From the NCBI GenBank assembly GCA_964016885.1, contig OZ024752.1:38874001-38938000 (forward strand): a stretch of 64,000 nucleotides of DNA, written 5' to 3'. The notes under the pieces were generated by a model that was given only the letters and a program-made list of their open reading frames with translations, was not told the origin of the DNA and ran no database searches. The DNA is from Eledone cirrhosa (lineage: Eukaryota). Both the position numbers and the translations under genes were made by a program. This document shows, piece after piece, positions 1 to 64,000 of this stretch. Positions within the stretch are counted from its first letter, which is position 1. Each line of letters opens with the position of its first letter.

Positions 1-7
1 ATCTCAC

Positions 8-149
8 CTTTTCATAGAATGGAGCATATTTCTCAGCAAATCTGCATTCCAATGAATGAAGTTCTTCATAGAAATCAGATTCAATCTTAGTCGTTTCAAA
101 CTGAAGTTTCTTTAAGGCTTTTATTCTCCGCTTAACACATTTAGGTAAA
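8..149 (-). CDS. NAP1L1: NAP1 family histone chaperone, coding exon 4 (gene continues beyond window start)
   Basis: Minus strand ttttctttcAG|...|GTgaga; 142 nt, phase 2 to 0. Encodes (S)LPKCVKRRIKALKKLQFETTKIESDFYEELHSLECRFAEKYAPFYEK, matching the NAP1 dimerisation helix (vertebrate SLPRVVKRRVNALKNLQ...FYEEVHDLERKY). Likely co-ortholog of NAP1L1 and NAP1L4. Confidence 0.95.
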
Positions 150-1520
150 CTGAAAGAAAAACCCAACAGAGCAAACTATTATCATAAAAAAGAGAGGAAG
201 GAAAAAATAAAAAGAGAGAGAGACATAAGTCACTGCAGAATTGAAAGGAAAGAGTTAAAATCCTAAAATATTAGGTTTGGGAAAGTTTCCTGCCATAAAT
301 ACACAAAGTTTGTCAAATTTGCTACCCAACACTTCAACACCAAATAGCTACTTGCCACTTAGCACTGGCTGATTTTGTCTAATTTACGACTCAACCCTGG
401 CTGATTTTGTGACACCATCACTTAAACTCCCTTCGTTACCCCTTCCATCTGGCATACTGCCTGTCCTACCAACTACTATTGTCCAGTCATCAAAAGATTA
501 GCTCTCTAGAATCATCTAATGTCCAACTATCAAAAACATTTTCTTTAAATGGTAATTTTTTTTTTTTAAGAGACTTGTACAAATCAGTTCTAATAATTCC
601 AAATAGCTACAAGATTCGATATGTGAGCTAAAACGTTTACTGTGAAAATATAGAGTAATGTAAATGCTAATAGGTTAATATCACAACTTGTTACAATTAC
701 TGAGTTTTAGATTAATATTTTAACTAGATTTCACTGTCTACCACAGTACTATTTGCATCAACTTCATGAATCTTGTCACATTTCTTTGCTGAAGTCTTAA
801 GAACCAAACATGACTGGAGTTATTTCCCATTATTATTCAAACAAACATGAATGATAGGAACCAATATTCTCATTTCTTCACTGAAAATATTTCTAATTAG
901 ATTTTTGATATTCCCTATACTCATTGTAAATCAAAGAGTAACTTTCATGGAACAACATTTTGATTAATATGAAGAGACCAAACGGGGCAGTCTCTACATT
1001 ATTCAGAAGGGCCAAAGAACTCTATAACTAGCAAGTGACAATCCCTCCACACCAAACAATCACTTCCAACTACAATCTTTAAGAAACATTGGCAGTACAC
1101 AATGGAATATGCAATACATAACATTAATCATTTCAATTAATTCACAAAAGGTTTTGAAGGGTTTACTAAAATTATTATGAAGATGGTAACCTAACATGTG
1201 GATCTGATGTAAGACTTTTGTTGGCAAATAATTTAAAAGAGGAACACTTAGAAAAATGGGTGGTTTATGTTTCATAAAACAAGAGCCTGTTTCAGGACGT
1301 TTGATAGTGAAAGGGTTAAGTTACCAGACATCATTTGAATGCTTCAACAAAGACCTTTATTTTAAAAAGCCCTAATGGGTTGAATAAGGGGTTAAAATTT
1401 AAAAATAGATTAGATACCACCCAAAATCCTAACACTCATTGCTAAGAAAACTGAGAAGCTTTTAACATCACAAAAACTGAAGAGAAATTTAAAAAAAAAA
1501 AAACCTCAATATCAACCTAC

Positions 1521-1641
1521 CTTTGAATGTAAGTGGATGGAGTACCAACAATACTGCCAAGCTTATCTTGCAGAGCAGCCAATTCAAAAGGATTTTGCAT
1601 CCATTCACATGCATTGTCTGCAGATCCAGTTTGTGGAGCAT
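1521..1641 (-). CDS. NAP1L1: NAP1 coding exon 3
   Basis: ttttattAG|...|GTaggt; 121 nt, phase 1 to 2. Encodes (D)APQTGSADNACEWMQNPFELAALQDKLGSIVGTPSTYIQ(S), resembling vertebrate MMQNPQILAALQERLDGLVETPTGYIES. Phases join both neighbouring exons. Confidence 0.95.
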
Positions 1642-1888
1642 CTAATAAAATTATAAAATTACAAGAGATTATTTTTTAACATACAGTAGCAACCAATATG
1701 ATGTGGAGAGAAGATGGCCTCTCCAAGTTTTTAAAATGCCCTAGAAAAATGCTGCATGTTAATACGATGCCCCTCAGAAATTACGGGAGACCATTGTAGG
1801 CATGCAACTGATAATGAAGAAATAATATACTCCACATGTATGGCAGATTTAACTACAACTTGTCTAAAAGGTGGCAAATTATAAATAC

Positions 1889-1950
1889 CTTCTGATCCTT
1901 CTTCAACATCTGTTTCTACTTCTTCAGGATCAGCTTCTGCATTGTTTTGT
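1889..1950 (-). CDS. NAP1L1: NAP1 coding exon 2 (acidic N-terminus)
   Basis: aatttcAG|...|GTattt; 62 nt, phase 2 to 1. Encodes QNNAEADPEEVETDVEEGSE, in frame with both neighbours. Confidence 0.9.
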
Positions 1951-2029
1951 CTGAAATTAAAAGAATAATGATCAAAAGTAGAATACATTTTTTATCTTCA
2001 ATTGTAAAGAGCTGCTCTTCATTATTATA

Positions 2030-2141
2030 TAAGGGGGGCGCAAAAGTCACGCACCACTGAAATAACACTCATATAAGTAAATGTGTTGAATGTTCATAAA
2101 ATGATGGGAAGGTGGTGCGTGACTTTAGTGCCACTCTGTAT
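2030..2141. mobile_element. Short Tc1/mariner-type MITE
   Basis: Imperfect TIRs ggcgcaaaagtcacgcacca / tggtgcgtgactttagtgcc, ending ctgta, TA-flanked. Confidence 0.6.
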
Positions 2142-2450
2142 AATAGAAATGTAAGTGACCAAGTAGTCTGGAAAATTTACTTAATACATCCAGAATGTTC
2201 TAATCACTTTTCATTGTTACTATTTGAGGGGAGTATCTGTGAACAGGAACAATCCTGTCCGCATTCTTAACCCTCCAAAATACCTGCCAATTGATACAGC
2301 AGACTATTTCATACAAAATAAACAGCAAATTAAATTTGTTTGACCAGTACCATATGAAACCACATTAGCAAGACATTCTTGAAAAGCTAAAAAAAAAAAA
2401 CAAAAAAAAAAACAATACTATGACCTGCATCACAGATTCAGTGTGGTATT

Positions 2451-2635
2451 CATCATCATCATCACCGTTTTACGTCCGTTCTTCCACGCTAGCATGGGTT
2501 AGACGGGTTGTCCTGTTGTGGGCAGTGTCTGGTCGGCTGACCATGCCTTGCTCATACAGGAACTGATTTGGCTTGGTTTCTACAGCTGGATGCCCTTCCT
2601 AACACCAACCTCATTTACAGTGAGTGCTGGATACT
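2451..2635 (-). mobile_element. 5'-truncated SINE with (ATG)n tail, subfamily b; also about 33123-33405(-), 34363-34525(-), 34880-35125(+), 54570-54843(+), 54960-55240(+), 60185-60380(-)
   Basis: Near-identical dispersed copies of catcatc...ttttacgtccgttcttccacgctagcatgggttagacggg...ctacagctggatgcccttcctaacacc. Confidence 0.85.
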
Positions 2636-3155
2636 TTATTATGTTTACAATTAAAAGTTTTCACTTTCTTACTAATCATGCTTATAGAAGTAAATCTAAT
2701 CCACATGACACCACCATAAATGAAACTTAAAGATCAGTCCGCCTCATGGTAGTGGCAGATAGGATGGGGGGGAAAGAGACATTGCCCCAGAGGATGGCAG
2801 GGGAATGGCACTAGGAGCGGATCAGCCAATCCGCCTCCCACCTGTAGGCAGCCAACTCTGCTCAGAAAGCAGTAGTAGGGGTGTGACATGGGAGTCTCCA
2901 CTGCCACAGACTCAACCACAAACCTACCAGAGTGCAGCCAATACTTTGACAGTTTGCCCTCTTCACCCTGGTGGGCAGCAAATAAAATCTTTATAATGCT
3001 GCAAATTTTCATAATCTATCCACTTGTGGAGTCATAGAGGCACTGCCATATGGTGTGTCTAGGGCACATTTAAACCTGGCGGATCCCAACCCTTTCGAGG
3101 TCTGAACACAACCGATTTTTTCTATAGAGGAATTGACCCTAGTACTTTACTGGTA

Positions 3156-3188
<33 letters not shown>

Positions 3189-3574
3189 GTGCCCACTAAT
3201 TCCTGAGAGGATCCTCAAATACTCCTGTCAGAAGCAACCATTTCCAATTGATCCAGCTGTATCATCAAACAAGACCAGCCAAGCTCATGGATGTTATCCA
3301 ACCATCTTGCTCTGGGTCTCCTGCTAGATGGGTTTTGCCCATACCTCAAAAGGATGAAAGGCAAAGTTGACAACGGCATGATTTGAACTCAGAGCAAGCA
3401 ATGAGGTGGGACATATACCGTAACGCATTCTATCCGACGTCTTAACAACCCTGCCAATTCGGCACCTATCCACTAGTAATGACACCATAAATATTTTATT
3501 AATTCATTTCAGTTGTCTTCCAAGTCATGTTAGAAGTTTTTACATCCAAATTATTCAAATTTTAAAATACTCAC

Positions 3575-3591
3575 GGGTCATTGTCAGCCAT
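3575..3591 (-). CDS. NAP1L1: NAP1 first coding segment (ATG GCT GAC AAT GAC CC); whole exon 3575-3609 including 5' UTR
   Basis: ttctttttcAG acceptor at 3610-3611, ATG at 3591, GTgagt donor. The 17 coding nt give MADND(P), phase 2, matching the next exon and resembling vertebrate MADIDN. Confidence 0.88.
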
Positions 3592-4011
3592 ATTTATCTA
3601 ATAAATTGTCTGAAAAAGAAAAAAAATATTTTTGGTAAAGAGTTACACATCATATAAAACAAAAAGGAAGGAAATTTTCAAAAATTCTTCATCTTATTTG
3701 AGAAATAATGGTATATATACACAAGGGTTGGCTGAAAAATTCATAGAATGGCTCGCCAGAGCTGTGAAATCTTGCATACATTTAATTTCAAGTCTGAACT
3801 TTTATGAAGGTAGTTGGTCCATCAGGGTTAGTTGAGATACTTAACCCTTGATAGCAAAGCACCTCTGGTTTTATATCTATCTAAACATCTTCCAGCATAA
3901 TTTTAACTATGTAAATACCAGCTTAATAATGAAGTTATTTCATTAAATTCCTCTAAATTCTTCATTTTAAAATTGGAAAAATCATTGGCAATGTCTTCGT
4001 TATAAGTATTT

Positions 4012-4345
4012 TTCATTTTTTTTACATCCGTTTTTTCCCTGCTTGCAAGGGTGGGACGGGAACTAATTCTGGCTTGATTTCTACAGCTGGATGCCCTTCC
4101 TAACACCAACCTCATTTACAGTGAGTGCTGGGTGCTTTTTTGCTGTGGCATCTACACGACCACTTTGCAGTGGAATGATATGGACCCCAGTCCCTATCAT
4201 CTCATTTCTACAGCTGAGTAAACTGGAGCAATGTGAAATAAAGTGTCTTGCTCAAGGAAACAACACATCACCCGGTCTGAGAATTGAACTCACAACCTTT
4301 AGATTGCAAGGCCAATGCTCTAACCACTAAGCCATGTGCCTCCAT
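4012..4345 (-). mobile_element. tRNA-derived SINE with RTE-derived 3' tail (family A)
   Basis: Reverse complement of the full-length copy at 28524-28858. Confidence 0.9.
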
Positions 4346-5677
4346 GGTAAAGGATTAAAATAACCAGTGGATGTAGTCAACTCCAGGAGTCAAATCAGGC
4401 AATACATGGAGGTGTACTACAGAGGCACCAAAAGGTTCAACTAGATCATAAGAATTATGGAAAGAGTTAGCCTAGCTGAGACTCTTTGTAAGCAAACTTA
4501 GTACTTAGCAAAGCATAAACAATATACTTATCAACCTAGAGAATACCTTAAAAAGGTTCCACTCCCTGCAATTTGGTGATGAATAATGAAGCTAGTAGCT
4601 GTATAGCTTGTGAGGGTTGTACAAACCCTGTAGAGAGGAACCAGCCCTTGCTTAACCATAACAGAAAGGTTAAAGACCAGTTGCTTTGAGAGGTCCTGGG
4701 GTTTTGGAAAAATTCCAGGAGTGAAGGCAAAACCTGGAAACAAAAGGCCTCAAAAATAACCTTAGCAAAGACTCCAATTTTATTAAGAGAACAAGATCCT
4801 GCCATTAAGGAAATGTCTACGTTTAATAGGTAAAAATTCAATACTTTATACTCAGTGTAAACTATTAGATAGGGTCACAGGCAGAGTGACAGAAAGTAAG
4901 CTTTGTACATAATAGTTGCACAGGAAAAGTCAGCAAGAATACATGTGAAATATATTCCCTCAAAAGCTTGGAAGGTTAGTCTTGCTTTAAGAATTCCATA
5001 GCTTTCACTACTTAGAGGGACCTAATTAGCAACAAAGGTAGATATATAGAAATCAGCATAGCCAGAGCTTGTACAGTATAAGTTATTTGTGCTTGTACAA
5101 AAGCAATCATACAATGTGTCCTATCTGAGTACAGGATAGATTTTGTATTTACATTAGCATTTACATTACTCTATTATATTTTCATAATAAAGGCTTTATC
5201 TCACATAATATCGAATCTATGAGATTGATATTTTAAGAACAATACCTTAATATCAGTATGAGCGGCCAGTACAGGTGGTTTGAACAGAGAGGTGGGAGAA
5301 TTCTGACCAGATACGGTCGGTTTAAATGCTGATGGGTCAATGTACAAAATGGGATGCTGCTTGATAATGAGACAACTGACTGGAGAGAACTGAAACATGT
5401 TCTGCTGGATGTATAACGTTAGTGGGACAAAGTGGAAATGGGTCAAGAGAAAAACTCAGTGAACCATATGTACTGTTGAACCAATGACTGCACTGACAAG
5501 CATGTGGTGTGAATGAAGAGACGCCAGATCTGCAGAACACTGCTAGTGGATGGAATTTAATTAAGTGGGAGACCTGGGATAAAGTGGTAAAGACTGACCT
5601 CAGAAAGCTAAACCACACAAAGACGACAAAGGACTGATATTGGATATGTATCGGTATCTATTGCTCCAGTATCTTAA

Positions 5678-5963
5678 CCCTTTAGCATTTAAACCAGTCA
5701 TATCCGGCCAGAATTCTCCTCATACCTATATTAAGGTATTGTTCTCAAAATAAGTGACTCGATATTACATAAGACAATTATGTAAAATAAAGCCCTTACT
5801 GTGAAAATACAATAGTAAGTATAGAATAATTGTTTCTACTTTTGGCACAAGGCCAGCAAATAATTAGTGTATTACTGGTACTTTATGAAAGGCAAAGTTA
5901 ACCTCGGCAAGATTTGAACTCAGAATAGTAAGTATAGAATAATGTAATGTAAATGCTAAAGGG
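5678..5963. mobile_element. TTAA-flanked piggyBac-like MITE with a nested SINE fragment
   Basis: TTAA|CCCTTTAGCATTTA ... TAAATGCTAAAGGG|TTAA. Internal SINE piece 5831-5923 is bounded by a 20-bp duplication aatagtaagtatagaataat. Confidence 0.85.
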
Positions 5964-8145
5964 TTAAGTCTCCATTGACTATATTTATTACCCATTCACC
6001 AAGTCTCTTCACTGTGATTGTGTAATGTGAAATGCCATATGATCTAGCAATATTCTATATCATTACAACAGCATCAGATTTGTCTATTCAGTACTTTCTA
6101 CCCTCTTCCCAGACATAACTAACTCCTATACCACACAAAACCACATGAGCAACACATTCTTTCAGAAATATAAAACAACACTGAATGCATCACATTATGA
6201 AAATCTGCAGTTTACTAAAGACTTTCATTTTTAATCTGCCCACTGATTCAGATATTATAAACATTTTAATCAATATCAGTTTTTTTTTTGTTTTTTTTTA
6301 AATATATTTTTTGCTGGCAGGATGTTAAAAGTTGACTTTATTTGCTATTTGCTATCTTTACTGTGAAACATTTGACATACCATGATGCAATAACGACATA
6401 ACTTCTAACAACAAATTCATAGCCATCACCCTTTGTCTTCTATTAACACTGCCCTTCATACTATTTATTTAGATATTTTCTCCTCTTTCACACTATCAAC
6501 CACATTACCTGCTTCATGGGGGAAGGAAGAAGGTAGGTGTCGGTGTAACAATATCTTACCTAGCAAATCTGAAGAGTTCGAAAACCGAATGGAGATAATG
6601 TACAGAAAAAAAAAATCCTTTATTTTTATCATGTTGATACCAGTACTACTACAAAAAGCATCTAGTAAATTCTGTAAAGAGGTTGGTGTTAGGAATCCAA
6701 CAGTCTAGCTTGATTGTTCCATTTTGACATGGTTTCCACAACAGGTTGTCATTTCTAACAATCACTTTACAGGGAATATTGAGTTCATTTGTTGTCCGTC
6801 TGCAAGGCCAATAATCTCAAAACAAACATGGCCTAGTGTTTGAATAAAGAGGGGTTGATGGCCCAGGGATTAAAATAGGAGAAAGCATGACGAGAAAGTA
6901 TTAATATGTTTAAAGAGGAAAATAATATTTGGAAATAATGTACAAGCACATACAAGTATAACAAAAAAATATACCACTAATTTACTGTTAGTGGGGCAAT
7001 GCAAAGGGTTTAATTTGGCTTTATCAGCCCCATTCTTTGACTGGTCCTTTGCTGAAAACCATGAAAATGAAGGCATGAAAATACCATCATTTTACACCTG
7101 CTCTCTATAGGGAGTCGGTTATCTGGCGTTGCTAGGCTCCACGACTGGTTGGGCAAAGTACATCACACTTGTGTCCCGTTTTTTGTCGTTTCTACAGCTA
7201 AATTCTCCTAACCTAAAACCAGCCAGTTTACAGAGTGTACCGGGTGCAATTTATCGTGACACCAGACACTCCTATCCCGTCAACAAGATAGGTCTTCATG
7301 ACCCTAAACCCCTAGAGATAGTCAGACCTTATAAAGGGGAAACTAAAAGTTCCATAAATAGTTCAATATTTGGCTTTCACTAGTGTTTTCTGCTAAATTC
7401 ATTTTTTAAAAGATTACCCCCACCCCCACCACACAAAATGTATACGCACTTTGATTACCTGTACAGGCAATATTTATTAGAATGCTGTTGAAGTGTGTAT
7501 ACATGGAGAGAGGGGAGGGTGCTGTGTATATGAGTATATATATAACGGGTTGAATTCATTTCGCAAAGTAGTTTCCAGTTCGTGGTACCTAAAACAAAAA
7601 TCTACTATAGTTTTAGGGTAAAAGCATAATTTTTATGACCGTATGTCCCTTCTGGGCGACACTTTATCTATAGGTATATCCACGAGGTCTGTTTATGGAG
7701 CACGAAAATCGTATTACTGCCTGCGAATGTGAAATCCTAACATATATATGTTATCTGGTTGAATACGTATGAAAACGGGTTAATAAAAAAAATAAATAAA
7801 TAAATTCTTCCACTTCTTAACTGGGAGTCTTTGTTATACACGGGATTTTAAAATGTTATATTGTTTGCAAATGTAAGAATTTCATTACAAATGCAAGCTA
7901 CATTTTTAATTCCACGTAAGACTTCATTTATACTAATTTGTTTTTATCTAATAAATATTTGCTTTTCTAAAGAAAGGCTCATCCTTTCCATCAAAACATA
8001 CCTAACGTTTCATGTAAACGCAGAACAAAATTCCTTTTAAAAAGCACGTGTATTACGAAAACGAAATTTATTTATTTCGGTAATTCAAGACTATTAAGTT
8101 ATTTTGACATTACTCAACTATACACGTATTAGACAAAATTCCGTG

Positions 8146-8177
<32 letters not shown>

Positions 8178-8302
8178 TACATACACGAGGCTATACTTTA
8201 AAGAAACTTGTCCAAGGAACCACGCAATATAAAACTTAAGACCACGTGTTTGCGAAACGAACGTCTTAAGCGCACAGCCATATATATATATATATACATA
8301 AT

Positions 8303-8350
<48 letters not shown>

Positions 8351-10348
8351 GTCTACACGTGTGTCATCATGCTAGTTACTGCTTTAAAAACCGGTGAAGG
8401 TCAATGAAATAAAGCACCATTCTTAAAAATAAGGCTGACTGCATCAGAAATGTTCGTCCAACAAAAGGCGAACGTGAAAACGATCATTACACTGTACTTC
8501 TATATTTAAATATCTAAGAGGCGATGCCGGGAAGAGCAGCCGGCAATAAAATCGTCCCAGAAGGTGCCATTCAACCCATACCAACATAGAAATGATGCCG
8601 TATTTTTTTAAAATGTATATATATATATATATATATATATAATAATTAATAAATAAAAAAAAAAAATTTAAAAAAAAATGGTTTTAGGAAGCCTCTACAA
8701 TGCAAACAAATTATAAATAGTTATAAATATTGAGGTAGCAATGACCTGATAAAGAAAAGATATGGGAGAGAAGGGGGGAAAAAAATGGATCGGAATGTTA
8801 TCTAAAATAAATATTTCGGATAAGGTATCCGTCCAACTAGAGGATGTAAATTAGCAGATTAAAAATAAAAAAAAATCATAAAACTAACAATTTCAACAAA
8901 TTTTGGTACAATAATTTCAGGCTTGTTAACAGCTTCAACTACTCATGCTGTAAGAGAAATAATGTGCCTACCCTAACTTCATATGTACAAAAGATCTGTC
9001 AGGAGAAAAGATAAAAAGAAAACAAGAAAACCGGCGAAAGCACTTATTTAACAGTGGTAAAGAACTTTTTTTTCCAAGTCTTAATTAACATTTTATTTTT
9101 TAAATTACATCTAAGGTGTTGCTCACGAGCCAAAACAAACTTATAGGCTCTTTAGGACAGCATTTTATCAGTGTTTCCTCCACAAGCTTTTGAGTAATGT
9201 GCATGAAATTCACATGGGGTACATTAGCTACAAGCAGAGTGGGATTTACGTATAAGCTAAACAAGCTATAGCTTGGGTCCCCGAAAAAAATTGGGGAAAA
9301 AAAAAAAAAAAAAAAAAAAAAACGGTGTGTACATTTCCAAAATATAAGATAAAAAAGAACTAAAATAATGCAATAGTTTTAAACAGTTTTCTGCTTTAAT
9401 ATTGAACGTTTTGCTGTTTTTATAACATATAAAGGGCCCCCATTATCTCAAATAACTTAGGGCCTCATCAAATCTAAATCCAGCCCTAGCTACAAGTTAA
9501 CTTTCTGAAGAAATCAATTCACACAAATTGACAATCCATTTCATTTAGGTGTGCGCATGCTCTAAAATTTATAGCACATGGACAAAGAAATTTAATGTAC
9601 AGCTTTCCAACCGTGACCAACACAGCTCCAACCAACAATAGGTGCTATAAATTGTATTAAAACTCTATTGAATTCTAATTACTACATTTATACAAAATGA
9701 TGAAACCGGATTTCAAATACAACTTTCCAACCGTGACCAACCCAGCCCAAACCAAACCAATAATAGTTGTTATAAATTGTATTTAATTTTTTTCAGCAAT
9801 AACATCTAAAATAAAAAATAAAAGACGAATCAGACCGCCAAGTGCTTCTAAAGAGTTTTTGCTAGCAAAAAGTTAATATTTTTATTTTAATACTTCTCTT
9901 GTATGGTCGCTATAGTTACCACAGCTTTCATTTTAGTTTATACAATAGATAGCATTTCGTTTTTGACATCCTTGAAAGGACACAAGAACTATCTAGAGCT
10001 AATATACATACACATGCTGTAAAAGGGAGCTGCTAACAATAGGCTTATATACATATATATATATATATATATAAGTATATATAATTAATTATTTGATTAT
10101 TACGTAAAATTCAGCACACGGTCTTATTTAACTTTTACTATTCCGGATCGCAATAATTAAGTGAAAATGTGTTTTGAAGAAGCTCACAATATTTGTGCTA
10201 ATTTGTTATTACCATGACGATAAATTAAAGCACGTGCTTCCTAGAATAAAAATGAGAGATTGAAGACCCCCATAAAAGTCAGTAGGCGTTAGGTTTCTAC
10301 AAGGATACAATTACCAACCATTAACTAAAAAAAAAAAAAAAAATACAC

Positions 10349-10400
<52 letters not shown>

Positions 10401-12261
10401 TATATATAACCTTAACCACTGCCGCAAAAGAGAAATTTATAGAAAACTGACGATCAACAGATCATATCAATAGCATACAAGTAATCGAAACCCTCAGAAC
10501 AGGGATCGATTTAAGCGATTTCAGATTCAAGTAAAATTTTGTTTACGTTAAACGTAGTAAATATTTTCAACCATTTTAATTAATTCTGTGGAATTTGGCG
10601 TTAAGCACATATATAAGTGTGTGTATGTGTAGAATTATTTCGTGTTTTGCTATGCTACATTCGTTTATTTAATAGATAGATAATATATATTAAAAATATA
10701 TATATATATATCAACATACATGTGACCAACTTACACCCTCTCTAAGCTCAGTATAACGAGAAAAAATATTTTACTACGCTTAACGTAAAGTAAATTTCTT
10801 TATAAAATTATTACTAATTCAATGTAAATATACTGTTTTATTAGACTTAAGTTTTAAAAAATCTTATAGAATGTTTCAAACGGAAATCATCGAAGACATG
10901 TTACAGGCTCAAATGGGGGGGGGGGGCTTTACAAGTTTAATACGTGGTTAATTTAATGAAAAAATACAAATAAGATGTCATATTAAAGAAATTGAAGAAG
11001 AGGGGGAGGAAAAAACATGAAAATTCTTTCACATCAAACATAAAATAAAGAGTCAATGGCTACATAAATCTGACTAAAGAGAAAAGTGAAATAATTTAGA
11101 ATATTTTAGTTTGCCATTTATAGATGTCGGATCTTCAACCACTCAGAAACTGCGACTTAAATAGACCAGAGACCTAGTTGGAACAATCAACACAACATTG
11201 GATTTATTCGTAATCTAGTCAAAGTGGATTGTTAATCCAAACAGTACGAAAGCAAAAATGTTAAATGGTTTTCTTCTTCGACATTTGCACAATGCCGACA
11301 GCGTGTGAGTGTCCCTACCTCATTGAAATTATTCTCCCTCATCAAAGAGGCGACCGCAAACAATTTTTTAAAGATTCCGTTCCTATATCGGTTAAAAAAG
11401 TTTTAGAGCCTCAACTAGTGTTAATAACGGACAATCAATGACCCCTAGACGAGTTATAAATATAATTGTTACATATGTTAGTGCAGAGTGCACTAAAGAC
11501 CTTGAAATTATGCCCTCTTAACATGAATGCAATCTATCGTTTTACTATTTTTTTTTTTAATTCAACATCTAATAAAAGATATATATAAAAGTAGTGAATG
11601 ATGGATAAGACTAAGATATATGTAGAGTATATTTTAAGCTGACTCACATTAGTATTAGCAGTTAAATATGGCTGAATTACATTTGTCAGAGAACTAACGG
11701 AATGGGGGTTAGTAAGAGGTGGTTACTAGTAGAGGGAACAGAGAGAAAACATGTGGCATTAGAAAAGAAAAAACGTTCTATTATCTACTGACAGATTTAC
11801 AAACTCTTTGTGGGCTATGAACTCCTTCTGATGTTTTAGCTAACAAGTATTTCAACTTGGTATACAACATAGTATACAACTTAGTATACAACAATTTCCT
11901 CAATAGTTAGTTTATTCTATTTCATTTCATACAGTTCGTGCAACTAGGCAAGAACGTCAAAGTCGATCATTCTTTAAAACAACATAAAGAATGTTTGTAA
12001 AATTTGTTTTAAATAAAATTCGTAACAATTTTTGTAGTATATAAAAGTATATGCATGCAAATTAACTAGAATGTTCTAAAGAAAAGGGAGGCCCCAGACA
12101 CCCATTACATGCAGTCCAAAAGAGAATGGTCATAGCGAAGAAAAAGAATTTAACAACCACTAATGTATTGTTATTAATACAAATTAACTAATATTGATAT
12201 CAATTAACTGTATTGCATTATGTTAAATAACGGTAATTTTTCCTAGCATAAAATAACTTAC

Positions 12262-12327
12262 CGTGGAGCTATTCGAAGCTGCTTCTAACACGAGGGTAAG
12301 ATGATGGTCGACTCCTACGCCTAAACT
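12262..12327 (-). other. Probable non-coding first exon of NAP1
   Basis: Perfect donor CACG|GTAAGT at 12262, Inr-like TCAGTT at 12329-12324, CpG-containing unique sequence directly next to a CCAAT cluster. The ATG-bearing exon has an acceptor, so an upstream exon is required. Confidence 0.6.
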
Positions 12328-12500
12328 GAGTGACAACAAATTCGATTGGATTAAATTGCCATCATACCAAATAGTCGACCAATGAAAATTGTTAGCTTTT
12401 CAGGTTGCTGGTTGCACATCCAATTTGGCGGGTAATTGGATGTCGAGGTGGGATAGGTAAAGGGGAATAATTATAAGATTTGATACGATATTTGGCGTTC
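12328..12500 (-). promoter_or_regulatory. Probable NAP1 promoter: four CCAAT boxes and E2F-like sites
   Basis: ATTGG 12345-49, CCAAT 12379-83, CCAAT 12420-24, ATTGG 12435-39; TTTGGCGGG 12424-32 and TTTGGCG near 12491. Confidence 0.55.
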
Positions 12501-13619
12501 TTCAATTCTGTTTCATGAAATACGAATTCCACCCTATGACGCTCCCATCAGTTTGTTCGAGAAAAAAAAATATATATTCTCTTGGTTATGTCATTACATA
12601 AGGAAGCACTAATTATCGCTTATAAGATGGGTGCAGTCCATTATATTGGACACCTTGCGTTATAAAAGACATTATGTATTAAATAAATGGAATACTGGAA
12701 TACATACGACTGTTACAGAATTTTTTTTTAAATAAATTATTCCCATTATCTAATATATATAGATGCTCAAGTGGTGAGTTGCAAACTAACCTTGTCAATG
12801 AAATGGATTTAGATAGGGTTTTTTTAAAAACAATCTTGCTAAAACTTCAAGATTATCATCAACTGTATGTCTTTTAATCTGAAACAATTCCTCATATTAG
12901 CTGGATACCCTTCCTATGTCCAACCAGTTTACAAAGTGTACTGTGTGCATTTAGCGTGTAAATCACTAACACTAGGGAGGTTGTCATGTCTTAGTGTCCT
13001 TCCAACCCTATATATACAGGAGCGGCATCCAGCCATAGAGAACCTGCCAAATAAAGGACCAAGAGGGACTTTTAGCTGTGTCAAAGACATAACATCCGTA
13101 GTCCTTCTACCATGATAAAATGCATCCCGTAAAACATGGGAACATATATATGAAAGATGTGGGGGTCCCAGCCCTTATGGGCACTTGGTTGATTATAAGA
13201 ATGTATGTAAGCAAGCTACACACCCCAAGAGGTCAGTAGCTCTACTTGAGTATTGACTCAGTCTGTGATGATCTGTCCAACCCATACTAGGAGGGAAGAT
13301 GGGTGTTAAATGATGATGTGGGGCAGAAGGAGGGGGTATGTATATAGGGTAGGGAGGGCTTGTCAATCAATTTAATAACCAACAACTTTCCCAGTGTTGG
13401 TGCAACAATAAGCTAGATGCCCTTTACAGAATGTACAGGGTGCAATCACCCTGTACATTCTGCAAAGGGCATCTAGCTTACAGAAAGAAAACTTGCCAAA
13501 CAAAGAATCTAAAAGCTCTCCAGTTGTGTCAGAGATATAACAACCTTCAGCCATGAAAATGAAGTCGATAGATTGAGAGGTTCTGTCAGTAATGATACAG
13601 CAACCTCTTTAGTGCAGGG

Positions 13620-13780
13620 CACAAAACTCCATGGTCATCTGCTGTTAAGATTGACTTATTGTTGTCCTTCAGGCCATAACTGACAAGTTTAAAACTGGCA
13701 TTTCATGGGAACTCCTGTATTTTGATGATCTAATCCTCATAGTTGAACCCATTAGAGAGCTAGAGGTAAAACATGGGGTC
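13620..13780 (+). pseudogene. Degenerate RTE reverse-transcriptase fragment
   Basis: Translates VVLQAITDKFKTGISWELLYFDDLILIVE, similar to IVLQAITEEFKTGCPWELLYADDLVLIAE of the LINE at 27.8 kb. Confidence 0.75.
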
Positions 13781-14440
13781 AGAAGGACTGTTCAGCTGTG
13801 TCAAGGACATGACAACCTCCTTAGTGCTGGTGTTGCAATAAAATGTACCCAGTGCACTGTGTACAATGAGGGAACAAGTAAACAACAAGGAGGCTCCCAG
13901 CCCATCTGAGATGTAACTAGCTCTGAATAAGTACTGACATGGTCTGTGATGACTCATCCAATCCTTGCTAGCAGGAAAACATGTTAAATGATGATGATGA
14001 TAATATTACACAGAATAGATAACCTTTTAACCTAGATGTAGGCCCCTCTCTGCAGCTCCAGCCCTCTCCTTCCAGCTATCAACTTAATAACTGACCATAT
14101 TATCTCGAATACGAGGGCCAGCTGAAAAGTTCTTAAGCTGACCAAGATACTCTCAAAGAATGACCAAATGAGGTTTATTTTTCAACATAGTCCCTGGAAA
14201 GAAACGAAACAGAATTGTTTTGCTAATATTAATAATGTACTATGTTACCATTGCCATGACTTGAACACTAAAACCTTTGGTTCGTCCATCGGAAAGAGAA
14301 TCTGCATAAGTTGATGTCATCAGTTACTTTGACTTAACAGCCACTGACATCCACCAGTTGTTGGTTGATACATATATAATAGATCAGCTAATACCTGGTC
14401 AGGTGAAAACTGGGGCAAAGCATGAGGGCCAAGCAACAAT

Positions 14441-14840
14441 AAATAATTGTTTCTACTTTAAGCACAAGGCCAGCAATTTAAATGGGGGTGGGGAGTTTAT
14501 TAAATCCACCCCAGTGCATTACTGGTGCTTTATTTTATCGATGTTGTAAGGATGAAAGGCAAAGTTAACCGTGGCAAGATTTGAACCCAGAACACAAAGG
14601 GTCATAACTCTATGCCTCAAAGCATCGAGTCCGATGCTCTACCAATTTTGTCAATCCAAATAATTGTTTCTATTTTAGGCACAAGGCCAGCAATTACTGG
14701 TACTTTATTTTATTGACCCCGTAAGGATGAAAGGCAAAGTTAACCTCGGCGGGATTTGAACTGAGATCATAAAGGGACGTAACTCTATGCTTCAAAGCAT
14801 GGTGTCCGACTCTCTACCGATACTGCCAATCCACCGCCCT
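14441..14840 (-). mobile_element. Two tandem tRNA-derived SINEs (family B, Nin-like central domain)
   Basis: Two copies of aattgtttctactttaggcacaaggccagc...gtaaggatgaaaggcaaagttaacc...gatttgaac...ctctacc. Confidence 0.85.
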
Positions 14841-15177
14841 CAATCTGTCAATCCAAATAATGGTGACAATATGGTGACAATATATGCACTTGCCACCTCT
14901 GCCTAACTCTTCAAGAATATTTTCCTTCTCATCATCTCATTACTGAGTGAGCTTAGATACCTTGCTCATAACATTTAACAGTCTAGTTTAATCACACAGT
15001 GATTAAACTAGGCTGTTAAACAACAAGAAATGCCTCTCCTGATAAGTATGAAATCTTCCAAATGTGTGTCCATAACTTGTTGCTATCACTATAATGATTA
15101 AAATAACGCCAATATTTTCAGTCAGTTGTAAGCTTAACTCTTTAGCATTTAAACCAGTCATATCCAGCAGGAATTCT

Positions 15178-18100
15178 CCACTAACAACACAATCAATACC
15201 ACTAACAACACAGTCAACTTCACTAACAACACTGTCAACACCACTAACAACACAATCAACACCATTAACAACACAATCAACACCACCATTAACAACACAA
15301 TCAACACCACTAACAACACAGTCAACTTCACTAACAACACAATCAAAACCATTAACAACACAATCAACACCACTAACAGCAGAGTCAACACCATTAACAA
15401 CACAATCAACACCATTAACAACACAATCAACACCACCATTAACAACACAATCAACACCACTAACAACACAGTCAACTTCACTAACAACACTGTCAACACC
15501 GCGAACAACACAATCAACACCATTAACAACACAATCAAAACCATTAACAACACAATCAACACCACTAACAGCAGAGTCAACACCACTAACAACACAATCA
15601 ACACCATTAACAACACAATCAACACCACCATTAACAACACAATCAACACCACTAACAACACAGTCAACTTCACTAACAACACAATCAAAACCATTAACAA
15701 CACAATCAACACCACTAACAGCAGAGTCAACACCATTAACAACACAGTCAACTTCACTAACAACACTGTCAACACCGCGAACAACACAATCAACACCACT
15801 AACAACACAATCAACATCACTAACAACACAATCAACACCACTAACAACACAATCAACACCACTAACAACACAATCAACACCACTAACAACACAATCAACA
15901 CCACTAACAACACAATCAACACCACTAACAACACAATCAACACCACTAACAACACAATCAACATCACTAACAACACAATCAACACCACTAACAACACAAT
16001 CAACACCACTAACAACACAATCAACATCACTAACAACACAATCAACACCATTAACAACACAATCAACACCACTAACAGCAGAGTCAACACCACTAACAGC
16101 AGAGTCAACACCACTAACAACACTGTCAACACCACTAACAACACAATCAACATCACTAACAACACAATCAACATCACTAACAACACAATCAACACCACTA
16201 ACAACACAATCAACACCACTAACAACACAATCAACACCACTAACAACACAATCAACACCACTAACAACACAATCAACACCACTAACAACACAATCAACAC
16301 CACTAACAACACAATCAACATCACTAACAACACAATCAACACCACTAACAACACAATCAACACCACTAACAACACAATCAACATCACTAACAACACAATC
16401 AACACCATTAACAACACAATCAACACCACTAACAGCAGAGTCAACACCACTAACAGCAGAGTCAACACCACTAACAACACTGTCAACACCACTAACAACA
16501 CAATCAACACCACTAACAACACAATCAACATCACTAACAACACAATCAACACCACTAACAACACAATCAACACCACTAACAACACAATCAACACCACTAA
16601 CAACACAATCAACACCACTAACAACACAATCAACACCACTAACAACACAATCAACACCACTAACAACACAATCAACACCACTAACAACACAATCAACATC
16701 ACTAACAACACAATCAACACCACTAACAACACAATCAACACCACTAACAACACAATCAACATCACTAACAACACAATCAACACCACTAACAACACAATCA
16801 ACACCACTAACAACACAATCAACATCACTAACAACACAATCAACACCATTAACAACACAATCAACACCATTAACAACACAATCAACACCACTAACAGCAG
16901 AGTCAACACCACTAACAGCAGAGTCAACACCACTAACAACACTGTCAACACCACTAACAACACAATCAACACCACTAACAACACAATTAACACCGCTAAC
17001 AACACAATCAACATCACTAACAACACAATTAACACCACTAACAACACAGTCAACTTCACTAACAACACAATCAACACCGCGAACAACACAATCAACACCA
17101 CTAACAGCAGAGTCAACACCACTAACAACACAATTAACACCACTAACAACACAGTCAACTTCACTAACAACACAATCAACACCGCGAACAACACAATCAA
17201 CATCACTAACAACACAATTAACACCACTAACAACACAGTCAACTTCACTAACAACACAATTAACACCATTAACAACACAATCAAAACCACTAACAACACT
17301 GTCAACACCACTAACAACACAATCAACACCACTAACAACACAATTAACACCGCTAACAACACAATCAACATCACTAACAACACAATTAACACCACTAACA
17401 ACACAGTCAACTTCACTAACAACACAATCAACACCGCGAACAACACAATTAACACCACTAACAACACAGTCAACTTCACTAACAACACAATCAACACCAT
17501 TAACAACACAATCAACACCATTAACAACACAATCAAAACCATTAACAACACAATCAAAACCATTAACAGCAGAGTCAACACCACTAACAACACTGTCAAC
17601 ACCACTAACAACACAATCAACACCGCGAACAACACAATCAACACCATTAACAGCAGAGTCAACACCACTAACAACACAATCAACACCACTAACAACACAA
17701 TCAACACCACTAACAACACAGTCAACTTCACTAACAACACAATCAACACCATTAACAACACAATCAACACCACTAACAACACAGTCAACTTCACTAACAA
17801 CACAATCAACACCATTAACAACACAATCAACACCACTAACAACACAATCAACACCATTAACAACACAATCAACACCATTAACAACACAATCAACACCATT
17901 AACAACACAATCAACACCATTAACAACACAATCAACACCATTAACAACACAATCAACACCATTAACAACACAATCAACACCATTAACAACACAATCAAAA
18001 CCATTAACAACACAATCAACACCATTAACAACACAATCAACACCATTAACAACACAGTCAACACCACTAACAACACAATCAACACCATTAACAACACAAT

Positions 18101-18911
18101 CAAAACCATTAACAACACAATCAACACCACTAACAGCAGAGTCAACACCACTAACAACACAATCAACACCACTAACAACACAATCAACACCATTAACAAC
18201 ACAATCAACACCACTAACAACACAATCAACACCGCGAACAACACAATCAACACCATTAACAACACAATCAAAACCATTAACAACACAATCAACACCATTA
18301 ACAACACAATCAACACCATTAACAACACAATCAAAACCATTAACAACACAATCAACACCACTAACAACACAATCAACACCACTAACAACACAGTCAACTT
18401 CACTAACAACACAATCAACACCGCGAACAACACAATCAACACCACTAACAACACAATCAACACCATTAACAACACAATCAAAACCATTAACAGCAGAGTC
18501 AACACCACTAACAACACAATCAACACCACTAACAACACAATCAACACCATTAACAACACAATCAACACCATTAACAACACAATCAACACCACTAACAGCA
18601 GAGTCAACACCACTAACAACACAGTCAACTTCACTAACAACACAATCAACACCACTAACAACACAATCAACACCATTAACAACACAATCAACACCATTAA
18701 CAACACAATCAACACCACTAACAGCAGAGTCAACACCACTAACAACACTGTCAACACCACTAACAACACAATCAACACCACTAACAACACAATCAACATC
18801 ACTAACAACACAATTAACACCACTAACAACACTGTCAACACCACTAACAACACTGTCAACAGCGCTAACAACACAATCAACACCACTAACAACACAATCA
18901 ACACCACTAAC
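15178..18911. repeat. 21-bp minisatellite (CCACTAACAACACAATCAACA)n, about 177 units
   Basis: Direct reading; almost G-free on the + strand; recurring variants (gcagag, ctgtca, gcga, 24-bp ccacca). Flanked by a 157-bp direct duplication. Confidence 0.97.
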
Positions 18912-19020
18912 AAGAAATGTCTCTCCTGATAAGTATGAAATCTTCCAAATTTGTGTCCATAACTTGTTGCTATCACTATAATGATTAAAATAATGCCAAT
19001 ATTTTCAGTCAGTTGTAAGC

Positions 19021-19221
19021 TTAACTCTTTAGCATTTAAACCGGTCATATCCAGCAGGAATTCTCTCCCCTCTTTCTGTTGAAACCGGCCATAACCAGTC
19101 GCTCATACTTATGTTAAGGTATTGTTCTCAAAATCTTGTAGATTCCATATTGTGTGAGATAAAGTGTTTACCATGAAAATACAATAGTAAATAGAGAGTA
19201 ATGTAAATGCTAAACGGTTAA
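19021..19221. mobile_element. piggyBac-like TTAA MITE
   Basis: ttaactctttagcattta ... taaatgctaaacggttaa; body shared with other copies. Confidence 0.8.
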
Positions 19222-19475
19222 AGTTACCTCCTTTCTAACTTAATAACCCTCCTTGTTGATTTTCACAGGTTAAAAACCAATTTCCTGACATACAAAATAA
19301 CAGCAGAAGCAGCACGTTTCATCTTCAACCAAAAATAGTGTAGACCTTTTAATGAGTATAGCATATCAGCTATGACTAACTCATATATAGCAATCCCTGT
19401 GTGACATAGGAGTGCTCAACCAGAGCTGACAACAACTCATCATTTCCAGAAATACTAGAAATGCAATTGTAAATA

Positions 19476-20091
19476 CAAGGGTGGGCTGAAATGTTCACAG
19501 GATGACTATGAAGGAGTGATGCTAGTGCTGTGAAATCTTGCATGCATTAATTTCAACTCTTCTTATTAATAACTGTATTGTTTCTTTCCAGGGACTATGT
19601 TGAAAAATAAACCATGAGAGTATCTTGGTCAGTCAATGAAGGAGTGGTGCTAGAGCTGTGAAATCTTGCATGCATTAATTTCAACTCTTCTTATTAATAA
19701 CTGTATTGTTTCTTTCCAGGGACTATGTTGAAAAATAAACCTCATTTGGTCAATCCATGAGAGTATCTTGGTCAGTCAATGAAGGAGTGGTGCTAGAGCT
19801 GTGAAATCTTGCATGCATTAATTTCAACTCCTCTTATTAATAACTGTATTGTCTCTTTCCAGGGACTATGTTGAAAAATAGACCAACCTCATTTGGTCAT
19901 TCCATGAGAGTATCCTGGTCAATCGATGAACGAGTGGTGTTAGAGCTGTGAAATCTTGCATACATTAATTTCAACTCTTCTTATTGATAACTTTATTGTT
20001 TCTTTCCAGGGACTATATTGAAAAATAAACCCCATTTGGTCATTCCATGAGAGTATCTTGGTCAGCCTGTGAACCATTTCAGTCAACCTTG
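19476..20091. mobile_element. Mariner-like MITE with four tandem internal units of 128-147 bp
   Basis: TA|caagggtgggctgaaa ... ttcagtcaaccttg|TA. Internal unit gaaggagtg...gagagtatcttggtcag starts at about 19510, 19638, 19781 and 19928. Confidence 0.85.
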
Positions 20092-20399
20092 TATATCAGT
20101 GAACATTTTTCTGGTGATTTAAGGTTTCAATCTGGTAACCAGTGATTAAAAAATCCTAATTAAAAATTCTAATTATCTTAAGACCTAGGATGTTAATTAA
20201 CAGCTAAAGGAGTGTTTGTCAACAACTACTTGCTGTTCTTTTAATTATCACATTGGAACTAATCTTTCTTGGTCCATCTCAGTAACAAACCTAACAAGTT
20301 ACATTAACAAAAGCTACAAATTACAAGGTTTTATGTTTATGTTTGTCTAATTCTATATTAACTCTTAACGTCTTGTACCACATGAAACAGCATTTTTAG

Positions 20400-21435
20400 C
20401 AATTGGCAGTATTGGTAGAGCGTCAGACACCATGTTTTACAGCATAGAGTTATGGCCCTTTGCGTTCTGAGTACAAATCCCGCCAAGGTTAACTTTGCCT
20501 TCCATCCTTACGGGGTCGATAAAATAAAGAACCAGTAATACACTGGGGTAATTGCTGCCCTTGTGCCCAAAGTAGAAACAATTATTAGCAATTGGCAGTA
20601 TTGGTAGAGCGTCAGACACCATGTTTTACAGCATAGAGTTATGGCCCTTTGCGTTCTGAGTACAAATCCCGCCAAGGTTAACTTTGCCTTCCATCCTTGC
20701 GGGGTCGATAAAATAAAGAACCAGTAATACACTGGGGTAATTGCTGCCCTTGTGCCCAAAGAAGAAACAATTATTAGCAAGATATTCTTGAAAAGTAAAA
20801 AAAAAGAAACAGCACTATGACATTAAAAATTCTCATCTTTACTTCAGTTTAGTGCAAATGTTCATACCTATACAATCCACTAGTAGAAATACTATAAGCA
20901 TTTGAATTAACAAACCTCTTTTTAGATATTGTTCAAACACACACACAAACACTTCATCATCATCATCATCATTATTTTATGTCGACTCAGGGCGGTAGAC
21001 TGGCAGTATCGGTAGAGGGGCGGACGCCATGCTTTGCAGCAAAGAGTTACGGCCCTTTATGGTCTGAGTTCAAATCCCGCCGAGGTTAACTTTGCCTTTC
21101 ATCCTTATTTTATGTCGACTCAGGGCGGTAGTACAGGGTCGGACGCCATGCTTTGCAGCATAGAGTTACGGCCCTTTATGGTCTGAGTTCAAATCCCGCC
21201 GAGGTTAACTTTGCCTTTCATCCTTATTTTATGTCGACTCAGGGCGGTAGACTGGCAGTATCGGTAGGGGGTCGGACGCCATGCTTTGCAGCAAAGAGTT
21301 ACGGCCCTTTATGGTCTGAGTTCAAATCTCGCCGAGGTTAACTTTGCCTTTCATCCTTATGGGGTTCGATAAAATGAAGTACCAGTAATACACTGGGATA
21401 ATTGCTGGCCTTGTGCCAAAAGTAGAAACAAGTAT
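20400..21435 (+). mobile_element. Cluster of family-B SINEs: tandem pair 20400-20775 and partial triplication 20975-21435
   Basis: A-box-like tggcagtatcggtagag, B-box-like gagttcaaatcc, gcctttcatccttacggggtcgataaaat core, tail gtagaaacaattatt. Confidence 0.88.
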
Positions 21436-21804
21436 TTTCATGTCCATTTTTCCACACTTGCACAGATTAGATGGGTCCTTTTCAGCGCAGCATTTCTCCA
21501 CTTGCTCTGATCCCTTGTTATCACCTTCCTCCAGGAATTCTCAGCGATTTGAGGTCAGTTGTCACCACTTCTGCCCAGATTTTTCTTGGTCTACCTCTTG
21601 ATACTAGAGCTGTGAAATCTTGATCAGCCTATGAACCTTTCAGCTGACCCTCATATAAATTCGATCATTTAATTGATTGACGATGGTTTCAGTTAAAATA
21701 ATAGGAATATTCATTCAGACACAGACATATACACACACACACACTCACACACACATGTGCTCACATGTATAGCCATATATTTAGGGAGAGTAGGGGAGAG
21801 AGAC

Positions 21805-21852
<48 letters not shown>

Positions 21853-21914
21853 TTGAAGGCTGAGAGAAAGGAGTACTCAATACCGAAGTAGAGTTTCAAT
21901 ATTCATTTTATTAA

Positions 21915-21998
21915 GGCTAAATAAGCTATATATATAAATATATATATATTATATTATATATATATATATATGTATATATGTATATAAAAATATATATA

Positions 21999-22046
<48 letters not shown>

Positions 22047-22090
22047 TATATATATATATATATGTATATATGTATATAAAAATATATATA

Positions 22091-22128
<38 letters not shown>

Positions 22129-22363
22129 TATTATATTATATATATATATATATGTATATATGTATATAAAAATATATATATATTTATATATATATATATA
22201 TATAAGGCTAAATAAGCTATATATATAAATATATATATATATTATATTATATATATATATATGTATATATGTATATAAAAATATATATATATTTATATAT
22301 ATATATATATATATTATATTATATATATATATATATGTATATATGTATATAAAAATATATATA

Positions 22364-22421
<58 letters not shown>

Positions 22422-22485
22422 TATATATATTATATTATATATATATATATATGTATATAAAAATATAAATATATATATATATAAA
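21915..22485. repeat. Complex (TA)n tract with higher-order units
   Basis: (TA)n punctuated by recurring gtatatatgtatataaaa and two copies of taaggctaaataagc. Confidence 0.95.
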
Positions 22486-22730
22486 TCTGTAAGTCTGCGA
22501 CATTGACAGACACCAAATCGGACGCAAATTCCAGATATCTTTATTTAACATCATATGTATCACAATATCATAACAAATTTAGGAACCTCCCACCTAATAC
22601 AAAAGATGAAGTTAATAATCTCTAGAGTTTCTACTATATCATTATAATTGTTAGTAAATGTATTTAAACAATTAGTTTAATTACTTGACAAGATAAGAAT
22701 TCGGTTGGTTTTCAGGTTTTCATTGATAAT

Positions 22731-22917
22731 TGTTTCTACTTTAGGCACAAGGCCAGCAATTACCCAGTGCATTACTGGTACTTTATTTTATCGACCCCGT
22801 AAGGATGAAAGGCAAAGTTAACCTCGGCGGGATTTGAACTCAGACCATAAAGGGCCGTAACTCTATCCTGCAAAGCATGGCATCAGACCCTCTACTGATA
22901 CTGCCAATTCACCGCCC
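22731..22917 (-). mobile_element. Full-length family-B SINE with 13-bp TSD; other copies about 26172-26350, 33710-33812, 35503-35695, 60030-60180
   Basis: TSD tttcattgataat at 22718-22730 and 22918-22930. Confidence 0.92.
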
Positions 22918-23248
22918 TTTCATTGATAATGTTGTGGTGAGTGAATTACATTGCTGAAGAAGAGGAGGTTGAGGGAGAGAAGGTTGAGATATAATAAATA
23001 ACAGCTTTCAAATTGGGTTTCTGAAGTCTCTAGCTCTTTCTCCCTTTACCCCACCCCCTCTCTCTCTCTATATATATATTTATATGATTTTTAAAGCGAT
23101 GAAATACCAGTGGGGGTTGGAAGATCACTGATGAAGGACTGGTTTTGTTCGTATGCAACCCATGTGCAACCACGCAGCACTCCATTTTTCTTATATATGT
23201 ATATATATATATATATACACTGCAAAGTGGTCATGTGGGTGTCATGAC

Positions 23249-26017
23249 AAAAAGCACCCAGACCACATTGTAAAGTGGTTGTGTAGGGGTCACGGCTAAA
23301 AGCACCCAGTACTCACTGTAAAGTGGTTGTGTAGGGGTCACGGCTAAAAGCACCCAGTACTCACTATAAAGTGGTTGTGTAGGAGTCACAGCTAAAAGCA
23401 CCCAGTACTCACTGTAAGGAGGTTGTGTAGGGGTCACAGCTAAAAGCACCCAGTACTCACTGTAAAGTGGTTGTGTAGGAGTCACGGCTAAAAGCACCCA
23501 GTACTCACTATAAAGTGGTTGTGTAGGAGTCACAGCTAAAAGCACCCAGTACTCACTGTAAAGTGGTTGTGTAGGAGTCACGGCTAAAAGCACCCAGTAC
23601 TCACTGTAAAGTGGTTGTGTAGGAGTCACGGCTAAAAGCACCCAGTACTCACTGTAAAGTGGTTGTGTAGGAGTCACAGCTAAAAGCACCCAGTACTCAC
23701 TGTAAAGTGGTTGTGTAGGAGTCACAGCTAAAAGCACCCAGTACTCACTGTAAAGTGGTTGTGTAGGAGTCACGGCTAAAAGCACCCAGTACTCATTGTA
23801 AAGTGGTTGTGTAGGAGTCACAGCTAAAAGCACCCAGTACTCACTGTAAAGTGGTTGTGTAGGAGTCACAGCTAAAAGCACCCAGTACTCACTGTAAAGT
23901 GGTTGTGTAGGAGTCACGGCTAAAAGCACCCAGTACTCACTGTAAAGTGGTTGTGTTGGAGTCACAGCTAAAAGCACCCAGTACTCACTGTAAAGTGGTT
24001 GTGTAGGTGTCACGACAAAAAGCACCCAGCACATACTGTAATGTGGTTGTGTAGGAGTCATGGCTAAAAGCACCCAGTACTCACTGTAAAGTGGTTGTGT
24101 AGGAGTCACGGCTAAAAGCACCCAGTACTCACTGTAAAGTGGTTGTGTAGGAGTCACAGCTAAAAGCACCCAGTACTCACTGTAAAGTGGTTGTGTAGGA
24201 GTCACAGCTAAAAGCACCCAGTACTCACTGTAAAATGGTTGTGTAGGAGTCACGGCTAAAAGCACCCAGTACTCACTGTAAAGTGGTTGTGTAGGAGTCA
24301 CAGCTAAAAGCACCCAGTACTCATTGTAAAGTGGTTGTGTAGGAGTCACTGCTAAAAGCACCCAGTACTCACTGTAAAGTGGTTGTGTAGGAGTCTCGGC
24401 TAAAAGCACCCAGTACTCATTGTAAAATGGTTGTGTAGGAGTCTCGGCTAAAAGCACCCAGTACTCATTGTAAAATGGTTGTGTAGGAGTCTCGGCTAAA
24501 AGCACCCAGTACTCATTGTAAAATGGTTGTGTAGGAGTCACGGCTAAAAGCACCCAGTACTCACTGTAAAGTGGTTGTGTAGGAGTCACGGCTAAAAGCA
24601 CCCAGTACTCACTGTAAAGTGGTTGTGTAGGAGTCACGGCTAAAAGCACCCAGCACACATTGTAAAGTGGTTGTGTAGGAGTCACGGCTAAAAGCACCCA
24701 GTACTCACTGTAAAGTGGTTGTGTAGGAGTCACGGCTAAAAGCACCCAGTACTCACTGTAAAGTGGTTGTGTAGGAGTCACAGCTAAAAGCACCCAGTAC
24801 TCACTGTAAAGTGGTTGTGTAGGAGTCACGGCTAAAAGCACCCAGTACTCACTGTAAAGTGGTTGTGTAGGAGTCACAGCTAAAAGCACCCAGCACACAC
24901 TGTAAAGTGGTTGTGTAGGAGTCATGGCTAAAAGCACCCAGTACTCACTGTAAAGTGGTTGTGTAGGAGTCACGGCTAAAAGCACCCAGCACACATTGTA
25001 AAGTGGTTGTGTAGGAGTCACGGCTAAAAGCACCCAGTACTCACTGTAAAGTGGTTGTGTAGGAGTCACAGCTAAAAGCACCCAGCACACATTGTAAAGT
25101 GGTTGTGTAGGAGTCACGGCTAAAAGCACCCAGTACTCACTGTAAAGTGGTTGTGTAGGAGTCACGGCTAAAAGCACCCAGTACTCACTGTAAAGTGGTT
25201 GTGTAGGAGTCATGGCTAAAAGCACCCAGCACACATTGTAAAGTGGTTGTGTAGGAGTCACGGCTAAAAGCACCCAGCACACATTGTAAAGTGGTTGTGT
25301 AGGAGTCACAGCTAAAAGCACCCAGCACACATTGTAAAGTGGTTGTGTAGGAGTCACAGCTAAAAGCACCCAGCACACATTGTAAAGTGGTTGTGTAGGA
25401 GTCACAGCTAAAAGCACCCAGCATACATTGTAAAGTGGTTGTGTAGGAGTCACAGCTAAAAGCACCCAGTACTCACTGTAAAGTGGTTGTGTAGGAGTCA
25501 CGGCTAAAAGCACCCAGCACACATTGTAAAGTGGTTGTGTAGGAGTCACAGCTAAAAGCACCCAGTACTCACTGTAAAGTGGTTGTGTAGGAGTCACGGC
25601 TAAAAGCACCCAGCACACATTGTAAAGTGGTTGTGTAGGAGTCACAGCTAAAAGCACCCAGTACTCACTGTAAAGTGGTTGTGTAGGAGTCACGGCTAAA
25701 AGCACCCAGTACTCACTGTAAAGTGGTTGTGTAGGAGTCACGGCTAAAAGCACCCAGCACACATTGTAAAGTGGTTGTGTAGGAGTCACAGCTAAAAGCA
25801 CCCAGTACTCACTGTAAAGTGGTTGTGTAGGAGTCACGGCTAAAAGCACCCAGCACACATTGTAAAGTGGTTGTGTAGGAGTCACAGCTAAAAGCACCCA
25901 GTACTCACTGTAAAGTGGTTGTGTAGGAGTCACAGCTAAAAGCACCCAGTACTCACTGTAAAGTGGTTGTGTAGGAGTCACGGCTAAAAGCACCCAGCAC
26001 ATACTGTAATGTGGTTG
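23249..26017. repeat. 48-bp minisatellite, about 58 units, expanded inside a SINE (host about 23217-26165)
   Basis: Unit aaaagcacccagtactcactgtaaagtggttgtgtaggagtcacggct. The array runs directly into the SINE 3' part (ttaggaagcgcatccagctgtagaaa...ggacgttaaatgataatgat). Confidence 0.97.
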
Positions 26018-26457
26018 GCATTAGGAAGCGCATCCAGCTGTAGAAACCTAGCCAGAAAAAAGTCCTATATGAGTAAAAGAAAGGCACCTGACCCAACTTA
26101 CCTCAAATGGGACAACCCGTCTAACCCATGCTAGTGTGGAAAATGGACGTTAAATGATAATGATATATATATAATTGTTTCTATTTTTAGCACAAGACCA
26201 GCAAACACCCCAGTACATTGCTGGTATCAATCCCCAAAAGAATGAAAGGCAAACCTAACCTTGCCGGGATATGAGCTCAGAATGTAAAGGGCCATAACTC
26301 TATGCTACAAAGCATGGTGTCTGACGGTCTACTGATTCTGTCAATCCACCATATAATGATACTTGGGTTTGTAACTACAGTTACAGGTGGCATGTCGTTC
26401 GAAGCACTCAATGCTGTTGCAAGGTCCATTTCATGAGGGTTGTAATATATATATATG

Positions 26458-26520
<63 letters not shown>

Positions 26521-26545
26521 GTTTATATATATATATATATGTGTA

Positions 26546-26590
<45 letters not shown>

Positions 26591-26609
26591 TCACATATAT
26601 ATATATATA

Positions 26610-26806
26610 TAATAGGAACGAGTAGGACCCCGACGGCTGAGCTCAAGCCGTTTCGACGGCTAATTCTAGTCTAGAATTAGCCATCGAAACAGCTTGAGCT
26701 CAGCTGTCGGGGTCCTACTCGTTCCTATTACCCACTCTACTACCCTAAGTATTGAGTACTTTGGTGCGTTATGGTCCACTTGGTTCCTTACCACATTTCC
26801 TTCGTT
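26610..26806 (-). mobile_element. Palindromic element (120-bp hairpin plus 76-bp unique arm) in (TA)n; probable Penelope-like terminus
   Basis: taataggaacgagtagg...cctactcgttcctatta inverted repeat; second copy in opposite orientation at 56331-56524. Confidence 0.65.
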
Positions 26807-26863
26807 ATATATATATAATATATATATATATAATATATATATATATATAAATATATATATATA

Positions 26864-41847: not shown

Positions 41848-42374
41848 CACATGGCTTAGTGGTTAGAGCATTGGCCTTGCAATCAAAAGGCTGTGAGTCA
41901 GGCCGAGTGGTGTGTTGTTTCCTTGAGCAAAACACTTTATTTCACATCACTCAGCTGTAGAAATGAGATGATCATTCCACTGCAAAGTGGTTGTGGAGGT
42001 GCCACGGCAAAAAAGCACCCAGCACTCACTGTAAATGAGGTTGGTGTTAGGAAGGGCATCCAGCTGTAGAAAACAAGCCAGAATCAGTTCCCGTCCCACC
42101 CTTGCCAGCAGGGAAAACCAGACGTAAAATGATGATGATGATGATATATGTATGTATAGAAGGGGGTATTTAATTTGTTGGAAATCCTACAAATATAAAT
42201 ATAAATGTTTATAACTGATTAAATAAATGGTTGTTTTTGAATTATTTACATATTCATTTGCATATTCACCCATAAGTTTGAAAAATCCCTAATACATTTC
42301 CATTATCCAAAGAATATCCAACTGATAAGGTATGATTTTCCTGGGTATGTCTCTATTTATAAAACAAATTTTGT

Positions 42375-42435
42375 ATTTTATCTGAAGAAAGTGTACCAAA
42401 GTCTTTTGGTACCCTTGAAATATATATAATAAAAT
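42375..42435 (+). ncRNA. Minimal type-I hammerhead ribozyme motif (canonical core)
   Basis: attttat-CTGAAGA-aag t gtaccaaa gtct tttggtac c ctt-GAAA-tatata-TA-ataaaat: stem I, core, stem II, palindromic stem III, UA cleavage site. Confidence 0.8.
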
Positions 42436-42632
42436 AAATATGATTTTATAAATATAGTTTCCATTTATTTAATATCATTGTATATAAATATATATATATG
42501 TAATAAGAATATTTATATTTTTATATGTTTGATACAACTATAAATATTGAGGGTAGTACTAAGTACTAGCTGGTTACCGGTATGTATATATATATATATC
42601 CCAGTGATAAAATTTGCTCCGAACGAACTACC

Positions 42633-42723
42633 CATGTCTGAAGGAACCTGCAGCCGTAGAATCAGCCAGATCCATACAGGGACCGTGTCTCGAGCTATCT
42701 GCCGGCGAAACAATTGTAACACG
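42633..42723 (+). ncRNA. Hammerhead-like motif with apparent 50-nt insertion in the core
   Basis: catgt-CTGA-[50 nt]-GA-gct atctgcc ggc-GAAAC aatt GTA-acacg, followed by AATAAA. Confidence 0.5.
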
Positions 42724-42768
42724 CAATAAATTGAGTCCAGATGCATCACTGATTTTTCGTTTTCTTTA

Positions 42769-42812
<44 letters not shown>

Positions 42813-43181
42813 TAATATAACAGATTAAAGTTTAAGCAAAGAATCGCTAATTTAAAGTTTAAGCAAAGAATCGCCTCTTTGGATTTTAGTCTTCAATTTT
42901 ATTATTATTACTATATATATATATATATATAAATGAAAATATAGAAATTATTGTGAGCAAGAAGCCAACAGTATTTCATAATATATAAGTGACTATAACG
43001 TCAAAATGGAAAATAATTCAAACTCAATTAAAAAAAAAAATATATATATATATATAAAAATATATTACCATGCTATATTATTATAATGGATGTCAACCCA
43101 CTGTGGGTCAATATATACATATGTTTCTATAGGTCTCTTGTGTTGAAAAGGAGGTCAAGTATGTTAAAAATCACTGAATAA

Positions 43182-43230
43182 TTGCTCCGAAGACTCCAAA
43201 CCTCGGTTTGGAAGAAACAATTGTAAGCAA
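43182..43230 (+). ncRNA. Minimal type-I hammerhead motif with CCGAAGA (U4C) core
   Basis: ttgct-CCGAAGA-c tccaaacc tc ggtttgga a-GAAAC aatt GTA-agcaa, followed by AATAAA. Confidence 0.68.
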
Positions 43231-43639
43231 ATAAATGATTTAAACAGAACTTTGTTTCATGTAATCTCTATATATAAAAATATATATATAGATATATATA
43301 TAAAAATAGATATATATATAAAAAAAAATATATATATATATATATTAAAAAAAAAAAAAATATATATATATGAGAGAAAGAGAAAGAGAATGTGTGTGTG
43401 TGATGCAAAACTGAAAACAGTTAAAATCAATGCATAAGTTAGGAAGGAACATTTAAAGCCCACAGCTCCCCCCCCCCCCCCCCCCCCAGGTGCCTAGAGT
43501 AGAAATAATTATTATGAATGAGGCAAATATGTAAACATTTTATGAAAGGTAAACCAGTTGAGAAAAAAAAAAAACTTAAAAAACCTGTATAGTTTCCCAT
43601 AATATACAAAACCTTTTCACATACTTTATATCATTATAA

Positions 43640-44556
43640 GTGTATGTATTTGTGTTGTGTGTGTTGTGCATATGTGTGTGTGTGCATATTTGTCTGTTGC
43701 GTATTGTGTATGTATGTGAATGTGTGCATTTGTGTGTGTGTGTGTGTGTGCGTGCGATGTGTGTATGTATGTGTGTGTGTGTGTGTATATTTATGTGTGT
43801 GCATATTTGTCTGTTGTGTATTGTGTATGTATGTGTGTGTGTGTGTATTTATATGTGTGTGCATATTTGTCTGTTGTGTATTGTGTATGTATGTGAATGT
43901 GTGCATTTGTGTGTGTGTGTGCGTGCGATGTGTGTATGTATGTGTGTGTGTATATATTTATATGTGTGTGCATATTTGTCTGTTGTGTATTGTGTATGTA
44001 TGTATGTGTGTGTGTGTGTATTTATATGTGTGTGCATATTTGTCTGTTGTGTATTGTGTATGTATGTGAATGTGTGCATTTGTGTGTGTGTGTGTGCGAT
44101 GTGTGTATGTATGTGTGTGTGTGTGTGTGTATATTTATATGTGTGCATATTTGTCTGTTGTGTATTGTGTATGTATGTGAATGTGTGCATTTGTGTGTGT
44201 GTGTGTGCGTGCGATGTGTGTATGTATATGTGTGTGTGTATATGTATATGTGTGTGCATATTTGTCTGTTGTGTATTGTGTATGTATGTGAATGTGTGCA
44301 TTTGTGTGTGTGTGCGTGCGATGTGTGTATGTATATGTGTGTGTGTGTGTATTTATATGTGTGCATATTTGTCTGTTGTGTATTGTGAATGTGTGCATTT
44401 GTGTGTATGTGTGTGTGTGCGCATGCGATGTGTATGTGTGTATTTATGTGTGTGCATATGTCTGTTGCTTGTTGTGCATGTGTGCATTTGTGTGTGTGTA
44501 TGTATGTGTGTGTGTGTGTGTGTAAATGTGGTGTGTTGTGTGTGTTTATGTGCATA
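43640..44556. repeat. TG-rich complex satellite
   Basis: Recurring gtgcatatttgtctgttgtgtattgtg sub-unit every 60-120 bp. Confidence 0.93.
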
Positions 44557-44632
44557 TGTAAAGGAATCTAAAATATATGATAGGCGTTGTATATACATAT
44601 GCAATTTAAACAGGAATTTACAAATGAATATA

Positions 44633-44973
44633 TGAGGGTTGGTTCAAAGGTTCATTGGCTGACTATGAAGGATTGATGTTAGAGCTGTGAAATCTTGCAT
44701 GCATTAATTTCAACTCTTCTTATTAATAACTGCATTGTTTCTTTCCAGGGATTATGTTGAAAAATAAACCTCATTTGGTCATTCCATGAGAGTATCTTGG
44801 TCAGCCTATGAAGGAGTGATGCTAGAGCTGTGAAATCTTGCATGCATTAATTTCAACTCTTCTTATTAATAACTCCGTTGTTTCTTTCCTGGGACTACGT
44901 TGAAAGATAAACCTCATTTGGTCATTCCATGAGAGTATCTTGGTCAGCCTTGGAACTTTTCAGCCAACCCTCA
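44633..44973. mobile_element. Mariner-like MITE with two internal units
   Basis: TA|tgagggttggttcaaa ... tttcagccaaccctca|TA; same body as the monomer at 52549-52745. Confidence 0.85.
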
Positions 44974-46407
44974 TATATTGGCATCAATAGCAATTCAGCT
45001 ATTTCCCTACTTTTCTCTTTTATGATGCTTTAATGCTTATCTATGTTATTTATTCATTTAGAAAGAGGGCGGCTTGTTTAATAGCATTGTTCTTCCAATA
45101 CCTCCTACAGAATTCATTTTCACAGTATCAGGTTTTATTGACAGTAATGGAATGACAGGTTTAGAAGTAGCAAATTAAAAAGTCAGTAACTTATAATGTA
45201 TATTGTATATATGAACTGTTCATTACCATATCTCTAATGAAAGACACTGTTGAGGGTTTTCAAATAATTTTGTCAAAATAATCAAGAATTTGGAGATTTA
45301 TATATATACAACTGACATTGTCAGTATTAACAAAGGTCTTACATTATATTAACAAAGGTCTTACATTATATTAACAAAGGTCTTACATTATATGAACTGT
45401 TCATTACCATATCTCTAATGAAAGACACACTGTTGAGGGTCTTTAAATAATTTTGTGAAAATAATCAAGAATTTGGAGAGATTTAAATATATAACTGATA
45501 TTCTCAGTATTAACCCTTTAGCATCTACATTACTCTATATATACTATTGTATTTTTGTGATAAAGACTCTATCTTACATAATTATCTCACATAATATCGA
45601 ATCTATGAGATTTTGATAGTATTTATTTTGAGAACAATACCTTAACATCAGTATGAGTGGCCAGTTATGAACGGTTTGAACAGAAAGAGGTAAGAGAATT
45701 CTGGCCAGATCTGGTCGATTTAAATGCTGAAAGGGTTAACAAAGGTCTTCCATAAAATTATGATGGAAGAGCGTTAAATTTAAATGCTTTAGAATAAAGT
45801 TTTTTCTCACAGAAACAGAGGTGGTTTTAGACAGTTTGGTATTGAAAAGGTTAAAAAAAAGCAGTAACAGAACATTATCTCAATGTAATCGACATGAAAT
45901 ATATTTTCTGAGGTATCACAGAGAGTTATAATGCTTCATCATTCATTTTCATCATTTCATTTTACGTCCGCTTTTTCCCTGCTTGCAAGGGCGGGACGGG
46001 AACTGATTCTGGCTTGATTTCTACAGCTGGATGCCCTTCCTAACACCAACCTCATTTACAGTGAGTGCTGGGTGCTTTTTTGCCGCGGCACCTCCATAAC
46101 CACTTTGCAGTGGAATGATAGGGATCCCAGTCCCTATCATCTCACTTCTACAGCTGAGTAAACTTGAGCAATGTGAAATAAAGTGTCTTGCTCAAGGAAA
46201 CAACGCATCACCCGGTCTGAGAATTGAACTCACAACCTTTCGATTGCAAGACCAATGCTCTAACCACTAAGCCTTGTGCCTATTGTTACAAAGTGTCTAA
46301 TGTGGAATTGTGACTGGGTTGCTAACTAAGAAAAGATTCCCCCTTTTTTTTTCTTCTGATAAAGAGATGAGTTGAAAATAATTTATCAAATACAATTATC
46401 CAGCTCG

Positions 46408-49400
46408 TCTCCCTCGCCATCTTCTGGGTCAATGTCTTCTCCATCCTGATGGCCAGCCAGGACTACAAGGTGGAGTGTCTGTTCCACCATGTCTCCCTCG
46501 CCATTCTCTGGAGTAATGTCTTCTCCATCCTGATGGCCAGCCAGGACTACAAGGTGGAGTGTCTGTTCCTCCATGTCTCCCTCACCATTCTTTGGAGTAA
46601 TGTCTTCTCCATCCTGATGGCCAGCCAGGACTACAAGGTGGAGTGTCTGTTCCTCCATGTCTCCCTCACCATTCTCTGGAGTAATGTCTTCTCCATCCTG
46701 ATGGCCAGCCAGGACTACAAGGTGGAGTGTCTGTTCCTCCATGTCTCCCTCACCATTCTCTGGAGTAATGTCTTCTCCATCCTGATGGCCAGCCAGGACT
46801 ACAAGGTGGAGTGTCTGTTCCTGCATGTCTCCTTCACCATTCTCTGGAGTAATGTCTTCTCCATCCTGATGGCCAGCCAGGACTACAAGGTGGAGTGTCT
46901 GTTCCTCCATGTCTCCCTCGCCATTCTCTGGAGTAATGTCTTCTCCATCCTGATGGCCAGCCAGGACTACAAGGTGGAGTGTCTGTTCCTGCATGTCTCC
47001 TTCACCATTCTCTGGAGTAATGTCTTCTCCATCCTGATGGCCAGCCAGGACTACAAGGTGGAGTGTCTGTTCCTCCATGTCTCCCTCACCATCCTCTGGA
47101 GTAATGTCTTCTCCATCCTGATGGCCAGCCAGGACTACAAGGTGGAGTGTCTGTTCCTCCATGTCTCCCTCACCATCCTCTGGAGTAATGTCTTCTCCAT
47201 CCTGATGGCCAGCCAGGACTACAAGGTGGAGTGTCTGTTCCTCCATGTCTCCATCACCATCCTCTGGAGTAATGTCTTCTCCATCCTGATGGCCAGCCAG
47301 GACTACAAGGTGGAGTGTCTGTTCCTCCATGTCTCCCTCACCATTCTCTGGAGTAATGTCTTCTCCATCCTGAATGCCAGCCAGGACTACAAAGTGGAGT
47401 GTCTGTTCCTCCATGTCTCCCTCGCCATTCTCTGGAGTAATGTCTTCTCCATCCTGACGGCCAGCCAGGACTACAAGGTGGAGTGTCTGTTCCTCCATGT
47501 CTCCCTCGCCATTCTCTGGAGTAATGTCTTCTCCATCCTGATGGCCAGCCAGGACTACAAGGTGGAGTGTCTGTTCCTCCATGTCTCCCTCACCATTCTC
47601 TGGAGTAATGTCTTCTCCATCCTGAATGCCAGCCAGGACTACAAAGTGGAGTGTCTGTTCCTCCATGTCTCCCTCGCCATTCTCTGGGTCAATGTCTTCT
47701 CCATCCTGATGGCCAGCCAGGACTGCAAGGTGGAGTGTCTGTTCCTCCATGTCTCCCTCACCATTCTCTGGAGTAATGTCTTCTCCATCCTGATGGCCAG
47801 CCAGGACTACAAGGTGGAGTGTCTGTTCCTCCATGTCTCCTTCACCATTCTCTGGAGTAATGTCTTCTCCATCCTGATGGCCAGCCAGGACTACAAGGTG
47901 GAGTGTCTGTTCCTCCATGTCTCCCTCACCATCCTCTGGAGTAATGTCTTCTCCATCCTGATGGCCAGCCAGGACTACAAGGTGGAGTGTCTGTTCCTCC
48001 ATGTCTCCTTCACCATTCTCTGGAGTAATGTCTTCTCCATCCTGATGGCCAGCCAGGACTACAAGGTGGAGTGTCTGTTCCTCCATGTCTCCCTCACCAT
48101 TCTCTGGAGTAATGTCTTCTCCATCCTGATGGCCAGCCAGGACTACAAGGTGGAGTGTCTGTTCCTCCATGTCTCCCTCATCATTCTCTGGGTCAAAGTC
48201 TTCTCCATCCTGATGGCCAGCCAGGACTACAAGGTGGAGTGTCTGTTCCTCCATGTCTCCCTCTCCATTCTCTGGAGTAATGTCTTCTCCATCCTGATGG
48301 CGAGCCAGGACTACAAGGTGGAGTGTCTGTTCCTCCATGTCTCCCTCACCATTCTCTGGAGTAATGTCTTCTCCATCCTGATGGCCAGCCAGGACTACAA
48401 GGTGGAGTGTCTGTTCCTCCATGTCTCCCTCACCATTCTCTGGAGTAATGTCTTCTCCATCCTGATGGCCAGCCAGGACTACAAGGTGGAGTGTCTGTTC
48501 CTCCATGTCTCCCTCATCATTCTCTGGGTCAAAGTCTTCTCCATCCTGATGGCCAGCCAGGACTACAAGGTGGAGTGTCTGTTCCTCCATGTCTCCCTCA
48601 CCATTCTCTGGAGTAATGTCTTCTCCATCCTGATGGCCAGCCAGGACTACAAGGTGGAGTGTCTGTTCCTCCATGTCTCCCTCGCCATTCTCTGGGTCAA
48701 TGTCTTCTCCATCCTGACGGCCAGCCAGGACTACAAGGTGGAGTGTCTGTTCCTGCATGTCTCCCTCACCATTCTCTGGGTCAAAGTCTTCTCCATCCTG
48801 ATGGCCAGCCAGGACTACAAGGTGGAGTGTCTGTTCTTCCATGTCTCCCTCATCATTCTCTGGAGTAATGTCTTCTCCATCCTGATGGCCAGCCAGGACT
48901 ACAAGGTGGAGTGTCTGTTCCTCCATGTCTCCCTCACCATTTTCTGGAGTAATGTCTTCTCCATCCTGATGGCGAGCCAGGACTACAAGGTGGAGTGTCT
49001 GTTCCTCCATGTCTCCCTCACCATTTTCTGGAGTAATGTCTTCTCCATCCTGATGGCGAGCCAGGACTACAAGGTGGAGTGTCTGTTCCTCCATGTCTCC
49101 CTCACCATTCTCTGGGTCAATGTCTTCTCCATCCTGATGGCCAGCCAGGACTACAAGGTGGAGTGTCTGTTCCTCCATGTCTCCCTCACCATTCTCTGGG
49201 TCAATGTCTTCTCCATCCTGATGGCCAGCCAGGACTACAAGGTGGAGTGTCTGTTCCTCCATGTCTCCCTCACCATTCTCTGGGTCAATGTCTTCTCCAT
49301 CCTGATGGCCAGCCAGGACTACAAGGTGGAGTGTCTGTTCCTCCATGTCTCCCTCACCATTCTCTGGAGTAATGTCTTCTCCATCCTGATGGCCAGCCAG

Positions 49401-50479
49401 GACTACAAGGTGGAGTGTCTGTTCCTCCATGTCTCCCTCACCATTCTCTGGAGTAATGTCTTCTCCATCCTGATGGCCAGCCAGGACTACAAGGTGGAGT
49501 GTCTGTTCCTCCATGTCTCCCTCACCATTCTCTGGAGTAATGTCTTCTCCATCCTGATGGCCAGCCAGGACTACAAGGTGGAGTGTCTGTTCCTCCATGT
49601 CTCCCTCACCATTCTCTGGAGAAATGTCTTCTCCATCCTGATGGCCAGCCAGGACTACAAGGTGGAGTGTCTGTTCCTCCATGTCTCCCTCACCATTCTC
49701 TGGAGTAATGTCTTCTCCAACCTGATGGCCAGCCAGGACTACAAGGTGGAGTGTCTGTTCCTCCATGTCTCCCTCACCATTCTCTGGAGAAATGTCTTCT
49801 CCATCCTGATGGCCAGCCAGGACTACAAGGTGGAGTGTCTGTTCCTCCATGTCTCCCTCACCATTCTCTGGAGAAATGTCTTCTCCATCCTGATGGCCAG
49901 CCAGGACTACAAGGTGGAGTGTCTGTTCCTGCATGTCTCCCTCACCATTCTCTGGAGTAATGTCTTCTCCATCCTGATGGCCAGCCAGGACTACAAGGTG
50001 GAGTGTCTGTTCCTCCATGTCTCCTTCACCATTCTCTGGAGTAATGTCTTCTCCATCCTGATGGCCAGCCAGGACTACAAGGTGGAGTGTCTGTTCCTCC
50101 ATGTCTCCCTCACCATTCTCTGGAGTAATGTCTTCTCCATCCTGATGGCCAGCCAGGACTACAAGGTGGAGTGTCTGTTCCTCCATGTCTCCCTCGCCAT
50201 TCTCTGGAGTAATGTCTTCTCCATCCTGATGGCCAGCCAGGACTACAAGGTGGAGTGTCTGTTCCTCCATGTCTCCCTCACCATCCTCTGGAGTAATGTC
50301 TTCTCCATCCTGATGGCCAGCCAGGACTACAAGGTGGAGTGTCTGTTCCTCCATGTCTCCTTCACCATTCTCTGGAGTAATGTCTTCTCCATCTTGATGG
50401 CCAGCCAGGACTACAAGGTGGAGTGTCTGTTCCTGCATGTCTCCCTCGCCATTCTCTGGGTCAAAGTCTTCTCCATCTT
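46408..50479. repeat. 84-bp minisatellite, about 48 units, open frame on both strands
   Basis: Unit gtctccctcaccattctctggagtaatgtcttctccatcctgatggccagccaggactacaaggtggagtgtctgttcctccat. Confidence 0.97.
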
Positions 50480-50494
50480 GTCTGCTGAGACGAG

Positions 50495-50755
50495 TTTCCA
50501 AGGCATTAAGTGACTTAGAGTATGAGACTCCTCCCTGGACTAGTCCATCGCCAGATTAAACCTCCATCTATTGCTGGTACTCGTTTTCAGCCGAGTATAT
50601 TGGAGCACTAGGCCACACACCTCCACTGAGTATACTGGAGCAACATGAAATGAAGTGTTTTGCTCAAGGACACAACACACAACCCAGGAATCGAACCCAT
50701 GACATTATGATTGTTAGACCAACGGCCTTACCACTAGGCCACATGTCTCCACTAC
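50495..50755 (-). mobile_element. tRNA-derived SINE (family D; partial relative about 34215-34335)
   Basis: Minus strand tggcctagtggtaagg A box, ggttcgattcc B box, tccttgagcaaaacacttcatttc, gcgatggactag; abuts the 84-bp array. Confidence 0.75.
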
Positions 50756-51626
50756 TGTTATACAGTTCTAGTGTAATTGAGATAGCAATTCATTGGCATT
50801 TTTCTTTTGTTTTATCAGCTACTTAATCATTCTAAACATCTTCATTACAAACAGCTCCACAGATAACTATGTACTCATACAACTCACAAACATAGTATTT
50901 AAGATAAATCTAATGTCGGTATAACTATCATACAATTTTAGGTTATTAGCTTCTCTGGGAAAACATAAAACAAATGTAAGTATATTTTTTAAAAAATTTT
51001 CTTGAATATGTTTCACGGCTTCAAAATACCTATGACGGTTGGCTGACCAAGATACTCTCATGGAATGACCAAATGAGGTTTATTTTTTCAACATAGTCCC
51101 TGGAAAGAAACAATGCAGTTACTATATGAGGGTCAGCTGAAAAGTTCATAGGCTGACCAAGATACTCTGATGGAATGATCAAATGAGGTTTATTTTTCAA
51201 CACAATATAGTCCCTGGAAAGAAACAATGCAGTTATTAATAAGAAGAGTTGAAATTCATGCATGGAAGATTTCACATCACTAGCATCACTCCTTCATAGG
51301 CTGACCAAGATACTCTCATGGAATGACCAAATGAGGTTTATTTTTCAACACAGTCCTTGGAAAGAAACAATGTAGTTATTGATAAGAAGAGTTGAAATTC
51401 ATGCATGAAAGATTTCACAGCTCTAGCATCACTCCTTGTGATGGAATAGCCTCTACAGGACTAGAACTGTTTCATTAAAAAAAAAAATCATCGATCCTGA
51501 TGATTCCTTTTGAATGAAATTGTTCTAGTCCTGTAGAAGCCATTTCTATATTCAACTTGATGTTTACACTCTACTAATGTATTGAATACCTTACGTGAAC
51601 CTGGGACTCACACACACATATATATA

Positions 51627-51778
51627 CAGTGAAATTCCATTATAACAAAATTCACAGTGTATAAAAGAAAATTTGTAGTAACGAAAAATTCTTTATAACG
51701 AGATTGACCTAACACAACGAGCGTGTGGCCGGGCATAATTTTGTTATAGTGGTATTCGTTATAACGTAATTTTACCTG
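51627..51778. mobile_element. pogo/Tigger-like MITE
   Basis: TA|cagtgaaattccattataacaaa ... ttcgttataacgtaattttacctg|TA. Confidence 0.7.
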
Positions 51779-52548
51779 TATATATATATAATTTTGACTG
51801 AATAACTGCACACTAAAGATCTACAGGGCCTAGATGAGAGACTAACAGACTTCAATTGAATCTAAAATAAATTACTACCTTGAAAAAAAAGATGGGGATA
51901 AATACAAAGGAAACTTGGGTTGTAGAAAACATAAAAATGAGTGGTAAAGTTTTCAACAGTTTCACAAAAGAAATAGCCTGAGGGAACTACAAAATGGGGT
52001 CATTGCTTAAAGGAAAGTTAGTGAAATACTTTTATAAGTATAGTGTAGACGAAGATTGTTGGCATTATGTGAAATAATAAGTTCATATCAATTCTGTTAG
52101 TGGTCGATAGTATAAAAATACACACAGATGTACACCAGGTCTGAACACAGAGGAGCCAAACTCCCACTGTTATTGCCTCCGTCTCTCTCGTCCTCCCTAT
52201 CTCTCACTATTATGAGCAAATGGAGTCTCATACGCTGACCGCCCCATGGCCCCGGTGGACAGAATAGAGAAGACATTTCCCAGGAGGATGGTGAGGGAGA
52301 TGCCGTGGAAGAGCCATTCCAGCTCACATCTGCAGCTAGCCAGCTCACATCTGCAGCTAGCCAGCTCAGCACCTATGGTGGTGAGTAGGGAGGTGGATCT
52401 AGGGCCAAGGACACCAGGAGTCTCCACTGTGAAATACTTTATGGACAATTTAATAGTATGTTCATCACACTATTAGTATATAAACAAATAGTTGAGCCAA
52501 CAGAATCTTTAAACACCACAGCCTACATGGAAAAGCTACAACCCTAGG

Positions 52549-52745
52549 AAGGTTGGCTGAAAAGTTCATAGGATGACCAAGATACTCTCATAGAATGACC
52601 AAATGAGGTTTATTTTTTCAACATAGTCCCTGGAAAGAAACAATGCAGTTATCAATAAGAAGAGTTGAAATTAATGCATGCAAGATTTCACAGCTGTAGC
52701 ATCACTCCTTCATAGACTGACTATGAATTCTTCAGCCAACCCTCG
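52549..52745. mobile_element. Mariner-like MITE monomer; fragments or multimers also about 3720, 14110, 35170-35803, 36308, 51031-51437, 60770
   Basis: ggttggctgaaaagttcatag ... ctatgaattcttcagccaacc TIRs. Confidence 0.85.
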
Positions 52746-53082
52746 TAAATTACACAAACACAGAAGAAATGGATATAATAGCTGCCAAAGAGAAAATGAA
52801 AATACAAAATCAGTAGCAGGCCATGGTGACTTCTAAATTCTACCAAAAACAAAAAAAAAGCCAAACCATTTCAGCAATTTAACCCTTTAGCATTCACATT
52901 ACTCTATATTTACTATTGTATTTTCATGGTAAACACTTTATCTCACATAATATTGAATTTATGAGATTTTGATATTATTTATTTTGAGAACAATACCTTA
53001 ACATAAGTAATATGTTATGGTTATGGCCAGTTTGAACAGAAAGAGGTGAGAGAATTCTGGCCGGATATGGCCAGTTTAAAGA

Positions 53083-53435
53083 GAAATTTCAGCAAAGTGG
53101 TAGAATCCTTTCAAATCATGAAAGAGAATATATGTCCTACCCATAAAGGAAGAGGCAGATCAAATGTAAACAATTCTACAGACTTATAGCTCTGATTTTA
53201 CTTATCAGTAAGGTCACAGAATGGCTTTTCAATGAGAAACTGATAACATTCTTCAAGATTCAAGAAAGCTAACTTGCTAAGTGATATCCAAATTGGTTTC
53301 AGTGCGTGCAGAAGCTGTTGCACACGGATGCTGCAGCAGTACAGCTAGAGGCTAAAGTATTTTACTAAACCAGTCAAATGTAGATGTAGTATACCTGGAC
53401 CTTGTAATGGCTTTCAACAAGTTGGACCATGTTGA
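53083..53435 (+). pseudogene. Old CR1/L2-type LINE reverse-transcriptase fragment
   Basis: YRLIALILLISKVTE ... LLSDIQIGFSACRSC ... VDVVYLDLVMAFNKLDH correspond to RT motifs YRPISL..K, QxGF..RS and YLDFxKAFDxVxH. Confidence 0.75.
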
Positions 53436-53732
53436 GTTTCAATGAGAGAATTTAAAGATTGTTGGAATTTTACATTTATTTTATCGTAATAAATTGATTG
53501 AATTTTATTCTTAACTCATTAGCATTTAAACCAACCATATCCGGCCAGAATTCTCTTACTCCTTTCTATTCAAACTGGCCACTCATACTCATGTTAAGGT
53601 ATTATTCTCAAAATCTCATAGATTTGATATTATGTCAGGTAAAGCAGATTGATTTAATCGACTTTCCTCTCCCCCAAAATTGCTGGCCTTGTGCCCAAAG
53701 TAGAAACAATTATTATTTTTATACCCCACGTG

Positions 53733-53765
<33 letters not shown>

Positions 53766-53899
53766 GCAGAAGTTATATTTAATTTGTTGGGATTCAACAA
53801 GCTTAAAAGTTTTATAACTGATATAAAGCACTCAACAGTTTACTGGAGTAAATATTCAATATATTAATAAATGGAAACTATATTTATAAAACCATAATT

Positions 53900-53962
53900 A
53901 TTTTATTATATATATTTCAAGGGCAACCAAGGCAATTTTGGTGCACTTTCATCAGATAAAAT
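53900..53962 (-). ncRNA. Minimal type-I hammerhead motif (left arm of palindrome)
   Basis: Minus strand attttat-CTGATGA-aagtgcaccaaaattgccttggttgccctt-GAAA-tatata-TA-ataaaat. Confidence 0.78.
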
Positions 53963-54106
53963 ACAAAATATGTTTTATAAATGTTGACATACCCGTAGAA
54001 AAACAACCTTGACAGCAGCTGAAGGTTTGCTGGATAGTCCAGCAAACCTTCAACCGTCAAGGTTGTTTTTCTACGGGTATGTCAACATTTATAAAACATA
54101 TTTTGT

Positions 54107-54171
54107 ATTTTATCTGATGAAAGTGCACCAAAATTGCCTTGGTTGCCCTTGAAATATATATATAATAAAAT
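54107..54171 (+). ncRNA. Minimal type-I hammerhead motif (right arm of palindrome)
   Basis: attttat-CTGATGA-aag t gc accaa aattgcc ttggt t gc c ctt-GAAA-tatatata-TA-ataaaat. Confidence 0.78.
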
Positions 54172-54316
54172 AAAAAGTAATTATGGTTTTATAAATATAG
54201 CTTCCATTTATTAATATATTGTATATATATATAATTGGTGTGGGATGCTTACAGAGCAGAGTATAATATCACATAAGAAACGGAGAATCAGTGGTGCTAC
54301 GAATAAGATTTATTAA

Positions 54317-54412
54317 ACATATTACAATCGTTTCTCTGGCGACCAGCTCGAGGAGGCACGATCGATGCAATGATCAAACCTGACTCTGAAATCGCAAGAT
54401 CCTCGGATATGT
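54317..54412 (-). ncRNA. Hammerhead-like motif with apparent 53-nt insertion in the core
   Basis: Minus strand acatat-CCGA-[53 nt]-GA-g ctgg tcg ccag a-GAAAC gatt GTA-atatgt, then AATAAA; perfect 6-bp stem I. Confidence 0.52.
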
Positions 54413-54450
54413 CTCGATTCTACGAAGCAGAGTTTCCAAATATATATATA

Positions 54451-55235
54451 TACCTTACCCAATTACACCTCTCAAAGACAATGACACACGACCGTGACTT
54501 CTGGCGTCACGCAGTAATACAGAGTACCCGACCTCCCATGGGTACATGCTCAAGCATATAAACAATATGCCCCCACCGCAAGGTGGTCGTGGAGGTGCCA
54601 CGGCAAAAAAAGCACCCAGCCCACACTGTAAAGTGGACGTGTAGGCGCCACGAAAAAGCACCCAGCACTCACTGTAAATGAGGTTGGTGTTAGGAAGGGC
54701 ATCCAGCTGTAGAAATCAAGCCAGATCAGTTCCTGTATGAGCAAGGCATGGTCAGCCGACCAGACACTGCCCACAACAGGACAACCCGTCTAACCCATGC
54801 TAGCGTGGAAGAACGGACGTAAAACGGTGATGATGATGATGATACCTTACCCAATTACACCTCTCAAAGACAATGACACACGACCGTGACTTCTGGCGTC
54901 ACGCAGTAATACAGAGTACCCGACCTCCCATGGGTACATGCTCAAGCATATAGACAATATGCCCCCACTGCAAAGTGGTCGTGGAGGTGCCACGGCAAAA
55001 AAAGCACCCAGCCCACACTGTAAAGTGGACGTGTAGGCGCCACGAAAAAGCACCCAGCACTCACTGTAAATGAGGTTGGTGTTAGGAAGGGCATCCAGCT
55101 GTAGAAATCAAGCCAGATCAGTTCCTGTATGAGCAAGGCATGGTCAGCCGACCAGACACTGCACACAACAGGACAACCCGTCTAAGCCATGCTAGCGTGG
55201 AAGAACGGACGTAAAACGGTGATGATGATGAATGA
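54451..55235 (+). repeat. 392-bp tandem duplication (LINE-3'-like piece plus SINE 3' half)
   Basis: taccttacccaattacacc... starts at 54451 and 54843; ORF-track duplicates are offset by 392. Confidence 0.93.
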
Positions 55236-56073
55236 TGATGATATATATCTTCCTGGGAAGATCGTGGAGACAAAATCCTCACGCACACCTTCCAGCAGAA
55301 GCAACTGTCTCTAATTGATCCAGCAGGATCCACAAGCGAGACCAACCAAGCTCATGGATGTTATCCAACCATCTTGCTCAAGGTTTACTCCTGGATCTCC
55401 TGCTAGTTGGGTTTGCCTGAAAAAGCTGTCCAGCGATTCTTTCCTTAGACATTCTGAGTGTAGTATCGGAGCTGTGATTTCTCAATTCGGAAAAGTGGCT
55501 CTACCTGGAACGACTCTGATCTTCGAGCTACGCTCTCTATCGAGTAACGTTACTCCAAAGACCCCTGGGAGGGATACCGATCATATTCTTTCGGTCATTA
55601 CCCAAGATTCACGACCATAGGTAAAAGTTGGTACAAATACCGAATTGAAGATAGCGAACTTGTCTTTTACATCTACTTCTCTTCTGATGATCGAATGCTG
55701 AAGCTGGCGCATTACTGCATATATATATAGTGAAGGCGTGTGGCTGAGTGGTTAGAGAATTGGATTCGCAATCGTAAGGTTGTGAGTTCGATTCCTGGAC
55801 CAGGCGATGCGTTATGTCCTTGAGCAAGACACTTTATTTCATGTTGCTCCTTCTACCTGGAGTTGCGACCCGATAGATAGTATTAGCAATTGGAAAGACC
55901 AACGGAAACATTGTTCCCTCGGTCCGATTTGACGAAAGTCGATCGTTACTATATATATATATATATATATATAAACGGAAAAAATGAAACGAAATTTCGT
56001 TTCTTACTCTTAGTACGGCTGTTACTTAAATATAAGTATGTACAATACGTTCAACAATCTGACAGGAAGGTAT

Positions 56074-56116
56074 ACGTTGCTGACGATAGCTAATAAGCTT
56101 GAAACTAGTACAGCGT
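56074..56116 (+). ncRNA. Minimal type-I hammerhead motif
   Basis: acgttg-CTGACGA-t agct aata agct t-GAAAC ta GTA-cagcgt; stem III is the palindrome ACTAGT. Confidence 0.75.
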
Positions 56117-56330
56117 TCCTTTGTCAGTGTTGAACAAACGAGCAACGATGGTTGCTGGACACTACGGCTTAATACGGGATGTTTGTTTACAAACATACCG
56201 AGCATTATAATAAATGTTCGGTGAATCCATACGTACATATATATATATATGTGTGCATGTATGTATATATATATACATACTACTGTACGTCTGTATACAT
56301 ATGTATGTACGTGTACATATATATATATAT

Positions 56331-56521
56331 AACGAAGGAAATATGGTAAGGAACCAGGTGGACCATAACGCACCAAAGTACTCAATACTTGAGGTAGTAG
56401 AGTGGGTAATAGGAACCAGTAAGACCCCGACAGCTGAGCTCAAGCCGTTTCGACGGCTAATTCTGTCCAGAATTAGCCGTCGAAACGGCTTGAGCTCAGC
56501 TGTCGGGGTCTTACTGGTTCC

Positions 56522-56524
<3 letters not shown>
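56331..56524 (+). mobile_element. Second copy of the palindromic element, in (TA)n
   Basis: Unique arm aacgaaggaaatatggtaagg... plus hairpin ataggaaccagtaag...cttactggttcctat. Confidence 0.65.
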
Positions 56525-56578
<54 letters not shown>

Positions 56579-58139
56579 AGGTACTTGTGGTACTGTATAT
56601 ATATATATGTGTGTGTGTGTGTATATATAAAGGTACTCGTGGTACTGCATATATATATATAATATATGTGTGTGTGTGTGTATAAAGGTACTCGTGGTGA
56701 TTAGGTGAGTGCTTAAACATGAAATTAACGATAATGGAGAATATAAACAAAAATAACGGGTTTGTTTGGTTTCAACAAGGAAACGTTTCAACTAACCAGA
56801 TGTTGCTCTTTTTTTAAGACACACGTATTTTCAGAATAAAATTATTTTCCCATATACAAGAAGCGTTCAATAAATTTTGTTTGCAAAGATAATCATTTCA
56901 TAATAAATACAACTTAAACTGTATTTTTAACCACACGCCCAATTTCTTTTTTTTATTGATACATATATGTTTGCATTTGGAATGCCATATCCATACTATG
57001 CAAACAAAATATGCTTAACGCTTGACATATATGTAAGAATAATTCTATTTTAAAGGCAGGTGTATTACAAATAGGTTAAGACAGAAGTGCGCTAAAACGA
57101 AACTTATTCGCATCTATACCTTAAAAAAAGCGAAGTTAATTGTTAAACTTCATACGTACATAGACTCATACAAATATTAAAAAAAATTACACGTAGGGCT
57201 AAGCACTCACATGAATAATTTCAGTTCAACTCAAAGTTACATAAGACCCTGTAAATATGATTATGTGTGGGAGTGTGTATGTATGTATGTTAATTATGTT
57301 CTTTCTCATTTCAGGTCAATCTTTTCAGTTAAAAATCTTTCGAGAAATATGGATCTAGAGTTAACTGGATAATTACGATATAAATTTTATATATATAATA
57401 TAATATAATTGTTTCTACTTTTGGCACAAGATCAGCAATTATCCCAGTGCATTACTGGTAAATATAATATAATATATATAAATATTTTTATTAGCTCATA
57501 TATATTATGAGCTAATAAAAATATTTATTTCGTTCTTGAAATATAACTAGAGAAAGTCCGAATGTTGCCAAGACTAAACCTAACCTTATAAGGGAAAATC
57601 ATTTTTTTTTTTACAAACAATATACATAATTCAGATACCAGTTCTGTCAAATGAAACTTTGTTGCTTCGCACTAATTTCAATGGAAGGATATAATAAGAT
57701 TGTAAGATGAAATTGCCAGTTTGATGTAAATGAAGTGAAATACCAACTTGAGAATCGAAACGCGCTTAAATAAGATAAAGTAACGCATAATTTTTCTCTG
57801 AACTATAGAACGATTCCTACTTCTAAATCAAATCGACGAGTTCGTCCATTCATCCCCTATAAGTATTTGTTTTCTTAAAAGTCCTGAAATTAAAAGCGAA
57901 AAGCGCGCAATTGCTGCTGGGTAGTGTTTAAACGTTTTGCAATTAACTGTAGTTCTTACTAGAAGCAAAACTATATAGAATCGTCATAATAAAGAAAGTG
58001 ACTTTGAAAGATTAATAAGCTTACAAGTCGAATAACTATATACTTTATTAATTATCTTATTTTTTGTGGTTTGGAAATTTAGTCTTTTATATTTTAATTT
58101 CTTTGCAATATTTTATTTCATTTTAATTGTTTGTTTCGA

Positions 58140-58253
58140 AACTGTTGCTATTCTATTGACACTTCCTGCCACTCAACACATGCCCTCATTAAAGTCCTCT
58201 TTCACTGTAATATCCCGCCACCGTTCAATTTTTCTTTCACATTATCGGCAAAT
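58140..58253 (+). promoter_or_regulatory. Probable SSBP1 proximal promoter / 5' UTR
   Basis: ETS-like ACTTCCTG at about 58161 and E2F-like TCCCGCCA at about 58213, just upstream of the ATG, in non-repetitive DNA. Confidence 0.4.
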
Positions 58254-58277
58254 ATGTTCACTCGCAATTTAATTCAG
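58254..58277 (+). CDS. SSBP1: Mitochondrial single-stranded DNA-binding protein, coding exon 1
   Basis: ATG TTC ACT CGC AAT TTA ATT CAG|GTtagt = MFTRNLIQ, phase 0. Resembles the presequence start of vertebrate SSBP1 (MFRRPVLQ). Confidence 0.8.
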
Positions 58278-59056
58278 GTTAGTGTGTTGTTATTGTTTAG
58301 TCACATATCAGCTCCGATCAAAAGGCGCTCCAGCAATGACCGCACCTCCTTTTTTTAAACATAATGTAATTATGTCCTTTATATATATATATGCAGAGGT
58401 TATATTTAATTTAAAAATATATATATATATATATATATAAGAGTAGGGTGTGATTTGTAGGATATTTGGTTGTATATAGGCTCCTGTGTGAATCGGCTGG
58501 GTTAGATGATTAGCATTGTGGTCTTCCAGTTGATATAGTAATATTATATATTCACACACAGCCACAAAAGAAAGGAATGGTTTAGTTGTGACTTTGTATT
58601 TTGCAAACCATTGTTTTCAACTGTTTTCATAATAAACTTTTCCGTATTTATTGATTTCTGATAATAAACATAAAGCGTGATATTTGTAGGTAAAAAGGAA
58701 ATGTGTTTGTGTGATATTTATGTCTTTCCCAATGACAGTAAATAAATTACGTATAATAGCTGCAATTGAAAGTCTAAACCAAGTTACTGGCTCAATTTTT
58801 CGTATGTTTACTTTTATAGCACCATGACTGCGGACTTCTAAGTGTGATACTCTTCTATCTTCTACATCCACAGCACTGCTAACACCATAAGCGTATTGCT
58901 CCCATCATTTTGGGAGATGCAGACGTTCATAATTTTCAGACAAAATAGACAAATTATTTCGACAACATTTTTTCGGGGGTGTGTGCAGATGCACCCCCAC
59001 CAATTCGCTACTACCTAACATAAATAAATGTAAAAAAATCAAATAACAGAAGAAAG

Positions 59057-59211
59057 GGTAAATTTACAGTAAAGCACCCGCTGGTGTTCGCTAATAAATT
59101 TTTTTCGTGTGTTTTCAACTAACCCTACCTCCGACATGCTCGCAATCGACTTTTCTTTTTCCCGAAAACGGAATTGGCGAATCTCAGCGGGTGTTTTTCT
59201 ATAAATTTACC
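59057..59211. mobile_element. Unclassified MITE in SSBP1 intron 1
   Basis: TIRs ggtaaatttacagtaaagcacccgctg / cagcgggtgtttttctataaatttacc. Confidence 0.65.
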
Positions 59212-60961
59212 GAAAAACTTAATAGACAAAAATATATTCATGTCTAAAATTTTTCAGAATTTAAGGAATAAGAAGGAAAAAATATTCTATTTCTATTTAA
59301 GAATTATTACAATTTCATTCATTCATTCATAGACGCCTCTGACAACTCCAGGGTTATTTTACCCAATTTTCTAAGCTATTGTTTATAGCGGTCGGCTGTT
59401 ATTACAGCTATTTACTGGGATTAGGATTCTTACATTTTCAAACACAATATTATACTTTTTATATACATTCTATATTAAGTTTATGTGTGGTAGGAACCTC
59501 TCTCGAGAGCCGGACAGCAGGTATTCAGTGAAGAAACTCCCTCAAGCAAGTGTTTCGTCCCTTAACTTCTAAAACACAGCAGAAAGTCTTCAAAGAAGAA
59601 CCCCCTCCCTTCAAGCAAGTGTTTTGGCCCATAACTTCTGAAACACTCGCTTGAGGTGGTGGGTTTTCTTTGAATACCTTCTGCTGTTCAGCACTCCTCA
59701 GAATTTCTTACTCCGAATATAAATTCGACATATCAAGTTTTCATTTATGTTAACGTTATTGAGGCAAGGGAGGTAACTCTATGTTGACCAAATTAGTTGC
59801 GATGGTGGCTGATCGACTGAAACTCATTACGTAATAGGTTCTCGACTATTTTCACTACCATATGTTGTGTGTGTATTTTTGGCATAGAAATATTGCAACC
59901 GGCAACTTCTTATGTGCACATTTTAGCACCTCGCCTACAAGTTTCGCTCTGAGGGGACATAAGAACTGTTTAGTGCTCACCCCTCCCCTCATCTAGGCCC
60001 GACTTTGTTTCCGCATAACTTTCTAATAATAGTTTCTGATGTAGGCACAAGGCCAACAGTTTTGAGTGAAGGGAAAGTCGATTAAATCGACTCCAGTGCG
60101 TTACTGGTACTTTATTTTATCGACCCCGTAAGGATGAAAAACAAACCTAACATTGGCAGGATTTAAACTCAGAACGTAACGCGATCATCATCATCATCAT
60201 CATCATCATCGATTAACGTCCATCTTCCACGCTAGCATGGGTTAGACGGGTCCTATTTTGAGGTAAGTTGTGTCGAGTGACCATGTCTCGCTCATATAGG
60301 GGTGTTTCTGGCTGGTTTTCTACGGCTGGATGCCCTTCCTAACGCCAACCACATTTACAGTGTGGGCTGGGTGCTTTTTGAATTATGAAATTTGGTAGAG
60401 GTACATTTTCGAGGGTGTAGATTACGATGAAATTTATGAAATGTTTCCTACAATTCAGAGTTGTAGAAATAATATTACATTCCACATTGGTGTTGTTCAT
60501 TGTCATCCTAAAAAAATAATCGATTTTACGTTTAGCCTACGACAAATACGGGTTAAAAGTATTCAATAAATGAAAGCATTAACGAATGGAAGTATATAAT
60601 AATGAAAGTATTTGAAAATAAGTATATATATATATTTGATATAAAATATGGTGTGCCCATGTGTGGAGATGCTATAAAATAGCTTATAATATAATCGTAT
60701 CAAAACACTTGGTGATTTGAAAATGTGAGAATCCTAAACACAGAAAATAGATATGACAACAGTCGATCACTGAGTTGGCTGAATGGTTCATAGGCTGACC
60801 AAGATACTCTCATGGAATGACCTGATGAGGTTTAATTTTTCAAGATAGTCCCTGGAAAGAAACAATGCAGTTATTATTAATAAGAAGAGTTGAAATTAAT
60901 GCATGCAAGATTTCACAGCTGTAATCTTCATTTACTTAAAATGTCTTGTAATACTTTGTAG

Positions 60962-61043
60962 TTGTTGCGCCACACGGAGTCCATAGGTGTTCCTGTAGCA
61001 CGGTCCACTTCCAATGCTACATCTATGCCAAAGTTTGAAAAGT
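60962..61043 (+). CDS. SSBP1: SSBP1 coding exon 2
   Basis: actttgtAG|...|GTaagt; 82 nt, phase 0 to 1. Encodes LLRHTESIGVPVARSTSNATSMPKFEK(C) and links exons 1 and 3 in frame. Confidence 0.85.
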
Positions 61044-61458
61044 GTAAGTCACATTTTGAAATCTTTATGGTTTGGTATTACCTGTTTTGGGATTTTTTTT
61101 TTTATAAGATTTTAAAATTATTCTAACCCTTTCAGGACTGCATTTCTAATGAAATACACTCTATTTTAATTTACTACTGAAGAATTTTGAGGGATTAACT
61201 AAAATTGTCAATTATTTCATTACTGAGATCGTAACTTAATCCTTTAGCATTTACATTACTCTATATTTACTATTGTATTTTCGGGGTTTACCTCACGTAA
61301 TTGTCTCACATAATATCTTTACCTCACGTAATTATCTCACATAATATCTTTACCTCACATAATTATCTCACATAATATCTTTACCTCACGTAATTATCTC
61401 ACATAATATCGAATCTGAGATTTTGATTTTAGTTATTTTGAGAATAGTATGAGTGGTT

Positions 61459-62650
61459 GGTTACAGCCGGTTTGAACAGAAAGAGGTGAGAGAATTCTGG
61501 CCGGATATGGCCGGTTACAGCTGGCTTGAACAGAAAGAGGTGAGAGAATTCTGGCCGGATATGGCCGGTTACAGCTGGCTTGAACAGAAAGAGGTGAGAG
61601 AATTCTGGCCGGATATGGCCGGTTACAGCTGGCTTGAACAGAAAGAGGTGAGAGAATTCTGGCCAGATATGGCCGGTTACAGCTGGCTTGAACAGAAAGA
61701 GGTGAGAGAATTCTGGCCAGATATGGCCGGTTACAGCTGGCTTGAACAGAAAGAGGTGAGAGAATTCTGGCCGGATATGGCCGGTTACAGCTGGCTTGAA
61801 CAGAAAGAGGTGAGAGAATTCTGGCCAGATATGGCCGGTTACAGCTGGCTTGAACAGAAAGAGGTGAGAGAATTCTGGCCGGATATGGCCGGTTACAGCT
61901 GGCTTGAACAGAAAGAGGTGAGAGAATTCTGGCCGGATATGGCCGGTTACAGCTGGCTTGAACAGAAAGAGGTGAGAGAATTCTGGCCGGATATGGCCGG
62001 TTACAGCTGGCTTGAACAGAAAGAGGTGAGAGAATTCTGGCCAGATATGGCCGGTTACAGCTGGCTTGAACAGAAAGAGGTGAGAGAATTCTGGCCGGAT
62101 ATGGCCGGTTACAGCTGGCTTGAACAGAAAGAGGTGAGAGAATTCTGGCCGGATATGGCCGGTTACAGCTGGCTTGAACAGAAAGAGGTGAGAGAATTCT
62201 GGCCAGATATGGCCGGTTACAGCTGGCTTGAACAGAAAGAGGTGAGAGAATTCTGGCCGGATATGGCCGGTTACAGCTGGCTTGAACAGAAAGAGGTGAG
62301 AGAATTCTGGCCGGATATGGCCGGTTACAGCTGGCTTGAACAGAAAGAGGTGAGAGAATTCTGGCCGGATATGGCCGGTTACAGCTGGCTTGAACAGAAA
62401 GAGGTGAGAGAATTCTGGCCAGATATGGCCGGTTACAGCTGGCTTGAACAGAAAGAGGTGAGAGAATTCTGGCCGGATATGGCCGGTTACAGCTGGCTTG
62501 AACAGAAAGAGGTGAGAGAATTCTGGCCGGATATGGCCGGTTACAGCTGGCTTGAACAGAAAGAGGTGAGAGAATTCTGGCTGGATATGGCCGGTTACAG
62601 CTGGCTTGAACAGAAAGAGGTGAGAGAATTCTGGCCGGATATTGCTGGTT
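61459..62650. repeat. 54-bp minisatellite, about 22 units, inside a TTAA MITE (about 61236-62668) in SSBP1 intron 2
   Basis: Unit ggttacagctggcttgaacagaaagaggtgagagaattctggccggatatggcc equals the subterminal segment of the MITE; MITE ends flank the array. Confidence 0.97.
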
Positions 62651-62956
62651 TAAATGTTAAATGGTTAATGTAAAGTTCTTATATAAAATTATGTTGGAAG
62701 ATTTTAATTTAAATTGGAAACCTTTAAAATTGGTGCCTTTATTTCATAATACCAGAGCCGAATTTGGCCGGGCTGGTAACTAAAGGGCTAAATATTAGTG
62801 TGTCATAGTTTGCTTGAAGCATTGTATAAAGTGTATCATATGGTGTTTTATTAGAAACTACCTTCATAGTCACCCTATGAACCTTTTAGCTAGCCCTCAT
62901 ATATATGATATTGGGATAAATTTAATGCTTTCTCTTTTATTTCTTTCTGTTCTTAG

Positions 62957-63076
62957 GTTTAAACCAAATAAACTTGATTGGTCGGATTGGACGAGATGCA
63001 GAAGCTCGTGGCTCAGAAAGCCATCCTGTGATTATATTGTCGTTAGCAACAAGTTTTGTCTATGTTAAAGCCTCTG
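62957..63076 (+). CDS. SSBP1: SSBP1 coding exon 3 (start of OB fold; gene continues beyond window)
   Basis: Long pyrimidine tract ttcttAG|...|GTaagt; 120 nt, phase 1 to 1. Encodes LNQINLIGRIGRDAEARGSESHPVIILSLATSFVYVKAS(G), matching the SSB motif LNxVxLxGRxGxD...HPVxxFSLAT. Confidence 0.93.
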
Positions 63077-64000
63077 GTAAGTGAATTAACCTTTTTAGCA
63101 TTTACATTATTCTATATATACTATATTATTTTTGTGGTAAAGGCTTTACCTAACATAATATCTCATATGATATCGAATCTATGAGATTTTGATAGTATTT
63201 ATTTTAAGAACAATACCTTAACATCAGTATGAGTGGCCAGATTTTGCTGGTTTGAACAGAAAGAGGTGAAAGAATTCTGAACGGATATGGCTGGTTTAAA
63301 TCTCATCCATTTGGAGACTATAATTTAACATAACAAGTGGCAGATTTAAAGATAAAAGGGAGTGAAATTATTTGTGTTTCTAGGGCATTTTTAAACCTGA
63401 CAGAGCCCGTCTTCTCTCCACGTTAATACTTTTTGTTATATTGTTATTTAGTCAAGATTTTATCACACACACAAACATCCCTTCCCTTCTCTTGATGTGT
63501 TGTTTCCTTGAGCAAGACACTTTATTTCACATTGCTCCAGTTTACTCAGCTGTAGAAATGAGATGATAGGGACTGGTGTCCCTATCATTCCACTGCAAAG
63601 TGGTCGTTGAGGTACCACGGCAAAAAAGCACCAGCACTCACTGTAAATGAGGTTGGTGTTAGGAAGGGCATCCAGCTGTAGAAATCAAGCCAAAATCAGT
63701 TCCCGTCCCACCCTTGCAAGCAGGGAAAAGCGGACGTAAAATGATGATGATGATGATGATATTGTTATTTATACTGTGTGTATTGTTATTTAGTGAAGGT
63801 GTGTGGCTGAGTGGTTAGAGAATTCGATCTGCAGTCATGGGGTTGTGAGTTTGATTCCCGGACTGGGCGATGCGGTATGTCCTTGAGCAAGACACTTTAT
63901 TTCACGCTGCTCCTTCTGCCTGGATTTGCGACTGACAGATAGTATTAGCAATTCGAAAGACCCATGGAAACATTGTTTCCTCGGTCCGATTTGACGAGCT

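Follow-up and report, generated by a model that had tools for sequence, protein, structure and literature searches.

The three hammerhead motifs at positions 42375, 42633, and 43182 of the window (the whole 64-kb stretch of DNA that was analyzed) are probably the 3' ends, that is, the pseudo-LTR part, of three Penelope-like element (PLE) families, each with a predicted type I hammerhead and each inserted in succession into (TA)n by a TA-targeting Penelope reverse transcriptase (RT)/endonuclease. The cluster is real but mostly ordinary, and the families found here add to the known association of PLE 3' ends with dimer-type hammerheads and TA targeting. As to the donors, coding PLEs and short non-autonomous derivatives of them are about evenly probable. 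The window is AT-rich, animal-type DNA, dense in (TA)n, (CA)n, and minisatellites, and many copies of a SINE that has a tRNA head and an (ATG)n tail are present, which we take to resemble octopus SINEs. The copy evidence for the four families, designated A to D, is drawn solely from this window.

Hammerhead motifs in two clusters

Two descriptors combined recovered seven hammerhead motifs, H1 to H3 in a first cluster and H4 to H7 in a second. Direct reading and a script placed the motifs of the first cluster where the first-pass annotation had reported them, all three on the plus strand; 42375, 42633, and 43182 are the helix I starts of H1, H2, and H3, and their cores begin at 42382, 42638, and 43187. 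The second pile-up that had been described at 53.9 to 56.5 kb was also recovered, with cores at 53955 (minus strand), 54114 (plus), 54406 (minus), and 56080 (plus), which belong to H5, H4, H6, and H7, respectively. GAAA, an A15.1-U16.1 pair, a UH cut site, and a palindromic loop III are present in all seven motifs, and the core is closed by helix I (3 to 8 bp) and helix II (at least 4 bp). The core reads CUGANGA in H1, H4, H5, and H7 and CCGA in H3 and H6, and it contains one extra base in H2. H1 to H3 share a layout in which the core is followed by helix II, GAAA, six palindromic nucleotides, TA, and lastly the 3' arm of helix I. The consensus published for the minimal hammerheads (min-HHR) of PLEs is CUGANGAH with a G10.1-C11.1 pair (PMC4209133), whereas the motifs found here are without that pair, having A-U in H1, A.C in H2, C.A in H3, and U-A in H6 at this position. 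In File S2 of PMC8557442, helix II likewise starts with a pair other than G10.1-C11.1 in some of the Hydra-clade entries.

The motifs are commoner than in dinucleotide-shuffled sequence. A strict descriptor found six motifs with a loop III palindrome of at least 4 nt in the window versus none in each of 100 block-wise dinucleotide shuffles, and a relaxed descriptor that allows one extra core base found six motifs, H2 included, versus one match in 200 shuffles (mean, 0.005); these figures are somewhat generous because both descriptors were written after the motifs had been seen, with C allowed at position 4. The strict descriptor misses H2 (42638) and the relaxed descriptor misses H7 (56080). 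A seventh match to the strict descriptor, at 35775 on the minus strand, is without loop III and was treated as a chance match.

The Rfam hammerhead models gave no match at an E value of ≤1 on the whole window and none at an E value of ≤10 on three sub-regions. Seven such motifs in 64 kb escape Rfam, and ribozyme counts in such genomes are therefore likely too low. The lack of Rfam support would also fit a reading of the motifs as chance patterns of AT-rich microsatellite DNA, as would the TATATA loop III of H1 in its TA-rich setting. This reading is, however, largely refuted by the shuffle tests. Against it also stand the further copies of families A and B within the window and the compensatory changes in helix II of family A and between H2 and H6. 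We regard it as exceedingly improbable.

Each motif of the first cluster had been described as soon followed by AATAAA, and we found that this signal starts 4, 6, and 4 nt past the predicted cut in H1, H2, and H3, respectively, and 8 nt past it in H6. Five of the seven motifs have AATAAA 4 to 8 nt past the predicted cut, H5 (53955) and H7 (56080) being without it; 1.2% of window positions have AATAAA as near, a figure that is raised by the AT-rich surroundings. The distance from the predicted cut to a TA tract of at least 10 nt is 60 nt for H1, 54 nt for H2, and 55 nt for H3. It is 54 to 60 nt for H1 to H4 and 54 to 142 nt for all seven motifs, versus a median of 1,257 nt for random positions in the window, about 10% of which lie within 127 nt. 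These distances bear out the proposal that the elements repeatedly landed in (TA)n. Six insertion events fall into two tight groups, and equally tight grouping arose in 0.13% of random draws from 66 merged TA tracts, a test that is post hoc because the window was chosen for its pile-up.

Families and their copies in the window

Self-comparison and shuffled local matches agree with the earlier assignment of the motifs of the first cluster to three separate families. The family A element end that carries H1 (42319 to 42490, plus strand) is 86% identical over 162 nt to 54010 to 53852 and 81% identical over 186 nt to 54051 to 54233, so that the copies with H1, H4, and H5 are 81 to 86% identical over 160 to 190 nt. 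H1, a type I hammerhead found by both descriptors (42374 to 42436, plus), has a CTGAAGA core at 42382, a helix I of 8 bp, loop III TATATA, and a predicted cut after 42428. Its 3' part reads GAAA-TATATA-TA, and its AATAAA (42433 to 42438, plus) overlaps the 3' arm of helix I. Read from the alignment, helix II of H1 differs from that of H4 and H5 by one compensatory change, U-A/C-G.

The other two copies of family A form a fold-back insertion at 53766 to 54230, on both strands, with H4 at a distance of 11.7 kb from H1. The inverted arm contains H5 (core at 53955, minus) and a tail of about 85 nt, the center lies near 54037, and the direct arm contains H4 (core at 54114, plus). The direct arm ends in TA, and the tail is one-sided, on the inverted arm. 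An inverted piece of the family A 3' tail was also found upstream of the direct copy with H1 (42160 to 42225, minus); it is 74% identical over 58 nt to 53776 to 53827, where the inverted arm of the second cluster has its tail, and the local match score of this piece was equaled in 0 of 500 shuffles. The pieces at 42226 to 42320, 42515 to 42600, and 43055 to 43180 were not assignable to an inverted arm; one TA-run match apart, at least 26 of 500 shuffles equaled their scores. A fold-back or tandem layout with a one-sided tail was not seen for families B, C, and D in the window.

Smaller pieces of family A and one element of similar layout occur elsewhere. A 24-nt piece of the family A tail stands alone between two TA tracts at 58389 to 58412. 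At 41741 to 41793, a 28-nt inverted copy of a SINE head adjoins the terminal 25 nt of family A, after which comes (TA)26; the SINE head copied is that at 41849 to 41877, across the (TA)n tract, and the insertion cuts off a transposase fragment at 41740. This piece has the appearance of a PLE insertion of very small size, the 5' part of which would have been copied from the target flank by a template switch. A 200-nt element is present between (TA)n tracts in two copies that are 93% identical (56325 to 56524 and 26612 to 26812). It consists of a near-perfect 57-bp fold-back and a one-sided 78-nt tail, a layout like that of the family A fold-back, and its center is identical in both copies. The descriptor scan found no hammerhead core in this element.

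The family B element end with H2 (42600 to 42772, plus) lies between two (TA)n tracts. It can be aligned end to end with the copy that carries H6 (54235 to 54440, minus), and it is 71% identical over 77 nt to 54352 to 54278; the copies align throughout, and the significant collinear local match is confined to the 3' half. In H2 (42633 to 42723, plus), the core, CTGAAGGA, starts at 42638 and contains one extra base; helix II is longer by about 45 nt, loop III is CAATTG, and the predicted cut lies after 42718. Its helix I consists of 3 bp plus 1 after a mismatch, its 3' part reads GAAA-CAATTG-TA, and its AATAAA (42725 to 42730, plus) is followed by a T-rich stretch. H6 has the core CCGAGGA at 54406, a helix I of 8 bp, a long helix II, and loop III CGATTG. 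Helix II of family B measures about 60 nt. The starts of the two copies, 33 to 38 nt before the core, differ by about 5 nt at most (n = 2), and these similar 5' limits hint at either a short defined unit or a preferred stop point.

The first-pass annotation had described H2 as having a split core, and this claim was not sustained. As a real split-core hammerhead, H2 would have a small hairpin inserted between CUGA and GA and would thereby form a four-way junction; its CTGA is indeed followed by a short self-complementary stretch, and GCCG...CGGC occurs later, right before GAAA. Its relative H6, however, has an uninterrupted core, and the alignment of the two cores gives H2 one extra base only, with T at position 4. 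With H6 as the sole source of the structure, 12 pairs of helix I and the outer part of helix II were compared: between H2 and H6, 4 were changed on both sides with pairing retained, 6 were unchanged, and 2 were A.C mismatches in H2. This compensatory count of 4 was reached by 32 of 500 shuffles, and slid registers gave 0 to 1. On 13 pairs, P was 0.003 with random placement of substitutions and 0.23 with the differing columns held fixed; for two sequences only, the covariation is suggestive. The covarying register of helix II is the one directly after CTGAAGGA, and in folding of the helix II domain this register was also the lowest-energy one (−14.3 kcal/mol versus −9.5 kcal/mol for the GCCG/CGGC register). 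From the alignment, the covariation, and the lowest-energy fold, we infer that the core halves of H2 are separated by an extended helix II, about 45 nt longer, a trait common to H6, and we consider a split core very unlikely. H2 itself has probably decayed.

Families C and D are represented by H3 and H7, and self-BLAST found no second copy of either in the window. H3, a type I hammerhead (43182 to 43230, plus), has the core CCGAAGA at 43187, in agreement with the CCGA core that had been reported for it. This core carries the U4C change and is accompanied by a helix I of 5 bp, a helix II of 7 bp, loop III CAATTG, and a predicted cut after 43225. The 3' part of H3 reads GAAA-CAATTG-TA, its AATAAA lies at 43230 to 43235 (plus), and the TA tract begins at about 43280. 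The sequence that H3 has in common with H2 is the GAAA-palindrome-AATAAA block only. H7 (56050 to 56135, plus) has the core CTGACGA at 56080, an extended helix I, and loop III CTAG. Of the seven motifs, it comes nearest to canonical animal type I hammerheads, with its bulged extended helix I and 4-nt palindromic loop III.

Relation to Penelope-like elements

PLE ends carry min-HHR type I hammerheads with a palindromic loop III in their pseudo-LTRs (PMC4209133, Cervera and de la Pena 2014). The activity of these ribozymes is low even as dimers, which form via the palindromic helix III, and they occur mostly as single dispersed copies and sometimes as opposite-strand pairs (PMC4209133). The motifs described here share with them the palindromic loop III, the dimer dependence (predicted here), the mostly single dispersed copies, the opposite-strand pairs 100 to 700 bp apart, the many families per genome, and the AU-rich flanks. 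PLE copies are mostly 5' truncated and often have an inverted copy and a one-sided tail (PMC8557442); tandem or inverted 5'-truncated copies with a one-sided tail, a layout of EN+ PLE clades in general, are matched by family A in its fold-back at 53766 to 54230 and its inverted tail piece at 42160 to 42225. TA targeting by hammerhead-bearing PLEs has already been published (PMC8557442, section 11), and 26 of the 27 Hydra families listed in File S2 of that paper are marked (TA)n. PLEs also tend to insert into or beside earlier PLE copies (PMC6765202). In one octopus genome, 190 families of Penelope-like elements account for 6.83% of the sequence, in an account whose relevant sections leave ribozymes unmentioned (PMC13282606).

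The anatomy of H1 to H3 is closest to that of the Hydra clade of PLEs, as far as the latter is described in the pertinent parts of PMC8557442. Shared features are a type I hammerhead a few tens of nucleotides from the 3' end, a near-palindromic helix III of the form GAA-AC..GT-H, and insertion into (TA)n, and the clade is listed there for octopus (Hydra-1_Obim). The hammerhead of Penelope-2_NV in the same source, for instance, has a helix III of this type, acaa-gt-ttgt-a. This Hydra-clade hammerhead anatomy (File S2, PMC8557442), together with the fold-back and tail at 53766 to 54230, supports the link to PLEs that the first-pass annotation had drawn. There are also differences. All of the hammerheads listed for the Hydra clade have a CTGA core and a short helix II, whereas CCGA occurs in two motifs here and helix II of family B reaches about 60 nt. 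The hammerhead lies 54 to 60 nt from the 3' end in H1 to H4 versus about 35 to 50 nt past the cut in three published Hydra consensus sequences, as counted by eye (PMC8557442). Compared by eye, the ends of the families found here differ from Hydra-1_Obim and are unlike the octopus Hydra or Naiad consensus ends given in that source. Finally, the Hydra clade has one open reading frame (ORF) comprising an RT, with DKT and RWK motifs, and, at the C terminus, a GIY-YIG domain lacking CCHH, and no such gene is attached here.

Consistent with the earlier statement that no RT or GIY-YIG coding sequence is recognizable nearby, no remnant of a PLE RT or GIY-YIG domain was found in the window, either by Pfam on 20 of the 85 open frames of at least 90 amino acids or by a six-frame motif scan. 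Because no such remnant was found, the link to PLEs is one of anatomy only; a missing PLE ORF is expected for 3'-end stubs. The only RT match in the window from Pfam on the 20 frames lies at 27519 to 28289. Judged by its motifs, it is presumably an RTE-type LINE, and it was rejected as the PLE source.

Short motifs of the window were looked for in the supplementary files of PMC8557442, PMC4209133 (those other than file 1), and PMC13282606, and none turned up there as a hammerhead. A pattern scan of metagenome contigs gave one match, in a prokaryotic coding region; scans of prokaryote genomes gave three matches, without hammerhead helices when inspected by eye, and then none; and two scans of viral contigs gave none. 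Animal repeats are not expected in any of these collections. The sequencing-run listing comprised 21 runs, of which three runs of one sample accounted for just under half of the words and the others for small shares; no RNA run was listed.

If the motifs are PLE 3' ends, a TA-targeting PLE endonuclease would nick the TA tract, and reverse transcription would start about 55 to 60 nt past the hammerhead cut, just beyond AATAAA and the T-rich stretch, in which case the template would be uncut at that copy of the ribozyme. Each insertion would lay down 170 to 300 nt, sometimes with a fold-back, and the TA left on both sides would provide new targets, leading to pile-ups. In the donor, a tandem or multimeric transcript would contain two hammerheads of the same family, which would pair via the palindrome, cut, and release unit-length RNA. 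That the copies end about 55 nt past the cut constrains models in which cleavage itself would generate the 3' end for insertion.

The motifs may instead be solo monomers of non-LTR retrozymes, which would have spread via circular RNAs from tandem arrays elsewhere and borrowed PLE or other enzymes for insertion only. Like these elements, the units found here are short, non-coding, and monomeric, with a type I hammerhead and kinship to PLE pseudo-LTRs (PMC7229834; bioRxiv 10.64898/2026.07.22.740005). Unit sizes of 170 to 300 nt fit the reported 170 to 400 nt (PMC7229834), monomers are common and dispersed in such families (bioRxiv 10.64898/2026.07.22.740005), and the near-coincident starts of the two family B copies would also be in keeping with a defined unit of this kind. 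However, the defining feature of non-LTR retrozymes is a tandem array whose units each contain a hammerhead, and no tandem unit was found in the window. In addition, every motif lies 54 to 142 nt from a TA-bounded end, and the family A fold-back with its tail is a PLE layout (PMC8557442). We therefore judge retrozyme monomers to be an unlikely source, while noting that this reading partly overlaps the PLE explanation because bioRxiv 10.64898/2026.07.22.740005 derives retrozymes from PLE pseudo-LTRs.

Predicted activity, core variants, and other repeats

Folding predicted that helix III of the monomer has only 2 bp. The active tandem homodimer was the predicted lowest-energy fold for H1, H3, and H5, and it lay above the lowest-energy fold by 0.2 kcal/mol for H7, 4.3 kcal/mol for H6, and 18.2 kcal/mol for H2. 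The unconstrained dimer fold of H3 took the double-hammerhead shape, with a penalty of 0.0, and the H6 dimer contains two G.U wobbles. In all six motifs tested, the active dimer was predicted to be 7.6 to 13.9 kcal/mol better than two active monomers; H2 was predicted to misfold even as a dimer. No same-family, same-strand partner lies near any motif in the window. With same-family dimers as the only active form predicted, lone copies are probably inactive, and the single copies stranded by insertion would be mostly silent.

Rescue of H2 by a cross-family dimer with H3 was also considered and was rejected, since helix I fails to form: the two motifs were predicted to share a perfect 8-bp helix III but to form only 1 bp of helix I per site. 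Because helix I fails across families in these predictions, no mutual activation would be expected between neighbors of different families. This bears on the idea that the host has kept the cluster as a transcript-ending cassette, in which three ribozymes on one strand would each be paired with a polyadenylation signal. The common plus orientation of H1 to H3 and the AATAAA close behind each would speak for this idea. Three of three on one strand is nevertheless a 1-in-4 outcome by chance, the second cluster is of mixed orientation, and H2 has two broken pairs in addition to its predicted misfolding. No host gene was identified beside the cluster. Taken with the predicted failure of cross-family dimers, these points make a host-kept cassette highly improbable.

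Three motifs would fail the published '^cuganga' descriptor (PMC4209133), namely, H3 and H6 with U4C and H2 with its extra base. The U4C variant is known from a viroid, with activity that is reduced but sufficient, and an insertion after A6 is a natural hammerhead variant of low activity (PMC3088659, Perreault et al. 2011). These core variants, U4C and A6a, are the same changes as those found here, but the sections of that paper dealing with them draw no tie to PLEs or to an animal repeat family. At one or two copies each, the core and helix II variants may be products of decay. A literature search found neither the CCGA core, present here in two unrelated motifs, nor a long conserved helix II like that of family B. 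A study by Lunse, Weinberg, and Breaker (2017, RNA Biol), which reportedly deals with PLE hammerhead variants, may already describe U4C or long-helix-II forms.

A more tentative possibility, to which we give less than even weight, is that U4C is fixed in whole high-copy PLE-derived families of the lineage and that family B combines it with a conserved, roughly 45-nt extension of helix II in a non-autonomous, (TA)n-inserting unit of about 170 to 210 nt. Such families would constitute an abundant dimer-cleaving class missed by CUGANGA descriptors and Rfam. As family traits, U4C and the long helix II would provide natural high-copy tests of the core changes tolerated by dimer hammerheads, and they would then also bear on the open question of the role of PLE hammerheads.

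Other repeats were observed in the window. A decayed transposase with a QQDSAPCH motif extends from about 40900 to 41740 (plus), where it ends; it is presumably Tc1/mariner-like, and two frames tested gave no Pfam match at an E value of ≤0.01. RTE-type LINE 3' fragments lie at 26880 to 28290 (minus) and 55250 to 55710 (minus). In the former, a Cys cluster that resembles a PHD finger (Pfam PHD, E = 6e−6) comes after an RT domain, and the fragment has an (ATG)n end like that of the local SINEs. Long minisatellite-like tracts at 15000 to 19100, 23200 to 26000, 46370 to 50550, and 61430 to 62670 contain open frames of 400 to 1,390 codons on both strands; the open frame at 46371 in one of these tracts had no Pfam match. 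A direct duplication of about 390 nt that includes SINE 3' parts occupies 54395 to 55240, with starts near 54454 and 54846 as judged by eye. At 56575 to 56700, three tandem copies of a word of about 22 nt, with TA/CA microsatellite between them, are perhaps repeated element tails.

Follow-up and report, generated by a model that had tools for sequence, protein, structure and literature searches.

A predicted type I hammerhead with a contiguous core and a long stem II arm in a truncated Penelope-like element of Eledone cirrhosa

The stretch of Eledone cirrhosa DNA analysed here (64,000 nt of contig OZ024752.1, in the following called the window) contains on its minus strand a truncated 3′ end of a Penelope-like element, and this end carries a predicted type I hammerhead with a contiguous core and a stem II that is extended to an arm of about 60 nt. 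The motif likely cleaves the RNA of the element behind GUA, at a low rate and only in dimeric form or with help from the element's own protein; to this reading we assign a probability of roughly 70%. It is supported by the following, all of it computed here: the motif belongs to a repeat family, this family is linked to an ORF with reverse transcriptase (RT) and GIY-YIG domains, the contiguous core is invariant, stems I and II covary and the palindrome in loop III is kept. A first-pass annotation had already recognized the motif as a type I hammerhead whose stem III is minimal and palindromic, located at the end of a Penelope-like element, and in this we agree; the minus-strand letters at 54414-54309 match its quotation exactly and the predicted cut, 3′ of 54323 after GUA, falls at the position given there. 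However, the same annotation had the single base N7 replaced by 53 nt, which would create a fourth helix and a core that is split at position 7. This is not so: 54406-54400 reads CCGA-G-GA, a contiguous core, and the supposed insert is most of the long stem II.

The site in the window and its relatives

The site is a dispersed repeat in the 3.0-Gb genome, and its best 41 matches are 93-100% identical (40 of 1991 first-look candidates were scored). Clustering of 204 distinct near-full copies, with partial matches (60/264) left out, gave subfamilies A (59 copies), D (39), C (36), E (26), F (24) and B (6), plus 14 further copies. Together with H (23 copies), G (22) and J (16), searches that started from diverged copies yielded nine subfamilies, whose consensuses are 40-92% identical in pairwise comparison. 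Each copy set represents the best 40 of 615-2651 candidates and is thus biased to the least diverged copies; the candidate numbers are not copy numbers. A nine-taxon tree had support values of 33-95, too weak to order the changes between U4 and C4. Many variants of the family were present in two contig sets of one sample. Among the at least 120 loci listed from a metagenome pattern scan, none had a stem I of at least 3 bp plus the upstream core, and these matches were therefore rejected as relatives and attributed to chance.

The window contains a 207-nt, 5′-truncated copy of subfamily A (54234..54440, minus strand, as for all features in this and the following paragraph), which comprises pseudo-LTR and tail of the Penelope-like 3′ end. 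Homology starts at 54440, where the copy is cut off, and the copy ends at about 54234; (TA)n runs are found on both sides, and longer copies reach the GIY-YIG ORF. Without an ORF of its own, the window copy is most likely an inert insertion. Stem I is formed by a 5′ arm at 54407..54414 and a 3′ arm at 54315..54322. Its presence had been noticed before, but its length had been given as 6 bp; it is 8 bp in the window copy, including one G-U, and A-U to G-C covariation is found in subfamilies D, H and J. The 5′ catalytic core (54400..54406) is contiguous, C3-C4-G5-A6-G7-G8-A9, with U4C in the window copy, and the 3′ core, G12-A13-A14-A15.1-C15.2 (54330..54334), is invariant in 9/9 consensuses.

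The two parts of the core enclose the arm. Its basal helix, defined by alignment and covariation, has 8 positions with a pyrimidine mismatch at position 4; in the window copy the 5′ arm (54392..54399) pairs with the 3′ arm (54335..54342), that is, 54399-54392 with 54342-54335 (7/8), and encloses a further hairpin, so that a single stem II of 65 nt results. An internal-loop module has its 5′ strand (AG-AR-UC, in 9/9 consensuses) at 54382..54387 and its 3′ strand (GA-G-CU, invariant in 9/9 consensuses) at 54345..54349, 15 nt before G12. The apical hairpin of the arm, with a variable loop and a covarying stem, is at 54350..54381, and within it 54353..54355 is a 3-nt duplication whose placement in the repeat is ambiguous and which is private to the window copy (1/204 copies). 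The cleavage triplet GUA (GUC in subfamily J) occupies 54323..54325, and the 2-bp stem III with a self-complementary 8-mer, the predicted dimer interface, 54324..54331. The assignment of the segment 54234..54265 is based on 3′ ends that fall at two discrete positions in subfamilies A, C and D, and on the translations of L085 and L081.

Catalytic core and stem II arm

The likeness to hammerheads is far beyond chance: more than 200 distinct matches were obtained in a descriptor scan of 1,018,707 bases versus 4 in a block-shuffled control, the scanned bases being loci chosen around this family and hence enriched for the motif. The 121-nt region is no more stable than its own shuffles (z −0.08). 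The hammerhead models of Rfam gave no match over the site at E values up to 10 and none in six loci at E values up to 0.01; the sole Rfam matches were below the gathering score and driven by a microsatellite or a hairpin. With a stability at shuffle level and no Rfam hammerhead match, the question of a contiguous versus a split core had to be decided by comparison.

A fixed GA following a variable base is a signature of the hammerhead. Such a GA directly follows N7 in 9/9 consensuses, and all nine subfamilies have a contiguous CUGANGA or CCGANGA, a finding that the first-pass annotation itself had held to be incompatible with a split core. Position 7 is indeed variable and takes G, A (subfamily G), C (J, and also 10/36 C copies) or the two bases AG (H). 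On the other hand, C3, G5, A6, G8, A9, G12, A13, A14, A15.1 and U16.1 are all invariant in 9/9 consensuses (10/10 versus 16/105 of the other ungapped columns). The fixed GA after the variable base at the contiguous site argues for a contiguous, not a split, core, and from these alignments the predicted core is C-Y-G-A-N-G-A.

Stem II is, as judged by covariation, a hairpin arm of about 60 nt. The sequence between A9 and G12 measures 57-62 nt in the consensuses and has internal loops. RNAalifold chose the long stem without prompting on an alignment of 57 copies, in which 6/8 basal pairs vary on both sides; basal pair 3, for example, takes U-A, G-C, C-G and U-G. In the nine consensuses the six inner basal pairs are paired in 54/54 cells, and the diverged subfamilies have a double swap at pairs 7-8 (H), 7/8 positions paired (G) and a canonical G10.1-C11.1 together with GUC (J). 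In permutation tests, which ignore the kinship between subfamilies, the long stem had 58/72 cells paired versus 45.7 after shuffling, a value reached in 0/100,000 permutations, whereas the short stem of the first-pass annotation had 31/45 versus 30.1, which was reached in 36,095/100,000 (36%). When the core was constrained to stay open, the energy of the long-arm fold lay below that of the split fold in 10/10 sequences, by 1.6-16.1 kcal/mol; the ensemble probability of the long stem is low in subfamily E (0.02-0.05).

These data bear directly on the four-helix hammerhead that had been proposed, in which C3-x-G5-A6 and G8-A9 are parted by a 50-nt stem-loop at position 7, a short stem II precedes GAAA and a gating helix controls cleavage. 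The GA at 54349-54348 that had been taken for G8-A9 is the GA of the arm module; the GAGCU of which it is part is invariant in 9/9 consensuses and has a fixed distance of 15 nt to G12, as would suit a split core, but it already has a partner strand of its own with which it pairs. In A, B, E, F and J the short stem can reach 4 pairs, but it is broken in C, G and H, 4/5 of its pairs vary one-sidedly in the 57-copy alignment, where its closing pair is unpaired in 45/57 copies, and in none of the nine consensuses does its pair probability exceed 0.09. In the window copy it would have a G.A mismatch at 10.1-11.1 and a 3-nt loop, and its pair probability is 0.00. Both the length of 53 nt and the 5-bp GAGGA/UCCUC gating helix hang on the private duplication; this helix is not a feature of the family, its pairing probability being 0.004 in the window copy and at most 0.16 anywhere. 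Position 7 does widen to two bases in subfamily H, but according to PMC10085705, which in the part cited here treats permuted hammerheads and not long-armed ones, none of the known alignments has an insertion of more than 1-2 nt beside CUGAnGA. A split core is thus highly improbable. The expectation that standard descriptors miss the motif holds true, but the cause is the long stem II and not an interrupted core.

The contiguous core is, however, probably an attenuated one. U4C is the consensus in subfamilies C, D, H and J and is also found in 22/59 A copies, a fraction inflated by the fact that the first query itself carried C4. Decay of CpG was considered as the origin of the U4/C4 difference and rejected for subfamily A: other CpGs had changed to TG in 22 and to CA in 17 of 531 cells, whereas positions 4-5 read TG in 36, CG in 22 and CA in 1 of 59. 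Subfamily H has an extra base after A6 (A6a) in 22/23 copies, and this high-copy lineage (L209-L228) joins U4C and the A6a insertion with an A.C mismatch at 10.1-11.1. The R10.1-Y11.1 closing pair of stem II, usually G-C, that is expected of type I hammerheads does not hold throughout: 10.1-11.1 is G-C in J alone, U-A in A, G-U in F and unpaired in 6/9 consensuses. In the part of PMC3088659 cited here, mismatched natural cases show that the closing pair is dispensable in places, and U4C and A6a are described as rare natural variants with lowered in vitro activity. The open 10.1-11.1 in six of the nine lineages, U4C and, in H, A6a suggest that the intrinsic cleavage activity of the predicted ribozyme is probably low. 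In unconstrained folds the bases of the core are often paired (A6 with probabilities of 0.17-0.92).

The AG-AR-UC / GA-G-CU module of the arm is present in 9/9 lineages, fixed 15 nt from G12. Its invariance equals that of the catalytic core, in contrast to the surrounding helices, which covary. Since pairing alone does not demand such invariance, the module is likely a tertiary contact or a protein contact; more cautiously worded, it may be a contact or a binding site for the protein of the element. A different role would be that of a two-state switch, in which AG-AR-UC-AG pairs alternatively with an 8-mer about 30 nt past the predicted cut, in a pseudoknot-like contact of stems I and II that turns cleavage on or off. 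Such an 8-mer exists, and pairing with the arm is possible in 95.8% of the cells of alignment A1; the 8-bp helix fits subfamilies A-F and H, with 8/8 pairs and a compatible G-U to A-U change in H. However, only 6/8 pairs are left in G and J, though the arm module is still kept there, and no pair varies two-sidedly, whereas the competing local helix does have two-sided changes. The long-range helix is therefore not supported as a general feature, and a switch of this kind seems improbable to us.

The host element and the possible role of the predicted cut

Longer copies have, upstream of the motif, an AT-rich UTR of about 1.9 kb and before it a degraded ORF that encodes RT, a Cys-rich linker and GIY-YIG. 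Loci L063 and L064 have 2375 bp in common, from the GIY-YIG-type end of the ORF to the motif, and the motif-bearing end was present in at least 14 of 20 loci recovered with a query from the RT region. The link to the ORF was seen for subfamilies A, B, C, D, H and G; in H (L386) and in one copy of G (L248) it consists of endonuclease (EN)-like sequence upstream on the same strand. In L085, the motif flanks the ORF on both sides in direct orientation, an inverted copy is present in addition, and the upstream predicted cut site is 164 nt before the ATG. Copies of the element have two alternative 3′ termini, which are separated by about 80 nt (subfamilies A, C and D), and a TA/AT run lies at most 130 nt away in 53/59 A, 32/36 C and 30/39 D copies. 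The domains are modestly supported by databases. The RT piece had 20 homologs with 33-53% identity, two of them with PF00078. GIY-YIG was matched in Pfam with an E value of 0.0037, which falls short of the Pfam cut-off, and a Pfam search with RT/EN pieces and homologs matched 0/6 proteins.

Judged by its RT motifs, this element may belong to the Neptune clade. The Cys-rich linker suggests membership in either Neptune or Nematis (cf. PMC8557442, as far as cited here). The order of the domains in the ORF, pseudo-LTRs, inverted 5′-truncated neighbours and two 3′ ends are hallmarks of endonuclease-bearing (EN+) Penelope-like elements in the cited parts of PMC8557442 and PMC11167929; all of these, as well as the TA targets of EN+ elements, were found here, and on these sequence features the host is a high-copy EN+ Penelope-like element with RT and C-terminal GIY-YIG.

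Some subfamily A copies carry in their 3′ UTR a 32-nt minisatellite that has grown to 1-3 kb (L061:7621-8811, L062:5790-8836 and L065:7876-8847). At L061:2163-4387 (+), another Penelope-like element is represented by a degraded ORF whose RT is of a different type and whose C-terminal end is GIY-YIG-like.

How would such an element use a weak hammerhead? Stem III has 2 bp that are invariant and hence show no covariation. The 8-mer across it (15.2-16.2 plus loop III), whose palindromic nature is a criterion for the minimal hammerheads (min-HHR) of Penelope-like elements, is a perfect palindrome in 7/9 consensuses, in the form of three different palindromes, and a near-palindrome with G-U in A and B. 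By analogy to the cited parts of PMC4209133 and PMC6765202, two RNA copies would pair via the palindromic loop III and so form an active stem III. A cut after GUA would terminate the RNA of one unit and at the same time define where that of the following unit begins, about 165 nt before the ORF. Cutting would probably depend on dimerisation or on the protein of the element.

A precedent for assistance by a protein is the hammerhead of the Anolis element PAc, which, in the cited part of PMC11167929, needed its own protein to cut and was yet dispensable for insertion in vitro. This supports the protein-assisted model and, at the same time, leaves room for the view that the structure persists because it is recognized by RT/endonuclease or serves in recognition when the downstream ORF is translated, with self-cleavage being vestigial or dispensable. 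In favour of the latter, four of the nine lineages amplified with U4C, one of them also with A6a, and six with 10.1-11.1 unpaired; in that other Penelope-like element, hammerhead mutants did not alter in vitro insertion, and among the RNA-seq reads none had its end at the cut site, in the data cited from PMC11167929. However, catalytic bases, NUH triplet and dimer palindrome stay fixed or covary across consensuses that are only 40-92% identical, the pattern expected if the chemistry of cleavage is under selection. We consider vestigial cleavage rather unlikely and prefer a ribozyme that would still cut, slowly and with assistance.

Known hammerheads and other long-armed motifs

By core and topology, the predicted motif is a Penelope-type minimal type I hammerhead, in a long-armed variant whose arm contains an invariant module and whose cores are attenuated. 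The min-HHRs that Cervera and de la Pena 2014 (PMC4209133) described from metazoan Penelope-like elements, and whose activity is low, share with it, as far as described in the part cited, the type I topology, the CUGANGA/GAAA core, the 2-bp stem III with palindromic loop, location in the pseudo-LTR and occurrence in many subfamilies per genome, mostly as single truncated copies. They differ in three respects: their descriptor allows a helix II of 3-7 bp and a loop of 3-10 nt, whereas arm II has 57-62 nt with internal loops here; their consensus has G10.1-C11.1 with a bulged 9/10.1 base, whereas 10.1-11.1 is G-C in only 1/9 lineages here; and amplified lineages carry U4C and A6a here. In the cited part of Perreault et al. 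2011 (PMC3088659) the same two changes are rare; here they are the consensus of multi-copy lineages and occur together in H. The Anolis PAc (Poseidon) hammerhead (Frangieh et al. 2024, PMC11167929) resembles ours, in the data cited, by its position in a pseudo-LTR near the start of the ORF and by two discrete 3′ ends that define a tail, but it is cut 26 nt past the start codon, compared with a predicted site 164 nt before it in L085, and its 3′ ends are 30-40 nt apart, compared with about 80 nt. The EN+ elements with a Zn-finger linker (Neptune/Nematis; Craig et al. 2021, PMC8557442) have, in the part cited, the same arrangement of RT, Cys-rich linker and C-terminal GIY-YIG, the same pseudo-LTRs, inverted 5′-truncated neighbours and (TA)n targets, and differ by the long 3′ UTR (about 1.9 kb) found here. 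The core search in that paper, as cited, used a spacer of 7-17 nt, and eight Naiad cases with 35-50 nt merely received the label 'HHR_half_core'. Among viral type I hammerheads, a helix II counts as 'long' with 6-8 bp in the part of PMC13725137 cited here. We found no literature on Penelope hammerheads with stem II arms of 50-95 nt; some may be contained in the survey by Lunse et al. 2017, which covers these variants most widely, or in a supplement of PMC4209133.

With a relaxed descriptor, hammerhead-like motifs with an arm II of 11 to 95 nt were found in the 1,018,707 bases, and other families of the same genome reach 41-95 nt. Ten matches with arms of 51-95 nt all fold as a closed arm (10/10; z −1.3 to −5.5). 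Two of the long-armed families are young and have high copy numbers: one with a 90-nt arm (L065:4140-4285, minus strand; 30/40 scored copies identical over at least 146 bases) and one with a 92-nt arm (L054:2510-2650, plus strand; 23/40 scored copies identical over at least 138 bases). The 90-nt-arm family sits about 240 nt past the end of a GIY-YIG ORF in 4/5 loci. In L100 (minus strand, near 760) and L139 (minus strand, near 2910), the predicted fold of a 95-nt arm II is a three-way junction with a branch (z −5.3), and loop III is palindromic; on this basis, they are candidates for a true extra-helix hammerhead with the branch in arm II and not in the core.

Hammerhead motifs are also frequent around the site, with at least six in the 64-kb window. 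Two of them (54106-54172, plus strand, and 53899-53963, minus strand), in which arm II has 30 nt and loop III is an (AU)n palindrome, lie in the arms of a 107-nt perfect inverted repeat that adjoins the site, and this pair is likely to be the inverted ends of another Penelope-like family. Further type I motifs on the plus strand are at 42374-42436 (arm of 28 nt), 43182-43230 (20 nt, U4C core) and 56074-56116 (14 nt). Locus L093 contains on its minus strand four ordinary type I hammerheads with short stem II in tandem, retrozyme-like with a period of 310 nt, and one more at 9451 (+). Directly 5′ of the site, 54450-54749 and 54842-55141 are 300-nt copies of a different repeat, 99% identical with a spacing of 392 nt, which is also present in L010. 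A different retroelement at 27519-28292 (minus strand) has an RT fragment followed by a PHD-finger-like stretch.

It is tempting to speculate that long-armed type I hammerheads, with arms of 41-95 nt in several unrelated families, are an overlooked class in Penelope-like elements. In the clade studied here the invariant loop would bind the RT/endonuclease of the element and thereby switch on a core weakened by U4C, A6a and an open 10.1-11.1, so that the RNA would be cut only once the protein is loaded; the Naiad 'half-core' cases perhaps belong to the same class. This idea is tentative and we would not expect it to hold in full.

In two published search patterns, in the form cited here, the stem II region may not exceed about 17-26 nt, and hammerheads with arms of 40-95 nt therefore go uncounted. 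Where an element is said to 'lack a hammerhead', a second look may be needed. Nine lineages with their core variants and one invariant module represent a natural mutational series, with which it may be asked whether dimerisation or the element's own protein is needed to cut, and what the purpose of the cut is.
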